Below are positions 1 through 64,000 of a stretch of DNA of 64,000 nucleotides, in pieces. Position numbers and translations under genes: made by a program. Below the pieces are notes generated by a model, which searched no databases, had not been told where the DNA came from, and saw nothing but the letters and a program-made list of their open reading frames with translations. Position 1 is the first letter of the stretch, and every line of letters starts with the position of its first letter. The stretch comes from a virus, in IMG/VR virus record IMGVR_UViG_3300030104_003613, one strand, 5' to 3'.

Positions 1-878
1 CGTCCTGCTACATTCTTCCATAGGCCACCAAGTTCGCCAAGCTCCAAGAGGCCATAATACCGATCAAGACCCCGCTCATCATAATACAAACGTATTGTAA
101 CATCTTTATTCTCCTTGCTTAAACGCGACTTGTGCGTCTTAGCCTTGATAAGATTTCCGACAATTTCCGTTCCATCCTTTTCTTTTTTCTTTGAGAGATA
201 AATGATCGTAGACGCGGCATACTTGAGGCCGCTGCCGCCTCCCATTTCCTTAGTAGGGACATAAGATCCAATGACATCGTAGGTATGATTCGTAACAATC
301 ATGGGAATGTTTGCTTGACCAAGTTTCAGGGTGAGCATCCTGAAAGCGCCCTTGACAAGTTGCGATTTGGTCATGTCGCGAACTTGTTTGTCGTCAAGGG
401 CATCACGAATTTCTTTCTCTGTGGAAAGCATTCCCAGAGAGTCTAGCACAAACATACAGGGTTTGCGATCCTCTGTGGGGGTCTTTAAATATATATCCAC
501 CGCTTTCAGTGCTTTGGTTCTGAACTCTTCGATGGTAACGACATTAACAACGACGACGCGAGTAAGGTCAAGACCACGGCTCGCGAGTAGGGATTTATTA
601 ACTGCGGCTTCAGTGTCAAAATAGAGACAGTAACCGTCAGGGTTAGAATCGAGGAAATTCTTAACAACCGCAAGTGAGAAGAAAGTTTTTCCAGTGCTAG
701 ACTCGCCAGCAATGGCAGTAATCTTATTCCCAGATACGCCACCAAATATGCTACCTGAAACAACTCCATTAAGAATGTATGAACCCGTATCCACAAAGGT
801 CTCTGTGTCGTCGATGTCTGCTGCGAGTTTTGTGTACTCATCTCCAATCTCTTTTACGATGTCTTTAAGGAAATCCAT
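1..878 (-). CDS. uvsX: UvsX RecA-like recombinase (3' end runs off the window)
   Basis: Manual translation from ATG at 878: [15 protein letters not shown]...[11 protein letters not shown] (Walker A)...FDTEAA...VLDSLGML...[17 protein letters not shown] overlap with the gp43 stop. Not in the ORF track because it is truncated. Confidence 0.95.
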
Positions 879-3373
879 TATCCAAAAAATAGTTCTAGGT
901 TTACAACTTTCTCGACGTTCCATCCAATAGCGTCAAGTATGACCTTTACAGGTTCTAGGAATGCCTTGTCAAATTGTAAATCGTAATCGATATACTTGTC
1001 AAGTCCTAGTTCGTGTGGGAAATCCGAGATGAAAGAAATCACATTCTCTCTAATCGGATTCGCTTTCTTCAACATGACAAACTTAATCTTCTCACCATTA
1101 TTGATGAGAGAATATTTGTTTGACAATCCCTTTTCTTTTATATAGTGATTATAGAGCAAAGAACCACGAACATGCATAGGGCATCCCTTACCGTAAACAG
1201 TTACGGAATTCTTATGCTTATTAACATCACTCACAGTTCTAGGGAAGGCAATCTCCTCTGGAGACAGTTTCTTGAACTTTGCTCTGGCATCTTCAATGAA
1301 GTCAATGACCTCATCTTCTGTACCACTCATCATCAGGTGTAGGGCATCCTTAATCATTTTCCTACAAGGAGCAGGAGTAGACGACTTAACCGCCTCAATA
1401 CCCATCATTTTCAGTTTAGGTTCTTCGTACCGCACACCCTCACTATCCCACACGTTGAGGATGTATCTCTTCTTTGCAGTCCAGATGCCACGTTCAGCGA
1501 TATTCTCCCGCTTCATCTGCATCTTCTGCTCGTAGGCATTTACATACGTCGCAAGATCCTGATAACAGGATTCGATGAACGGTTCCAACTTGTCTTCACA
1601 GATCGTGTTAAGGATTTCCACAAGTTTAGTCGTTTCGCTAATACGACTACTATAAAATTTATCAACAAGAGGTCCGAAATTAATATAGATTGAGTCAGTA
1701 TCGGATGCGATAACATAATCGATACTATTTGTTTTGAGCAAGTTATTTATATACTCATTCACACGGTTCTCAATCCAACGGATAGAAGTTTGCCCAGAAA
1801 GGGTGATTGCTTCAGCGTTTGCTAATTTATAATAGCGGAAGTATTGATTACCAATCGCACCATAGGCAGAGTTGAGAGCAATCTTTTTAGCCATCTGAAT
1901 GTTGTTACATCTGGCAATTTCTTTCTCAAGTACCGCAGTGGGCGTCTTCTCATACTGCTGCTTGGCAGCGAGCATTCGTTTCTTGAAGATAACTCGTTCC
2001 GCATACATTTTCTCCATCAATTCAGGCAAGAATCCTTTGATATCCTTACGGAACATCGCACCGTTCGCGCAAACAGCATAGTCTTTATACATCTCAAAGG
2101 TAAGATCTTTATTCAAAATCTTATCGACAGTGACTGACGGATGTTTCTCATCGACCAGTGTTTCTGGTGAAATGTTATACTGCATCATCAAGTGAGGATA
2201 CAGAGAGTTAAGGTCAAAAGATACCACCCAGTCATACTTACCAGGTTTGGGTTCTTTCACATACGCACCAGCAAACTTATCACTCTTCTCCGACCTGTCG
2301 CGAGGAGGAATGACAATGTTTCTGTTCTTCAAATAGTTGTAGATGATACTGTCCCACATGCGAACTTGAAACATCACATCATTGTAGTTTACTTTGGCAG
2401 TGTATGCCATCGTTAATGCCAACTCAATTAGTTTCATCTTGTCTTCCATCCGGTCAACAAGTTCCACGTCAACAATGTTGTAGTCTACAAACTTCTTCCA
2501 GTTACCACGATAGAAATCTCGGAATGTATCAAACTCACTGTGGTCTAACTTCTTTTGACCGAGTTCAACTTCAGCAATATAGTCCAAGCGATAGGACTCT
2601 TGTGCCTTGTAAGTAAACTTCTTATACAGTTCCAGATAGTCAAGTGTAGCAACACCTTCCAAGTCAAAGATGTTAAACATGCGACCAGTGATCTGAATCT
2701 CCTCATGACGAACCAAACCCCATGGTGAGAGTTGCTTCATCTTCTTCTCACCCATGACACGGGTGATACGACCACACAGGTAAGGGATGTCATATAGGCG
2801 ACAGTTCCAACCAGTCACCACATCAGGTGTGTTTTGCTGCCACCAATACAAGAATGCCTCAAGCATCTCCACCTCTTCGGAGAAGTGATGATAGGTCACA
2901 TTTGCTTGTGTAGGAGCATAGGGGTGACGACCCCAGGTTATGATCTTCTTGGTGTTGTAATCCTGAAGTGAGATGGTCAACATCTCTTCAGAGCAGGACT
3001 CTGGATCTGGAAATCCATGCTCTGCCTGAACCTCAATATCAATCGTTACAAGATTGATTTTTGCGATGTCAAACTTAATTTCCTCTTCAGGATATTTCTC
3101 AGAGATATATTGACAGACATATCTGTCCTGCCCGTAAATCTTGAACCCATCAATATCATCATATTTACGATAGAAATCACGACAATCACGAACTGATCCT
3201 GGTTGAATCGGTTCTACATTATCACCTTCAAGTGTCTTCCACTTGCTTTCTCTTTTTGACTTTACATAAAGTGTAGGTTGATATTCTTCTCTGTATGATA
3301 CCTTTTTTCCATCCTCATATCCACGAAACAGAAAATTGTTACCAATCATCTGAACGTTGGTGTAAAACCTCAC
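878..3373 (-). CDS. gp43: Family B DNA polymerase
   Basis: ExoI DIE, motif [10 protein letters not shown], motif B KxxLNSAYG, motif C ASDTDS, KKRY; 831 aa with no intein. Confidence 0.98.
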
Positions 3374-3639
3374 TTCAATAATCCTTCGTACTTGTCTTTT
3401 AGTTTACCAGTTGGTTCAGCAATGGTCAAGATTTTATCAGAGTGAATCATAAATGTGTTTTGATTAGTCAAGTCAACCAACCAAGGACTCATGGATCCTG
3501 TTCCATCAGGATTAATGACAAAAGGTTCTGTCAATTTACAATCAGGAGAACCCAGTTCAGACGTAACCTCTTCTATTTCACTGATCAAGACTAAACCAGT
3601 CATCATATAAAGAATTTTACAGTTTACGTTTTCGCTCAT
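3370..3639 (-). CDS. Conserved hypothetical protein, possible Sm-like fold
   Basis: 89-aa ORF coupled to gp43 (GTGA overlap); pattern shared with 7211..7495 and 17736..18122. Confidence 0.75.
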   Translation of the reverse strand: MSENVNCKILYMMTGLVLISEIEEVTSELGSPDCKLTEPFVINPDGTGSMSPWLVDLTNQNTFMIHSDKILTIAEPTGKLKDKYEGLLK

Positions 3640-3791
3640 TTACCAACTCCATAATCAGGTGCTTTCAGTTCTAGTTCTGCGATTGTCTTTTGAAATTTCC
3701 TAATCGCTTCTTTTGCTTCGGGTGTTTCTTCCCACTCCCAAGATTCCTCACGACCTTTACTATCTGTTTTTTTGAATTCTTTTTTAGTCAT
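3636..3791 (-). CDS. Small hypothetical protein (51 aa)
   Basis: Manual translation MTKKEFKKTDSKGREESWEWEETPEAKEAIRKFQKTIAELELKAPDYGVGK; ATGA overlaps at both ends fill the gap exactly. Confidence 0.75.
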   Translation of the reverse strand: MTKKEFKKTDSKGREESWEWEETPEAKEAIRKFQKTIAELELKAPDYGVGK

Positions 3792-4087
3792 GATTCTACC
3801 TTTACTTCTACTTTTTTCTCAACTTTTTGTTTGACTTCAACTGGGGGAGCAGGGATAGGATGATACCGTCGATACCGGGCAGTTTCAAAAGTCTCAAAGA
3901 TCTCCTCTGGATTGCCATAACAGATCTTCTTTCTAACTTCAACAATCTCGTCATAAGGGTCAGACTTAACGTCTGGCCACTCACGTTGAGCGTTTTCAGT
4001 AACTTGACGACTGATCACTTCATAATCAACACCGTCTCCAGAGACCGGTTGAACGCATTCCACATATTCTTTTTGTTTAGGTGCCAT
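3788..4087 (-). CDS. Hypothetical protein
   Basis: 99-aa ORF packed into the operon. Confidence 0.75.
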   Translation of the reverse strand: MAPKQKEYVECVQPVSGDGVDYEVISRQVTENAQREWPDVKSDPYDEIVEVRKKICYGNPEEIFETFETARYRRYHPIPAPPVEVKQKVEKKVEVKVES

Positions 4088-4089
4088 GA

Positions 4090-4251
4090 TCAGAAGGATT
4101 TGGTGTGAATGTCAAGTTCCCCATCATCAATGTGGGCGTGATCAATATGTTCAATGTGACCATGCACCATATTTATTGTGATGGTCCCACTCTCTAACAC
4201 TGTTGCTATCCTCTCAAGGGCATCAGCGATTCTGTCCTGGTCCATAATCAT
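4090..4251 (-). CDS. Small His/Asp-rich hypothetical protein (53 aa)
   Basis: Manual translation MIMDQDRIADALERIATVLESGTITINMVHGHIEHIDHAHIDDGELDIHTKSF, directly downstream of a sigma70-type promoter. Confidence 0.75.
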   Translation of the reverse strand: MIMDQDRIADALERIATVLESGTITINMVHGHIEHIDHAHIDDGELDIHTKSF

Positions 4252-4266
4252 AGATCTTCTCTACAT

Positions 4267-4295
4267 ATCATAAAGCATAAAAAAGGGGGTGTCAA
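4267..4295 (-). promoter_or_regulatory. Host sigma70-like (early/middle) promoter
   Basis: TTGACA (4295-4290), 17 bp, TATGAT (4272-4267). Confidence 0.8.
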
Positions 4296-4317
4296 CTGGA
4301 TTGTGCCAGTTCCCCCT
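4279..4317 (-). terminator. Rho-independent terminator downstream of hsp20
   Basis: GGGGG-AACTGG-cacaat-CCAGTT-gaca-CCCCC followed by TTTTTT. Confidence 0.8.
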
Positions 4318-4348
4318 CTGCCCATAGGGCGGCGACGATATGAATTAT

Positions 4349-4786
4349 TTAGTCTGACCCAAACCAGAGTTTCTTCTGGTGCTTCTCTGGGACAATGCGG
4401 TTTAACACCACAGACAGGATACCATCAACGAACTCCACATTGCTCACCTCAACGTCTTCAGAGAGCGTCCAGGCGCGTTTAAACGAGCGTAGGGCAAGAC
4501 CACGATGGACATACTCTCGTTCCGCCGTGTCCTCCTTGGATGCCTCTACAAACAGTTGTCCCGATTCAGTATATGCTTTAACTTCTTTGCTACTGAATCC
4601 AGCGAGTGCTAGTTCAAGAGTGTAGGTATTCTCGTCCACTTTCACCAAGTTATACGGCGGGTAGTTTACATCCTCCGCACTAGAAAGTTGTTTGTTAAAC
4701 CACTCATTCACTCCAATCGAATGCTTATCGATGTCACGGACAAAGCGATCTAGATCCGCAGCACCGTAGTGTGCTAGTGTTCTCAT
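4349..4786 (-). CDS. hsp20: Small heat shock protein (Hsp20/IbpA family)
   Basis: NYPPYNL, LELALAGFS, YVHRGLALRSFKRAWTL, DGILSV; start moved to MRTLAH after the AGGAG RBS. Confidence 0.95.
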   Translation of the reverse strand: MRTLAHYGAADLDRFVRDIDKHSIGVNEWFNKQLSSAEDVNYPPYNLVKVDENTYTLELALAGFSSKEVKAYTESGQLFVEASKEDTAEREYVHRGLALRSFKRAWTLSEDVEVSNVEFVDGILSVVLNRIVPEKHQKKLWFGSD

Positions 4787-4843
4787 TATGGTAGCTCCTA
4801 TAAAAGCGAGTTTGTGTTTTGTGGACCCCGAAGGCATCCAATA

Positions 4844-4851
4844 TATTTATA
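4844..4851 (-). promoter_or_regulatory. gp55-dependent late promoter for hsp20
   Basis: Perfect TATAAATA followed by a leader with a cUUCGg hairpin. Confidence 0.8.
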
Positions 4852-4863
4852 GCACAATACGAT

Positions 4864-4895
4864 AAAAGGAGATACAGCAACAACCGTATCTCCTT
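4864..4895 (-). terminator. Rho-independent terminator downstream of regA
   Basis: 10-bp perfect stem AAGGAGATAC/GTATCTCCTT followed by T residues. Confidence 0.75.
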
Positions 4896-4945
4896 ATAGG
4901 GGTTTCCGACTTTTGAAGCGACCGCACGAAAGATCGCAGAATTAT

Positions 4946-5383
4946 TTATTCTTTCTCTTCGCTTTTACTTTTCTTGCCTATATTATATTTTTGCTCCAGC
5001 ACCCAATTGTGTTTCTCTTTATAGGGAAGAACTTTGATTTGATTTAGCGGAGCAATATCTAGAATAGTATCTTCATTCACAACACTAATGAGGCCCCAGT
5101 CAGCAAGAAGGCGAGTAATACGATTCCTACGCTGAACGTCGTTAACAGTAAGGTTAGCGTACTTGCCGTCAAGAGCAAACAACTCCTTAAAATGCACTAT
5201 GTAATATTTACCTTGTTTATGCAAAATATGGCAGGATTGATAAAGTTTCTTCTCTTTTCGTGAAGCTACACCAATTCTTGTTAATGTTTCCCTCACTTTA
5301 AGAAAGTCATCAGGGGCGTTCAATCTGACCTCAATCATTTGATCTTGAGACCAATTTACCTGCGGTTCAGTAGTTTGTGTCAT
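4946..5383 (-). CDS. regA: Translational repressor RegA
   Basis: DDFLKVRETLTRIGVAS, LYQSCHILHKQGKYYIVHFKELF. Confidence 0.97.
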   Translation of the reverse strand: MTQTTEPQVNWSQDQMIEVRLNAPDDFLKVRETLTRIGVASRKEKKLYQSCHILHKQGKYYIVHFKELFALDGKYANLTVNDVQRRNRITRLLADWGLISVVNEDTILDIAPLNQIKVLPYKEKHNWVLEQKYNIGKKSKSEEKE

Positions 5384-5748
5384 TTTGTACCACCAGTGTC
5401 AAGTCGTTGTTTAATAAAATCGATCTGTTCATTTGATAAAATCTTCAGTGCTTGAGACGCTTTCTCGTTACTGTAACCATAGTATTGTTTGACACAATCA
5501 AGGTCGGTGACTTTATCCTTACGGATCCAAGGAGAGAATCTTTTTCTCTTTCTCAAGATATTTAGATAAAATTCATATTGTAGATCTTTGTCAAGAAAAT
5601 GATACTTGTTCATTTCATTAGCAAACATCACACAGTCTAGGTGACCAGATAAACAACGATTGACAATGAAAGGAGGATAATCACGAATACTATCACTCAA
5701 ATTCTCCTTGTTAAAATTAATTGAGTTCAACCAATCCTTCAGTTCCAC
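5380..5748 (-). CDS. gp62: Clamp loader small subunit
   Basis: YPPFIVNRCLS, FANEMN, RKRKRFSPW, YYGYSNEKA; sits before regA. Confidence 0.92.
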   Translation of the reverse strand: MELKDWLNSINFNKENLSDSIRDYPPFIVNRCLSGHLDCVMFANEMNKYHFLDKDLQYEFYLNILRKRKRFSPWIRKDKVTDLDCVKQYYGYSNEKASQALKILSNEQIDFIKQRLDTGGTK

Positions 5749-6134
5749 AGTTCTTCCTCAATATATCTTTTAAGTTCCTTGTCCTCAACATCATTTGGAA
5801 TCTCATTCTTATAAAAGATCCTGTAACTATCAGACCCATACTTACCAATGCCAAAGAGTTTGGTGGCATCCCCACCATCCCACTTAAGTATATCATGAGT
5901 CATACGCATGATGCGATGTGCCCTAATATTAAACATACCGAGTGGTTTAATAAAGTCAGAGAGGGTATCATGATCCCACACCTCCAGGAACTCCTCTGGT
6001 GTGGGTGTCATCTTGAATAGTTCGGTAAGGATTGGTTTTACCTGATTGCGGGAGGTTAGGTTGAGACAAATGACACCAACCATGTGCTGCCATACATTCT
6101 CTACCTGTTGTTGGACCATCAATTCATCGACCAT
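5739..6134 (-). CDS. HhH-GPD superfamily DNA glycosylase (minimal, MBD4/endonuclease III-like)
   Basis: WQHMVGVICLNLT, IKPLGMFNIRA, HhH LFGIGKYGSDSYRIF, DKEL catalytic Asp region; probable start MVDELM. Confidence 0.8.
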   Translation of the reverse strand: MVDELMVQQQVENVWQHMVGVICLNLTSRNQVKPILTELFKMTPTPEEFLEVWDHDTLSDFIKPLGMFNIRAHRIMRMTHDILKWDGGDATKLFGIGKYGSDSYRIFYKNEIPNDVEDKELKRYIEEELWN

Positions 6135-6960
6135 AATTAAAAAGTAAAAGTTCTTTGCGTTCCTTTTGCTCACGCATATACTCACCTACCGAGCGCATGG
6201 TGTAAGTGAGATCGAATTCAGCAGCATTCCATGACTTGAAGCGGTCCATGACCAACTGGGCGGAGTTATAACTGACAAGACAATCCATAGAGCAATTATC
6301 GCAGTCAGAGGCAAACCCATCGTGATCAAATCTCTTGTGCATTGATCCCTTTTTTCCATAGAGGTTGTCTTTGATGTCATAGGGAGGGTCCAGATAAACA
6401 AACGCATTTATATCAGATCCTTCGTCAAGAAGTCTCTCATATGAATAATTAGTTATATCCCAATTTTTAATCAACTGCGTGTAACCCTCAAGTTTTAAGA
6501 TACCCTTCATCGAAAAGTTACTATCAGATGCTTGAGAGGAGAAAGAAGAACTTTCAGTCAGACCAGAGAAAGAACATTTGTTGATGACATAAAAAGATAT
6601 CGCTCTCCATAGAGGATCTTCATTGTTGTGCTCAAGATAATCCTTTGACGACAAGAACAATCCCCTAGCAGAACCAGGATCAGGATAACGAGACTTTAAC
6701 TCCATCAGTTTCATTCGGAGTTCATATCCATTCTCCTGAAGTTGCTGCCAGAAGTTAACCAGTGGTTCATACAAGTCATTGACCCAAATCTTTACGTCTG
6801 GATACTTCTTGGTGACATATATGGAAACACTACCTCCACCTAAAAAAGGTTCCCTGAACTCATCGTAATCACGGAGATCAGGGATATAGGGTCCAATCTT
6901 TTTAGTGGCACGACTCTTACCACCGGGATAACGAAGAGGGGTTTTCAAAGATTTCATCAA
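6124..6960 (-). CDS. dam: DNA adenine methyltransferase (Dam/D12 class)
   Basis: PLRYPGGKS, EPFLGGGSV (motif I), YLDPPY (motif IV). Confidence 0.93.
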   Translation of the reverse strand: MMKSLKTPLRYPGGKSRATKKIGPYIPDLRDYDEFREPFLGGGSVSIYVTKKYPDVKIWVNDLYEPLVNFWQQLQENGYELRMKLMELKSRYPDPGSARGLFLSSKDYLEHNNEDPLWRAISFYVINKCSFSGLTESSSFSSQASDSNFSMKGILKLEGYTQLIKNWDITNYSYERLLDEGSDINAFVYLDPPYDIKDNLYGKKGSMHKRFDHDGFASDCDNCSMDCLVSYNSAQLVMDRFKSWNAAEFDLTYTMRSVGEYMREQKERKELLLFNYGR

Positions 6961-7214
6961 TACCTTATGTTAAAACCGTGTTCAAACCATAGACGATTAT
7001 AGATGGGATGCTTCCACGCATTACCATGATGACCTCTACCAGGTCCATTGTGAGAGTGTCTGTGACAGTGAGTATATCCTCTTCTGGCATGGTAATGGCA
7101 ATGATTGTGGGAGTGACGATGTGGTCTCCAACCGTGTCTTTTATGTGCCAGTGCTGGTTCGGCAACTGCGATAGCAGCACAGATTGTTAGGCACGAAAGA
7201 ATTACTTTTTTCAT
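6957..7214 (-). CDS. His-rich exported small protein
   Basis: Signal-peptide-like N-terminus ending ALA, then 16 His including HRHSHNHCHYH and HCHRHSH; ATGA overlaps on both sides. Confidence 0.8.
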   Translation of the reverse strand: MKKVILSCLTICAAIAVAEPALAHKRHGWRPHRHSHNHCHYHARRGYTHCHRHSHNGPGRGHHGNAWKHPIYNRLWFEHGFNIRY

Positions 7215-7495
7215 AGGATTAGTTTTTTACTAGGTGTTTGAATTGGGGAAAAGATCTTCTCGTAGTTGTCTACAATTTCTTCTCTTGCTTCAATAGTATA
7301 AACGATATATTCCTTGGCGATTTTGATAGTCGCATCTTCTTTCGCAAGAGTAGACCAAGGAGCAAAACCAACCTGTCCTTGGGCATTAGGTAAAGCAACC
7401 AGAGGATGCTCTACTTCAAGAAACTCATCGTCTTCGTTGATAAGGGTGAAGATAACTTCTTCACCAGTGTTCATTCGCAATACTTTAACGTTCAT
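7211..7495 (-). CDS. Conserved hypothetical protein, possible Sm-like fold
   Basis: VKVLRMNTGEEVI...HPLV...FAPW; in operon. Confidence 0.8.
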   Translation of the reverse strand: MNVKVLRMNTGEEVIFTLINEDDEFLEVEHPLVALPNAQGQVGFAPWSTLAKEDATIKIAKEYIVYTIEAREEIVDNYEKIFSPIQTPSKKLIL

Positions 7496-7650
7496 TTCAG
7501 TGCTAATTGTAAAAGTTCAGTGAGATCTGCTGTGTTCTGTGCCATGGTTCGATATCCAGTTCCAACATACACTTGCCCCGTAAAAACAATGAGGGTCATG
7601 GCACCCCAGAAGTAATAATACAATCTGGACTTCTTTTGTCTAGGTTTCAT
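7492..7650 (-). CDS. Small membrane protein (52 aa)
   Basis: Manual translation MKPRQKKSRLYYYFWGAMTLIVFTGQVYVGTGYRTMAQNTADLTELLQLALK; ATGA overlaps with both neighbours. Confidence 0.7.
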   Translation of the reverse strand: MKPRQKKSRLYYYFWGAMTLIVFTGQVYVGTGYRTMAQNTADLTELLQLALK

Positions 7651-8600
7651 TTGAATTCACACTCCACCATAATTTCAGTTAGACAAGCGAGCATATTTAT
7701 TTCCTGATCTGCCACGAACGCACTCTGGTACTGATACTTAGCAATAATAAGGACAGCAGCAGCAATGCCAGGACCTGCCAAGTGTGCGTAAAGAGCATCG
7801 TAAATACTACGCAGAAGTACAGTAGGATCATTGTCCAGATTATCAACAACCCACTTCCGTGTGGCGGGGAAATCTTTCTCTTTAAGGAACCTAAAAAGGT
7901 CATCGGTCTTGACATTACTAAAAGCAGCGAGGATACCTGAATCAATTTTACCACTGACGGAGTAACGTTGCAACTCATTGAGCACACGACGCCAGTCAGG
8001 GAAGTGCTTATTGATTAGTTCAGCAAGGACTTTGCCTTCAAAATCAATTCTCTCCAAAACGAGGATGTCTTGGAGTCTCTTGAAGAATTGTCCGGCAAGT
8101 TGTTGTCTTTCTTTTCCTCTGATTCCAAACTCAACCACTGAACATCTGGAGTGAAGTGGAGCGATGATTTTGTTTTTGTAGTTACAGGTGAAGATGAATC
8201 GGCAGTTGCCAATAAACTCCTCAGTAAACGCCCGTAAGCAGAGTTGTACATCTGGGGTTGTGTTATCTGCCTCATCAATGATGACGACTTTGTGTTTCGC
8301 AGTTGAAGAAAGCGAGACGGTCGAAGCGAAATTCTTCGCATTGTTTCGGACAGTTTCCAAGAATCGTCCTTCATCGGATCCGTTGATGACATAGTAATCT
8401 ACTCCAAGTTCCTCACACAGTGCCTTTGCGACAGTGGTCTTTCCACACCCAGGAGGTCCAGACAGCAACAAATTTGGCACTTCTCCCTTATCTAGGAAGT
8501 CTTGGAATGTCTTCTTGATGTTGTCAGGAAGTATACACTCTTCAATAGTTTTGGGTCTGTATTTTTCAACCCAAATAAATTCACTGCGACTCATAATCAT
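7647..8600 (-). CDS. gp44: Clamp loader AAA+ subunit
   Basis: WVEKYRP, GPPGCGKTT, IIDEAD, SRC motif. Confidence 0.97.
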   Translation of the reverse strand: MIMSRSEFIWVEKYRPKTIEECILPDNIKKTFQDFLDKGEVPNLLLSGPPGCGKTTVAKALCEELGVDYYVINGSDEGRFLETVRNNAKNFASTVSLSSTAKHKVVIIDEADNTTPDVQLCLRAFTEEFIGNCRFIFTCNYKNKIIAPLHSRCSVVEFGIRGKERQQLAGQFFKRLQDILVLERIDFEGKVLAELINKHFPDWRRVLNELQRYSVSGKIDSGILAAFSNVKTDDLFRFLKEKDFPATRKWVVDNLDNDPTVLLRSIYDALYAHLAGPGIAAAVLIIAKYQYQSAFVADQEINMLACLTEIMVECEFK

Positions 8601-8932
8601 TCCAAAGGACGAACAAATTCATTAGACACAATATCAGTTGCCTTCAATTGTTCTTTCATATACTCTACACCAGCATCAGTCAGTTGTCCATCTCCGCATG
8701 TGAAGATATCACACAGGGCCATCTCCTTTTCAGGCCAGGTATGAATACTGATATGACTCTCAGCAATCATGGCATATCCCGTAACCCCTTGGGGTTCAAA
8801 CTTATGAACATTTAAATCTAATAGGGTTGCCTCACACTTTTGTACTGTTCTAAAGAGCATAATACGAATGTGCTCTGGGTCATCTAGTAATTCAAATGGA
8901 CATCCCTTTAGTGTAAAGAGAGCGTGTTTCAT
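8597..8932 (-). CDS. speD: S-adenosylmethionine decarboxylase proenzyme (pyruvoyl-dependent)
   Basis: HKFEPQGVT, ESHISIHTWPE self-cleavage site, DIFTCG. Confidence 0.93.
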   Translation of the reverse strand: MKHALFTLKGCPFELLDDPEHIRIMLFRTVQKCEATLLDLNVHKFEPQGVTGYAMIAESHISIHTWPEKEMALCDIFTCGDGQLTDAGVEYMKEQLKATDIVSNEFVRPLE

Positions 8933-9120
8933 AATAATTTAGATAGTGAAATCATTAACAGAAATGACAACATTATAACCACATCCCAGGACTTTGTTCT
9001 TACAAAGTAGGGAACCGAAATGAGGTCAGCAACAAAATGTGTTACTGCCCCCACCACAACATTTACATGGAGAACAATAAAATAGGCAATGATAACAAGA
9101 CCACTACCAATTATTCTCAT
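8929..9120 (-). CDS. Small hydrophobic membrane protein
   Basis: About 63 aa with 2-3 hydrophobic segments; ATGA overlap with speD. Confidence 0.7.
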   Translation of the reverse strand: MRIIGSGLVIIAYFIVLHVNVVVGAVTHFVADLISVPYFVRTKSWDVVIMLSFLLMISLSKLL

Positions 9121-9127
9121 CTTGATA

Positions 9128-9793
9128 TCAACCGAAGGTCGAGTCAGGTTCAAGCGCGATGTAGTAGGTGACATCAAGATTCTGATTAGTAAACTTAGAT
9201 AGAAGTTTTGAGGATACGATTACATCGTATGTGCCAGGGACAATTTTAAGATTCTCCTCTTTAAAGTTAAACACAAACTCTTCGTCAGCATCACCTACAA
9301 TGATAGAGAAATCATTAGAAGTATCATTCTTCTTATCGCGAGCGACAAGTTTGACAACACCATTCTCACCGATGGCAGAGATATCAGGCAATTGATAGAC
9401 AGATGCTGCTTTCTTTAGTTTCTCCAGTTGTTGACTGGTAAGTTGAAAACATACATCTTCAGTTGGAAGAGTAATCTCTTTTTCAGGAGGAGAAACAATT
9501 ACAGTTGGGTCGGCAAAGAAATACTTTGAACGCATCTTGCCTTCTTTGATTACAACAAACTGGTTGTTCTCAAAGTCCAGTTCGGGACTGTTGTGAAGTG
9601 ACAGACCATTAAGGAATTGATTAAGATCATAGATTCCGAAGTCCTTGGGGAACTCTTCGGAAATAGTTGCCTCTGCTAGGATGTTCTTCATCACTGAAAT
9701 AGAACGCAGTTTGTTACCCTCCTTGAACAGGATGGACTGGTTGATAGAAGAGAAGTTCTTCAGAAGATTAACAGTGGACTCAGAAAGTTTCAT
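9128..9793 (-). CDS. gp45: Sliding clamp
   Basis: MKLSESTVNLLKNFSSINQS, FGIYDLNQFL, YYIALE. Confidence 0.97.
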   Translation of the reverse strand: MKLSESTVNLLKNFSSINQSILFKEGNKLRSISVMKNILAEATISEEFPKDFGIYDLNQFLNGLSLHNSPELDFENNQFVVIKEGKMRSKYFFADPTVIVSPPEKEITLPTEDVCFQLTSQQLEKLKKAASVYQLPDISAIGENGVVKLVARDKKNDTSNDFSIIVGDADEEFVFNFKEENLKIVPGTYDVIVSSKLLSKFTNQNLDVTYYIALEPDSTFG

Positions 9794-10379
9794 AATTACC
9801 TTTTGGTTTGTCGAGGACGCCAGAGAAGTGGTAGAGAAGGATACAATAGTGAATTGCTTTTAGAATGTCAAGTTTAGACTTGCCCTCCTTCTTACCAAAT
9901 CGTGACAGATATTTAATTGCGTTGCTACGGCAGAACGGTTCTGCGTCTCCAATACTTTCAACCAGGTCAAGAGTTTGAGTTTTGGAGTCTTGAGAAGTAT
10001 AGTGAGAGCGATAGGTTCCACTCAAATAATCACGAACTTCCTTAAGAATTACATCCTCCCGATAGTTCCAAAACCCATTCCTGGAAGTGGAATCAAGATT
10101 CAGATCAAAGGTTACCTCATCCATTCCACCCACTGCGTATGGGACTTCCTGTGCTGCCCCAAAATAGATTGTGTCAGATGAGTCAGCACCACTAATCACA
10201 GTATTACCGACATTACCAAAATTGATGGTGTCGCTAGAAAAGGGGTTAGGACGGTTTGGATCATTGCGAGTGTAGTCGAACCAATAGTTAGATTTAAGAC
10301 TGTCCTCATAACGATCTTCAAAGTTTTCACTCATTTTTAATTCCTCATAAAGTAAAGACCAGGCGTTCATGGGAGGCAT
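9780..10379 (-). CDS. DUF3310-like protein
   Basis: C-terminal HY...QTLDL...FCRSNAIKYLSRFGKKEG..DILKAIHY; start taken at the ATG after GGAGG. Confidence 0.75.
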   Translation of the reverse strand: MPPMNAWSLLYEELKMSENFEDRYEDSLKSNYWFDYTRNDPNRPNPFSSDTINFGNVGNTVISGADSSDTIYFGAAQEVPYAVGGMDEVTFDLNLDSTSRNGFWNYREDVILKEVRDYLSGTYRSHYTSQDSKTQTLDLVESIGDAEPFCRSNAIKYLSRFGKKEGKSKLDILKAIHYCILLYHFSGVLDKPKGNYETF

Positions 10380-10393
10380 ACTTACCTCCCCCA

Positions 10394-10422
10394 ATTATAT
10401 CAGAAAGGTGCTGATGTGGCAA
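10394..10422 (-). promoter_or_regulatory. sigma70-like promoter inside the cobS 3' end
   Basis: TTGCCA, 17 bp, TATAAT with extended TGn. Confidence 0.7.
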
Positions 10423-11494
10423 CATCAACTGAATCGCTGTTTAACTCAAACTCAGCATCAACCTTATCATACAATTCAAGGAAGGATGCTTTGGTCTCAT
10501 CATCAAAACGATTGATACAGACTTGAATTGCCTTCTCCTTGTCACCCCAGATACTGAAAGCACGGATAATGTGAACCAGACGACGGGTGCTGATTACTTC
10601 TTCAATACCACCATCATAGAAGGTCTTGCGGATGATGTCTGCCCAATCAACCAGATACTTACAGAAAGCACGGTCTTCGATACCCAGATCGAGAGCGATA
10701 CCCTCAATGATGCGTTGCTCTGTAGCAGCGGTAGGATAAGACTGCTCAAAGGTGACACAGAAGCGTTCCAGGAATGCCTCGTTCAAGACATTGGTGCCAA
10801 TGAAGCGACCATCGTCAGAACCCTTACCCTTGGTGTTAGCGGTGGCAATGACATTGAATCCCTTGGCAGGAGTCACAAAGCGACCAGTCTTCTTGAGGAA
10901 GACACCCTTACCTTCCAGAACAGACTGAAGACACAGGATCTTGTTAGATGCCAGATCAACCTCGTCTAAAAGAAGAATTGCTCCACGCTCCAGAGCTTCG
11001 ATGACTGGACCGTTATGCCAAACAGTTTCACCATTAACCAGACGGAAACCACCAATAAGGTCATCTTCGTCAGTCTCGATAGTAATGTTGACACGAATCA
11101 GTTCCCTCTTGAGTTGGGCACACGCTTGCTCAACACAGAACGTCTTACCGTTGCCAGAAAGTCCTGTAAGGAATGTAGGATAAAATAGACCGGACTTAAT
11201 AATCCTTTTAACATCCGTGAAATTACCAAAGCTGATAAAGGTATCATCTTTCGCGGGAATAAGGTTTTGTTCTACAGCAGGAAGGGCAGCAGGTGCCTGA
11301 TAGGTTTGCTCAAGTTGTTCAGTGACGGTCAGATCCCATTTGCCACGACCAGTTTTATAATCATCAATTTTCTTTGAGACCGTTTGATAGGTGGTGCCGT
11401 TCATCGCACACCATGCTTTCACATCGCCAGAGGTGACTTTATCACCGTACAGTGCTTGAAGAGAAGAGACAACGTATTCGGTAGACAGTGCCAT
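10400..11494 (-). CDS. cobS: CobS/MoxR-like AAA+ ATPase
   Basis: GLSGNGKT, LLLDEVD, ATANTKGKGSDDGRFIGTNVLNEAFLERF, ISTRRL. Confidence 0.9.
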   Translation of the reverse strand: MALSTEYVVSSLQALYGDKVTSGDVKAWCAMNGTTYQTVSKKIDDYKTGRGKWDLTVTEQLEQTYQAPAALPAVEQNLIPAKDDTFISFGNFTDVKRIIKSGLFYPTFLTGLSGNGKTFCVEQACAQLKRELIRVNITIETDEDDLIGGFRLVNGETVWHNGPVIEALERGAILLLDEVDLASNKILCLQSVLEGKGVFLKKTGRFVTPAKGFNVIATANTKGKGSDDGRFIGTNVLNEAFLERFCVTFEQSYPTAATEQRIIEGIALDLGIEDRAFCKYLVDWADIIRKTFYDGGIEEVISTRRLVHIIRAFSIWGDKEKAIQVCINRFDDETKASFLELYDKVDAEFELNSDSVDVATSAPF

Positions 11495-11521
11495 GATGTA
11501 GTGCGTTTGTTCAACAGGTTA

Positions 11522-11579
11522 ATTATAGAGCAGGTTGGGACCGTTGCCGGTCCCGAGTGGACGGTTTAAGGTCTGGTCA
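11522..11579 (-). promoter_or_regulatory. Early-type promoter with upstream phage motif and hairpin
   Basis: TATAAT at 11527-11522; GGGACC/GGTCCC hairpin; AACCGTCCAC box upstream. Confidence 0.6.
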
Positions 11580-13718
11580 GCAGACCAAATCCATGAACTG
11601 ACTCAGCACCTTTTTATTTAGTGCTTTTGCTTTAAGATTCTTCATAAAAGCAGACTTAATCTTTGTCTTACTAGCACCCTCTTCAACATCCAGTTCAGAG
11701 ATGTTCTCAAGGGAAGCAGAAAGCATGGTAAACAGACTAGTGTATCCAGACTCTTTAACAGCATAACTCTTGACCTTTTTGACTTTCTTGATTTGTTCAT
11801 CCGACAGGAACTCATAACGACGGATGATATCACCCAGTTCACGACCATTACAGAGACGAATACCAATGAAGTTAGTTTCAGGAAAAGACTGACGAAGATC
11901 CTTGAGGAGAACATCAGTGAACCTATAATAAGCATGATCAAACTTGTAGGTGTGACCTGTCTTACGGTTACGGAGATAGCAACCAGCGTATACAGTGGCG
12001 ACTCCAAGACGTTCTACACCTTTATAATCAATGATGCGCTTGAACACTGGCAAACCACCTGATTCACCATCAGTCAAAATTACACAGTGAGTCTTTTGAA
12101 CGCCATGCTTTGATTTAAATTGAGGAATAATCTGATGAAGACAAACAAGTGACTCATGAAGAGGAGTTCCAGACAAATTCAATTCACCAGGAATACTGTA
12201 ATTGACCCAGTGCTTGAATGAGAAAGCAACTCTCCAAAGGTTGAGAATTTGTTTCTCCACCTCACTCTTCTTGACACTACTGGAAAGGATATTCATCAGA
12301 CCGAAATGATTACCAGTAATGTTAAACATACCTACCTCATTTTCTTGAGTGTCAAGTTCACTCCAATCTATACCTCTTCTTTCCTCATCCCTTGCCCAGT
12401 TGTTTGTAAAAGCATAGACATCAAAAGGAATGTTGACCTTGTTACAGAACCAGACAATGTTCAGAAGTTGTTTGACAGTTGGGACAATACAATCACCCAT
12501 AGAACCAGACCAGTCAAGAACAAAGATAAGTCCATGATTCTTACCATCAGGCAGAATAGTCACTTTACGGAACAGGTCTTCATTGTACTTGTAGGTGTGA
12601 AGTTTGGAGCAATCAAGAACACCAGTGCGGGCAGTTGCTGAACGAGCATAAGCATCAGCAGACTTCTTACACTCAAACTCTTTTACCATGTAGTTGATTT
12701 CTTTTTGAGCAGACTTTTTGAATTTACCAAACTCACAATCAGCATAACCAAAATCATAAGGGTCAGGTGTTACATACTCCTGTGTCCAACGATCAAACGT
12801 AGGTTGAGGATTCAGACCAGATTCCCAAAAATCATTGAGTTTCTGATGAACATCAGCGTTAGGAATAATGAAGTGCTCAAGTTTGACTTTAGGAACCTCA
12901 CAATACATGGGGTCTTCATTCTTGTCTAGGTTACCGTTGAACTCTTCGGTGCCTTCTTCAAACATTTCATCAGTGGTTACCTTTGGTTCCTCTGGTTGCT
13001 GCTCCGCAGTCCCACCATAAGGAGTATTCTCATCTTGCTCAATCTGACTGCTGCCTTCTTCTTCGGAACCACTAGATTCACCACTCTCCTGTTCAACTGT
13101 ACTATCAGAAGTGCCTTGCTGATCGGTGTTGGTGTTCTGTTCAGGAAGATCGCCTTTGGGAGTCTCAAGTTTTTGAGCATCCTTACAGAAACGATACAAC
13201 TCTTCTGCCACCATCAGAGCATCAGCAAAAGTCTCTGTCTCTCCCATCATCTTGACAATCCTTTCTTCCTCTTTAGAGAAAGAAATATCAACGAAATTAC
13301 CAATCTTGTAATACAGATTAGCACGGTCAGCAAGATTCATATCGCTGATATTAGAACCTTCCAGACAGAAGAAGTCATCCTCCGCCAGTTCACTGTACCC
13401 TTTGTAAAAGCTTTTAGACAGACCAGGATACCGACGCTTCATCAGTTTCTCAATACGAGCGTCTTCCACCACATTCACAAACTGATGAGGGATACGATCC
13501 GACCAGTCCCACTCATTAGGGGTGTAAAGGGCATGACCAACCTCATGACCCACCAGCATGTCATATACGTTCTCACTTGCTCGCTTCCACATCGGCAGCG
13601 TCAACACACGGGTTTCCACATTAAACTGTGCCGTAGCGACATTGCGGTTCTCAACCAGCAGGTCCTCTGTAGCAAGCAGTCTAGCGAGTTGTGACTTGAT
13701 TTCGTAGTTGACAGTCAT
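11577..13718 (-). CDS. CobT-like protein: N-terminal HExxH metallopeptidase-like domain and C-terminal vWA domain
   Basis: HEVGHALYT, NVVEDARIE, acidic linker, MIDAS DWSGSM...GTPL...LTDGE; paired with cobS. Confidence 0.85.
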   Translation of the reverse strand: MTVNYEIKSQLARLLATEDLLVENRNVATAQFNVETRVLTLPMWKRASENVYDMLVGHEVGHALYTPNEWDWSDRIPHQFVNVVEDARIEKLMKRRYPGLSKSFYKGYSELAEDDFFCLEGSNISDMNLADRANLYYKIGNFVDISFSKEEERIVKMMGETETFADALMVAEELYRFCKDAQKLETPKGDLPEQNTNTDQQGTSDSTVEQESGESSGSEEEGSSQIEQDENTPYGGTAEQQPEEPKVTTDEMFEEGTEEFNGNLDKNEDPMYCEVPKVKLEHFIIPNADVHQKLNDFWESGLNPQPTFDRWTQEYVTPDPYDFGYADCEFGKFKKSAQKEINYMVKEFECKKSADAYARSATARTGVLDCSKLHTYKYNEDLFRKVTILPDGKNHGLIFVLDWSGSMGDCIVPTVKQLLNIVWFCNKVNIPFDVYAFTNNWARDEERRGIDWSELDTQENEVGMFNITGNHFGLMNILSSSVKKSEVEKQILNLWRVAFSFKHWVNYSIPGELNLSGTPLHESLVCLHQIIPQFKSKHGVQKTHCVILTDGESGGLPVFKRIIDYKGVERLGVATVYAGCYLRNRKTGHTYKFDHAYYRFTDVLLKDLRQSFPETNFIGIRLCNGRELGDIIRRYEFLSDEQIKKVKKVKSYAVKESGYTSLFTMLSASLENISELDVEEGASKTKIKSAFMKNLKAKALNKKVLSQFMDLVC

Positions 13719-13741
13719 CGTGCTTTGCTTTGTATATGGAT

Positions 13742-13798
13742 ATCATACCGCAGTCAGAGCAGTTTTAAGATGGGTCCGACCAGTTTGACAACTGTCAC
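13742..13798 (-). promoter_or_regulatory. Early-type promoter with palindromic upstream motif
   Basis: GTGACAGTT-gtca-AACTGGTC about 30 bp upstream of TATGAT. Confidence 0.6.
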
Positions 13799-13873
13799 AA
13801 TAACCAATCCCCCGCACCTGATAGGTACGAGGGACTTTGGTGGTATTGGCTCCGGTAATAAACTTTCTACTCT

Positions 13874-14044
13874 TTATTCTTCAGTTAGAATGTGTCTACA
13901 GACCCTCCTGGCGTTTTGATCGACTATCTCACAATCGGAAATGCATTGAAAGTATTCGGACACTTGGTCGTATTTTTGATCGATGGTTAGTTTTTCGTCC
14001 CACTTCCAGGATGCTAGTTCATTACGAGAAAAAAGATTACGCAT
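13874..14044 (-). CDS. Small Cys-containing hypothetical protein (56 aa)
   Basis: GGAGG RBS before MRNLFSRNELASW...YFQCISDC...RRVCRHIL. Confidence 0.75.
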   Translation of the reverse strand: MRNLFSRNELASWKWDEKLTIDQKYDQVSEYFQCISDCEIVDQNARRVCRHILTEE

Positions 14045-14112
14045 AATAACCTCCGTCACTATATTATATAGTCATCGTATGCTAACTTAATAACTTTTAG
14101 TTAACTTGAAAT

Positions 14113-15825
14113 CTAACTCAACATTCTGCTAAATCCTTTAATCTTTTCAAACTTCAACACTTCCTCAAACTTATCTTCAAGACCAGTCTTGTGGGAGATG
14201 ACAAAGATATTGGCGTCCTTAATCACAAAACGAATAATCTTAAGGAACTCTTCTGTACCAAATCCATCAAGAGATGAATCAAACACTTCATCCATAATCA
14301 AGAGATTAGTGTTGACAGAGTTTTTAAGTCTGGCAATTTCTCTCCAGGTAAAAAGCAAAGACAAGTCAACCCTCATCTTCTCTCCTTCAGAGAAAGAAGA
14401 ATAGGTAAAGTCTTCGTGAATCGGAGTTTCAATAGTCTCGTTAAACTCTTCATCCAACTTGAAATTGATATAGAAATCCATCATCTGCAGATAACGATTA
14501 ACCTGCTGATTAATGAGTGGTAGATACTTATTGATAATCTTTGCCTTGACTCCACCATCTTTGAGGAGGTTGTAGATGAAATCCTGATAGGATACCTTGT
14601 CTTTTCTTTCAGCAAGATTATCGTAGGTTGTTTGAAGAGTTTCGTTTAGTTCTGTTAGCTTCTCATGCTCAATACTTTGATTTTCGATTTCCGTGGTAAT
14701 AGTTTGAATTTCTGATTCCAATCTACTGATCTGTCGTTGGAATCCAGTGATTTCAGTATTGTTAGTAGAAATGCCATTAAGGAAAGAACTTACCTCTTCT
14801 GATAGTTGGGTGAAAGAGGACTCTCTCAACTCTTCGTCTTTAATTGCCTGTTGGAGTTCTTCATACCCCTTTCGCAATTCTGTTGCTTTATTTTGAGAGT
14901 CCGTAATTCTATTTACACGGAACGACTCCTCAATAGTCTGGTCACAAGTAGGGCATACCGTATTTTCATTAAAGAATTTGTGCTCCTTAACTATAGTATT
15001 GATACGCTGTGATAGTTTACCTTTAATACTACCGTACTCACGCAGACGCTTTGAAGCATCAGTGTACTTATCCATTTCTTCTTTCTTCTCAATCATACTA
15101 TTTTCAAGTGCCATGCTTGTTTCATAGCGTTGATGAATAGTTGTATTCAGACTATTGATTTGTGTTCTTTTCTGATCTACATCTTTCTTACTTTGACTCT
15201 CGATCTTCTTGATGAATCCTCTCTGCATATCAACTTTGTCTTTCAAAGATTCTTTCTTGAGTTCAAGAGTCTTAATCTCATCTTTCAATAGTCTAATCTT
15301 TCCTTTGACAATATCATTCATCGAGGAGAAGATCTTGATGTCCAATAGATCTTCTACAACTTCTCTACGACTTGATACTGGGAGTTGCATGAAGGGAACA
15401 AAAGTACTGCTACCCAGAATAACAATCTGACTAAAAGACTTATAGTTCATCTTCAAGACATTCTGTTCCAACCATTTCTGCTGATCAATGGCAGAAGAGT
15501 TTTGATTTAGTTCTTCACCATTGCGATAGATTTTAAAGATATTAGGTTTGATACCTCTTGATACTTTCCATTCAATACCATTGATATCAAACAAAATATC
15601 TACATAACAGTTCTTTTCATTAACACTATTAACCAGTTGCCCTTTGTTAATCTTACGGAAGGACTTACCATACAGCGAGAACGTAAGAGCATCTAGAATG
15701 GTTGACTTACCAGCACCATTAGATCCAATGATAAGGGATGTAGATTTACTATCAAGTTGAACGGTGGTCGGTTGATTCCCGGTTGATAGAAAGTTTTTCC
15801 AAGAGATAGTCTTAAAGGTAATCAT
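14113..15825 (-). CDS. gp46: Recombination endonuclease ATPase subunit (Rad50/SbcC-like)
   Basis: GSNGAGKS, CPTC zinc hook, FSEGEK signature, MDEVFD. Confidence 0.97.
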   Translation of the reverse strand: MITFKTISWKNFLSTGNQPTTVQLDSKSTSLIIGSNGAGKSTILDALTFSLYGKSFRKINKGQLVNSVNEKNCYVDILFDINGIEWKVSRGIKPNIFKIYRNGEELNQNSSAIDQQKWLEQNVLKMNYKSFSQIVILGSSTFVPFMQLPVSSRREVVEDLLDIKIFSSMNDIVKGKIRLLKDEIKTLELKKESLKDKVDMQRGFIKKIESQSKKDVDQKRTQINSLNTTIHQRYETSMALENSMIEKKEEMDKYTDASKRLREYGSIKGKLSQRINTIVKEHKFFNENTVCPTCDQTIEESFRVNRITDSQNKATELRKGYEELQQAIKDEELRESSFTQLSEEVSSFLNGISTNNTEITGFQRQISRLESEIQTITTEIENQSIEHEKLTELNETLQTTYDNLAERKDKVSYQDFIYNLLKDGGVKAKIINKYLPLINQQVNRYLQMMDFYINFKLDEEFNETIETPIHEDFTYSSFSEGEKMRVDLSLLFTWREIARLKNSVNTNLLIMDEVFDSSLDGFGTEEFLKIIRFVIKDANIFVISHKTGLEDKFEEVLKFEKIKGFSRMLS

Positions 15826-16084
15826 TTGCGTTATCAGGGGGAATCACAATGTCATTTTTAGTAATTACAGTATAGCGATGATCATGAATTTCGCATGTCT
15901 TAATCATCACTTCATCATCTACTTCTAGCACGTGCATCTCTGGATATCCAAGTTCTTCCAGATGCATCGCATATCGCATAGCATCATCTTCCTGGTCGAA
16001 GATATAGAGAACCTGTTCTCCGTCATCATCTACGACTGAATATGCTCCTTCTTTTTCTTTGCCAGCGATTGTTAATATAAACAT
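15812..16084 (-). CDS. Conserved hypothetical protein
   Basis: 90-aa ORF overlapping both gp47 and gp46. Confidence 0.8.
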   Translation of the reverse strand: MFILTIAGKEKEGAYSVVDDDGEQVLYIFDQEDDAMRYAMHLEELGYPEMHVLEVDDEVMIKTCEIHDHRYTVITKNDIVIPPDNANDYL

Positions 16085-17130
16085 TAGAAAATCAATTCAC
16101 ATGCCTCTTGATAGGTTGACCTCATGAGACTCTTGACTTTAGATTTATCCAAACTAATTTCTGCCTCTTCAATATATCTATCAAGAATAGAGAGAGTATC
16201 TTCTGTCTCTAAACCATCAGTGTCAACAGCATCGTCGTTGAGCACAAAGTTCTCGACAATCTTCAAATCAGCAACGTTTGAAGAGTACAACTTATCAATG
16301 AACTTCTCAAACTGAACGCTGTCAGACTTCTTACGAACGATTACCTTGACGATCTTACCTTCGTATTCTCTGGTGTCAAACAGTTGATGGTCGGTATCTT
16401 CGTAGTAGATAATTTTAAACAGAGAGAACGGATTGTTGATGGGTGTGTGTTTCATTGTCTCTGTATCAAAGAGATGGAAACCTCTTACATCATTACAATC
16501 ATTCCAGAACATCTCATAGGGATTGCCTAGGTAGAAGACTGTTCCGTTATCTGATCTTGTATGGTAATGACCCGAGAACACCTTGTCGAACTTCTGATAT
16601 AGTTCGCTTTCCATACCATGCTCCATGATGCAACCTCTATGAGCTCTAAATCCTTGTAACTCAAGGTGCCCCATCGCGCATACGCTAGTTGAAGCTTTAA
16701 TAGATTCAATAGAACTCTTTTCATTTTGCTCACATATCCATGGTATGTAAAGTATATTCAAACCACCAACCGTAACCTCTGTCGATTCAACATAGGTAGT
16801 AATGTTATCGTACTCTTTTAGGAGAAGTTCAATAGCATTAATCTCATTGGTATTTTTATAGTAAGCATCGTGATTACCAACCATAAGATCCATCGTGATA
16901 CCTCTTTGTTTTAGAGGTTCAAAGAATACTCTCTTTGACCAGTCCAGGGATTTGAACTCGATGCCTTTTCTGCTATCAAAAGCATCACCCATGTGAATAA
17001 CATGAGTGATACCCATCTTGTCTAGGGTTGGAAAGAATATCTCATTATAAAATACTTCAAAGTAATCGTGAAAGAGTTTAGATCCTTTACGAGCACCAAA
17101 ATGAGTATCAGTGATAATCGCTACGAGCAT
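16084..17130 (-). CDS. gp47: Recombination endonuclease nuclease subunit (Mre11/SbcD-like)
   Basis: DTHFG, GDAFD, GNHD, GHYH phosphoesterase motifs. Confidence 0.97.
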   Translation of the reverse strand: MLVAIITDTHFGARKGSKLFHDYFEVFYNEIFFPTLDKMGITHVIHMGDAFDSRKGIEFKSLDWSKRVFFEPLKQRGITMDLMVGNHDAYYKNTNEINAIELLLKEYDNITTYVESTEVTVGGLNILYIPWICEQNEKSSIESIKASTSVCAMGHLELQGFRAHRGCIMEHGMESELYQKFDKVFSGHYHTRSDNGTVFYLGNPYEMFWNDCNDVRGFHLFDTETMKHTPINNPFSLFKIIYYEDTDHQLFDTREYEGKIVKVIVRKKSDSVQFEKFIDKLYSSNVADLKIVENFVLNDDAVDTDGLETEDTLSILDRYIEEAEISLDKSKVKSLMRSTYQEACELIF

Positions 17131-17633
17131 CAGTTACGAAGTTTGGAGTGGACAGCATCCTTGATGGAATTGTACTCGCTATAGTTGCTAGAGTCAATAT
17201 CATTTGCGTCAAACACCTCGTCAAAATCTGTCTTCTCAAGTATCTTATTCTTGATCTCCAACTGCTTCTTCTCTTGCTGAATGCGTCTCAAGAAGGCGTA
17301 GTAAATGATTTGAGTGAAGTATGCGAAAGGGTTCTTTGATTTCTCTGGATTAAAGTTATGAACGTATCTTACACAGTTCTCAATGCCGTCACAGATCATG
17401 TCATCCTTGAACATGTAGTTGACAAAGTTTGGTTTGTATGATAAGTGATTGGCGATCTTCAAGAAGCACTCACCGATGTATCTGGGGATTGGTGGTTTGG
17501 GTTGATCGTTGAGTTTCGCTCTCTCCACCTGTGCGAAATAAAGTTCTAAAGCAGCAAGGAAATCCTTGTTGTTAACGTAATGTTCTGATTTCTTCGGTCT
17601 TGGCATAACCCCATAAGCAGTATTAACGACCAT
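17130..17633 (-). CDS. gp55: Late transcription sigma factor
   Basis: HYVNNKDF, YIGECFLKIANHLS, DGIENC, NPFAYFTQIIYYAFLRRI. Confidence 0.97.
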   Translation of the reverse strand: MVVNTAYGVMPRPKKSEHYVNNKDFLAALELYFAQVERAKLNDQPKPPIPRYIGECFLKIANHLSYKPNFVNYMFKDDMICDGIENCVRYVHNFNPEKSKNPFAYFTQIIYYAFLRRIQQEKKQLEIKNKILEKTDFDEVFDANDIDSSNYSEYNSIKDAVHSKLRN

Positions 17634-17657
17634 AATGTGTTCAAATCCGTTTCACTT

Positions 17658-17686
17658 ATTATAACAGATTAATCAATACTTGACAA
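17658..17686 (-). promoter_or_regulatory. sigma70-like promoter for gp55-47-46
   Basis: TTGTCA, 17 bp, TGnTATAAT. Confidence 0.8.
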
Positions 17687-17708
17687 GATCCTATTTACCC
17701 TTTAGACT
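17680..17708 (+). promoter_or_regulatory. Divergent sigma70-like promoter, antisense to the upstream gene
   Basis: TTGACA, 17 bp, TAGACT; overlaps the -35 region of the gp55 promoter. Confidence 0.5.
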
Positions 17709-17735
17709 AAGTTTGTTGCTTTTCAAGGATCAGCT

Positions 17736-18122
17736 CTAGCTATTATTATAGAGTTTCTCTAGGACTTCTTTGGCTTCATGAACAGAAGACAGATATCCCA
17801 TCTTCCTATCTAATTTAGCAAAGTTACCTTTGTTTGCTTTACGAGTGTAATCTTGATAGTACAGGATCATCTCGATATCTTCTGATTCAGACATCGTTAA
17901 GACATCTTCCAGATTCAAGATGAACATATCTTCTTTAGTTGTCTTTAACCATGGTTCAAAGTTATATCCTTGTACGTTCCCTCTAACTTTAATCTCTGAT
18001 ACTACAATGGGATTAGATACCAATAGCATGGTTCTTCCATCTTCCTCTGATGCTGCTACCTTACAGAAGATTTCATCACCACATTTAAGTTTAATTGTTG
18101 CGTAAAAGTCGTCTTCTATCAT
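17736..18122 (-). CDS. Conserved hypothetical protein, possible Sm-like fold
   Basis: YATIKLKCGDEIF...NPIVV...FEPWL; lies between uvsW and gp55. Confidence 0.85.
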   Translation of the reverse strand: MIEDDFYATIKLKCGDEIFCKVAASEEDGRTMLLVSNPIVVSEIKVRGNVQGYNFEPWLKTTKEDMFILNLEDVLTMSESEDIEMILYYQDYTRKANKGNFAKLDRKMGYLSSVHEAKEVLEKLYNNS

Positions 18123-18136
18123 ACGGTTCTCCTTTT

Positions 18137-19600
18137 CTAGTCTTTGATGTCAATTGATACGATGTCATAGTTGAATTCTTCTTGAACGTAAATCTTAACT
18201 CTTTCAATAAAATGGTTGAGTGTATAATTCTTTCTTGATCCGATTGTCAGATCATCAGCAATATCATAGAGTTTGGCACTTACTTTATCTTTGCCTTTGC
18301 GAAGGACTCTACCAATACTCTGCAGATTACGAATGCGAGATTTGGATGGAGAGGCAAAGATTACATTATGAAGATTTTTAATATTGATGCCTGTACTGAA
18401 TGTACCATAAGATGCGACAATGATTGCATCTTTTTGTTGTTCTGTAATCTCCCTTACTGACTCACGATCTTCAGCATCTACACCGCCGTGAACAAAGAAT
18501 ACTTTTCTTCCTTCACTGACATTTTTATTTATGAGGTTGTAAAGTATAGCACCATGTGCTTCCACACGACTGAATAGAATCAGAGTGTTACCTTTTAAAT
18601 CAATTGCTAGATTCTTAATGAAATTGTTTCTTTTTTCATGACCGATAAGGAACTGAATCTCATCTTCATAGGTATCAAACTTCTTGGGTTTATACTTAAG
18701 GACAAGACATTGAATATCAAGAGTGGCAAGGTGTCCCTCATCAATTAATTTCTTGGTTCCTGTTACTTTATATGATGGTCCGAAGAGTCCCTCTAACACC
18801 CACTTATGCGTCTGTGTGCCGTCTAACGTGCCTGTAAACCCATATCTATACTTTGCGTGATGTAACTTATCCATAATACCAACAAGAGACTTACTCTTGA
18901 AAAGGTGCGCCTCGTCACCAATGATTACATCATATTCTTCAAAGAATGTTCTATCTAACTGATAGACAGATTGCCAAGTAGTAATTGTCACCTCATTGGT
19001 ATTAACTCTTTCACGTCCAGCATAGATCCTATGGCAGTGATTCTCTGCTGCCCATCCATAGTCTTGAAAGTCTTTGAACATCTGTTCTACAAGTGATGTG
19101 GTAGGAACCACAAGCAAGATCTTTTTGCCAGCATTCACAAAGAATCTGACAATGGTGTAAATCATAAATGACTTACCAGATGCCGTAGGTGAGATAAGAA
19201 GTTTTCTATTATAACGTAGAGCATCAGACACTGCATCTATCTGATAATCTCTGGGTTTTAACGCTGTGATGGATGCCATAAAGTCTTTAACACCCTCTGG
19301 TGTTACCATCTCATTGACTTCAAATGGTAGACCGTAAAACTTATTCTTTGCGAACGTATAGGAATATCCTGACTTCTCACAGAAGGCAACTATCTTATCT
19401 AATAACCCAACATAAATTCTTTTTGTTCTAATATCAAACAGGTGAATTTCTCCGTTCCAATGCCTCTTGCGATATTGAGGCATGAACTTCATGTTGGGAA
19501 CTTCAAACGTAAACCTATCTCGTAGTTCGTATTCTACATGAGGTTCAGTGTGAATTTTAAGATATACTTCATTAACCTTTTCAATAACCAGGTCAGCCAT
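18137..19600 (-). CDS. uvsW: SF2 DNA helicase UvsW
   Basis: PRDYQ, SPTASGKS, DEAH, GTLDG, QSIGRVLR. Confidence 0.97.
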   Translation of the reverse strand: MADLVIEKVNEVYLKIHTEPHVEYELRDRFTFEVPNMKFMPQYRKRHWNGEIHLFDIRTKRIYVGLLDKIVAFCEKSGYSYTFAKNKFYGLPFEVNEMVTPEGVKDFMASITALKPRDYQIDAVSDALRYNRKLLISPTASGKSFMIYTIVRFFVNAGKKILLVVPTTSLVEQMFKDFQDYGWAAENHCHRIYAGRERVNTNEVTITTWQSVYQLDRTFFEEYDVIIGDEAHLFKSKSLVGIMDKLHHAKYRYGFTGTLDGTQTHKWVLEGLFGPSYKVTGTKKLIDEGHLATLDIQCLVLKYKPKKFDTYEDEIQFLIGHEKRNNFIKNLAIDLKGNTLILFSRVEAHGAILYNLINKNVSEGRKVFFVHGGVDAEDRESVREITEQQKDAIIVASYGTFSTGINIKNLHNVIFASPSKSRIRNLQSIGRVLRKGKDKVSAKLYDIADDLTIGSRKNYTLNHFIERVKIYVQEEFNYDIVSIDIKD

Positions 19601-19620
19601 AATATAATCTCACCTAGAGA

Positions 19621-19628
19621 TATTTATT
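19621..19628 (-). promoter_or_regulatory. Late promoter upstream of uvsW
   Basis: AATAAATA. Confidence 0.6.
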
Positions 19629-19815
19629 AGCTGTTTAAAAACTTGTGTTCTAAAATAATCCTATAGAAATGATCTCTCATAGCAAGTAAATCTTCTTGCT
19701 CCATAGGATCACCGCCAGACCATTTATTAGCAGCCTGTGATAATCCAGTGTGAATGACACGAACTGCCTCTATTGGCAATTCTAAACGATAATACTGATC
19801 GTCTTCTTCCATCAT
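19627..19815 (-). CDS. Hypothetical protein
   Basis: 62-aa ORF coupled to uvsY. Confidence 0.75.
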   Translation of the reverse strand: MMEEDDQYYRLELPIEAVRVIHTGLSQAANKWSGGDPMEQEDLLAMRDHFYRIILEHKFLNS

Positions 19816-20246
19816 CCTAGTCCTGAATTAAACCTCATGAATTCGATAGCGTTCTTAATCTGATATGTACGATTACCAACTTGTTTGAGTATCTCTTCTA
19901 GATATCTCAAAGTAGTTTCATAGTAATCGATTTTTAAACTGCAGTTAGATAACTTTTCATCAGCGTCAAGATACTTTTGCATTGTATCCTTGTCCCGTAT
20001 TTTCTTGGGGAAAGGATTTCTTATGTATACATCTGGGTCCGCTTTACCCGAGAAGTATTCGTATCTTTCATGTCTGATGTTCTTCCTCTGCTGCTCTGCC
20101 TTCTTGCGAAGGAGCATCACAGTGTTGTACATCTCATAATATTTAGCATGAAGGATAGGTATATTCAAAGATTCTGTGTGAAGATTATCAGGATCAATCT
20201 TTGAGTCACTTTCCCACATGGTTTGGATTGTTTCCAAATCAATCAT
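19812..20246 (-). CDS. uvsY: Recombination mediator UvsY
   Basis: DSKIDPDNL...IPILHAKY...YLDAD...RTYQIKNAIEF; gp3-uvsY-uvsW gene order. Confidence 0.92.
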   Translation of the reverse strand: MIDLETIQTMWESDSKIDPDNLHTESLNIPILHAKYYEMYNTVMLLRKKAEQQRKNIRHERYEYFSGKADPDVYIRNPFPKKIRDKDTMQKYLDADEKLSNCSLKIDYYETTLRYLEEILKQVGNRTYQIKNAIEFMRFNSGLG

Positions 20247-20249
20247 AAA

Positions 20250-20903
20250 TTAATCAGGGCAGCACCCCACCGATTCAATGTTGTATACATCATACTTGAA
20301 GGACACCTCTGCTGTAAAGTACTCCGTGTCCGCAAGTGTAGCGTCAAATTGAAGGGTTGTCAATGAATATGGAAACATATTTTCAAAGTGAACTTTAAAG
20401 TTTGGATTACTCAAGGAATCATATACAATCAACGTTCCATCAGAGTAGATGTTCATAGTTGATTGTAAGTCAGGTCTAGCAACACCCTCTGTTTCATCTT
20501 GGAAATCATAAATCTGTTCTAGAGATTCTGGGAATCCAATACCACGAATCCAATTCTGAACCTCAATGTAGTTCTCCATGTTCTCGTCAACCAAGAAACG
20601 AAGTGTCAGGTCACCAAACTCGATGATCTCACCGGGTACAGGTAAGTTCTTCAATGCTTGAGTAGGTTGAATCGTTGTACCAAGCAGTAAGTCGGGAATA
20701 TTAACAGCATTGCCAAAGAAAGCAATTTTAGGTGCCCTAGAAATAATCATCTGAAATCCAGAGGGTTGCAGGAAATTCTTATCCTGAATCTGTTTCAGTT
20801 TAGTTTTCCTAAACAGAGTGTTACCCCTGATAGGTTGTCTAATTCTAACTTGAGCGGCAGTGCTAGTAGATCTAATACTAGAACGCCTTGGATTTGTTGC
20901 CAT
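20250..20903 (-). CDS. gp3: Tail completion / tube terminator protein
   Basis: NFLQPSGF, PGEIIEFGDLTLRFLVDENMENY, SDGTL, FPYSL; basic N-terminal extension. Confidence 0.88.
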   Translation of the reverse strand: MATNPRRSSIRSTSTAAQVRIRQPIRGNTLFRKTKLKQIQDKNFLQPSGFQMIISRAPKIAFFGNAVNIPDLLLGTTIQPTQALKNLPVPGEIIEFGDLTLRFLVDENMENYIEVQNWIRGIGFPESLEQIYDFQDETEGVARPDLQSTMNIYSDGTLIVYDSLSNPNFKVHFENMFPYSLTTLQFDATLADTEYFTAEVSFKYDVYNIESVGCCPD

Positions 20904-20915
20904 ATCCTTTCTGAC

Positions 20916-20923
20916 TATTTATC
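20916..20923 (-). promoter_or_regulatory. Late promoter upstream of gp3
   Basis: GATAAATA immediately after a terminator. Confidence 0.65.
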
Positions 20924-21059
20924 AACAGCATAAAAAAGACCCCCCTTTGGGATCAAAGGAGGGATCGTATTCTGGTTCTCTGGGGTCAATACGAGGATCC
21001 CAGTAGTAGTACATACACTGATATAATCGCAGCGTCTTTAACGGTTTACTAAGTTTCAA
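20922..21059 (-). CDS. Small hypothetical protein (45 aa, TTG start)
   Basis: TATAAATA promoter and AAAGGAGA RBS, then MKLSKPLKTLRLYQCMYYYWDPRIDPREPEYDPSFDPKGGSFLCC. Confidence 0.55.
   Translation of the reverse strand: MKLSKPLKTLRLYQCMYYYWDPRIDPREPEYDPSFDPKGGSFLCC
20932..20966 (-). terminator. Rho-independent terminator
   Basis: GATCCCTCCTTTG...CAAAGGGGGGTC followed by TTTTTT. Confidence 0.7.
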
Positions 21060-21081
21060 AATTATCTCCTTTCTACTCGTT

Positions 21082-21089
21082 TATTTATA
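21082..21089 (-). promoter_or_regulatory. Late promoter
   Basis: TATAAATA. Confidence 0.7.
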
Positions 21090-21213
21090 ACATACCATAC
21101 AACATTATTAAGAAACAAATAATTGCGAAAGCAAGCAATCCAGCACAAGCAATTATTAATTGTTTTAATGTGGTACTCTCACCGTTTGGTTCATGATGTA
21201 AATGGTCAGACAT
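21085..21213 (-). CDS. Small single-pass membrane protein (42 aa)
   Basis: Manual translation MSDHLHHEPNGESTTLKQLIIACAGLLAFAIICFLIMLYGML, starting 3 nt after the psbN stop. Confidence 0.65.
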   Translation of the reverse strand: MSDHLHHEPNGESTTLKQLIIACAGLLAFAIICFLIMLYGML

Positions 21214-21216
21214 AAT

Positions 21217-21330
21217 TTAATGGTCGTGTTCATCAAATGAGTCATCCAATTGTTTGGATGGTGGTCCAAATGACAGGTAGATACCATACGCTGTCATTAC
21301 TACAACTATAGCACTAATCGTGGCAATCAT
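21217..21330 (-). CDS. psbN: Photosystem II assembly protein PsbN homologue (37 aa)
   Basis: Manual translation MIATISAIVVVMTAYGIYLSFGPPSKQLDDSFDEHDH: one TM helix plus the PsbN C-terminal signature (Y..FGPPS..L.DPF..H.D); ATGA-coupled to the upstream ORF. Confidence 0.88.
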   Translation of the reverse strand: MIATISAIVVVMTAYGIYLSFGPPSKQLDDSFDEHDH

Positions 21331-21515
21331 TGGTTCGTAAGTTTCTCAAGGTAATCTTTTGATACTAATTTACTTTCGTACCCAGGAAAGTATTCTTTCA
21401 CTTTAATTGGTACAGCCATAACTGTGGGCCAACCACTGGCGACATAGACGGAGACACTTTTTGTTTCTTCGTCAATGTGATGTGGCCATGGAAACTTTCT
21501 TTTTCTTCTACTCAT
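21327..21515 (-). CDS. Hypothetical protein (about 62 aa)
   Basis: Likely start MSRRKRKFPW overlapping the upstream stop. Confidence 0.7.
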   Translation of the reverse strand: MSRRKRKFPWPHHIDEETKSVSVYVASGWPTVMAVPIKVKEYFPGYESKLVSKDYLEKLTNQ

Positions 21516-22050
21516 AGGTAAATGTTTTGTTTTTAACTTTAGTGTCAAATTCACCAGTGCGTCCTGGTCTCATCTTCCCTACCTTAACATTCTTACCCTT
21601 ACCTGGCCAAGATGTTTTGGAAGTTCCTTTGAGTGTCGCAGATCCACCTTTCTTACGCTGGATTAGAACTGAATCTTGGTCATCTTTCCCTGACCCTGAT
21701 TTTACATTCTTTTTGCGTTTAAGTCCACCCTCTGTGCCCAGTTTCTCAACTGTCTTCTTGAACTTCCTCTTACCCATCTTGCCGGAAGAAACTACATGAG
21801 ACTTCTCTCCCACTTTCTTCTCCTTATCAGTTCCAGGATTCTCTGTGTACCTTCCAGAAACTTTTGTAGGACCAGGAAGACCAGCACCACGAATTCTTTT
21901 TTCAGTTCTCTTACTTCTTTCTTTATTCTCTTTGGATGACTTATCTCCACGTTGTCCAGATAGAATTGCCATTCCACCTTTTTCGGACTTGGAACGAATT
22001 CTATTCAGAGAAGTCTCTTGAAGTTCTACAAATTCTGCGAATGTTCTCAT
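21508..22050 (-). CDS. Lys/Arg-rich putative internal head protein
   Basis: N-terminus MRTFAEFVELQE resembles the T4 capsid-targeting sequence; very basic; has its own late promoter. Confidence 0.7.
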   Translation of the reverse strand: MRTFAEFVELQETSLNRIRSKSEKGGMAILSGQRGDKSSKENKERSKRTEKRIRGAGLPGPTKVSGRYTENPGTDKEKKVGEKSHVVSSGKMGKRKFKKTVEKLGTEGGLKRKKNVKSGSGKDDQDSVLIQRKKGGSATLKGTSKTSWPGKGKNVKVGKMRPGRTGEFDTKVKNKTFTYE

Positions 22051-22068
22051 TTTCCAAGACTTTCTAGT

Positions 22069-22076
22069 TATTTATA
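22069..22076 (-). promoter_or_regulatory. Late promoter
   Basis: TATAAATA immediately after the gp23 terminator. Confidence 0.8.
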
Positions 22077-22085
22077 ATTAGGCAT

Positions 22086-22110
22086 AAAAAAAGGAGACCC
22101 GAAGGTCTCC
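22086..22110 (-). terminator. gp23 terminator
   Basis: GGAGACC-TTCG-GGTCTCC followed by T7 (cUUCGg tetraloop). Confidence 0.92.
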
Positions 22111-22130
22111 TGGAAATATGTGAACCGAAA

Positions 22131-23564
22131 TCACATGAGGTTCTTAACGGCAACGCGACGATAGTAGCGGTTGCTGTTGATACGCAGTCTACCCAGACCT
22201 TGGGTAGTACCTTCAGCGAAGGGGTTAGCAACAATACCGTAGCGGGTCTTGAAGCCAATCTTGGGCTGGAAGGTGTCCTCTCCAACGGCGCGAACCATCT
22301 GAAGGGGAACATAGGGGCAATAGAACAGACCAGCGTCATAAGGTGAAGAACCCTTATAACCAACAACGTAGTACTGGTTGCCGCCGTTAGAAGCAGCGTT
22401 ACCGGTGCTCAGGTTGGCAGCATAGGGGTCAATGTAGACGCGGAACTTACCATTGATAGTGCCAGCGAAGGTGTTGCCGGTGTCATCAACGTTCAGGTTG
22501 CTGTTCAGAGCAGGGGTGTAATCCAGGATACCTGCCATGGTCAGTGCGGAGGCAACGTCTGCCGAGCACATGATCATGTTGCCCTTCCCTCTACGAGTTC
22601 TTTGTGCGATGGCGTTAGCATCACGCTCGATTTGGAAGAGGAGACCCTTGAACTTCTCAACGGACCAACGACCATTGGAGTCAACATCCAGGTCGAATAC
22701 ACCAGCAGTAGCGGTGTTAGAAACAGCGCCTTGCTCAGCAATCTTGTAGATCGTTCTGATGACTTCTCTGTTGATCTCAGCGAGGATTTCAGTAGAGAGG
22801 ATGTTAGCAAGTTCTGCTTCAGCGTTCAGACCGTGAATTGCCTTCAGGTCTTGTGCCAGTTCCAGGGAGTACTCTGCTTTCAGAGCTCTGGACTTAGCGG
22901 TAACAGTGACTTTCTCAATCGAGAATGCCATCTGGTTGAACTGGTTGCCAGTACCATTGCCCAGGTTCTCGGCGTCACCAGTAACCATACCCTGACCGAC
23001 ATTATAGGCGGTAGAGGTGGCGGTTCCGACAGGGTTGAGGACGGAAGGATTGGTGCCTGCACCTTGTGAGGTAGTACCAAGACCAACAGGACCGTCAGAG
23101 AAACCAGCGGTCAGATCGTTACCATCATCCTGACCGGAGAATGCGGTGTTAACTTCGTCATAGAAGGTCTCAGGACCACCTTGACGGGTGTAGCGGGAGC
23201 GCATTGCGAAGATCAGTCCAGTAGGACCGTTCATCGGTTGAACGCCAGCGAGGTCATATGCGACCAGGTTAGGCATTGCGCGTCTGATCAGGGAGATCAG
23301 AACAGGGTCGAAACCGGCAACAGGGCCAGCATCAGGAGCGCCAGCACCGAAACCACCAGAAGCACCAGCAGCATTACCTGCGTTGGTGGGGGTTTCCATC
23401 AGGTTCATACCTGACGAGAATGCGGCTTCTTCCTTAAGGAATTTCTCTTGGTTCTCAAGCAGGACAGCGGTTACGGCTCTTCTGTGATTGTCTTTGATTG
23501 AATCAAGACCCTCATAGTCGAGAAGAGGACTCCACTTTTCCTGCAGATGCTCGGATTGGAACAT
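22131..23564 (-). CDS. gp23: Major capsid protein
   Basis: LISLIRRAMPNLVAYDLAGVQPM, KSRALKAEYSLELAQDLKAIHGL, FQPKIGFKTRYG. Confidence 0.99.
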   Translation of the reverse strand: MFQSEHLQEKWSPLLDYEGLDSIKDNHRRAVTAVLLENQEKFLKEEAAFSSGMNLMETPTNAGNAAGASGGFGAGAPDAGPVAGFDPVLISLIRRAMPNLVAYDLAGVQPMNGPTGLIFAMRSRYTRQGGPETFYDEVNTAFSGQDDGNDLTAGFSDGPVGLGTTSQGAGTNPSVLNPVGTATSTAYNVGQGMVTGDAENLGNGTGNQFNQMAFSIEKVTVTAKSRALKAEYSLELAQDLKAIHGLNAEAELANILSTEILAEINREVIRTIYKIAEQGAVSNTATAGVFDLDVDSNGRWSVEKFKGLLFQIERDANAIAQRTRRGKGNMIMCSADVASALTMAGILDYTPALNSNLNVDDTGNTFAGTINGKFRVYIDPYAANLSTGNAASNGGNQYYVVGYKGSSPYDAGLFYCPYVPLQMVRAVGEDTFQPKIGFKTRYGIVANPFAEGTTQGLGRLRINSNRYYRRVAVKNLM

Positions 23565-23614
23565 TTGCTTTTACCTTTAAATTAACGTTATGTGTTTGTT
23601 TGAATTGATATAAT

Positions 23615-24682
23615 TCAAGAATTTCTAAACGCACCCAGTGCCTTCAGATATGAATCCATTCCTGCGGATACAGGAGCATCAGTCGTATCTACACCTTCGG
23701 AAAGGGTTTGAGGGGCGGATGCTTTAGCAGCAGGAGTGCCTCTGGAGAAGTATGACTCCTTCAAAGTTTCCAGCTTCTCACGATATTCGTCCTCACTTTC
23801 AAACTCAACACTTTCGGCAAGTGAAGCGAGCTTCTCTTTCTGAGTAGACGCGAGTCCTTCAGAAACTTGATCGATGATGACATCAGCAGTGGACTCGGCG
23901 AGTCTCTTATTCAGTCCGATGTTCTTGTCGATCTGCTCATTGAGCTTGGTTTCCATTTCATCAAGTTTTTCTACCATGCTTTCCAGCACATCATATTTCT
24001 CTTCAGGGATAGTTACATAATGTTCTTCAAAAAGACCCTTCATTCCAGAAAGGAATGATTCGGTCATTTCGGTCTTCAGACCAGCTTCGACAGCCAGTTC
24101 GTTCTCGGACATCCACTCTTGGCAGACATACTCAAGATACGCATCGACTCTCTCAGTCAAGGTGTCCTTAAGACCTTCCTTTTCTTCTTCTAGTCTAGCA
24201 GCGTACTGCTCTTCTAGAACGTCTTGGATTTCTCTGATCTTAGAATTAAGTGCGGCTTCAAAGATGACTTTCGCCTTTTCTCTGAATTCTTCGGAGAGTT
24301 CTTCGCCACCGAGCAGAGCGTTAACGTCTTCTTCAACGTCATACTCTTCTACAGTTTCTTCTTCCTCGGCAACGATTTCTTCAGTAGAAGTCTCCTCTTC
24401 TTCAAGAGTCTCCTCTTCTACCTCAGCTTCTTCGCCGTAGCTGCCTTTTTTAGATGAATCCATTGCGTCTGCCTTTTTAGCACCCTTGTTGACTACATCA
24501 GCGACAGTTTTGATCTTAGGCTCTTTGAGCTTTGCAGAATCATCATCGGGTTTGTAGTTCTCAGGGGTGGGTCCACCCAGATCCTCATAGGAACCTGAAA
24601 GACCTTCGCCCGTAAGACCCAACTTAGGCATTGGGTCAGCAGGTTTTGCGTTGGCATTCACAGCAGTTTTAGATTGCTCCAT
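23615..24682 (-). CDS. gp22: Prohead core scaffolding protein
   Basis: EDLGGPTPENY, LSEEFREKAKVIFEAAL, acidic coiled coil, KLETLKESYF. Confidence 0.93.
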   Translation of the reverse strand: MEQSKTAVNANAKPADPMPKLGLTGEGLSGSYEDLGGPTPENYKPDDDSAKLKEPKIKTVADVVNKGAKKADAMDSSKKGSYGEEAEVEEETLEEEETSTEEIVAEEEETVEEYDVEEDVNALLGGEELSEEFREKAKVIFEAALNSKIREIQDVLEEQYAARLEEEKEGLKDTLTERVDAYLEYVCQEWMSENELAVEAGLKTEMTESFLSGMKGLFEEHYVTIPEEKYDVLESMVEKLDEMETKLNEQIDKNIGLNKRLAESTADVIIDQVSEGLASTQKEKLASLAESVEFESEDEYREKLETLKESYFSRGTPAAKASAPQTLSEGVDTTDAPVSAGMDSYLKALGAFRNS

Positions 24683-24720
24683 TTCTTGTAAATCTCCGAA
24701 AATTAACCTTAATTAATCTA

Positions 24721-24732
24721 TATTTATTTATA
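24721..24732 (-). promoter_or_regulatory. Late promoter for gp22-gp23
   Basis: TATAAATAAATA (overlapping boxes). Confidence 0.75.
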
Positions 24733-24744
24733 AATTAGAATCTT

Positions 24745-25395
24745 TTACAGATTGTTCAGAAAATCATCAAAAAGTCTGATCTTCTGTTCGTCAAGTTGTT
24801 TTTGATCAACCAAGGTGTTGATCTGTTTGTATGTTTTGGCAGCTTGTTGTTCTCTTAAGATACCACCATCCCATACCCAGTTCTTCCCTTCCATGATTCC
24901 CTCAACAAAAGCGTCGGGGGCAGAAGGATCTGCTACAATATCAGCAGCAGTTGACAGCATAAAATCATCACCAACGATGTTTACGCCTTCTCTCGTTTGC
25001 TTGAGTGATCCGATGCCTCTAGAAGAAACACCAAGTTTAACTCCCTCGCTAATGAGAGACTCCGCAATCTTACCCATCGGAGTTGATAGGATCTTTGCCT
25101 TACCGATAAAATTGGTTCCGTTTTCCTTGAGCGAAACAATTTTGTGACTGACGCGATCCAGATTAACAGTCGGGCCATCTGGATGTCCGAGTTCTCCAAG
25201 AGCCCTCCCAGAATTGACGTGGTTTTCAGTATATCTTTGGACTTCTTTTCTCAAAGTCTCCATAGGATACATACGACCATTCCTGTTCTTGAGATCTCCC
25301 TGAAGGAAGATGCCCTCAATGAACATGTTCTTTTTACCGTTGCGTTCTTCAACGATAAAATCAACTGTTTCGATTTCTTCTCTGATGAGTTTCAT
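24745..25395 (-). CDS. gp21: Prohead protease
   Basis: IEGIFLQ, NRNGRMY, ALGELGHP, LGVSSRGIGS, DIVADPSAPDAFV. Confidence 0.97.
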   Translation of the reverse strand: MKLIREEIETVDFIVEERNGKKNMFIEGIFLQGDLKNRNGRMYPMETLRKEVQRYTENHVNSGRALGELGHPDGPTVNLDRVSHKIVSLKENGTNFIGKAKILSTPMGKIAESLISEGVKLGVSSRGIGSLKQTREGVNIVGDDFMLSTAADIVADPSAPDAFVEGIMEGKNWVWDGGILREQQAAKTYKQINTLVDQKQLDEQKIRLFDDFLNNL

Positions 25396-25400
25396 TGTTT

Positions 25401-25949
25401 TCAGGATACTTGTACTTGTTGGATATATGCTTTGCCAGTTCCAGCCTCTGCTAAAACAGCGACCTTAATTGACTTTCTCAATTGAGTCCAGTTGTTAGGA
25501 TCAAATGTATCTGTCACCGAGGATGTATCAACATCAACCACAATTCTCGTATTAAAGAAACCAACTTCACCAGGGGTGTTGTCGATAGATTTTACGATTT
25601 TGTGAGTAAAGTCAAAGTTAGATTGACCAGCAGACAAAGTGACTGCTTCACCTACGGCAAAAGGAGAACCTGTTCCCTCTGGGAAATCAATCGTTGTAGT
25701 AGTACCAGTAGTAATACCAACCACTCTTTGTGCTGACGCCTGCCCGATAGCAATTTCTTCAGCACCACCAGACACACCAACGTAAAAGTTTTCGTTAGTG
25801 GCAGTAGGATTAGTACCGATTGCGACATAGCAACCAACAGACTCCGCCAAGACTCTGATATTCTCAACCTGTTGTGAGAAAGCAGCGGATTGAGCAGACG
25901 AGTTAGATGTGGCAAGAACTGTGTTAATGCCTACTGGTTTGATGGCCAT
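25401..25949 (-). CDS. Conserved hypothetical (probable virion) protein
   Basis: 182-aa ORF between gp20 and gp21; late promoter AATAAATA at 25979-25986. Confidence 0.8.
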   Translation of the reverse strand: MAIKPVGINTVLATSNSSAQSAAFSQQVENIRVLAESVGCYVAIGTNPTATNENFYVGVSGGAEEIAIGQASAQRVVGITTGTTTTIDFPEGTGSPFAVGEAVTLSAGQSNFDFTHKIVKSIDNTPGEVGFFNTRIVVDVDTSSVTDTFDPNNWTQLRKSIKVAVLAEAGTGKAYIQQVQVS

Positions 25950-25984
25950 TATCTTAAATTACAATAAGTCCTAAACAATATTTA

Positions 25985-26191
25985 TTATACTTCTTCCTCT
26001 GGGGTATCATCTACTTCTACTTCTACCTCTTCTTCTTCCTCTACTTCAGGTTCGTCAAAGATAGATGCTGCCACTTGAGGGCGAATTTCTGTAATTCTGT
26101 CTGCTGATTTAGCAAAAAGAATATCTTTAATTTTGTCACTAATTTGAGCTGGAGACTCATCAGCAACAAGCAAATCCATTAATTCTTCCAT
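25985..26191 (-). CDS. Small acidic prohead-core-like protein (gp67 position)
   Basis: 68 aa with a Glu-rich tail, immediately after the portal gene. Confidence 0.7.
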   Translation of the reverse strand: MEELMDLLVADESPAQISDKIKDILFAKSADRITEIRPQVAASIFDEPEVEEEEEVEVEVDDTPEEEV

Positions 26192-26219
26192 TTTGTGTAA
26201 AATACTTGTGTGTTGTTAT

Positions 26220-27884
26220 TTAGATTTCACCACCTTTGGGTGGTTTGATTTCTGGGGTAGTTGGCATCGGAGGCATTGCCGTTGCGTCAGCAGGAGCACC
26301 AGGTTCTGGCATCATAGGTTGTCCAGTAGCAGGATCGACTGCCATTTCAGCAGGATCAGGAATCATTCCTGAATCAATTTCTTTCTCGATCAACTTATCT
26401 TGCTCTTCAATTTCATCATCAGATTGACGCAGAACGTTTCTTCTGATGTAGTCATTGGAGTAATACTTACCAATGTATGGTTCATACAATTGTGCCAGAT
26501 TGATTCTCTCTGTAGCAAGTTCTGCTTCTTTGAGTTCAGCAAAGTGATTGTCATACAGGAAATCATACTGAATATGATCTGCCATGACCTCCCAATCTTC
26601 GAGAGTGACAATGTTTTTCAGGATCAATTGAGTTTTCAACATGTCGTTAAACATGTCCGAGAATCTCTTTCTCAGTCTGCCAACAAACTTGGAGAACTTA
26701 ACTTCGTCTCTCAAAATTTCAGATGAACGACCCATTGAGAAACCAGTATCACCTTGAATACGAGTTTCAGGAACGTTGAGTGATCTGTATAACTTCTTCT
26801 GGAAATAGTTAATATCGGTGATTTCGCCAAGGTTCTGACCACCAGGCAACGTGGTAATTTCTGTACCACGACCACCTTCTCTTCTAGGTAACCAGAAGTC
26901 CTCCATCATGGACATAAACTTCTTATCATCTCTGACTTCACCTGTGTTAGCATCATAGACAAGTTTGTTTCTATAACGCATCATGACATCACGCAGATAT
27001 TGTTCTGCCTTTTGTTTAGGCAGATTACCAACGTCAATGTAGAAGATTCTTCTTTCAGGTGCTCTTGATAGACGATAGATGACAAGCGAATCCTCAATCA
27101 TCATCAACTGATTAAGAGGTTTGATTGCCTTATGCATCCAAGACAATGTGGTTCCTTTGTTTCTGTCTACCAAACCAGAGGTACAGTAAGTAACAGAATC
27201 GCGAGTCATCCTAACACCTTTGTTTCCTCCACCACCAGGATTATAACCACCAGATGAACTAGAACTTCCTGGTGTATAAACAAAGTATTCTTCAATTTCT
27301 GGAAAGTTATAAGTAGCTGGATCTTCTTTATTAAAACTATTCCTTAAATTTTGTACGCTATCCTTACCTCTTTTCTTTAACTGACGAACATATTTCATTT
27401 TCGACGCATCAATATATCTCAACTCTTGAATACCATCTTGTGGATTCTTTTGGTCGATTACTTTATTATAGTAAAGTCTTCCGTCGATATACCAGTTACG
27501 AAAGATTTCATGCGCTTTCTTATCAAAGTCAAGCAGTTCTAGAATAAATCTAAACTCCTCTCTTACTTTCTTTTTAATTCCATCGCTTGCTCTCAGATTG
27601 GACAGTTCGATATTTACAGGACTGTCATTCGTATCTGATACAACCGCTTCATTTACAACATCTTCAATCGCACTATCACATTCAGGATACAACGCCATTG
27701 TGCGGTATCTTCTGATTAGATCATTTTCATTTTTATATTTGCCTTCGATATCAACGTATGAACCGTAAAAACCCGTCGAGACGTAGTGCTCGGAACCATC
27801 CTGATTAGAGGGTGGAACCGGGGATACTACACCCGGCGGGTTCTTATCGCTATCATCAATTGAGAATCCAAATAGTCTCGCCAT
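26220..27884 (-). CDS. gp20: Portal vertex protein
   Basis: RNWYIDGR, YRLSRAPERRIFYIDVGNLPK, EDFWLPRREGGRGTEITTLPGG. Confidence 0.99.
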   Translation of the reverse strand: MARLFGFSIDDSDKNPPGVVSPVPPSNQDGSEHYVSTGFYGSYVDIEGKYKNENDLIRRYRTMALYPECDSAIEDVVNEAVVSDTNDSPVNIELSNLRASDGIKKKVREEFRFILELLDFDKKAHEIFRNWYIDGRLYYNKVIDQKNPQDGIQELRYIDASKMKYVRQLKKRGKDSVQNLRNSFNKEDPATYNFPEIEEYFVYTPGSSSSSGGYNPGGGGNKGVRMTRDSVTYCTSGLVDRNKGTTLSWMHKAIKPLNQLMMIEDSLVIYRLSRAPERRIFYIDVGNLPKQKAEQYLRDVMMRYRNKLVYDANTGEVRDDKKFMSMMEDFWLPRREGGRGTEITTLPGGQNLGEITDINYFQKKLYRSLNVPETRIQGDTGFSMGRSSEILRDEVKFSKFVGRLRKRFSDMFNDMLKTQLILKNIVTLEDWEVMADHIQYDFLYDNHFAELKEAELATERINLAQLYEPYIGKYYSNDYIRRNVLRQSDDEIEEQDKLIEKEIDSGMIPDPAEMAVDPATGQPMMPEPGAPADATAMPPMPTTPEIKPPKGGEI

Positions 27885-27921
27885 TATTAATCAGACTAGA
27901 AACGTTCGTTCTAGTTATTTA

Positions 27922-28560
27922 TCACTGAATCAGTACCTGACCTCTAGCGCCTCTGTTTGCATTCAGAGCATTACCAATCGTGAAGAACTGAACCTGGAAG
28001 GTAACAGTGAATTCTTCAATCTGATCGGTGTTGTCGTAAGACAGCTCAATAGCAGCAACTTCAGTCGGGAAGATGTCAAAGAACTTGTAGTTTCTAAGAA
28101 CGGAGGATCTTCCACCTCTTCTGTTCTTGGTTGCTTCAGCAACTCTACCTCTACCCAACTGAGTGACATAAGCATCAGTCATGTAGGATGAAGGGTTGGT
28201 AACACCAGTAGCGTCATTGAGTTTACTCATGACGTTCATCCAAGTTTCAAAAGCAGTTCTGAGTTGGAAGTCCTCATCATTGATAATGGTAACGGTCCAG
28301 GTGTCAAAGGTTCTGTCTCCAGCAACCTTCAAGATTCTGCCTCTAAAGGGGACGGGAACTTCAGCAATAGTTGAGGCAGGCAGCTGTGCTGCCTTTGCCA
28401 AGAACTTGAAGTTACCATTCTCTCTTCTACCTCCATTTCTCCAAACTCTTCTACCCAAGGCAGAAGGGAATGATGGGATAGAGCATTCAAATAGATTGGG
28501 GCGGGCACCACCGCCCGCTAATCTATTCTTAAACTGTGATAAGGTTTTTGTAATTGCCAT
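27922..28560 (-). CDS. gp19: Tail tube protein
   Basis: GGGARPNLF, PFRGRILKVAGDRTFDTWTVTIINDEDF, IEEFTVTFQVQ. Confidence 0.95.
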   Translation of the reverse strand: MAITKTLSQFKNRLAGGGARPNLFECSIPSFPSALGRRVWRNGGRRENGNFKFLAKAAQLPASTIAEVPVPFRGRILKVAGDRTFDTWTVTIINDEDFQLRTAFETWMNVMSKLNDATGVTNPSSYMTDAYVTQLGRGRVAEATKNRRGGRSSVLRNYKFFDIFPTEVAAIELSYDNTDQIEEFTVTFQVQFFTIGNALNANRGARGQVLIQ

Positions 28561-28595
28561 TGGTTTTTCCTCGTTAAATGATTGATATTAGTAGA

Positions 28596-30782
28596 TCAGG
28601 CTGTTGTGCCAACCACTTCATCAAACGAGATTCCAGACCTGGTTGCGATGAACGTCAGTGTAATGTAGTTAATGGATCTCGCAGGTGAGATGAAGATGTC
28701 CGCTCTGAATTCATTGTTATCAACGACAGCAGGCGTGTTATTAGTCTCATCACAAATAACTGTAAACTCTTCAATTCCTCTCTGTGCCTGAACATCTCTC
28801 AAATAAGGAATTACAATGTTAACAAAGTTCTCTCTTGTTTCCTCATCATTGAGTTCAAAGAGTTGATCATTTGCTGCTTCTTCAAGTGCTTGCTCAACTG
28901 TGAGGAACAGACGGCGAACGTTAATTCTGTCAAAAGCAGAACTATATGAAAGACCAGTCTTGTCACCGAATAGAATTACACCTTGACCATTTTGATTAAT
29001 GACAGGGTTGATTCTGTTTCCATAAAGCACGTCTCTCTGTGCTTTGTTGGGGTTGTATGCTAGTTTGACAGCATTGTTGATGTTGCCTCTTTGCTGACCA
29101 GCAGGTGAGAACCATGGGAAAGACTCAATGCTAGTTCTAACCATCAGACCCGCGATGTCTCCGTTGAGGGGAACATAACGGAACTCATTATTAAATCTAT
29201 CATAAGTGTACTTATAACCACTATCAAATACCGCGTAAGAAGATGAAGTGATAGGAGAGTAGTACTTCAACAGATTGTTAGTCTGTGTGGTTGTGTTGGT
29301 TTCTCCAACAACATTTGCTCTATGAGGAGAAATGACTGCCATACAATCCTTTCTCAACTCGGCAATAGAGATGAGCAGATTTGCCTTGGCTTGGGATTGA
29401 ACTTCGGTAGAACAACCAGGACCCATCATCAGGAAATCAACTTCGATCTCATCTCTGTTAGAGAAGAGGTTGTAAGAAGTGAGAAGATCTCCAAGAGAAG
29501 CCGATTGACCACCATTTGCTCCGTAGTCAGCACCACCGAGAAGGTTGTAACCAACGTTACCAAGCGCACTGAATTGAGTGTCTCTTGATTCCAGACCCCA
29601 AAGACCATCGCCTCTGCTTACAGGAGAGAAGTCAGTTGTGAATCCAGTTGCGACAGGAGTAGTGCCGTGGAAAGCATCTGCTGACTGTGAGGGGTTGAAA
29701 CCAGGGAAGATCCAATCTGAGTTAAGTGCCAGATAGTTCTTATAGTAGGTTTTCAGAGGTGAATCACCATCTGCTTCAGCGTCAAGTGCCTTCGACAAGA
29801 AGGACCAGGACTCAAGCAGGTTGCCAGCGACACCAGTTACTGCGCCAGTATCATCAACGACAGCAACGTGAATAGCATCACCACCGCCACCTTTTGAAGA
29901 AACGTAGTTCGTATCAACAGGTTTGGGGGCGATTGTCTTCCAGAAGATGGTGCTGTTGTTGATCTGCAGTTTCTGCTGATCGTACCAGTCTGAGGCGGAG
30001 GTAGCGGAAACAGTACCTTCTGAACCACCAGCGTTGTTGCGAATGGTGACTACATCACTCGCTTCAAATGATTGAGCAGGGTTGTTCTCCTGATAATCAA
30101 TTGCGAATTCTGTACCAGCACTGTTAACTCTTGAAACAACTTTAACGTTAATCGTGCTGTTGCTGTTGGTAGCGTCGGTCGAAACACCAGTAATGATGCC
30201 TTTCAGCATTCCATTAAAGGTTGTGGTTGTTCCTGCGCCAGGGATTGCGACGGATGAAAGTGCTGTCGTAACACCATATCCAACGGTAACTCCTAGACCA
30301 GCAAGACTTGTGGTTGCGATACCGATAACTTGGTCTGCTGCGTTATCAATCGTACAAACTTTTAGTTGGTTTGCCCACTGACCGGGGTTTCTAGCAGCAT
30401 AGTAGAACGACGTAGCAGAAGTGTAATCCTCCTGATAGTCATCGTAGTTCTTAATCTTAAGAGAGGCAGATGAACCAATTCCAACACCAGCATTAGCGTT
30501 GACCAGGTTGCTTCCGTCTGTTCTTACAACGCTCAGAATACCACCATAATTGAGGTATTCGGAAGCTGTCATCCAGTATTCGTATTGTCTATCATTGCTC
30601 TGAGGAGTGCCGAAAACATCGATCAACTCCTGTTGAGTTGTAATAGTAGTAGGTTCATCAATCGGACCCAGTTTGAAGGGGGACGCAATCGCTCCGATGT
30701 TATCGAGAACGTTTTCAGCTCTTCCTACTGTAAGATCAATTTCCCTGACTAATACGCCTGGAGATAATTGAGGAGTTGCCAT
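28596..30782 (-). CDS. gp18: Tail sheath protein
   Basis: LSPGVLVREIDLT, PWFSPAG, FGDKT, FDRINVRRLFL, RSINYITLTF. Confidence 0.98.
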   Translation of the reverse strand: MATPQLSPGVLVREIDLTVGRAENVLDNIGAIASPFKLGPIDEPTTITTQQELIDVFGTPQSNDRQYEYWMTASEYLNYGGILSVVRTDGSNLVNANAGVGIGSSASLKIKNYDDYQEDYTSATSFYYAARNPGQWANQLKVCTIDNAADQVIGIATTSLAGLGVTVGYGVTTALSSVAIPGAGTTTTFNGMLKGIITGVSTDATNSNSTINVKVVSRVNSAGTEFAIDYQENNPAQSFEASDVVTIRNNAGGSEGTVSATSASDWYDQQKLQINNSTIFWKTIAPKPVDTNYVSSKGGGGDAIHVAVVDDTGAVTGVAGNLLESWSFLSKALDAEADGDSPLKTYYKNYLALNSDWIFPGFNPSQSADAFHGTTPVATGFTTDFSPVSRGDGLWGLESRDTQFSALGNVGYNLLGGADYGANGGQSASLGDLLTSYNLFSNRDEIEVDFLMMGPGCSTEVQSQAKANLLISIAELRKDCMAVISPHRANVVGETNTTTQTNNLLKYYSPITSSSYAVFDSGYKYTYDRFNNEFRYVPLNGDIAGLMVRTSIESFPWFSPAGQQRGNINNAVKLAYNPNKAQRDVLYGNRINPVINQNGQGVILFGDKTGLSYSSAFDRINVRRLFLTVEQALEEAANDQLFELNDEETRENFVNIVIPYLRDVQAQRGIEEFTVICDETNNTPAVVDNNEFRADIFISPARSINYITLTFIATRSGISFDEVVGTTA

Positions 30783-30842
30783 GTTTCTCTCCTAAATGTC
30801 TCAAATTAACTATTAATATTTAGAAAAATAAGGTGCTTCATG

Positions 30843-30863
30843 GACGTGAACAAGACGTGAACA
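30843..30863. repeat. Direct repeat GACGTGAACA x2 with 11-bp period
   Basis: Copies at 30843-30852 and 30854-30863, upstream of the gp18 late promoter (TCTAAATA, 30817-30824). Confidence 0.8.
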
Positions 30864-31058
30864 TTACTTCTGTCTGCTTTTCTTTATTCTATCTATTGTA
30901 CACTTTTTACATTCATATGAATATGAGGATACGACTTGACCTTTATCTTTTCTAGTTCTGTAAAATCCTTCTAATAAGTTTTTTGTTTCACCACAAGTCC
31001 GACATTTTCTTTCAGTCAGAAAGAGATGATTTACATCGAATTGAGCGTCTAAATCCAT
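30864..31058 (-). CDS. Small CxxC...CxxC zinc-finger protein
   Basis: RKCRTCGETK...FY...YECKKC. Confidence 0.75.
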   Translation of the reverse strand: MDLDAQFDVNHLFLTERKCRTCGETKNLLEGFYRTRKDKGQVVSSYSYECKKCTIDRIKKSRQK

Positions 31059-31621
31059 TAGGGAGATGTTGTTTCATACTTCAAGACACATTCTTTCAAT
31101 GATTTAGTGGTCATACCAGGTGTCGCTCCAGCCCATAGTGCCTCTCTTTCAATCCTTACGACGGTTGGATCTTTGATACCATACAACTTAATTGCATTTT
31201 CTGTATATTTGGGGGGAACGACACCGGAACTCAAGTATATCCTTTCTAGCGTTGTATTATAAAGACCATCCTTACAGTCCTGAACAACATGCCATCCCTC
31301 ATGTCTTAGCACATCAATGAGTGCTTCGTAATCATTATCAATGTGACCCATATTCAGATAAATCACATTAGCTTCTGGATAATATAGACCACGATAGTTT
31401 TCCTCAAAGTAATAAGGGAATGCCTTGTAAACGCCTACATTTAATTTTTCAAGATTAACAAGGATATCCCTTACCTCATCATCATACTCCTCTGATTTTA
31501 ACTCATAAACCTCGTAAACACAATCATTTCTCCTCATACATCCCCTACCATCATATTCAGATGACAATGCCGGTAATGTAATTAGTGATGCTGTTGCCAA
31601 TAACGTAATTAGTTTTTTCAT
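31058..31621 (-). CDS. Exported zincin-like (HExxH) protein
   Basis: Signal-like MKKLITLLATASLITLPALS; RGLY, VLRHEGWHVVQDC, EREA; ATGA overlap with the gp17 stop. Confidence 0.7.
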   Translation of the reverse strand: MKKLITLLATASLITLPALSSEYDGRGCMRRNDCVYEVYELKSEEYDDEVRDILVNLEKLNVGVYKAFPYYFEENYRGLYYPEANVIYLNMGHIDNDYEALIDVLRHEGWHVVQDCKDGLYNTTLERIYLSSGVVPPKYTENAIKLYGIKDPTVVRIEREALWAGATPGMTTKSLKECVLKYETTSP

Positions 31622-33264
31622 CCGTAATTCCACATATGACTCATGTCTCCGTATTCGTCGGTATGCCACCTGTCTCCGTCATCATCCACAAAAGAAGCAT
31701 CATCGAGTCCATCGACAATAAAACCAAAGGGTGCCATATCTTGCTCGATTTGATTCTTTTGTTCTTCGTATAATCGTTTTCGGACATCCTGATCTGTTAA
31801 CTCCTTAAAGTAATCTTGTGCTACCAACCAAGCATAGATGACGAGACACATAGCAAGGTCATCATTACAACCCTCTTCTGCCTCAAAGGAATTATGCTTT
31901 GAAACAAAGGTGGTCAATTCTGATATAACTTCATAATCACAGAAGGTCAGTTTGTCCTCCTCAATCATGGTTTTTAGATTTAGAGATCCAATTTTCTTTA
32001 CGGTCTTGGACATCTTAACACCTAATTGTGTTTTCTGACCAGAGAATCCTTGACCTACAATCTGTCCTGCTCTACCACGCATTGAACACATCAACAGGTT
32101 CTGATATTCAAGGTCATATTGAAGGATACTTGCTACCTGATCTCCAACATCATTTACCTCACATAGAATGAATGCTTCATTATAACTTTTACATACTTCA
32201 TAGATGACACTAGGGAATAGCATCGGTTTAATTGTATTATCTCTATACTTTGCTACTAGTTTATGTGGGAACTCTGTAATATCTAACACTGTGAAAGCAG
32301 AGTAATCGTTACCTACACCTCTTGCTACGTCAACAGTACAGACATAATCACGTCCTTTCTGCGATGGTTCATATACATCCAATCCAGCATTTCTCTGTAT
32401 GGGGTTATCATACACAAGTGATTTTAGTTTAGACGCAGCAATCAGAGTATCAACAGATCCAAGGAATTCACACTCAAACTCAATCTTAAATTGTTGTTCT
32501 GATGTGTTGGCAATTGTTTGTTCTTTCCACACAGCGTCCCTACCAGGGACCTCTGACCAGTGAACTTCTGTAGGAATGTATTCATTTCTATTTTTCTCCG
32601 CATCATGCCACATGCGGTAGAAATGATTCATACCGTGTGGCGTGGATACGATAATTACCTTCGTACTTTGACCGGAAGTAATAGTAGGATAAACAGAGGC
32701 AAAGAAGGCATCTGCAATATGGTTCGGAACGAAGGCGAACTCGTCGAGGAAGAGAATGTTAAACGACATGCCTCGGACAGCACTTGCAGATGTAGAAGCT
32801 GCCAGAATCTTTGATCCATTTTCTAACTCCAAAGAACCCTTGTTCCAGGATAGAATACCCTGCTGCATCCACTTTGGCAAGTTCTCATACGCAATCTGTA
32901 ATCTGGAGAGAAGTTCCCTAGCAGTGGATGCTTTGTTTGCCAGGATGCCAATATTCACACTGTCATTGAAAACAGCATAGTGTAAAAGAAAAGATACCAC
33001 AGTCGTAGACTTACCAGTCTGACGTGGCATCTTACAGATGTTAAATCTATTTTCGTGAAAGTTGCGAACTAACTTCTCTTGAAAGTCATACATCTTGAAC
33101 GGTTGAAGACCGTGATCAAGGGTAACAATCTTTACATAGTTTTGAGCGAAGTATACCGGGTCATCCTTACACCTCAAATATTCTTGAATCTGTTCTTTCG
33201 TAAATTCAATTGGGGTGTTCGCCTTTTTAAGGTTCGGATTCCCAAGATAGATATTTTCAGACAT
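31618..33264 (-). CDS. gp17: Terminase large subunit
   Basis: YLGNPNLK, PRQTGKST, FLDEFAF, STPHGMNHFY, DVARG, NDDLAM. Confidence 0.99.
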   Translation of the reverse strand: MSENIYLGNPNLKKANTPIEFTKEQIQEYLRCKDDPVYFAQNYVKIVTLDHGLQPFKMYDFQEKLVRNFHENRFNICKMPRQTGKSTTVVSFLLHYAVFNDSVNIGILANKASTARELLSRLQIAYENLPKWMQQGILSWNKGSLELENGSKILAASTSASAVRGMSFNILFLDEFAFVPNHIADAFFASVYPTITSGQSTKVIIVSTPHGMNHFYRMWHDAEKNRNEYIPTEVHWSEVPGRDAVWKEQTIANTSEQQFKIEFECEFLGSVDTLIAASKLKSLVYDNPIQRNAGLDVYEPSQKGRDYVCTVDVARGVGNDYSAFTVLDITEFPHKLVAKYRDNTIKPMLFPSVIYEVCKSYNEAFILCEVNDVGDQVASILQYDLEYQNLLMCSMRGRAGQIVGQGFSGQKTQLGVKMSKTVKKIGSLNLKTMIEEDKLTFCDYEVISELTTFVSKHNSFEAEEGCNDDLAMCLVIYAWLVAQDYFKELTDQDVRKRLYEEQKNQIEQDMAPFGFIVDGLDDASFVDDDGDRWHTDEYGDMSHMWNYG

Positions 33265-33273
33265 AAAGAAGTA

Positions 33274-34719
33274 TTAGCAATTCCAAGCTCTTAATGACTT
33301 ATTTATTCTGGAATCAGGATCATTAGCAGTTTTAGAAGAAGTTAATTTAGATTTCATTCCTTTCATTCTCGCACAAAAACTTTTTCTACGAGGGTTCCCA
33401 GCTTTCTTTGAAGGTCTCTTAAGATCGCTTCCTGGGTTTTCACGTTCATACGACTTCCGCCCTTTTTCATTCAATCCTCCTGATTGATTCTTACCAGACT
33501 TTTTTGTCCATGCTGCTGCCTCCTCGATCTCTCCATCGATTTCGGTTTCTTCAGACATGTCAGGTACTCTAATATATGTATCCTTATTGTCAAGCATGGA
33601 AGCATCAAATCTCATCACTTTGGAACCAGGATAAACTTTGTCCATCGCTGCTTGGACTTGCTGCTTATTGGGTTGCTTGAGTTCAGGGAAGAATAACTTC
33701 ATCATCATATACTTCCCTCTCCAGAGGAATGATACAAGATAAACTTTTCCTGTTTCTGATGGGATTCTTTCAATACCCTCACCAAGATTCAATCTTTCAA
33801 GAACTCTTTCTTTCTCGGATTGAGTTTCCTCATTCTTGGGCACACAGTTGGGAACCATCTTACCACCCTTTTTCTTCATACCAACTTGCTTGTGACTATC
33901 CCAGCAAGGATCGCCATCACCTTCATTCATGTGATCGGCTGACTTATAACGCTTGTCGCCTGCCTTGTAGTTCTGATATGCCTTGGTGTTTGCTTTCTTA
34001 TCAGCATTAGTGACAACCATGCGAGTATCTTTTTTCTCTGGTTGAGCACCACCATAGGTTGCCTCATAGACAGTCTCTTCTTTTTTGGTTTTCTTGACAC
34101 AGTTTGGATATCTCTTACCAAACATAGTCTTCATACCCTTCTTCTCATATCCTTTCCAACATGCCTCATCGACAACCTCAACCTCATATCCAGCATATTT
34201 GAGGGCACCGATCTGAACTTCGGTAAGTTCGGGAAGGTCGTAGAAACCTTCCAGTTCCTCTTTCTTGGTAGAGTTACCCCAATTATCCGCACCTTTCTTA
34301 CGGCACTTAACTAGAGCACCCGAAGCATAAGCAGATGGCCATACGGAATAGCGTGACTTGACCTTATGGTAGCAGGCATCTTTCTTACCTGAACTCTTAC
34401 CCTTCTTATCCGTTGCTTCGTTGACTTCTACTTCTTCTTTTTTCATTTTCTTCTTGGAATCAGTGGAAACATAGGTTGGTTTAGCAGCACCAGACTTTGA
34501 TTGCTGTCCTGGATCTGCTTTCTTTTTTCTTCTTTGAGCAGATAGTCTTTCTGCTTTTGTCATAGATGCTCTCTTCGCGGAGGAAACGCACTTGGGTGTT
34601 CCTTCACCAGGTTTGTCACTGGCACAAGTTCCACCAGTAACAACATTAACCCAACCACCTTTACCATCTTTTGATTTGGATTTACCAAACCAATCTCTGA
34701 GTCCCTCTTCGTTAATCAT
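33274..34719 (-). CDS. Modular basic protein (DUF5872- and DUF6321-like modules, CW..PNCV repeats)
   Basis: 481 aa; WPSAYASGALVK module, two CW..G.K...GK..PNCV modules, C-terminal RRKSFCARM...SLRAWNC; late promoter at 34744-34751. Confidence 0.8.
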   Translation of the reverse strand: MINEEGLRDWFGKSKSKDGKGGWVNVVTGGTCASDKPGEGTPKCVSSAKRASMTKAERLSAQRRKKKADPGQQSKSGAAKPTYVSTDSKKKMKKEEVEVNEATDKKGKSSGKKDACYHKVKSRYSVWPSAYASGALVKCRKKGADNWGNSTKKEELEGFYDLPELTEVQIGALKYAGYEVEVVDEACWKGYEKKGMKTMFGKRYPNCVKKTKKEETVYEATYGGAQPEKKDTRMVVTNADKKANTKAYQNYKAGDKRYKSADHMNEGDGDPCWDSHKQVGMKKKGGKMVPNCVPKNEETQSEKERVLERLNLGEGIERIPSETGKVYLVSFLWRGKYMMMKLFFPELKQPNKQQVQAAMDKVYPGSKVMRFDASMLDNKDTYIRVPDMSEETEIDGEIEEAAAWTKKSGKNQSGGLNEKGRKSYERENPGSDLKRPSKKAGNPRRKSFCARMKGMKSKLTSSKTANDPDSRINKSLRAWNC

Positions 34720-34749
34720 CCCAATAAGCAGATAATCTCTTTCTATTTA

Positions 34750-36252
34750 TTAAAAGGTTGTCTGTAAAACTTTGAATGTAGTGGATGATGCCGATGATGG
34801 TGTTGCCAACAATTGGAGAGTTGTTCCACTAATATTCATAGTGAATGATGCCAAACTAGCACCAGTCTTAATCACACCCACCTCTGTTATACTTACAGTA
34901 GTTCCATTATGTACGAAACTTACAGTTGTAAAGTGAGCTGCTGACCCTCTTGTTACCTGAATTTCAAGAACACCTGCTTTATATGTATCTTTCGCCAGAT
35001 TGAGAATAGATGTCTCTGATGTAGAAGTAGTGGTTGTAGATGTGACACTCGCAGCACCAGTCGCAATTAGAGTTCTATCAAGATTAAAAACTGTGGTGGC
35101 AGATGAAGCAGGATAAGCAAGAAGTTCAAGATTAGAACCATTTATCCTAGCAGAGAAGGTTGATAATCCTGGTCCAGTTTGAATCGTGCCAAATTCATTT
35201 ACATAGGCAAGTGAACCATCATGAACAATGTTGACATTGGTAAAATGAACAGCAGTTTCACTAGTTACTTGAACCTTATAAATCGCAGCACTGTAAGTTA
35301 TTTTTGCTATCGAATCAATGCTTACTTGACCAGTAGATGATGTTGTCGTGACACCTGGTGATCCGCTCGATGATCCACTTTGATCGGCAAATCCCAGATT
35401 ACCAGCGCCATCGGTGATCAAGACTTGGTTGGCAGTCCCGTCCGCCTGGGGATATCTCAATCCACTGATCGTAGTTATACCAGTAACTAATAAAGTATCA
35501 GCATTGACATCACCAACAGTAATATTTGGTGTACCAGTAAGTCCCTGAGCATTTGTTGCTGTGGTTGCTGACGTTGCTGTATCAGCATTACCTGTGACAT
35601 CTCCGGTCAGGTCTCCTACAAAACCAGGAGCAGTAACAATACCAGTGAATTTAGCAGCACCATCGGCAAAGATGCTGGCACTGATAGGAGCACTATCAAA
35701 GGTCGGTGTGCCGTTATCATCAAAAGTATCTGATGTATTATCAAAAGATTCTGATGATGGATTTCTTAAAAAGAATCCACCGATAGACGTTGTAACACCT
35801 GTGGCAAATATATTCTTTGCCTGTAAATAATTAACATTCAGTCCATCAGAATGAAGGTCTGAACTACCAACACGAAATCCTTGTGAGTGTAATGTAGCAC
35901 CACCATGGGTAACACCACCACCTACATCAACAGAGGTTTCTGAAACTGTGATACCACTGCCGACTTTTACATTATTATTAGATCCATCAATAACTACACT
36001 GGATGAACCAACAGTCAGTACACCGACGATACTTACATCGCCATCATACTCAATTTGTGTCGCCCCGAAATTCTCTGTCCAGGGGTTGATAATCGAGATC
36101 GTGGTGGCAATACCTACACCACTAGTATCTCTTCTCGTAAAAAGTTTACCATCATAAGTATTCAGAGCTAACTCGCCTAGCTCTAATCCTGACAGCGTGG
36201 GTCGTTTACCAGCGACCGCAGACCGCTTAAACTTAATCTTTGGGTTGGCCAT
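34750..36252 (-). CDS. Fibre protein with Mtd_N-like N-terminus and a duplicated C-terminal domain
   Basis: IKFKRS...GELALNTYDGKLF; G/T-rich shaft; two ~95-aa Y.AA...QVT...HFT...VH.G repeats. Confidence 0.8.
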   Translation of the reverse strand: MANPKIKFKRSAVAGKRPTLSGLELGELALNTYDGKLFTRRDTSGVGIATTISIINPWTENFGATQIEYDGDVSIVGVLTVGSSSVVIDGSNNNVKVGSGITVSETSVDVGGGVTHGGATLHSQGFRVGSSDLHSDGLNVNYLQAKNIFATGVTTSIGGFFLRNPSSESFDNTSDTFDDNGTPTFDSAPISASIFADGAAKFTGIVTAPGFVGDLTGDVTGNADTATSATTATNAQGLTGTPNITVGDVNADTLLVTGITTISGLRYPQADGTANQVLITDGAGNLGFADQSGSSSGSPGVTTTSSTGQVSIDSIAKITYSAAIYKVQVTSETAVHFTNVNIVHDGSLAYVNEFGTIQTGPGLSTFSARINGSNLELLAYPASSATTVFNLDRTLIATGAASVTSTTTTSTSETSILNLAKDTYKAGVLEIQVTRGSAAHFTTVSFVHNGTTVSITEVGVIKTGASLASFTMNISGTTLQLLATPSSASSTTFKVLQTTF

Positions 36253-36260
36253 TACAATCC

Positions 36261-36295
36261 AGGTATATACCTATGAAAATACCGATATATATCGG
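36261..36295. repeat. Two perfect palindromes in the fibre gene leader
   Basis: AGGTATATACCT (36261-36272) and CCGATATATATCGG (36282-36295), between late promoter CATAAATA (36303-36310) and the ATG. Confidence 0.8.
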
Positions 36296-36305
36296 CTAAT
36301 AATAT

Positions 36306-36551
36306 TTATGACCAGTCCTCGGAGTTGGTAGATTTGGTTTTAGCACCAACACCTCGTTTCTTATCTAGATTTTTAATCTGATCTTGATACTCTTGGATAC
36401 TTTTTTCCAACTCCTCAATCTTACTGTTTTGAGCAGTAATGATTTCGTTTTGATAGTTTATCTTTGATTCAAGTACAATGCTTTGAGAGAAATAATCAGT
36501 CACTTTTTTCTGTAATACATTCAAGTAATAGTTTAATTCATTCTGATCCAT
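36306..36551 (-). CDS. Small coiled-coil protein (possible fibre chaperone)
   Basis: 81-aa heptad-rich ORF between two fibre genes. Confidence 0.7.
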   Translation of the reverse strand: MDQNELNYYLNVLQKKVTDYFSQSIVLESKINYQNEIITAQNSKIEELEKSIQEYQDQIKNLDKKRGVGAKTKSTNSEDWS

Positions 36552-36579
36552 AACATAAGAGGTATCATCTCCTTATATA

Positions 36580-39306
36580 TCAGGTGAATGAACCACCATC
36601 CACGGTGATGTTTTCAAGGAATCTTGTAGAACCTGTACAGGAGATAACTTGTGACGATCCAGCACAGTCTCTAATCCAAAGTCCTTTTGCCTCAATGTCC
36701 GCCCAGTGGTTAACAGAGGCAACAGAAGCACCAGCACCAGTAGTATTAACAACAACATCGGTAGCAAAACCGATTCTCATGTCTCCGCCATTCTTTACCT
36801 TAAAGAAGACTGCTGCTTTCTGTGCGTTAGTAGAGTTGATACCAACATGGTTGTAGTACGCAATTATACCAGCATTGGTGTTGGTTACATTAGCAGGTGG
36901 TTGAAGTGAACCATCAGCGAGTCTTTGAAGTCCCAGTTCAACAACAGGAGAAACGATTCTCAAGTCTTCAACATCAATGCTGGTAACAGAACCACCAACC
37001 GCAAGATTACCAGTGATCTCAACGTTACCACCGAATGTACCGTTGCCGGACATTTCCAGTGAGGTGCCTTTAAATTGTGCTGCTGTGGCAACACCTGACA
37101 GATTAGCACTAATGCCTTTTACTTGTCTGATGTGACCTTCATCCCAGTTCAGTGATGTGGCACCTAAATCGCTAGTGCGATCCGCAATTGGCAGAAGATT
37201 AGAATCAAATCTACCAGTAACAGTAACTGTGTCAGTTGACTGATTACCAATGTCAACATTGCCTTGAAGAACAGCGGCACCAGCAGCGGTAAATTGTCCC
37301 TGAACCTCATGATCAGTAGATGTTGTGACCTTACCTGTGCTGTCAGCAATTGTTTGTGCTGCCGTTCCATCTGATGCTCGCAGTGCCCCAACATCAACTG
37401 TGGGAACATTCAGTTCCGTTGTGATGGTTACTGTGGCGGGAAGACCAAATGTTACTGTATTTGTTGACGCATTGACCGCAGTATCAACTTCATTTGTTGT
37501 TCCAGATAAAGTTAAGGTTTGACCTGTCTGGAAGATATCAGTGGTGCCACTATCAGCAGCAACTCCAAAGGTAACTGCAACACCAGAAACACTGCTATCA
37601 ACATAAGTCTTGATCGCTTTGGATGAGGCGACAGTATCATCAGATCCAGATACAGATGAAATATCAGTGTCAACGGATGTAATCGCGGTTCCACTGGTAA
37701 ATGTTAAGTTATCAATGGTCGCATTAGTAGCATCTACCGTGCCAACATTTATTTGGTTGGAACTTGGATTGTAGGTAAGTCCATTGTCTATTCCAAAAGC
37801 TCTACCAACGGAGGTATTAGAACCATCCGTCATGGTGAGAGTAAAATTAGTGTCAGTAGTCGATACGTTGGTAACACTAAGCTTATCAGCAAGATCAGCA
37901 GTGCCTTCCAAATCACCTACAAAAGTTGTAGCTGTTACTGAACTGATACCACTAATATTGGTTGAGTTATCGCCAACAATGTTTCCATTAGCTTTAATAT
38001 TTCCAGCAACAGTCAGAGCATTTGTTGAGGGATTAAATGAAATACCAGCGCCTGTTCTTATACTTTCCTGTGTAGGACTGGTGTTGTTATCAGATACAAA
38101 AGTAATAAAGTGAGTTGAGGCAACATCTGTTTGTCCAACAGCCACGGTAGCAGCAGAAGCACCACCACCAGCTACACTTTCAAGTTCAGTTTCAAGATCT
38201 TGAAGAGCACCTTTTACGGTTTCACTATCAGCAATGATAGAACCTGTAAAGGTTCCAAGGTTAGTGGCATCTCTTGCTACGCCGGATAGGGTTACAAGAT
38301 TCTCGCCTGCTTGACCATCATCAAGGACATCTCTACCATCAACTGTCCCTGTTACGACAATATTACCATTGACTGTTAGGGCAGCACCAACAATGTTTCT
38401 AACAGTGATGTCAGGTGTGCCGGTAAGTCCCTGTGCGTTAGTAGCAAGTGTGGCAGTAGATGCTGTACCAGTTACATCACCGGTAACATTACCAACTACG
38501 TTTCCAGTAAAGCGAGTAGAAACCAGATTACCAGTTGATGGATTGTAATTTAATCCTGTATCAGTTTCAGCACCTTGGGTTCCAGTGGCACCATCAACAA
38601 ATACTGGAAATACTGTTTCGTCTGTGGTATTATTAGCAGTAACCGTAAAGTTAGTAGATGTAGTGGCGGTATCAGCATTACCTGTAACATTACCTGTTAG
38701 GTTGCCAACAAATCCACCACCAGCAGTAATGATACCTGATTGACCAGCATCAATACCACCAAGATTAATGGTAACAGCAGAACCAACAACTACGCTGTCA
38801 AATGAGGAACCTCCGCCTCCACCACCAAGAACATATGACTTAAGTCTTGAAGCAGTTGTCTTTCTGTTTGTACCTGTAGCACCATCATCAACAATAAACA
38901 GGTCGGCATCTACAATCGCCGCACCAATATCCGTGGCACCATCGATATCAATATTGGATACATTGACATCACCGAACGATAGCGTTCCTGATCCGTTCGT
39001 CTGTAGTAACTGATTGGCACTCCCGTCCGTTACAGGGAATGTATATGTTACTGCAGCACCGATAGTCGCGGGTGCTGCTAATTCAATAAACTCGGTTCCG
39101 TTATTAGTTGCTTCAAAAAGTCTTACACCACCACCCTCTGTGGTTGTGTTAATATTGAAAAAGTCTCCATCGCCAATCAGTTGGTTTCCATCCAAAGAAC
39201 CAACAAAAAGTTGATAACGATCAGTTGTAAAACCTGGTTCACCAACAGCAAGTGTTGGAAGATTAGCAAACGCGCCTCTTTTAAACTTAAGGGTTGGTGA
39301 TGCCAT
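36580..39306 (-). CDS. Long fibre protein with Mtd_N-like N-terminus
   Basis: LKFKRG...LAVGEPGFTTD; GNLTGNVTG shaft repeats; ends ITVDGGSFT. Confidence 0.82.
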   Translation of the reverse strand: MASPTLKFKRGAFANLPTLAVGEPGFTTDRYQLFVGSLDGNQLIGDGDFFNINTTTEGGGVRLFEATNNGTEFIELAAPATIGAAVTYTFPVTDGSANQLLQTNGSGTLSFGDVNVSNIDIDGATDIGAAIVDADLFIVDDGATGTNRKTTASRLKSYVLGGGGGGSSFDSVVVGSAVTINLGGIDAGQSGIITAGGGFVGNLTGNVTGNADTATTSTNFTVTANNTTDETVFPVFVDGATGTQGAETDTGLNYNPSTGNLVSTRFTGNVVGNVTGDVTGTASTATLATNAQGLTGTPDITVRNIVGAALTVNGNIVVTGTVDGRDVLDDGQAGENLVTLSGVARDATNLGTFTGSIIADSETVKGALQDLETELESVAGGGASAATVAVGQTDVASTHFITFVSDNNTSPTQESIRTGAGISFNPSTNALTVAGNIKANGNIVGDNSTNISGISSVTATTFVGDLEGTADLADKLSVTNVSTTDTNFTLTMTDGSNTSVGRAFGIDNGLTYNPSSNQINVGTVDATNATIDNLTFTSGTAITSVDTDISSVSGSDDTVASSKAIKTYVDSSVSGVAVTFGVAADSGTTDIFQTGQTLTLSGTTNEVDTAVNASTNTVTFGLPATVTITTELNVPTVDVGALRASDGTAAQTIADSTGKVTTSTDHEVQGQFTAAGAAVLQGNVDIGNQSTDTVTVTGRFDSNLLPIADRTSDLGATSLNWDEGHIRQVKGISANLSGVATAAQFKGTSLEMSGNGTFGGNVEITGNLAVGGSVTSIDVEDLRIVSPVVELGLQRLADGSLQPPANVTNTNAGIIAYYNHVGINSTNAQKAAVFFKVKNGGDMRIGFATDVVVNTTGAGASVASVNHWADIEAKGLWIRDCAGSSQVISCTGSTRFLENITVDGGSFT

Positions 39307-39335
39307 TACTTCAACTTATACCTTCGTAATTGTAT

Positions 39336-40295
39336 TTATGGACTAAATGAACCAAAGTCTTGGTTACCATCTTCGGTGCCATCAGACAAATCAACAACCT
39401 GGAAGGGAGTATCGAATCCCCATTCGGAATCTCCTGCCTTGAAGACGATGAGATCGTTGTTCTGTGGAATGTCTGTAGAGATACTGTATCCAGCAAGGTT
39501 TGTAGTTGCTGCTCCGATTTGACTCGTAGCAATGAACTGACCAGACGTTGAGTCAAACGCTAGAACAGAACCGTTAAGGATAGTGGTAGCAGCAGTACCA
39601 GCGATGGTTTGAAGTGGTCCTAGATCGAGGTCTGCTGCCTTTGGTCTAGGAACCCACTTATTATTTGGATCATCCCAAACAAGAACATAACCACTTTGAA
39701 GTCCGACAATGCTTACATCATCTAAATCTTTGATAAATCCGGCACCACCACCACCAATTGTAGAGGTTTGACGCACTGTTTCGTAGACCATCTTGCGAAG
39801 TTGGTCAATTTCACGCCTCAATCTGTTGACTTCACTGTCTTTTTCATCATCAATTTTCTCTTCTTGAGGCATTTTGTCAAGAATTTCAATGCTTTTCAGC
39901 AAATTATTAGATTTATCTACCTTAACGTCCAAATCATCTCTGATTTTTGCCAAAGTTTCAAGTTCTTCAATCGATTCCTCGACTATTTCTGGTTCAGGAG
40001 CGGGTGCTAGGGGTTCTGGTTCGATGATATTGACAGTTTCAATCTCTAATGGCTTGTAATTGTCCTTCCAATCGGTCGTATCAACCTCTTTTTTGGGTTC
40101 TGAGAACAGAAAACTTTCAAATGCCTTTGCTTCTTGAGATATTTTCTCCTTCTTTTTCTTAAGTTTTGCTTTTTCTTCACTCAAAGACGCAAAAAGGTCT
40201 CCGAGAGACAAATCGCCAATCAGTTCTTGTTGTTTTTCTTGCTTTTTCTTCTTCTCTTCACCAATTAAACTGAAGAAATCTCCTAAATCTTTCAT
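39336..40295 (-). CDS. Coiled-coil protein with fibre-like C-terminus
   Basis: Charged N-terminus, GGGGAG linker, LDDV...GYVLVWD repeats; ends DFGSFSP. Confidence 0.75.
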   Translation of the reverse strand: MKDLGDFFSLIGEEKKKKQEKQQELIGDLSLGDLFASLSEEKAKLKKKKEKISQEAKAFESFLFSEPKKEVDTTDWKDNYKPLEIETVNIIEPEPLAPAPEPEIVEESIEELETLAKIRDDLDVKVDKSNNLLKSIEILDKMPQEEKIDDEKDSEVNRLRREIDQLRKMVYETVRQTSTIGGGGAGFIKDLDDVSIVGLQSGYVLVWDDPNNKWVPRPKAADLDLGPLQTIAGTAATTILNGSVLAFDSTSGQFIATSQIGAATTNLAGYSISTDIPQNNDLIVFKAGDSEWGFDTPFQVVDLSDGTEDGNQDFGSFSP

Positions 40296-40320
40296 TTTAA
40301 AGGTAGATTTTCCATTTTTA

Positions 40321-40746
40321 CTATTTATCCTGCTGTGCCTGCTTTAACATTTTCTGTAAATCAGCAGTTGAACCAACAAATAAAGCATTATTCACTGTTG
40401 TTGGTCCTTTTTGATCCTTCTCTTCATTGACATCCTTCAGTTTCTTTTGAAGATCCATCAATTTGTCAGTCGCATCAGAGACATTTTTGATAAGTTGACC
40501 GGCAACCTCATATGCTCTGGGCATTTCGCTTTCTTGAGCAAGTTCAAGAATGCCATTTATTGCTTCTTGACCTTTTTCAATGATCGAATAGAGATTACCC
40601 CTCGTATATTCGTAGTCTTTACGAATATCTTCAGAGGAAGATTTAATTTGTTCGATTTTACCATCGACTTTTTCTTTTGTAATTTCTGTTGCCTCTACAT
40701 CAAAGGTTTCGTCTAACTTGTCATACTTTTTTGTCATAATAGTCAT
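40321..40746 (-). CDS. gp16: Terminase small subunit
   Basis: DYEYTRGNL, PRAYEVAGQLIK, NNALFVGSTADL. Confidence 0.93.
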   Translation of the reverse strand: MTIMTKKYDKLDETFDVEATEITKEKVDGKIEQIKSSSEDIRKDYEYTRGNLYSIIEKGQEAINGILELAQESEMPRAYEVAGQLIKNVSDATDKLMDLQKKLKDVNEEKDQKGPTTVNNALFVGSTADLQKMLKQAQQDK

Positions 40747-41762
40747 TAGATAAATCCACCATCGAATCCGAAGTTGTCACCTACGTCAATGAATGGAGTG
40801 TCATCAACAGTAATACCATGTACCGCTGCTCCAGAGACGTGTGTTTCTAACGTAGTCTGATCTTTCGCTCTATCGACAGTAATCTTGTTACCACTGACTT
40901 TTCTGACATACATCAGTTCTTCATCAATGTAGATATCAGTTTCTGCTGTAATCTTGGTTCCGTCAACAACAGTGATTACAGTGTCTTCATCAGTGATGTC
41001 TTCTGCCAGGTTGGTAACAACAACACCGTCATAATCTTTAAGTGCTCTGGGTACAACTTTATAGTTGACATCTCTTTCATAAGATGCAGAGGAACCTTTA
41101 ACAATGGATCTAGAACCACCAACGTATCCAATGTTGACCTTATTGATGATACTAGAGGATACATCCTTGACAGGGCCATACATGTAGACTTTAGCAGTAA
41201 ATCTAAATGTATAGACTAGTGCTCGTCTAGTATCAAAATTACCCTCATAATCGTCCTCCATCGAAATGTTATCCAGGACAACAGGGACGTTCATTACTTC
41301 ATTCACACATCCAAGAATTTTGATGGGGATTGTAAAGGATGGTGCGAAATATGGAAGTACTTGTTCAGTAATTTGAAGCATATCATCATTGAGTTTTGTC
41401 ATTGCTGACAATTCAAAGATCATATTGTATGGGACGGGCATGTATGCCCTTTTGGTTTGTGATCCATCTTCACAAGTTGCTACGAAACTTTGGGTTTTGG
41501 ATACCTTTCTCTCTGGATCATAAACGAGATCGATAAATTCAAATGACATCCTAGGAAGTGTCATCTGAACAGGAGTGTTGAGTTTTGGAGTTTGCTCCAG
41601 TCTTGCTAAAAACTTCTGTGTTGGTCCATAAGCAAGAGGAACTTTGATGACACTCCAAGTATCATCATTATCATCTTTATGTTTTATCTGTATATCGTTA
41701 AATAACGATCCAAACGCGATGATGGTGGATCTTAAGATCTCGTTATAAAAATATTCAAACAT
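40746..41762 (-). CDS. gp15: Tail sheath stabiliser / completion protein
   Basis: YFYNEILR, KVPLAYGP, LPRMSFE, PVPYN, EQVLPYF; C-terminal extension. Confidence 0.93.
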   Translation of the reverse strand: MFEYFYNEILRSTIIAFGSLFNDIQIKHKDDNDDTWSVIKVPLAYGPTQKFLARLEQTPKLNTPVQMTLPRMSFEFIDLVYDPERKVSKTQSFVATCEDGSQTKRAYMPVPYNMIFELSAMTKLNDDMLQITEQVLPYFAPSFTIPIKILGCVNEVMNVPVVLDNISMEDDYEGNFDTRRALVYTFRFTAKVYMYGPVKDVSSSIINKVNIGYVGGSRSIVKGSSASYERDVNYKVVPRALKDYDGVVVTNLAEDITDEDTVITVVDGTKITAETDIYIDEELMYVRKVSGNKITVDRAKDQTTLETHVSGAAVHGITVDDTPFIDVGDNFGFDGGFI

Positions 41763-41809
41763 GATCCCCAATCGTATATGAATATACTACTATTTAACCT
41801 TATTAAATG

Positions 41810-43771
41810 TTAAGGCATTCCGAATGGGTTTCTAGTTGTGAAGTCAATGATCGCATCTGCCTCTGCTTCAATGTTATCATTATCGGCAAATGCGGTCACC
41901 TCATCGTATATTCCAACCCTACTAACAATTCCTACCGCTCCTGATTCGGATCCAGTGATTGATTCTCCAGGAACAAAGTCTTTATCTACGATAGCAATCT
42001 CAAGTGTATTTGCTACCGCATTATATTCTTTGACTCTTGCTGTCGCTCCTGATGTTCCGCCCGTTACAATTTCATTGAATATGAATGAACCACTTGTAGT
42101 CGTAACACCAATATATGGGGGTGCTTCAATTACAACATCAGGTGTAAGAACGTACTTGGCACCAGAGTTAGACAGGACAACAGAAGTAACAAATCCTGAT
42201 ACATTAACACTGGTGATACCAGTTGCCCTTACCACACCATCAACCTCTGTGGAGTAATTCTTCTCTGAAAGATCGTTGCTGATGGTAATTGTAGGAGCAA
42301 CCGTATATCCACTACCAGCATTTGTAATGGTGATTCCAGTCACAATGCCACAATTTTGAATACCAACTTCAACGGTTCTTGTGGTGGTAGCAATACCAGT
42401 TGTAGCGTTGTTCATGACAATCAGAGACGATCCAATGCTTGTTACGAAGGTCTCTCTTGGAATGATTTCAACCGATGGTTGTGGGTGATAACCACTCAAT
42501 AGACGAACTCTATCACCTACAATCATGTTTGTTGTAGTGATACCAGTAATGACAGTTGAACCTATGCCAATCGTTCCTGATGTCTCAATGGAATCAAATC
42601 TAATTGTAGAGATGCCAGCGGCAGTAGTGCCAATTCCTGGTGCGCTAAATGTGACAGTGGGTGCCTGCTTATAGAAAACACCACCAGTTGTGCCATGTGG
42701 GAACAAATAAGTAGCAACACCAACACTGATAGTGGCAGCAATAACACTAGATCCTGATCCAACTGGGTGGTCGATAGTTGCTGTTGCGGCAGCACCAACA
42801 TGTTTAGGTGTAGAGATGCCAACGACGGGAGCAGTAAAGTATCCACCACCGCTGTTACCAATAGAGATGGATTGTACGGACGTGGTGGGGACCAGAAGAG
42901 AAGTTCCTGCTGCTCCGCTGCCTTTAGAACTATGGAATGTAACTAATGGTGCTTCTGTGTATCCACATCCAGCATTAGTAAGATTGATAGATATGACTCT
43001 ACCTGTTTGTCCATCACATCCGATATAATCAAAAGACAATGATGCGAATCCAACCGCAGTAGTTCCTCCATCAGGGGCAGATGAGAATGCTACACGGGGT
43101 GGTTCGATATAACCCTTACCCATGTTAGATAGAATGACTTGTCCAACTGAACCACCATCACACATATTAGCGGTTGCTGTTGCTTGCGTTCCTGCACCGA
43201 CTGCTAGGAGTCGAAGTGTGGTGATATGACCAATTTGTTCAATCTCATCATCGATAGTTTCAACACCAGTGTCAATGACTTCATCCTCGTATCTGAACAG
43301 TTCACATCTCAACTGGTAAACGTAGTTCTTTTGAAGTTGATAGAATGGTTGTTCGTGCTCTACATATTTAATTTCAAACAGTCTTTCACCCAGAGGAAAG
43401 TAAATTAAATCTCCTTCTTTAGGTCTAGTCGATAATTCAATATTAGGTAAGTTCTTAATTAATGGTGTAATATAATCTTCAAACCTTTCTCTCGAAACAA
43501 TGAGTGTTAGGTCATCTTTCTCTTGAATACCAAACTTTGAAAGGATGGTTCCCTCACCACCATATCCATCATAACTATCCACATATGCCTCAATAGGATA
43601 GGCATTGTCAAACTCTGATTGGATTACTTCTTTAATTACAGTAAATTTCGTCAGGTATTTGCGAGGCATATAATATACCTCAATACCATACATCTTTATC
43701 TGTTCATTGACCAGGCTTTGAATTAAACTCTGTTCGCCTGATGTCCCGTTTTGGAAAAATGGATTAAGCAT
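41810..43771 (-). CDS. gp14: Neck protein gp14 with a large internal insertion
   Basis: LNPFF...EQIKMYG..VYYMPR, RPKEGDLIYFP, FEIKYVEHEQPFYQL, ends NPFG; central G/T-rich repeats. Confidence 0.9.
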   Translation of the reverse strand: MLNPFFQNGTSGEQSLIQSLVNEQIKMYGIEVYYMPRKYLTKFTVIKEVIQSEFDNAYPIEAYVDSYDGYGGEGTILSKFGIQEKDDLTLIVSRERFEDYITPLIKNLPNIELSTRPKEGDLIYFPLGERLFEIKYVEHEQPFYQLQKNYVYQLRCELFRYEDEVIDTGVETIDDEIEQIGHITTLRLLAVGAGTQATATANMCDGGSVGQVILSNMGKGYIEPPRVAFSSAPDGGTTAVGFASLSFDYIGCDGQTGRVISINLTNAGCGYTEAPLVTFHSSKGSGAAGTSLLVPTTSVQSISIGNSGGGYFTAPVVGISTPKHVGAAATATIDHPVGSGSSVIAATISVGVATYLFPHGTTGGVFYKQAPTVTFSAPGIGTTAAGISTIRFDSIETSGTIGIGSTVITGITTTNMIVGDRVRLLSGYHPQPSVEIIPRETFVTSIGSSLIVMNNATTGIATTTRTVEVGIQNCGIVTGITITNAGSGYTVAPTITISNDLSEKNYSTEVDGVVRATGITSVNVSGFVTSVVLSNSGAKYVLTPDVVIEAPPYIGVTTTSGSFIFNEIVTGGTSGATARVKEYNAVANTLEIAIVDKDFVPGESITGSESGAVGIVSRVGIYDEVTAFADNDNIEAEADAIIDFTTRNPFGMP

Positions 43772-43775
43772 ATCA

Positions 43776-44642
43776 TCAACCAATCAAGTCGAGTGGTGGT
43801 AACTCGTATGTGCTCAACATCTTTGCTTTAAGTTCATCAACCTCTCTTTGCCCGTCATCGTAGATTTGCCTGCCATTAAACTCTACACCACCTGGAAGTT
43901 TTACACCAGTAAACTTCAGAAGGTTTTGACCCCATTGACGCTTGATGAGAGCAGTAAGATACAGTTTTAGGAATGAATCATTCCAGACTCTACTATAATC
44001 ATTACCATCCATCTGTCTCCAACAATCGATAATAATAAATTTATCCTTGCTTATAGTATCAAAGTTTGTATCCAAGTATAGTCTGTCTTGTCTCTGATTA
44101 AATCTAATTTGTTTATGTGTATTGAGCAGGAAGTTCAGAGTTTCTAGATAACTCTTTGCCATTGAATATGATAAGATATCGGTTGTGCCGAAGAAGTAGA
44201 TATCATTCAGAAACAACTGATACTCAAAGTTAAACATGTTAGCAGAATTAGTCTGCGTAGCACTATCGTCCCACTGAAATACTTTATTGATTCCAATAAT
44301 TGATGGCGGAACCTGTATATAATTACTATTTTCGTAAAAAGTAAATGTGGTAGTAGATCCACCCATGGACGCGGTGGCACTTGTAGATGTAATTCCAGGG
44401 GAGGAACCAGCATCAGGTGCCCCAGGTGGACGTGCCTTTGCCCTATCAATATCATCCTGTGTGATTTGATATTTTAGATATACTTGCTCTACACCATCAA
44501 AATGTCTTTCATTGAAATATTGTACCGCGTCGTCTACGAGGTCTTGAAGTTGCTCTTCAGCGACATTAACTTCAACAACCGGAGCACCAAGTTGCCTTAA
44601 GCAATAATCGATAAGTTCTTGTCTGGTGGATGGTTGCGCCAT
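43776..44642 (-). CDS. gp13: Neck protein
   Basis: LIDYCLRQLGAPV, ERHFDG, KRQWGQNLLKF.GVKLPGGV. Confidence 0.95.
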   Translation of the reverse strand: MAQPSTRQELIDYCLRQLGAPVVEVNVAEEQLQDLVDDAVQYFNERHFDGVEQVYLKYQITQDDIDRAKARPPGAPDAGSSPGITSTSATASMGGSTTTFTFYENSNYIQVPPSIIGINKVFQWDDSATQTNSANMFNFEYQLFLNDIYFFGTTDILSYSMAKSYLETLNFLLNTHKQIRFNQRQDRLYLDTNFDTISKDKFIIIDCWRQMDGNDYSRVWNDSFLKLYLTALIKRQWGQNLLKFTGVKLPGGVEFNGRQIYDDGQREVDELKAKMLSTYELPPLDLIG

Positions 44643-44670
44643 TATGAGACATTACTTTTTTACTATTTAG

Positions 44671-45054
44671 TTAGACTGTGGAAATCCCTGTAAACACATT
44701 AATGTTGCCTCTAGCAATACTATAAGTGCTACTTCCTACGCCCATAAAGATATCAAACTCATATCTTCCTTGTTTTATAGATGTGGTATCACTTCTGCCA
44801 AGACCAATCTTAAATTCACCACTAGTGGCACCAGTGATAGTTTCAGTAAACTCCGCAGTTGGCACACCAGAAGAACCAACCGCAACAGTCTTTGTCATTC
44901 TTGAATACATTGTATGAGAAGTCAAATCATAGTTTGACCTATCATTATTCAAAATCTTGAATGTTTCTTCAAAATCAACACCTGTAAACATTGTAAGATT
45001 AACACCATAGGGTGTTCTTACTGTGGGATCGAAGGTGATTGTATTATTAGCCAT
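44671..45054 (-). CDS. Virion structural adaptor-like protein
   Basis: NL...G.DF...F...YDLT...I.L....T..I..GRYEFDI pattern typical of BppU-like adaptors. Confidence 0.65.
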   Translation of the reverse strand: MANNTITFDPTVRTPYGVNLTMFTGVDFEETFKILNNDRSNYDLTSHTMYSRMTKTVAVGSSGVPTAEFTETITGATSGEFKIGLGRSDTTSIKQGRYEFDIFMGVGSSTYSIARGNINVFTGISTV

Positions 45055-45268
45055 TTGTTAGAGACCTCAGCAAAGATTTGATTTCATCTAAATCACCTTT
45101 AATCCCATCAACTTTTTCTTCAAGTCGATCAACCCTTTCCTTTTCGGAATTGAGTCTGTTTCTGGCGTTCATATAGTTTTGATAGTCAGTTTTGTTTGTA
45201 TTAATGATGGCTCTACTGCTTGAATCGCGGTAGAGACCATCTTTTCCTTCAACTTTCAATCTTTTCAT
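45047..45268 (-). CDS. Conserved hypothetical protein
   Basis: KVEG...LYRD..S.AIINT plus a C-terminal coiled coil. Confidence 0.8.
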   Translation of the reverse strand: MKRLKVEGKDGLYRDSSSRAIINTNKTDYQNYMNARNRLNSEKERVDRLEEKVDGIKGDLDEIKSLLRSLTNG

Positions 45269-48200
45269 TATACTGTGGCAATAACTCTAAGGTTTCTAAA
45301 CTGTGGGACAACCGCCTGGTTGGTTGATGTTCCAACAAGTTTGATTCTAAAGAAGTTGAATGGATCCAACTCATCGATGGAGAACTTATACTCCTTGAAG
45401 AGATTCAAGGAAGGCATTTGAGTGTAAATATCCGACTTGGGAATGAACACATCAGGTCCACCATCAGCACTGAAGGGTTGAATAACCTTTCCAAATTCAT
45501 CGGTGTTGTTGACACCAGGGAAGGGTGTAAATATACACTCTTCTGCTGGTAAGTCTTGATTGACAGCATAGAATGCTCTAACGTCATTGAAGTTGGAGAC
45601 ATATCCATCAATGAAGACTCTCAAAGATGTGGCAGGATTCTCAAGAATAATATTCTTGCTAACATACATCAGACTGTTAGGATCATTGGGAATATCCTTA
45701 ACTCTAACATCGCCCTTATAGTTAGTGACAGGTCGATTCGCTCTATTTGATACAAAGATGATGGATGCGTGATCCAAGTCAATAGCAGGCGAAAGTCTAG
45801 CATCACTCGTATTCATATTGACATTCAATGTCATGGACTTTTGTCCAGGAAGAGAGGTCAGATATGTTCTCTCATTGACAGGCGAAACAACCATTCTTTG
45901 ATTCTCAAAGTAGTTTTGCTCGTTCAAGGATACCTCTTGATATCCCTTGTCAAGGAAGGAAACTTCTGTTCCATCAACACTAGTTTCAGAAACAGTTCTA
46001 ACAGATGCGTTAAGAGAAACACCACTAGGAGAAATGGTTCTAAGGTTAGGAATAACCATAGAGTATGGCAAGTTATATGTTCCTCTGGCAGCGATACCAC
46101 CACCAGTTGTTCCTTGAGTGAAGTATCTAGAGGAATATGAAGAAGAAGTAGCACTTCTGTCAGTTCCACTCTGTGCCATGTTAATTTTGACATGGTAAGA
46201 GTCAATGCCAATGCCGTCTGTTATATCAGAATCAGCGAACAGGTGTTCTTTATTGATTCTTCTCAACGATACGCCACCAAACTCATATCTGAATACAAGT
46301 TCATTAAGCGCGTGTGATGCCGGTAATGTATTATCAACACCTCTACTAGTGATACCAGTCAGTGTGTTTCCAGCAACTCCAGTGTAGGAGATAATCTCAT
46401 TACCAATTTTTACATATCCAGGGTTGGTAACACTAACAGGTAGTCCTTCAAAGTCTGCCATATTGCCAGTGCTTCCAACTGAGATTGGAGCATTGGAGGT
46501 TCTACTGTATACTGCTCCCAGAGCAGTGGCAGGAATGTCAGAGGCAACATTTTGAAGTGTGACTCTGTTGGTATCAGCGTACATTCCATGATTTCTCTGG
46601 AATACCTTCACATGAAGACCATCATTAATAGCATCAACTCTTGCCGTAGCAAGAGGAACTACGCTTCCGCCTGTTCCAACGTTAACATCTGATGTGATAC
46701 CTGTCTGTGTTGTAAATCTCAGGAAGTTAGCAGCACCATAAAGAAGTTCACCTTGAACATTACTGACTTCAATTTCATTAAATCCTAGAAGTTCGGAGAT
46801 AGAGAATTTCATATCTCTTCCAATATTGCCAAGTCCAACGAGGTTACCGTGAATAGGTGCTACAACGTCAGCAACATTATATCCACTACCACCACCACTG
46901 ATTGTGGCAGCAATAGCAACCCCACCATTGACGGTGATATCTGCCCTAGCATTGATACCATTTCCAGTGATTGAAGTTAGAGCAACACCCGTATGAGTGA
47001 ACTGTCCAGAGGATGGCGTATAACCAATACCAGCATTGACGATGGAAATTGTTCCAGTCGCGGAACCAGCAAGACCAACAACAGTTCCTTTAAAGTCAGA
47101 TCCGACCTGAATTAGGTCAGTTCCAGAAATTAAGTTGTTGCCAGCACTATTGCCAGTATTACTAATCGTTGTACCAACACCAACATTCATTGATCTTGAT
47201 CTGACAGATATACCATTCTTGGTAATCTTTTCAAGATCGACTGGTAGATTTGGATTAAAGAACTGTACCAAACCGTTAGATGTAAAACTACAACGATATG
47301 CTACGAACTTAAGATCCTCATACTGACTTGGTGTCCATACACTTGCGTTTTGAGACTTAAACAGAGAACCAAGTAATGGTTGTTCTGTAACAAGGATTGA
47401 TCCTGCCTCTGTTGCCAGAGTGGTTACATCAGTTTCACCGAATCTAGAAATCCAGACATTATATGTGGTCACATCCGAAAGGACAGTGATAGCATATTCT
47501 GTTTGTGGATTTAGATATACTGGCGATGAGAAGACAAATGAAGTTGGAGTAGTTCCATCTTCTGATACCGCTACCTGATTTGGTTCTAAGACCACAGTAG
47601 AGAACGGCACAATCATTTCAGTGGGAGTTCCGAGTCTTGTCTCACGAATTTGAACCGTTACAGGATGGTCAGTATCCTTCGACTGGAAGAATAACTCAAC
47701 CCTGCTGAGGTATACACCCGTGATATCATCAACAAAGAATGTTTGAGCAAGAGGGTCTCCACGACGAGGCCGCGGCGGGTCGGGTGGACGCGGAGGATCC
47801 GGCGGCGGCGGTGGTGGTGGTGGAGGTGGTATTCTGACCGCGTTGATATTAGTGATAATACTTGTTTGATCAGTCACCCCAGCAAGAACTCTAGTTTCTG
47901 GATCAAGGTCCTCTGTCTCAACTTCAGCATTTCTAAGAGATAGAGTAACTTCTTGTGTATTATCGAGATCACCCTGTGAATAGAAGATTTGTTCAGCACT
48001 ACTAGAAACAGATCCAGCGACATTGGAGTTAGTAGAACTACTCGACAACTTAAAGTTAGATCTACCAGTTTCAAACGTTGGATTGGCAGTATTTGCTGAA
48101 TCAGGAACCCTATAGGAACCAATCAGTGTTCCAACTCTATCAGTAACCAGTGCGATTCTTGTAACAATCGCCTCTGCTCCACTGCTGTTGCCTCTGAGAA

Positions 48201-51200
48201 TCATTCCCTGTTGAATATATCCAGAGAATTGTGAATCGTTTTCATTGGAGAGTGAATCGGTATCAACGTTTAGAAGCGTTGAGGATTCGGTATATGCTGT
48301 GGCGATTGAGTCTGTTCTATCATAAGGATTGCTATCAAAGATATCGGACGGAGCGTTGAAAGCACCATACTTATGATTGGCAACACAAGTTCTGAAATTA
48401 ATAGCAGCAGAACCAGCGGATGATGTTTCTTGCGTATCAAGCGAAGACTGCATCACACCAGTTACAGTCTCACCAGTCTGGAATACACCAGATGACATAG
48501 TAATTTGAATTAGTTTTGGTACACAGAATCTACTAATATCAACAGCATCAAAGAAAGCAAACATTCTGGTGAATGGTTTTAATCTTTTTGCGGTAAACTT
48601 GATATTACGAGATCTCATAAAGTTAATGATCTCTCTGTTAATAATTCTATTACCAAGACTTTCGGTGTTAATCACCTCATTGACTGTCTGCTGACTACCA
48701 GTTCTTCTCTGACTTAATGAAACAGATCCATCAAGAGTAATCGACTCAACTGTTGTTCTTGCGGCATCAATTCTATTATTAACAACACCCTGAGATCTTA
48801 GAATATCTCCCTGACTACCTAAATTGCCAGCGTTAGTTGCTGCTTCCAGAGATTGTGTGGTTTGATCAAGAGAAATATTAAGTTGAGCACCTACGGTCTC
48901 CCAAGAGTCCCAAACAACAGGAGCAACACCAACTCTTGATCCGTCTTCAGCAGTTTCAACTTCTGCATCAAGAAGACTAGCAATACTTGAGAAAGCACCT
49001 TCTTGTAGAACATCACGAACTTCAAGATTATTTGGTTCAATCCATACATCAACTGATGGTTCTAGTTCAATTGAACCAAGATAATTGTTAACCAGGAAGG
49101 GAGTTACATTTTCAACTCTTGTGGCGAAGGGTTGCTCCAACCAACTGGTATCTTGATAGTCCAGGGTGAGCATATTGCCTGTTCTACGAACACCGGCACC
49201 AAAGATGGTGTTTCCAATACCAAGTTGTAAGTTAAATGATGTGCTGTAATGAGCAGGTCTCAGAATTTTCTTCTTGGTGTCAATAGAGTTCTTAATACCA
49301 ATCGTATCATCTTGAGGAATTCTAGTTGAGAAGTTATCAACGAAAATACCTGATTTAAATCTATTCAGTCCATTCGTATCTGGAACGAAGGTATTCAAAG
49401 TGGATTGTTCAAGTTGATCCAATGATGTATAATATTCAAGATTCTTGACTCTTTGTTCGATCTTTGCGATATCAATCATCTGATATCTCTTATGATCAAT
49501 AAAGTTCAATTTAGCATCCTTTACGTTGTAAAGGTAAGCAGGCATATAGATGTTAGCAATATTCAGACCATCTGTTACAGGTGTTGGAAGTTGAGGGACA
49601 TCATCAGGAGCGCCATATCTAACAGAGAATGAACCATACTTATCAACATACAGTCTATCTGCTCTTGCCAGATAATAATTGTAAGATACAGTCAGTGATT
49701 CATCGGAGGCAATTACATTTTTAGAACTATGCTGTCCACCGTTAAAGTTTCTGCCAAAGAATTCAAGTGGAGATCTTGTTCCAGCAGCAGTGCTATATTC
49801 GCTAACGCGAGGTCTGGCATCGATAATATCGGTTACTCTTTTTCCACCAACAATTGAAATATCTGAACTGTAATCAAATGAATCATAGGAATTAACTGTA
49901 GTAATGTCCCCTGTGTCGCTAGACTCATAGTAACCAGCAGAGAAATAAACTCTTAATTTTCTTGTTGGTGCAGGGAAATTGCCCTTTTTGACAATTCTTG
50001 AGAAATCATAGAATGAAGATCTTTGACCTTTTGCCAAAGAGTAGTTTCTGGTGATATTTTTAGAACCAATATTAATACTTGAAATATTACCAGTTACTGT
50101 CGAGTCAGCAAAACTGATTAGTTCACCTGGTTCAAACACTATATCGTTTAAGTAAACATATCCGATTGAATTTGTTGTTAATTTTTCGATCAGTCTTGCT
50201 TTTGATCCACTGGTTTGTCCTGTGATAATCTCACCAATAACCAAATCATTTGTGCTATTTGAAGGTCCGTTTAATTGCGAAACAGCAGCATTAGGAGATT
50301 GAGGATCAGTAACTCCATCTGCTTCATAGATTCCATAGATGTCCATTACATCGGGGACATTTAAAGAAATGGTAGAATCTTGAACTCTTGTTCCAAAAGC
50401 ATATGATCCAAATCTCAAACCATCATTAAGTGTTCCAGTGCCAATACCGGAAGCACTATTAATTGAATTATTAATAATGATACTGGAATTTGACTTTAGT
50501 TTAACCTTATTAGTAACGTTTGACTTTCTAATAGTGGCGATCAGTTTTGAATTAGGATCGGAACCACTTAATCCTTTAATTTGAAGTTGTGTAGAACCAA
50601 CAGTAAATACAAATTTATCAGTAGTCAGTGCTTCTGTTGTGCCATCAGATCTAATTAAGGAGTATCTCTCTTCATCAAAAGCAAGGAAAACCTCTTTTAA
50701 TGGATCATTGACCTGTAATACTTGTGTATCACCATTAGCATCAATTTGAACATCGAAGTTATTTCTGATGATGATATTTGAATTTGTCAGGTCTACATTC
50801 TGGACATTGCTTTTTCCAAGAGCACTGTAAATAGAGTCATTGCTCGATTCATTTCCTGTTCCAGTGGAACCTTGAAGTCTTGAAATAGCAGTTGTCAGAT
50901 CTGTCAGAGAAGCACTGTTTTCTGGTGGAGATCCTTCACATACACCAGGAACAGTGGTAACACCAACAACAGTAGCATCAGCACCATTGATACCTGTAAC
51001 TCTAACCAGAGTAGGATCGTTGTTTTCAGCAAGAGTAAACCTGAGAAGGTTGCCTGCTGTTACAATACCTACAAAACCACCAGTATTGAGCGATGGACTT
51101 GTGATGGTTGATACACCTGTAGTGGCTCTTCCTGTGATTGAAGCGATACCAATAGAAATTCCTTGATGCTGTACAAGATCACCACTAAATGTGTTACCTG

Positions 51201-52875
51201 CTCCAACAGCATCAACAAATACAGATTTGACATCTGAAATTGTATGATTATTGATATTGGTGATGAATCTTGCGTTGTCTAGAACACCATTAAACTTGAT
51301 TCTCTCGCCGAATGTAAAATCACCCTGCTTACTGTAAGCGGTCAAAGCAGTTCCAGCATTTACATCATATCTCAGGAAAGCAGTTGCTCCGCTAGATTCG
51401 CCTTCAATATGAATGGAGTTTGAAGCGTTCAGGGTAATGCTGATATTGATATCAATGTCAGTATATGTTTGTACATCAAACATAGACAGATCCCACAGGT
51501 TATCCTGGGGGGTGCTGGTATTATATGAACCAGATTCTAATACAAAGTCATAAACCCTAGCAAGACCAATTTCAGATCCGGGTGCTGCTGTGGCAATTCC
51601 ACCAACTCTTTGATCTCTGAGACTTAAAGTTGTAGAGGTGTTAAACCCAACGAGAGGTGATCCACTTACATTATTGACTTCAACAGTAGGTCCAAACGCA
51701 AAGTTAACTGCCTGATTTTCTAACAGACGAGTTGTTCTTGGTTTTGCTACGTCAATTAGAGAGGGTGATCTAACATCTACCTCATATCCCTTGACATATG
51801 CCCTACCAGGTGATATCTTATAAACCATCAAATCGTCAGTGGGTGTATTACCCTGACGTGTGACTTGACCTGGTTCGTAGACGCCTCTATTTCCTTCTTG
51901 ATTGTTTAGCGACTCTCTTACAGTCGTTATGAATTCTTTAATATAGTAGTTTCCAGATTCTTCATACGTTCTCTTGGCAAATTCATCACCAAGTAGATTA
52001 TATTTTGTATCGTCTGATTTTCTTCTTAAAGCACCACTCTGAACTTCGGCAAGTTGAACAAAGTTCTCCTCATCGTAACTGTTAATATCTTTCTTTGATA
52101 GAGTGGCAGTAATGCTTAATCTATCAGCACCAGGAGCAGCAAAGTTGTTGAAACCAGAAGCATTATCAGTTAAAATTGGATCTGTATCGGCAGAGATAAG
52201 TTCTTCTCTAATAGTCAGACCAATTCTATAACTTGGTGTTGTGCCGTACTGATCGAGAATTAGCAGTTGAGAAGGAACAGTAACAAAAGAACCTCTAATG
52301 AAATAGACGCCCTCTGCTATAACAAATGCTGTGCCATCAGTAGTGGCATTTTCTACGATAGTATTGGCAAATCCTTCACCTGCTCCAATAAATGTTGAGG
52401 CATAGGTAATTGCTTCTTCAACTTGAAGAACTTCATTGTCAAAGAATGTTTCCGTAGTATCATCAGTGGTGCTTGAATTAAGATAATTTACATAGAGTGT
52501 ACAATTACCTTTTGATGACTCGGCATCAGTAATATATGTAATAACTTCCGCAGTAATTCCAGATTCGGAACCAACGATTTTCTTTCCTAATAATTCCTCA
52601 AGATATACAGTTACAGGAATGCCAAGGAACTGTGATTGAACTTGAACAGCATGAAAATTAGGGTTGTAGTTCGTAGAACCCGGAATAACAACTGTTCCTT
52701 CTTTGAAGATGTTCGTTCCCATCTTCTCAATCTGATCTTGAAGGATAGATTGAAGATTATTTAACTCTCTTGCCTGAATAGGAAAGGCAGGTTTAAAGAG
52801 TACCTTGTAGTAATTGTTGCGGGGGTCAAAGTCGTCAAAATAAGGAGCAACATTGAGATTAGTTTCCTGTGGCAT
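45268..52875 (-). CDS. Large baseplate-associated structural protein (DUF4815/VrlC-like)
   Basis: NLNVAPYFDDF, QARELNNLQ, APGADRL, NRFKSGIFVDNF, DPLAQTF, SLFKSQN; 2535 aa. Confidence 0.88.
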   Translation of the reverse strand: MPQETNLNVAPYFDDFDPRNNYYKVLFKPAFPIQARELNNLQSILQDQIEKMGTNIFKEGTVVIPGSTNYNPNFHAVQVQSQFLGIPVTVYLEELLGKKIVGSESGITAEVITYITDAESSKGNCTLYVNYLNSSTTDDTTETFFDNEVLQVEEAITYASTFIGAGEGFANTIVENATTDGTAFVIAEGVYFIRGSFVTVPSQLLILDQYGTTPSYRIGLTIREELISADTDPILTDNASGFNNFAAPGADRLSITATLSKKDINSYDEENFVQLAEVQSGALRRKSDDTKYNLLGDEFAKRTYEESGNYYIKEFITTVRESLNNQEGNRGVYEPGQVTRQGNTPTDDLMVYKISPGRAYVKGYEVDVRSPSLIDVAKPRTTRLLENQAVNFAFGPTVEVNNVSGSPLVGFNTSTTLSLRDQRVGGIATAAPGSEIGLARVYDFVLESGSYNTSTPQDNLWDLSMFDVQTYTDIDINISITLNASNSIHIEGESSGATAFLRYDVNAGTALTAYSKQGDFTFGERIKFNGVLDNARFITNINNHTISDVKSVFVDAVGAGNTFSGDLVQHQGISIGIASITGRATTGVSTITSPSLNTGGFVGIVTAGNLLRFTLAENNDPTLVRVTGINGADATVVGVTTVPGVCEGSPPENSASLTDLTTAISRLQGSTGTGNESSNDSIYSALGKSNVQNVDLTNSNIIIRNNFDVQIDANGDTQVLQVNDPLKEVFLAFDEERYSLIRSDGTTEALTTDKFVFTVGSTQLQIKGLSGSDPNSKLIATIRKSNVTNKVKLKSNSSIIINNSINSASGIGTGTLNDGLRFGSYAFGTRVQDSTISLNVPDVMDIYGIYEADGVTDPQSPNAAVSQLNGPSNSTNDLVIGEIITGQTSGSKARLIEKLTTNSIGYVYLNDIVFEPGELISFADSTVTGNISSINIGSKNITRNYSLAKGQRSSFYDFSRIVKKGNFPAPTRKLRVYFSAGYYESSDTGDITTVNSYDSFDYSSDISIVGGKRVTDIIDARPRVSEYSTAAGTRSPLEFFGRNFNGGQHSSKNVIASDESLTVSYNYYLARADRLYVDKYGSFSVRYGAPDDVPQLPTPVTDGLNIANIYMPAYLYNVKDAKLNFIDHKRYQMIDIAKIEQRVKNLEYYTSLDQLEQSTLNTFVPDTNGLNRFKSGIFVDNFSTRIPQDDTIGIKNSIDTKKKILRPAHYSTSFNLQLGIGNTIFGAGVRRTGNMLTLDYQDTSWLEQPFATRVENVTPFLVNNYLGSIELEPSVDVWIEPNNLEVRDVLQEGAFSSIASLLDAEVETAEDGSRVGVAPVVWDSWETVGAQLNISLDQTTQSLEAATNAGNLGSQGDILRSQGVVNNRIDAARTTVESITLDGSVSLSQRRTGSQQTVNEVINTESLGNRIINREIINFMRSRNIKFTAKRLKPFTRMFAFFDAVDISRFCVPKLIQITMSSGVFQTGETVTGVMQSSLDTQETSSAGSAAINFRTCVANHKYGAFNAPSDIFDSNPYDRTDSIATAYTESSTLLNVDTDSLSNENDSQFSGYIQQGMILRGNSSGAEAIVTRIALVTDRVGTLIGSYRVPDSANTANPTFETGRSNFKLSSSSTNSNVAGSVSSSAEQIFYSQGDLDNTQEVTLSLRNAEVETEDLDPETRVLAGVTDQTSIITNINAVRIPPPPPPPPPPDPPRPPDPPRPRRGDPLAQTFFVDDITGVYLSRVELFFQSKDTDHPVTVQIRETRLGTPTEMIVPFSTVVLEPNQVAVSEDGTTPTSFVFSSPVYLNPQTEYAITVLSDVTTYNVWISRFGETDVTTLATEAGSILVTEQPLLGSLFKSQNASVWTPSQYEDLKFVAYRCSFTSNGLVQFFNPNLPVDLEKITKNGISVRSRSMNVGVGTTISNTGNSAGNNLISGTDLIQVGSDFKGTVVGLAGSATGTISIVNAGIGYTPSSGQFTHTGVALTSITGNGINARADITVNGGVAIAATISGGGSGYNVADVVAPIHGNLVGLGNIGRDMKFSISELLGFNEIEVSNVQGELLYGAANFLRFTTQTGITSDVNVGTGGSVVPLATARVDAINDGLHVKVFQRNHGMYADTNRVTLQNVASDIPATALGAVYSRTSNAPISVGSTGNMADFEGLPVSVTNPGYVKIGNEIISYTGVAGNTLTGITSRGVDNTLPASHALNELVFRYEFGGVSLRRINKEHLFADSDITDGIGIDSYHVKINMAQSGTDRSATSSSYSSRYFTQGTTGGGIAARGTYNLPYSMVIPNLRTISPSGVSLNASVRTVSETSVDGTEVSFLDKGYQEVSLNEQNYFENQRMVVSPVNERTYLTSLPGQKSMTLNVNMNTSDARLSPAIDLDHASIIFVSNRANRPVTNYKGDVRVKDIPNDPNSLMYVSKNIILENPATSLRVFIDGYVSNFNDVRAFYAVNQDLPAEECIFTPFPGVNNTDEFGKVIQPFSADGGPDVFIPKSDIYTQMPSLNLFKEYKFSIDELDPFNFFRIKLVGTSTNQAVVPQFRNLRVIATV
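47752..47830 (-). repeat. Polyproline low-complexity segment
   Basis: PPPPPPPPPPDPPRPPDPPRPRRGDP; locally GC-rich. Confidence 0.85.
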
Positions 52876-52881
52876 AATTCT

Positions 52882-54453
52882 TTAGAACTGCAAGATAATC
52901 TTTACGTCTTCTTTCTGTGAGGATGACCTAGTGACAGAAGGTCTATTATCCACATGGATAATATTTCCAGAATACTTCTTGGACTCTGGTTGTGCCACTC
53001 CTTGAACAAAACTCTGACCAAGAAAGTATGTACGACTATTTATTACGGTACTTATACCCGGAGAAGCGATGCTTCCGAAGTTAGTATCAATTCCAAGAGT
53101 TTGAGAACCACCACGAATATCAAAAGAACCACCGCTTGCTGGATCTCCTGTAAATCTTAATGTTTCAAAACCATATGTTGGTGAGGTATTCGCAGTTCCG
53201 TCAGTGTTAAATCCAGAATTGGTTCTATCTTGCCAATATTTCAAAACACCAGTAACCTGATCGTAGGAGATAACTCTACCGACTGCAGTCGAACCAACTC
53301 CGACTGTCTGTTCAATCTGAACATCAGTTGCAAATGAAGCAGTCTGATATTGATTTCCTTCACTAGTTAATTTAAGAGCATATACAGCACTTGCCTTATC
53401 TTTTGAAAGGACTGTGTTTGAATCATTATCAAGAGGATTTTCAATCAAACCAATTCTGGCAAATTCATTACCAGTGATAAAGTCTGGATTTTCGCTATCG
53501 TTTTCAAATCTTGAATATGTAAGAACATTAAAAGCACCCAACTCGCGATAGATATCAGCACCATGTCCACCATTAGGAGGTATAATGATATCAAAAGTTG
53601 GAGAAGTTGTTCCGGTTGGAACTCTTCCTGTCAGATTTAATGTTCCAAAAGTATAGTCAGAACCACCTTTGGATATGGAGACTGATTCAATCTTGGAATC
53701 ATTGTTAACTACAACCGTCGCTTCCGCCCCTCTTCCGTCACCTTCAATGGGAACTCTTGTATATGTCCTTGCTGTTCCGAGTCCTACACCACGACCCCTA
53801 ATAGTTACAATCTTCAATTGACCACTAGTGGCAGCATTCTGTCTTATGGGAGCATCATCAGTATTTGTTTCCCATGCGTTGGGGACGGGAATGTAATTTG
53901 TAGAATCAAACTTAATCGCTTGACTTGGTTTGATAGTATACAGATATTTCCAGATGTATCCGTCACCGCTACTACCTGCTGCTCTTGGTTCTAAATCTGT
54001 AAAAGTAGGTTCATCAAGAGATGGACTGCCTTGATAGGCATTTTCTGGGTTAGCATTATTGAAGAGACAAATATAAACTCTAAAATCAGAGTTCATTACA
54101 AAATAATTAGCATCATAAATGTCAAATGAACCAGATGGTTGAGATGGGTTATCTCTGGTAATATCATTTCTCCACATATCATATGTGGTTCCCGACGACC
54201 AAGTTACTTTCCTAACGACCTGACTAATATCACTACCAGAAATCTTCTTCATGGCAATCATATTGTCCCAATAATCATTGGACTCATCCAATGCATCCTT
54301 GGGAGATGGCGGATTAGTATTCCAATCCGATTGGAAATCAGAAGCGTTGGGGAGACCAATAAAGGTATAATACGAATTCGTGCTAGATTGAACACCAGCA
54401 ACGAAATTCTTCGCATTAAGAATTCTTAATTGGTCAGTTATAATCGCAGCCAT
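52882..54453 (-). CDS. gp8: Baseplate wedge subunit
   Basis: MAAIITDQLR, VYICL.N, DGYIWKYLYTI, GHGAD, QKEDVKIILQF. Confidence 0.93.
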   Translation of the reverse strand: MAAIITDQLRILNAKNFVAGVQSSTNSYYTFIGLPNASDFQSDWNTNPPSPKDALDESNDYWDNMIAMKKISGSDISQVVRKVTWSSGTTYDMWRNDITRDNPSQPSGSFDIYDANYFVMNSDFRVYICLFNNANPENAYQGSPSLDEPTFTDLEPRAAGSSGDGYIWKYLYTIKPSQAIKFDSTNYIPVPNAWETNTDDAPIRQNAATSGQLKIVTIRGRGVGLGTARTYTRVPIEGDGRGAEATVVVNNDSKIESVSISKGGSDYTFGTLNLTGRVPTGTTSPTFDIIIPPNGGHGADIYRELGAFNVLTYSRFENDSENPDFITGNEFARIGLIENPLDNDSNTVLSKDKASAVYALKLTSEGNQYQTASFATDVQIEQTVGVGSTAVGRVISYDQVTGVLKYWQDRTNSGFNTDGTANTSPTYGFETLRFTGDPASGGSFDIRGGSQTLGIDTNFGSIASPGISTVINSRTYFLGQSFVQGVAQPESKKYSGNIIHVDNRPSVTRSSSQKEDVKIILQF

Positions 54454-54485
54454 TTTAAGTAGACTTTTTTCTTATTTAGTGAGAT

Positions 54486-56723
54486 TTAACGAAGTTGTGG
54501 ATAGATGAAAATAGTTCCACCCATTCCAGAGTGTGATGTACACTGATAATACAACGTATTAGGTGCATTCATGGTGACTTCAAATTTCACTGTTCCATTT
54601 GAAGCATCATTGTTAGTAACACCATTATTATATTGTGTTCCAGTTGACCCATTAGGTGTAGATTGAATGCGGAATGGGTGAGCGCCCATGTTATTAACAA
54701 ACTCATATACACTACCTCTCGCGAGATAGAGATCTGGGTCATTTGTGGTTACCGTAAAACCAACACCAGTAAAGGTGTAGTCACTACTACCATTAGCACC
54801 AAGTGTCCATTTACCGCTAACAAGATCTGATCCATCACCTTCAAACGAACCTGCTGTTGAAACCCCAGTAACAGTTAGTCCATCATTTAAGAGGGTGTTA
54901 CCGTTAACAACTAGTGATGTACTAATACCAGTCGCAGCTGTGACATCGTGAATTGCTACAAGTGGTCCAGCGGAGAAGTTTCCATTTACACCAAATTGGA
55001 ATCCTGCCTGTTGATTCAGAGGAAGGGAACCACCACCACCTCCATCAGTCACAAAACGAAGAACACCGTTTGATGTGAACATTTGTGCGGCTACAGGAGC
55101 ACCAGGACCATTGTAGTAGAATCCGAGGTGATTTGCTCCTGATCCATCAACGTTTTGACCAACAGTGAAAGCCGCAATTCCATTTGGATTGACAACTGCA
55201 AGTTGACCATTTGGTGCAGCAGCACCAACACCAGCACCAACTCTCAGTGATCTAATAGTACCGATACCAGCAGTCGCAATGCCAGTGATGTTAATATCAC
55301 TTGCTGTTGACACACCACTAACAACAAGAGTATTTGCTCTTACTTCAGCAGTAGAACCACTACCTGTGGCAGTAGAGGTAATAGTTGTAATACCAGCGTT
55401 AGTTGTTACTGTGATATTATTACCCGCAGAAATCAAAGTAGTGATTCCAGTGAGATTTACACCACTCCCAGTGAAAGAAGTAGCAGTTACAATACCCGCA
55501 AACTCCGCATTACCACCTGCTCTGATAGTAACACCAATACCAGTAGTGGTGATACCAGTGGTGGTGCCATAAACAACACCAGAACTCGCGACTGGTGTGT
55601 TTCTTCCACCTGTGGTTGTACTGCTAGCCGTTATACTATCTTCAAAGATACCAGATGAACCAAGTGCCTGGTTATTAGTAATGTTACCTTCCCTGTAATC
55701 AGGATCATTGAAGTTATAGACAGCCATCCATGAGGAATCTTCTACACTGTAAATTACGATTCTATCTTCTGGATCAAATCCAGCCTGTGCCACATAATAG
55801 TAATAGTTACTATCTGCGTGGAACAAAGCATTACCAGAATCTACTGTTCCAGTATCAAGAACAAATCCTGTGCTCTGAGCCTGATAAATTTGGTTGAAAG
55901 AAGATGGAGATAGACCAGAAGTAGTTAAGTTCTGCCAGTCTGTTCCTGCTGCTCCTGTTTGAGCAGTACGTCCAGCTCCGATAAACAGATTGTCACTAAT
56001 GCTGGAAATACCAGTAACGAGAATCTGGGATGCTGTTATAATACCAACAGTAGATACACCAGAAACAACTAATGTATTTGCCCTTACTTCGGCAGTAGAA
56101 CCACTGCCTGTAGCAGTAGAAGCAATAGTTGTAATGCCAGCATTAGTCGTTACTGTGATGTTACTGCCCGCAGAAATAAGGGTAGTGATTCCAGTAAGGT
56201 TTACTCCGCTTCCAACAAAAGAAGTAGCAGTTACAACACCAGCGATATTTACATTATCTAAGTTTGTATGTCCATCTACATCTAGATCGCCATTCGCATC
56301 AATATTTCCAGTGAATGTGGATACACCAGAAATAACTAACGTATTTGCCCTTACCTCAGCAGTTGACGCTGCTCCGGTGATACCAGTAAGTTCTGATCCA
56401 TCACCATAATATTTTGTTGCCTGGATTGAAGTTACACTAGTAACAACACCCAGTGTTGACACACCAGTAACAACTAATGTGTTTGCCCTTACCTCAGAAG
56501 TCGTCGCTGTTCCGGTAATCGTAACCGAACCATATGCTGTGCTAACTCCAATGTTATCACCAGCAACAATCTGGGTTACAATACCAACATAAGCATTAGT
56601 ACCATCACCGATGATACCATAAACTTCACTGAAGTTGGAATTAATTTTAGTAGCACCCGCCAACAGGGTATCCCCTGTACCATCATTAGGAGTTGTGCCT
56701 GTACTAATGCCTAGTCTTGCCAT
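54486..56723 (-). CDS. Baseplate-attached fibre with gp9/gp10-type N-terminus and cupredoxin-like C-terminal domain
   Basis: GTTPNDGTGDTL..GATKINSNF; four (T/S)(A/S)EVRANTLV repeats; C-terminal HPF...YYQCTSHSGM. Confidence 0.82.
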   Translation of the reverse strand: MARLGISTGTTPNDGTGDTLLAGATKINSNFSEVYGIIGDGTNAYVGIVTQIVAGDNIGVSTAYGSVTITGTATTSEVRANTLVVTGVSTLGVVTSVTSIQATKYYGDGSELTGITGAASTAEVRANTLVISGVSTFTGNIDANGDLDVDGHTNLDNVNIAGVVTATSFVGSGVNLTGITTLISAGSNITVTTNAGITTIASTATGSGSTAEVRANTLVVSGVSTVGIITASQILVTGISSISDNLFIGAGRTAQTGAAGTDWQNLTTSGLSPSSFNQIYQAQSTGFVLDTGTVDSGNALFHADSNYYYYVAQAGFDPEDRIVIYSVEDSSWMAVYNFNDPDYREGNITNNQALGSSGIFEDSITASSTTTGGRNTPVASSGVVYGTTTGITTTGIGVTIRAGGNAEFAGIVTATSFTGSGVNLTGITTLISAGNNITVTTNAGITTITSTATGSGSTAEVRANTLVVSGVSTASDINITGIATAGIGTIRSLRVGAGVGAAAPNGQLAVVNPNGIAAFTVGQNVDGSGANHLGFYYNGPGAPVAAQMFTSNGVLRFVTDGGGGGSLPLNQQAGFQFGVNGNFSAGPLVAIHDVTAATGISTSLVVNGNTLLNDGLTVTGVSTAGSFEGDGSDLVSGKWTLGANGSSDYTFTGVGFTVTTNDPDLYLARGSVYEFVNNMGAHPFRIQSTPNGSTGTQYNNGVTNNDASNGTVKFEVTMNAPNTLYYQCTSHSGMGGTIFIYPQLR

Positions 56724-56756
56724 TTCCTACAGCCAGTTTTTCGTAAAAGTATTTAG

Positions 56757-59700
56757 TTAGACGTAGTTATTAAATTTAAGTGGATTCAATCTTGTCACCA
56801 CAGCAGATGTTGAAAGACCAGTGATTCCATCTTCACCATAGAAGTTAAATGTGCCAGGTTCAATATTTCTAGAAACATTTATCTTACCCCAACTAAATCT
56901 ACCAAAATTAAAGGAAGAACTAATTCCACCCTGGTAGATTGTAAAGACCTGACCATCAAATGTGAAATCAGTTTGATCAAAAGTGATTAGGTTTCCACCA
57001 GCAGTGACGGTACTGATATTGCCAACATTGGAGAAGACTCTTCTAACCGAAGTTGTTCCAACACCTACCACATTAACATCAATTGTTGTAACATTTTCTA
57101 CTTGATAAACTGTGTCACAGAACGATGTTGTAATACCAAGAATAGTAGAATTGTCATTATACAACGAATCAAGTGTTCCAGCAGCAGGTGTTCCAAGACC
57201 AATGTTTGATCTAGTAACAGTGTAATAATCACCAGTGGAGATACCACTAATTGTTTGTGCTGTGCCGACTAAATCAGAATCGCGAAGGTAAGAGTCACCT
57301 GGAATAAAGAAGTCAAAGATTACCTGAGTCTGTGTTCCAAGTCCTGCGGTAAATGTAGTTGTTCCAAATCCAACGATGATACCGTTATCACCAATGTAGG
57401 AACTGACTGTCATATTCTCTTCAATCAGTTTGGGAGTTTCAATCAAGCAAATAGGAGGATCGGAATGAGTATACCCAGAACCAGGATTGATAATACCTGC
57501 TGACAACAATCTACCATCCGAGGTCATCGTGCCAATGCCAATTGCCCTTGAACTAATACCGCTCTCTGGATTAGATACAAAAATTGATACAGTAGAGAAT
57601 CCAGCGTATCCATATCCATTTTCGGTAATGCCAAATGATAGGATTCTGCCATCATTCTCAACGATAGCAGTCACCGATGCTCCGATTGGGGCGTCTTGTG
57701 AATTTAGAGAAATCCTGTTCTGGAATCCTCTAAGATTCTGTTCATTTTGAGCGTCATAAATTGGTTTTACAGAATCAACGTGAATTGTTGTAGTTGTAAG
57801 ACCAACATTCTGAATAATGTAGGATGCGGGGAAGATACTTGGTTCATAAGAGACTCTATCTTTACCAATTTCATCTCCGTTGATAATCTTATCAACGGTC
57901 TGCTTACACCAAGTTAGTGGTCTTACCACAGTTTGATCAGTGGTTACGCCAGGTCTGACATAAGCGTTTGTTTCGACAGTATCAAGAGTATTGATACCAA
58001 CAACGGTTCTAGGATCTTGTTGTAGAGATTCACCTTGACCCCTAGATGGATCATTGTTAAGTTGAATAGTATCACCGACCTTAATAGTCTCCTCAACATC
58101 AGTTAAAATAACGTCTACATCACCTGATCCTTTATAGAATAGGATCTTGGACGTATCTCCTGTCAAAGCAGTTCCAACTGGTCCTTTTGGAGCTTCAGTG
58201 AATGTGATTACGCTACCACCTTCAAATTTATAACCTTCGTTTGGTTTTTGAAGAACATCATTAATAAACACCAGAAGTGTTTGTTCAACCTCAATATTAG
58301 ATCCAGCAGCTGCTTTGATGGAAACAGGATTCTCATTCAGAAGAAGTCTAAATGATTTATTAACTCCATCAAATTCACCATCGAATCTATCAAACACCTG
58401 GAATTCACCAACAGACCATCCATTGAATTGATCAGAATAAACGCTATCAATTGTAATTTGGAACTCATCAAATGTAAGTGATGTGTTAGTGGGAATACCA
58501 GTCAGACCACCTACATTAACAGTTAGGATGTCTCCTTCACGATATCCATATCCCTGATTGTTCAGTTCAAAGTCAATAACACTTGAACCTTGTCCGACAA
58601 CAATATCAACAGTTGCCTCGGCACCAGTCTGCGAGGGACTAGAAGAACTATAAACAACAGGAACATTATAATATGAGAGAGGATCATCAAATACAACAAC
58701 TGGTGGGTTGGTCGATGTGTAACCCGATCCAGGATTGGTGATCGCAACACTTACAATATTACCACCTTGAATAGTGGCGGTGCCAATATTAACCAAATTA
58801 GGAAGAACACCACTGTAAGTTTGAACACCAACATTTACAACAGTATTGATTCCTGCTCTGTATCCAGAACCACTATTGCCAATACTAATTGACTGAATAG
58901 TGCCAAGACCAGATACAACGGCAGTGCCACCTGCTGCTACAAGGGGTTGATATCCAAATCCACCAGTTGAACCAACCGAGATAAATCTACCACCAACTGG
59001 CAGAGAAGATTTATTGGGATCATAACCCTGATTTACGGATTCACCAGTAAATACAATGGAACTAACGCCAACACTTTCTTCAATATTATAATCACCTTTA
59101 AATGCCTGAACACCTTGATTTAACTGATAGATGCCATTAATCAGAACAACTGCGCTAGTATCAATTCCAGATACATTAGCGCCACCGCTGGTCAGAGTAT
59201 AAGTCTTACCAACACCTGTGAATCTATCGGTTATATCATCGAAGACATTGTTCAAATGATATGTCTCATTGGTTGAACCAACAGCAGCACGTTTCATAAA
59301 GGTTCTGCCCTGGAACATTGAACTGGTTGTAATTCCAGTCCAATCTCTCTCATTCGGGTTACCAGTTGTCGTGCTTAAGGGATTATTACCAAATGGTGCC
59401 TCAACAAAGTTAAGAGAGTTATTTGTAATATTGTAGTTACCAGTAAACTTGGTTACAGTGTCACCTGCTGTGTGAGAAGCAATAACAGAACCCAATTGTG
59501 CTCTTTCAACCACTACAGCAATAGTGTTACCAACACCAATGCCGTCAACCTTCATAAACTCATCTCCAACCTTGATGATGTCACCTGCGGTGAATGAGGT
59601 AAGTCCAGTGGTGTTGAATACAGTATCGAAAATTACATCTTGATCAAGTTGTGTAGTAATATCAGTTTCAGCAATGGGTGACTGAATAATGTTATCAATC

Positions 59701-62700
59701 GCCAGAATCGCTTTGGTATTTTGCTTGGTAGTATTAATTGTGTGAGAACTTCCAGCACCAACACTGGTAATATCAATCGCTGCTGGAGATTCTCTAAGAG
59801 CATCTTCAGCAGTTGCTGCGAATCTAATGGCAGACTCACTATCCTTAATCACAAAGACATTTTGTGGTAATCTACTGGTGGCACCAATTCCTGGGAACGT
59901 AGTGCTGGCAATTTGAATTGCCATAGTTGTACCAGCGCCCGGATGACCGTATTCAACTGCTTCGCCAGAATTAAAGAAGTGATTGGGTATGATAATTTGA
60001 TTTGTAGTGGTATTACAAACAGTGGTATTAGATCCATCAAATACTCTTCTGAAAATATCCAGACCATCATGCTTAAGTTCAAATCCAGTCCTAACATCAA
60101 GAAGTGTGCCTTGATATGATTCAGCATCAGCAGTAATTTGAACATTTTCAATATCAATTACATCAGATCTGAGATTTTCATCAAAGACCATCAATTCAGT
60201 AAAGTATGATCTAACGTCTACATTGATGCTTGGTTCTGGCGTGTATACAACATTTACACCACCTGTGGCATTAGTTGTGACACCAACTGTTCCAATATGT
60301 CCACCAGTTTCAAGATTTGCCCACTCTACATAACACTCATTTGATGAGGAGTTGAGAGCAGCAAATTCAAACAACTCATATCTGTTATTCGTGGTATCCT
60401 CAACACTAAACAGGTAATAAGCAGATTCAATCGGGGAATCGTAAGATGCGACAATATTAGCAGACGGCGATCCCGAAGCAGCGATTGTGCTATAAGATGA
60501 ACCAACTTTTGAAACGTTAAGGAATTCATTACCTGTGGTTGTATTAGAATCCGAGATAAGAATTGTACCAGTCGTACAGGTCATTGCGAAACCTATCGAG
60601 GCATCTGGTGTAAATTCAACTATTACGTTACTGCCAGAAATTGTAGAATCGAATGTACCGAATCCTACTCCTGTCAGACCTTGATTTTCACTAATCGCAT
60701 TTGTTTCCATCTGATAGCAGTCGGTTCCATCATGAACGATATTCAGTTCAGTACCATACTTCTGATCATTGACACCATCAAATAGAGCAATAATTTTTGC
60801 TGCTCTATATGTTGTTCCAAACGATACAATCGTTGTTTTGGTGCTAGCGGGGATCGCTTGATAACCACCAACCGTGTATGCCACATCACCATAAGCATCT
60901 AACCCAGTATCTGAAAGATCAGAGAGGATACTGATAGCAGATGATGATACATCATATACATTGTTCTCAAACTTAACTGGGAAGAACAACAAATTCCATC
61001 CAGTGCCCGTAGTGATATAATCAAAGTATCCAAGATATGGATAAGACTCAATTGACGCATATTGAGAAATATACCCAATACTATTATCCTGAAGAACACT
61101 TACAACAGCAAATTGTCTTTCATCGGTGAATGTTCTGTCTCTAACATATGTAAAGATTTTATTATAGCAATAATTTGAGCCATAACTAGCAACGACTTCA
61201 AAAGGAGTTGTTCTAGCATTGCTGTTAAATTGATCACTAATATCATCAATTTCAAGAACCCTATTTCCAATTGATTGAAGGAAATCTGATAGAATTCTGT
61301 TCGTAAAAACGACTTCATTAGAGATGTAAACATCACCGATGAATTCTCCTCTCTCCGATGCTATATCGAAGTCCTGATAGCAGTTTAAATCCCCTTCACT
61401 GATAATATCAATAAGATTCTCAATATCACTATCTTCTGTGGAAACAATAGCAGATTCGCTGGTATTAGCGGTGCTATAAATTTGTAAATCAGCAAACTTT
61501 CTATATCCAGCAGTGTGAGTTAAGGCACTTACAGGATCATTCCACTTATCAAGGTCAATTTCAGATGAGATAGAGTATGACAGGTCTTGATAGTATTCAT
61601 TATCAGGAATTCTTTGAAGATTATTATTCAGGAATCCAGTATCCTTTTGCCAACCCTCATAAATTGTTGCTCCAGCACCAATACTAATTTCTCCATCAAA
61701 TACAGTCACCTCTTGAACAATTCCAATAGAACCAGATGTTAATCCTCTTACAAAATCATTCCTAGAGGCAACACCATTAACAGATGTTTTTAATAATTCA
61801 TTATTTGAATCATAACTCATAGCTCTTCCACTAAAATTATCACCAACAATTCTTTCACCTTTTAAAAATAGGTTTTTAGACAGGGTTGGTTCAAATATTG
61901 GGAAATGAGACTCTGGTATAACCTTACCAAGTGAATCATTGTTGAAATTACCAGGGAAACCATTGCTTCCTAGTTGTGTAGACAGGTCATACTCAACATA
62001 AGCACCACTACCACCAGCATTTGTGTTTACTCCGGTAACAGGGAACAATGTATAGTTGTAATTTTTGGAATTGAACCCAGAACCAGTCGATCCAACACCC
62101 ACACTGATGTTCTCAACCAGAATGTTCTTTCCTACCTCAAATGGGAACTCTGAATTTGACGAGAACTGATGAGATAAGGAAAGTCTTACAATATTACTTG
62201 TCGAATTGTAATTGAGTGTAGAAACTGAGTAACCATTTGAGTTATTCGTAGGAATAAACTTGGGTGGTACAAAATAAACATTAGATGCGTTCTTAAGAAC
62301 TTTAACTTCGGTGTCACCAAGAGAATATTCTAATATAACATCAAGTTGCTTATCTGTGATACCATCAAAAACAAGGATTTCAGGAGATGTAAGATAATTG
62401 ATGCCCGAAGAGGTAATACCAATTGATTTGAACGACGAAAGAGGTTCTAATTTCAGAACTTCTGGAATTCCAGCAATTGCGCTGATAGTAGGATCACTAG
62501 CATAGTCAAATCCAATGTTATTTGATACAAATCTAGCATCAAGAAGTTTTCCGATTTGATCACTAGTTGCTTCAACTAATCCACCTGTGCCCAGTCCACT
62601 TCTAATAGATGAAATTGAAGGAACTGACTTGTATCCATAACCATTATCAATAATCTTGACAGAATTGATAGGTCCAAAAGCATTTGTAGAAGGTGTGCTA

Positions 62701-64000
62701 TAAGAAGCTTCGCAATTCGTTGAACCATATGATACAATATTAGGAGTATCAGTAACAACGTATGTGAATGTCGTTAAACCGATACCAGAGAGTGTGACAA
62801 GTCCATCAATTTCAGTTTTTACAACATCAATCTGATTATATGCTTTGACATCATTATCAATGATCAATCCACTCTTAACGGAGGGGATAATAGAGTTATT
62901 GATGGTGTTAAATCTATACCAAAGAGAAGTCGGGATGTTTTCAGTGACTCTGATTCTCAAATTAGCAGTGGTCGTGATTCCTGGTTGACCTGAAGATAGA
63001 ACTTCAAAGGTATCATCTAATCCAGTCGTTAGGAATCTGTTATTAAATTGAGGATCCCTGAATATCTCCATTTCAAAGGCAGGATATCTAACACCATTTG
63101 ATACAAATGAAAGTGATGGATCAGAAAGATCAAAATGTAGTATATTCTTTTTGTTTGTGTTAATAAAGGGGTTAATTCTGGAGAGAGTACCAGATGAAGT
63201 GCTTGTTAAATTGACAAAAGGAGGGGAAACCAGTTTAAGATCACTCTTGTTGTGAACAAACTTAATTCTAGTCTCCGAATAGAGATATACAAAATATACT
63301 CCTTGATCAACTAAACCACCCGATGGAGAAGTTGCGGTGTGAATTACTCTATCACCCGTCTTGAATGGATTATTTGAGAACGCAATCGTATTTTGAACCA
63401 GATCAACATCTCCGGCAACAAAATCTACTGGATCAAAAACAATTCTTCTATTATAATCATTATAGAGAACCTTAACATTCACCGTGTTGGTGGGTTTTAG
63501 ATCAAAATTGACTTTATCAAGATAAGAAAGTCCATGAGTTCCTGCCGTTGAAACAATTACGCTGTTTCTAGAGGCGGATGATGTAAGAACGTTGGTAAGA
63601 TCAGTTTTAAAACTGTGATTATCACCTGTTCCAATACCTACGAGGTAAAGAAGACTTGCTGTGGTGCTAATGCCAACATACTTACCAATAGTGTTAAGAC
63701 CGACTAAATTGGAACTAATACCAACCGTGTCTAATGTAAGTGGCACTGCGAAAAGAGTTGAGATGCCTGTCAGACTTGTTGTTGCTGATCCGGCAATACC
63801 ATTCCAATAAGTAATGGATGATCCACCATTGATGTTATATCTTAATTTGTCATTAAGTCTTAATCCATGATTTGGAAGGAAGATAGATCTTGGTTGAACG
63901 AAGACTTGAGTGACACCCGCTCCTGGATTTGAAATAGTAAGTGTTACACCAATTCCTGTTCCAGTTGTACTTCCAATACCAACGCATTCGCTTGGAGTAA
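56757..64000 (-). CDS. gp7: Giant baseplate wedge initiator (gp7-like), 5' part outside the window
   Basis: The frame stays open from 63746 to the window edge (TPSECVGIGS...PNHGL); contains DNEYYQDLSYSI...HTAGY, NRVLEIDDISDQF and repeated GSGY motifs; lies upstream of gp8. Confidence 0.8.
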   Translation of the reverse strand, partial: TPSECVGIGSTTGTGIGVTLTISNPGAGVTQVFVQPRSIFLPNHGLRLNDKLRYNINGGSSITYWNGIAGSATTSLTGISTLFAVPLTLDTVGISSNLVGLNTIGKYVGISTTASLLYLVGIGTGDNHSFKTDLTNVLTSSASRNSVIVSTAGTHGLSYLDKVNFDLKPTNTVNVKVLYNDYNRRIVFDPVDFVAGDVDLVQNTIAFSNNPFKTGDRVIHTATSPSGGLVDQGVYFVYLYSETRIKFVHNKSDLKLVSPPFVNLTSTSSGTLSRINPFINTNKKNILHFDLSDPSLSFVSNGVRYPAFEMEIFRDPQFNNRFLTTGLDDTFEVLSSGQPGITTTANLRIRVTENIPTSLWYRFNTINNSIIPSVKSGLIIDNDVKAYNQIDVVKTEIDGLVTLSGIGLTTFTYVVTDTPNIVSYGSTNCEASYSTPSTNAFGPINSVKIIDNGYGYKSVPSISSIRSGLGTGGLVEATSDQIGKLLDARFVSNNIGFDYASDPTISAIAGIPEVLKLEPLSSFKSIGITSSGINYLTSPEILVFDGITDKQLDVILEYSLGDTEVKVLKNASNVYFVPPKFIPTNNSNGYSVSTLNYNSTSNIVRLSLSHQFSSNSEFPFEVGKNILVENISVGVGSTGSGFNSKNYNYTLFPVTGVNTNAGGSGAYVEYDLSTQLGSNGFPGNFNNDSLGKVIPESHFPIFEPTLSKNLFLKGERIVGDNFSGRAMSYDSNNELLKTSVNGVASRNDFVRGLTSGSIGIVQEVTVFDGEISIGAGATIYEGWQKDTGFLNNNLQRIPDNEYYQDLSYSISSEIDLDKWNDPVSALTHTAGYRKFADLQIYSTANTSESAIVSTEDSDIENLIDIISEGDLNCYQDFDIASERGEFIGDVYISNEVVFTNRILSDFLQSIGNRVLEIDDISDQFNSNARTTPFEVVASYGSNYCYNKIFTYVRDRTFTDERQFAVVSVLQDNSIGYISQYASIESYPYLGYFDYITTGTGWNLLFFPVKFENNVYDVSSSAISILSDLSDTGLDAYGDVAYTVGGYQAIPASTKTTIVSFGTTYRAAKIIALFDGVNDQKYGTELNIVHDGTDCYQMETNAISENQGLTGVGFGTFDSTISGSNVIVEFTPDASIGFAMTCTTGTILISDSNTTTGNEFLNVSKVGSSYSTIAASGSPSANIVASYDSPIESAYYLFSVEDTTNNRYELFEFAALNSSSNECYVEWANLETGGHIGTVGVTTNATGGVNVVYTPEPSINVDVRSYFTELMVFDENLRSDVIDIENVQITADAESYQGTLLDVRTGFELKHDGLDIFRRVFDGSNTTVCNTTTNQIIIPNHFFNSGEAVEYGHPGAGTTMAIQIASTTFPGIGATSRLPQNVFVIKDSESAIRFAATAEDALRESPAAIDITSVGAGSSHTINTTKQNTKAILAIDNIIQSPIAETDITTQLDQDVIFDTVFNTTGLTSFTAGDIIKVGDEFMKVDGIGVGNTIAVVVERAQLGSVIASHTAGDTVTKFTGNYNITNNSLNFVEAPFGNNPLSTTTGNPNERDWTGITTSSMFQGRTFMKRAAVGSTNETYHLNNVFDDITDRFTGVGKTYTLTSGGANVSGIDTSAVVLINGIYQLNQGVQAFKGDYNIEESVGVSSIVFTGESVNQGYDPNKSSLPVGGRFISVGSTGGFGYQPLVAAGGTAVVSGLGTIQSISIGNSGSGYRAGINTVVNVGVQTYSGVLPNLVNIGTATIQGGNIVSVAITNPGSGYTSTNPPVVVFDDPLSYYNVPVVYSSSSPSQTGAEATVDIVVGQGSSVIDFELNNQGYGYREGDILTVNVGGLTGIPTNTSLTFDEFQITIDSVYSDQFNGWSVGEFQVFDRFDGEFDGVNKSFRLLLNENPVSIKAAAGSNIEVEQTLLVFINDVLQKPNEGYKFEGGSVITFTEAPKGPVGTALTGDTSKILFYKGSGDVDVILTDVEETIKVGDTIQLNNDPSRGQGESLQQDPRTVVGINTLDTVETNAYVRPGVTTDQTVVRPLTWCKQTVDKIINGDEIGKDRVSYEPSIFPASYIIQNVGLTTTTIHVDSVKPIYDAQNEQNLRGFQNRISLNSQDAPIGASVTAIVENDGRILSFGITENGYGYAGFSTVSIFVSNPESGISSRAIGIGTMTSDGRLLSAGIINPGSGYTHSDPPICLIETPKLIEENMTVSSYIGDNGIIVGFGTTTFTAGLGTQTQVIFDFFIPGDSYLRDSDLVGTAQTISGISTGDYYTVTRSNIGLGTPAAGTLDSLYNDNSTILGITTSFCDTVYQVENVTTIDVNVVGVGTTSVRRVFSNVGNISTVTAGGNLITFDQTDFTFDGQVFTIYQGGISSSFNFGRFSWGKINVSRNIEPGTFNFYGEDGITGLSTSAVVTRLNPLKFNNYV

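What the first reader, a model, noticed from the sequence alone, without database searches (positions are those of the whole stretch)
34750..40295. Possible plug-and-socket fibre chain: DGGxF/DFGSF C-termini alternate with KFKR (Mtd_N-like) N-termini
Seen: the 319-aa ORF ends ...NQDFGSFSP and the next gene (908 aa) starts PTLKFKRG...LAVGEPGFTTD. That protein ends ...ITVDGGSFT and, after an 81-aa coiled-coil gene, the 500-aa protein starts PKIKFKRS...GELALNTYDGKLF. gp15 also ends FDGGFI. Known: the KxKR...GE domain resembles the N-terminus of the Bordetella phage Mtd fibre. Inference: a short D-(G/F)-G-x-F peptide docks into the next trimer's N-terminal socket, building a multi-gene fibre end to end in gene order. 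The cluster sits between gp16 and gp17, away from the baseplate genes, so it may form a head or neck appendage.
Basis: partly seen in the sequence, partly recalled or inferred. Interest (0 to 1): 0.75.

Follow-up and report, generated by a model that had tools for sequence, protein, structure and literature searches.

The report
Plug-and-socket joints in phage fibres
Three neighbouring genes of an uncultured marine cyanophage encode segments of one fibre that seem to be joined end to end, a five-residue tail peptide of one segment fitting the head domain of the next; this is the joint that links gp36 to gp37 in the phage T4 long tail fibre, and it recurs across very many phages.

Summary
The 319-aa protein ends D-F-G-S-F-S-P. 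The 908-aa protein starts with a Pfam Mtd_N domain and ends D-G-G-S-F-T. After an 81-aa coiled-coil gene, the 500-aa protein starts with a related domain, 48% identical to the N-terminus of T4 gp37.

The pairing is not chance:
- **Adjacency.** In 147 fetched loci plus this window, the gene just upstream of a socket gene ends [D/N]-x-G-x-hydrophobic (plus 0-2 residues) in 118 of 156 cases, against 32 of 999 other gene pairs.
- **Polarity.** Socket-bearing proteins carry the tail peptide in 27 of 31 cases when another socket gene follows, and in 0 of 72 when none does.
- **Covariation.** Aromatic-ended plugs go with K-R-S or K-R-G sockets, aliphatic-ended plugs with R-R-G sockets.
- **Protein-level selection.** Synonymous sites in the plug codons vary freely.

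The same pair occurs at T4 gp36/gp37, where binding is shown experimentally, and at BPP-1 Bbp9/Mtd.

The gp15 tail is probably unrelated, and a head or neck location has no support. No paper or solved structure describing the motif pair was found.

The parts
39336..40295 (-). 319-aa proximal adaptor. It has no socket. The N-terminal half is Lys/Glu-rich and helical, followed by beta-hairpin repeats and a C-terminal plug.
   Evidence: ORF and translation. Residues 2-216 hit phrog_30742 'tail fiber protein' at 6.5e-24. Residues 2-215 are 30% identical to residues 7-177 of the single-chain 961-aa fibre of P-TIM68. Six homologues were aligned. The AF2 model has low confidence and only its secondary structure is usable.
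39345..39359 (-). Plug 1: D-F-G-S-F, followed by S-P and the stop codon.
   Evidence: Coordinates checked. Homologues end Q-D-[FY]-G-[SA]-F plus 0-1 residue, or L-D-A-G-G-F where the next gene is the 500-type fibre.
36580..39306 (-). 908-aa middle fibre segment carrying both a socket and a plug.
   Evidence: Internal regions hit phrog_30158 and phrog_34255. tblastn finds 'tail fiber-like protein' of S-B05 at 49% identity over 52% of the query.
39172..39306 (-). Socket 1: Mtd_N domain of the K-R-G type, residues 1-45 of the 908-aa protein.
   Evidence: Pfam PF18454 at 2.7e-8 and 5.4e-10, above the gathering score.
36586..36600 (-). Plug 2: D-G-G-S-F, followed by T and the stop codon.
   Evidence: All seven aligned homologues keep I-[TS]-[VI]-D-G-G-[ST]-F while their codons differ at synonymous sites.
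36306..36551 (-). 81-aa coiled-coil accessory gene lying between the plug gene and the next socket gene. It has no canonical plug in this phage.
   Evidence: Weak coiled-coil Pfam hits only. Homologues of 74-96 aa in relatives mostly end D-G-G-[ST]-F (variants D-D-G-S-F, D-A-G-S-F and D-D-G-D-I-Y). More distant clusters have a 57-105-aa coiled-coil gene at the same place without a plug. No frameshifted plug remnant follows the stop.
34750..36252 (-). 500-aa terminal fibre segment. It has a socket and no plug. Its C-terminal half holds two tandem domains of about 85 aa, the likely receptor-binding end.
   Evidence: The N-terminus hits phrog_1699 'long tail fiber protein distal subunit' at 7.7e-8, and residues 192-492 hit phrog_30742. 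Internal repeat: residues 312-394 against 416-498, 42% identity, E 2e-23.
36115..36252 (-). Socket 2: K-R-S-type N-terminal domain, residues 1-46 of the 500-aa protein, homologous to the gp36-binding N-terminus of T4 gp37.
   Evidence: hhalign against T4 gp37 residues 6-47: 98%, E 1.9e-13, 48% identity. BLASTP gives 6e-9. hhalign against the 908 type: 92%, E 6e-7. There is no direct Pfam hit.
40749..40766 (-). gp15 C-terminal F-D-G-G-F-I. It resembles a plug but is probably not part of this system.
   Evidence: Relatives end F-G-F-D-G followed by variable residues (N-V-F, S-I-I, N-L-F, S-T-F, S-I-E). P-TIM68 keeps it although its genome holds no socket at E <= 0.01.

Best explanation
The genes at 34750-40295 encode one segmented fibre assembled in gene order: the 319-aa adaptor, then the 908-aa shaft, then the 500-aa tip, with the 81-aa coiled-coil protein as an accessory.

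Each joint is of the T4 gp36-gp37 kind. The upstream protein ends in the pentapeptide D-[L/F/Y/G]-G-[T/S/A]-[L/F/Y/V/I], zero or one residue from the free carboxyl end (the plug). The downstream protein begins with a roughly 45-residue Mtd_N / gp37-N domain (the socket).

**Shown.** The two motifs are present here and co-occur in gene order across many unrelated phages. They follow a chain polarity: the first protein has a plug only, middle proteins have a socket and a plug, the last has a socket only. The classes covary. T4 gp36 binds the N-terminal region of gp37.

**Inferred.** The pentapeptide itself lies in or on the trimeric N-terminal prism of the next protein. The conserved Asp and the terminal carboxylate would face the conserved basic pair ([K/R]-[R/K]) of the socket's first strand, and the last hydrophobic side chain would sit in a pocket that sets the class (aromatic or aliphatic).

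**Open.** The site on the virion where the 319-aa adaptor is anchored.
For: 1. **Motifs in the window.**
2. **Syntenic relatives.** Eleven IMG/VR relatives and S-B05 keep a plug before every socket. One of them (L010) lacks the shaft and the coiled-coil gene. There the homologous adaptor ends L-D-A-G-G-F directly before the K-R-S-type fibre.
3. **Unrelated phages.** BPP-1 Bbp9 ends D-L-G-G-I-A before Mtd. AH02, CRP-3, S-TIP37, HTVC008M, two Vibrio phages and a phiKMV-like phage behave likewise.
4. **Adjacency statistics.** 118/156 against 32/999 gene pairs, odds ratio 94, p 4e-96. By BLAST family, 15/32 against 5/442, p 9e-16.
5. **Polarity.** 27/31 against 0/72.
6. **Covariation.** R-R-G sockets have aliphatic-ended plugs in 43/52 cases. 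Other sockets have aromatic-ended plugs in 30/32 cases, p 2e-12.
7. **Protein-level selection.** Synonymous variation in the plug codons, and spacing to the next gene from -1 to about 65 nt.
8. **T4 archetype.** gp36 ends Q-D-F-G-Y-Y and gp37 starts with the socket. Three more T4-like phages and a Colwellia phage do the same. [quoted passage not shown]
9. **Fusions.** P-TIM68 and phrog_30742 join adaptor-like and tip-like parts in one chain. qdvp001 and library proteins such as P0047 carry a plug-like peptide 7-11 residues before an internal socket.
10. **Mini-adaptors.** Proteins of 68-84 aa exist that are only a socket plus a plug.
Against: - No structural or binding evidence for the pentapeptide itself. 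Both AF2 monomer models were uninterpretable (mean pLDDT 42.5 and 44.7), and no multimer tool was available.
- About a quarter of socket genes lack an upstream plug. Examples are S-SSM7, a class ending N-L-F-W-S-E-A-Q-A, a class in alphaproteobacterial MAGs, and variants with Ala or Val in place of the Gly.
- Plugs can outnumber sockets. S-B05 has four canonical plugs and two sockets, so a simple one-to-one linear chain may be too simple.
- In this window the gene directly before socket 2 (81 aa) has no plug, so the 908-to-500 joint skips a gene.
- The statistics are not phylogenetically corrected beyond dereplication and family grouping.
- The loci were collected through socket queries.
Confidence: 0.62

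Rival explanations
1. The proteins do join end to end, but the pentapeptide is only the last strand or cap of a larger C-terminal joint domain. Contact with the next protein would be made by broad domain surfaces rather than by a peptide entering a socket.
For: Conservation extends beyond five residues. The 908 family keeps D-C-A-G..S-C..R-x-L-E-N-I-T-V-D-G-G. Many marine upstream proteins share a module of about 18 residues, C-M-[DE]-P-x-G-x(5-7)-D-L-G-x-L. Covalent fusions keep only I-D-G before an internal socket.
Against: The plug occurs on bodies with nothing else in common: coiled coils after a basic linker, proteins of 70-130 aa, and shafts of 1000 aa. Its distance to the free carboxyl end is fixed at 0-1 residue in 77 of 78 dereplicated cases, which points to recognition of the terminus.
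Confidence: 0.2
2. The C-terminal peptide is an assembly tag read by a chaperone, for example the small coiled-coil protein or a host factor. It would time fibre trimerisation and would not itself be part of the joint.
For: A small coiled-coil gene sits inside many clusters between a plug gene and a socket gene. T4 fibre assembly needs chaperones (PMC3004832).
Against: Many plug-socket pairs have no such third gene, including BPP-1, phiKMV-like and T7-like phages and T4 gp36/gp37. This reading does not explain why terminal socket proteins never carry the tag (0/72), nor why tag class follows socket class.
Confidence: 0.07
3. The pairing reflects common descent of a mobile junction cassette (the end of one gene plus the start of the next) kept as a recombination site for swapping fibre modules. 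There would be no plug-specific function.
For: Fibre loci are mosaic. Conserved junctions are classic sites of exchange in T-even fibre genes (my own knowledge of the T-even literature, not checked here).
Against: Amino acids are conserved while codons drift, and the intergenic spacers differ in length and sequence. Conservation holds at less than 30% identity of the flanking bodies. Covariation and polarity need a protein-level reason.
Confidence: 0.04
4. The fibre is a neck or collar whisker, hung on the C-terminal F-D-G-G-F-I tail of gp15 and taking the place of T4 fibritin. This concerns location and can be combined with the best explanation.
For: The cluster lies next to gp13-gp16 here. 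In other marine T4-like contigs it lies directly upstream of gp13, where wac sits in T4. In T4, fibritin contacts gp15 (PMC3004832). gp15 here has a C-terminal extension of about 85 aa beyond the Pfam domain.
Against: P-TIM68 keeps the gp15 tail with no socket anywhere in its genome. The last residues of gp15 are variable. gp15 of the other marine group has no such tail. The tip protein's N-terminus is closest to a tail-fibre subunit. Gene position is weak evidence of virion position.
Confidence: 0.15

Closest known systems
Phage T4 long tail fibre, gp36-gp37 joint of the distal half-fibre
   Same: gp36 ends Q-D-F-G-Y-Y. The next gene, gp37, starts with the K-R-S-type domain, which is 48% identical to the start of the 500-aa protein. 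The genes are adjacent and in order. Trimeric gp36 is known to bind the N-terminal region of gp37 (PMC3004832).
   Different: The upstream partners here are not gp36 homologues: there is no Pfam Phage_T4_gp36 hit. There are two joints in series plus a coiled-coil gene. No gp34 or gp35 equivalents were recognised. The attachment site on the virion is unknown.
Bordetella phage BPP-1 Mtd on its tail fibre (Pfam Mtd_N, PF18454)
   Same: The 908-aa protein has a true Mtd_N domain. In BPP-1 the gene before mtd (bbp9, a putative tail fibre) ends D-L-G-G-I-A. Mtd sits at the ends of the tail fibres (PMC2408619).
   Different: Pfam finds no C-type-lectin tip in the window's fibre proteins. Variable and template repeats and a reverse transcriptase were not looked for. 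The sockets are of the K-R-G and K-R-S classes, not R-G-G or R-R-G. The plugs end in an aromatic residue.
Anchor-and-branch receptor-binding protein systems (T7 gp17-like anchors, T4 gp10-like branching domains in Klebsiella, CBA120 and G7C-type phages)
   Same: The principle is the same: the N-terminus of one fibre or spike docks on another fibre protein encoded next to it. This comparison rests on general knowledge and on RBPseg (PMC12143355).
   Different: Those systems use large docking domains and side branches. Here the conserved element on the upstream side is a terminal pentapeptide, and the arrangement looks serial.
C-terminal peptide recognition modules such as PDZ domains (analogy only)
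   Same: A short motif fixed at the free carboxyl end, with a terminal hydrophobic residue that sets the class.
   Different: There is no homology. The analogy is an inference about mechanism and was not tested.

Membership tests
Pfam Mtd_N (PF18454) | HMM match above the gathering score, at the extreme N-terminus | tested here: met
   908-aa protein: 34.0 bits on the whole protein and 39.5 bits on the first 60 aa, against a cut-off of 26.3, covering residues 7-36.
Pfam Mtd_N (PF18454) | The same match for the 500-aa protein | tested here: not met
   No Pfam hit up to E 10. The direct hhalign comparison with classical Mtd_N sequences is weak (E 0.042). The link is only transitive, through the 908 type (92%, E 6e-7).
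Pfam Mtd_N (PF18454) | Trimeric beta-prism fold as in the Mtd crystal structures | not testable with these tools
   Only monomer prediction is offered. A profile of the sockets hits only the Mtd chains in the PDB (5e-19).
T4 gp37 N-terminal (gp36-binding) region | Sequence homology to gp37 residues 1-50 | tested here: met
   500-aa protein: hhalign 98%, E 1.9e-13, 48% identity over 42 columns. BLASTP 6e-9. phrog_1699 'long tail fiber protein distal subunit' 7.7e-8.
T4 gp37 N-terminal (gp36-binding) region | Preceded by a gene ending D-[FY]-G-x-[FY] at the carboxyl end | tested here: inconclusive
   The gene directly before it (81 aa) ends S-E-D-W-S. The one before that (908 aa) ends D-G-G-S-F-T. 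In relatives the 81-aa homologue does end D-G-G-[ST]-F.
T4 gp36 (Pfam Phage_T4_gp36, PF03903) | HMM match to the gp36 body | tested here: not met
   No hit for the 319-, 908- or 81-aa proteins at E <= 0.1. T4 gp36 itself scores 9.6e-53. Only the terminal Q-D-F-G-x-[FY] is shared.
T4 fibritin (wac) neck whisker | Homology to fibritin or its C-terminal foldon | tested here: not met
   The Pfam scan of all four proteins gave no fibritin family at E <= 0.1. The PDB sequence searches were empty.
DGR variable protein (Mtd-like) | C-type-lectin variable region with a template repeat and a reverse transcriptase nearby | not tested
   Pfam shows no such C-terminal domain. Repeats and a reverse transcriptase were not searched for.

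The most novel reading that the evidence does not exclude
A general, undescribed connector code of tailed phages. A carboxy-terminal pentapeptide, D-[L/F/Y/G]-G-x-hydrophobic, plugs into the Mtd_N / gp37-N prism of the protein encoded next. There would be at least two largely orthogonal classes: aromatic-ended plugs with K-R-S or K-R-G sockets, and aliphatic-ended plugs with R-R-G sockets. This would let phages string fibre segments, 70-residue mini-adaptors and tips together in gene order. It would unite the T4 gp36-gp37 joint, BPP-1 Bbp9-Mtd and tens of thousands of marine and other fibre proteins.
Probability: 0.45. Interest if true: 0.85.

Novelty: new variant of a known kind. Interest (0 to 1): 0.7.

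Why it matters
Tail-fibre proteins decide which bacteria a phage can infect, yet for most phages it is unknown which fibre genes belong to one fibre and in what order.

If the rule holds, the order and ends of fibre chains can be read from sequence alone. A plug without a socket marks the anchor, a socket with a plug marks a middle piece, and a socket without a plug marks the tip that meets the host.

The socket is very common: 32,078 representative proteins at E <= 0.001 in a library of 1.84 billion. The rule gives a residue-level hypothesis for the T4 gp36-gp37 joint, for which the sequence searches found no solved chain. It links that joint to the attachment of the diversity-generating protein Mtd. 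It also makes the unannotated fibres of marine cyanophages and pelagiphages interpretable.

Tried and rejected
- **Near-identical phage.** None in the phage collection (megablast). No whole genome is held for the window.
- **Socket alignment as a locus query.** A single classical 50-mer was used instead.
- **Direct hhalign of the 500 type against classical Mtd_N.** Not significant. The link had to go through the 908 type and T4 gp37.
- **AF2 monomer models.** The 908-aa C-terminal 200 residues (mean pLDDT 42.5) and the 319-aa adaptor (44.7) were too poor to show whether the plug is a free tail. No fold search was run on them.
- **Multimer docking.** Not available. Reading through a stop codon to make a fusion was considered, but no adjacent pair of cluster genes is in frame.
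- **Plug as a Shine-Dalgarno or promoter constraint.** Rejected. The spacing to the next start varies from -1 to about 65 nt, and the codons vary at synonymous sites.
- **A frameshifted plug after the 81-aa gene.** None found.
- **gp15 tail as first plug.** Rejected as unsupported.
- **Literature.** Searches for Mtd_N, Bbp9, BPP-1 cryo-EM, cyanophage fibres and motif strings found no description of the motif pair. Subscription journals are not covered.
- **Earlier findings of this scan.** Nothing on this topic.
Full report
**What is there.** The window is part of an uncultured T4-like cyanomyovirus. gp15 is 64% identical to that of Synechococcus phages S-B05 and S-B43, and 59% to Prochlorococcus phage P-TIM68. 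No near-identical record exists in the phage collection. All genes of interest lie on the - strand in this order: gp13, gp14, gp15, gp16 (small terminase), a 319-aa protein, a 908-aa protein, an 81-aa coiled-coil protein, a 500-aa protein, a DUF6321 protein, gp17.

The 908-aa protein starts with a true Pfam Mtd_N domain. The 500-aa N-terminus is not recognised by Pfam. It is homologous to the 908 type (hhalign 92%, E 6e-7). It is even closer to the N-terminus of the T4 long-tail-fibre distal subunit gp37 (98%, E 1.9e-13, 48% identity; BLASTP 6e-9; phrog_1699).

**Relatives.** S-B05 and eleven syntenic IMG/VR contigs have the same cluster. In every one, each gene that starts with the domain (the 'socket') is preceded by a gene ending D-[G/F/Y/A]-G-x-F plus 0-2 residues (the 'plug').
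- The adaptor family ends Q-D-[FY]-G-[SA]-F.
- The shaft family ends I-T-V-D-G-G-[ST]-F.
- The coiled-coil family mostly ends D-G-G-[ST]-F.

The window's own copy of the coiled-coil gene is the exception, ending S-E-D-W-S, and no frameshifted remnant follows it. One contig (L010) lacks the shaft and coiled-coil genes. There the homologous adaptor ends L-D-A-G-G-F and is followed directly by the K-R-S-type fibre. P-TIM68 instead has a single 961-aa protein whose first 177 residues match the adaptor and which continues as a fibre, with no socket and no plug. Its whole genome contains no socket at E <= 0.01. PHROG phrog_30742, a tail-fibre family of about 1000 aa, matches both the adaptor and the tip protein. 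These single-chain versions argue that the separate proteins here form one fibre.

**Generality.** A classical Mtd_N 50-mer found 84 phage records, 80 IMG/VR loci and 14 MAG or prophage loci. In unrelated phages the gene just upstream of the socket gene ends as follows:

| Phage | Upstream C-terminus |
|---|---|
| BPP-1 Bbp9, before Mtd itself | D-L-G-G-I-A |
| Pseudomonas AH02 | N-L-G-G-L-A |
| Roseobacter CRP-3 | D-F-G-S-I |
| T7-like S-TIP37 | D-F-G-T-L |
| Pelagibacter HTVC008M | D-L-G-S-V-A |
| Vibrio 1.021.B | D-Y-G-S-V-A |
| Vibrio D69 | D-D-G-G-L-S |
| phiKMV-like BV72 | D-F-G-A-L |

Several marine contigs show whole chains. In L061 the order is: a 77-aa protein with a plug only, a 510-aa protein with socket and plug, a 103-aa protein with socket and plug, an 84-aa protein with socket and plug, and a 654-aa protein with a socket only. 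This chain lies directly upstream of gp13-gp14-gp15 homologues.

**Statistics.** ORFs were called in the 147 fetched loci plus the window (1,524 ORFs). Sockets were defined with an iterated HMM on the first 70 residues (165 ORFs).
- *Adjacency.* The upstream neighbour of a socket gene ends [D/N]-x-G-x-[FLIVMWY] plus 0-2 residues in 118 of 156 pairs, against 32 of 999 other pairs (odds ratio 94, p 4e-96). Many of the 32 are chain members separated from the next socket by a small gene.
- *By family.* Grouping upstream proteins into BLAST families, with termini removed, gives 15 of 32 against 5 of 442 (p 9e-16).
- *Polarity.* Among dereplicated socket-bearing proteins, 27 of 31 carry a plug when the next gene (or the next but one across a gene of at most 110 aa) has a socket. 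None of 72 carries one when a non-socket gene follows.
- *Covariation.* R-R-G sockets follow aliphatic-ended plugs in 43 of 52 pairs. K-R-S and K-R-G sockets follow aromatic-ended plugs in 30 of 32 (p 2e-12). K-R-S sockets always had a small residue at plug position 2.
- *Consensus.* Over 78 dereplicated plugs the pattern is [T/S]-x-D-[L/G/F/Y]-G-[T/S/A]-[L/F/Y/V/I], with 0 or 1 residue after it in 77 cases.
- *Selection level.* Codons differ at synonymous sites, and the distance to the next start ranges from -1 to about 65 nt. Selection therefore acts on the protein.
- *Negative set.* 22 loci fetched for an internal fibre motif, all without sockets, had no plug.

These numbers are dereplicated but not corrected by independent contrasts. 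The loci were gathered through socket queries.

**The known archetype.** T4 gp36 ends Q-D-F-G-Y-Y. The adjacent gp37 starts with the socket (HMM E 4e-12). Acinetobacter KARL-1, Klebsiella phiKp_1 and Boboto keep D-[FY]-G-[ST]-[FY] at the end of gp36 and the socket at the start of gp37. Colwellia phage 9A (its neighbouring gene is annotated 'central tail fiber J') has M-D-G-G-V-F before a K-S-S-type socket. Leiman et al. 2010 state that trimeric gp36 binds the N-terminal region of gp37 (PMC3004832). So a plug-bearing and a socket-bearing protein are experimentally known to join end to end.

I found no atomic description of that joint. PDB sequence searches with socket profiles return only isolated Mtd crystals. 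The 500-aa protein finds no gp37 N-terminal chain. A 2026 T4 preprint models the distal rod only at low resolution. Pfam does not annotate the gp37 N-terminus. No paper in the searchable library describes the motif pair. Subscription literature was not searchable, so prior description cannot be excluded.

**Breadth and fusions.** A profile of 44 allowed sockets finds 32,078 representative proteins at E <= 0.001, and 5,351 at E <= 1e-10, among 1.84 billion. Thirteen of the top 150 have a second, internal socket. Several of these are preceded by I-D-G or, in P0047, by D-F-G-T-F eleven residues upstream. Vibrio phage qdvp001 has D-Y-G-A-V seven residues before an internal socket.

**Mechanism.**
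- *Shown:* gene-order pairing, polarity, class covariation, protein-level selection, and the T4 precedent.
- *Inferred:* the terminal peptide of each chain of the upstream trimer lies on or in the trimeric N-terminal prism of the next protein. The fixed distance to the free carboxyl end, the invariant Asp and Gly, and the conserved basic pair in the socket suggest recognition of the Asp and the carboxylate by the basic residues. The last hydrophobic side chain would act as the specificity determinant.
- *Accessory gene:* the coiled-coil gene is optional in position and in plug content. It may be a strut, a second plug donor or a chaperone.

**What does not fit.**
- About a quarter of sockets have no canonical plug upstream.
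- Plugs can outnumber sockets. In relatives, two plug-bearing genes often precede one socket.
- The gp15 tail looks similar but persists without any socket.
- The anchoring site is unknown. The cluster's place beside the neck genes, and at the wac position in other marine phages, hints at the neck. The gp37-like N-terminus hints at a tail fibre.

**Verdict.** The core interpretation is well supported by comparison and by the T4 precedent, but physical docking of the peptide is unproven. The gp15 and neck parts are not supported. The cluster is a new serial variant of a known kind of joint. The sequence rule behind it seems not to have been described.

Noticed in passing
window 34750-35319 (residues 312-498 of the 500-aa protein): There are two tandem domains of about 85 residues at the C-terminal end (42% identity, E 2e-23). 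Similar domains of about 100 aa occur as separate small genes after the tip fibre in L010, one of them with a similar C-terminal ending. This may be the receptor-binding module.
   Followed up: partly
window 44671-45054: This 127-aa protein hits phrog_1084 and phrog_3304 ('L-shaped tail fiber protein assembly'). Proteins of about 110 aa with a similar N-terminus open the plug-socket clusters in S-B05 and in many marine contigs (L056, L061, L083, L111).
   Followed up: partly
L001 (S-B05) 6391-6956; L003 1922-3690: In relatives, two consecutive plug-bearing genes precede one socket gene: 108 aa plus 79 aa, 134 aa plus 374 aa, and the shaft plus the coiled-coil protein. Plugs therefore outnumber sockets, and the stoichiometry of the joint is unexplained.
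   Followed up: no
window 36583-36720 (C-terminal ~45 residues of the 908-aa protein): All seven homologues keep two cysteines (D-C-A-G .. S-C) and R-x-L-x-N-I just before the plug. This could be a small disulfide-braced end domain.
   Followed up: no
window 40749-41003 (gp15 residues ~256-341): gp15 carries an extension of about 85 residues beyond the Pfam T4-gp15 domain, ending G-D-N-F-G-F-D-G-G-F-I. The F-G-F-D-G core is conserved in relatives, including P-TIM68, which has no socket. Its partner is unknown.
   Followed up: partly
window 54486-56723; L005 8003-10471; L009 3306-5792: The 745-aa fibre starts with another widely conserved N-terminus, M-A-R-L-G-I-(N/S)-T-G-T-x-P-N-D-G-T-G-D. In several relatives a homologue sits on the opposite strand right after the tip fibre. 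This may be a second type of fibre attachment module.
   Followed up: no
window 36282-36295: A perfect hairpin (C-C-G-A-T-A-T-A-T-A-T-C-G-G) followed by T-A-T-T-T-T lies between the coiled-coil gene and the 500-aa gene. It looks like a terminator but was not scanned with a tool.
   Followed up: no
L058, L060, L121; L119, L120, L124, L127; L131-L139: Some classes of socket genes have no canonical plug upstream. One class has D-[FL]-G followed by seven more residues ending A-[YH]-V-G-A. One ends N-L-F-W-S-E-A-Q-A. In alphaproteobacterial MAG loci the upstream gene of about 750-830 aa has an unrelated C-terminus (several end in A-A) about 95-150 nt before a 190-aa socket protein.
   Followed up: no
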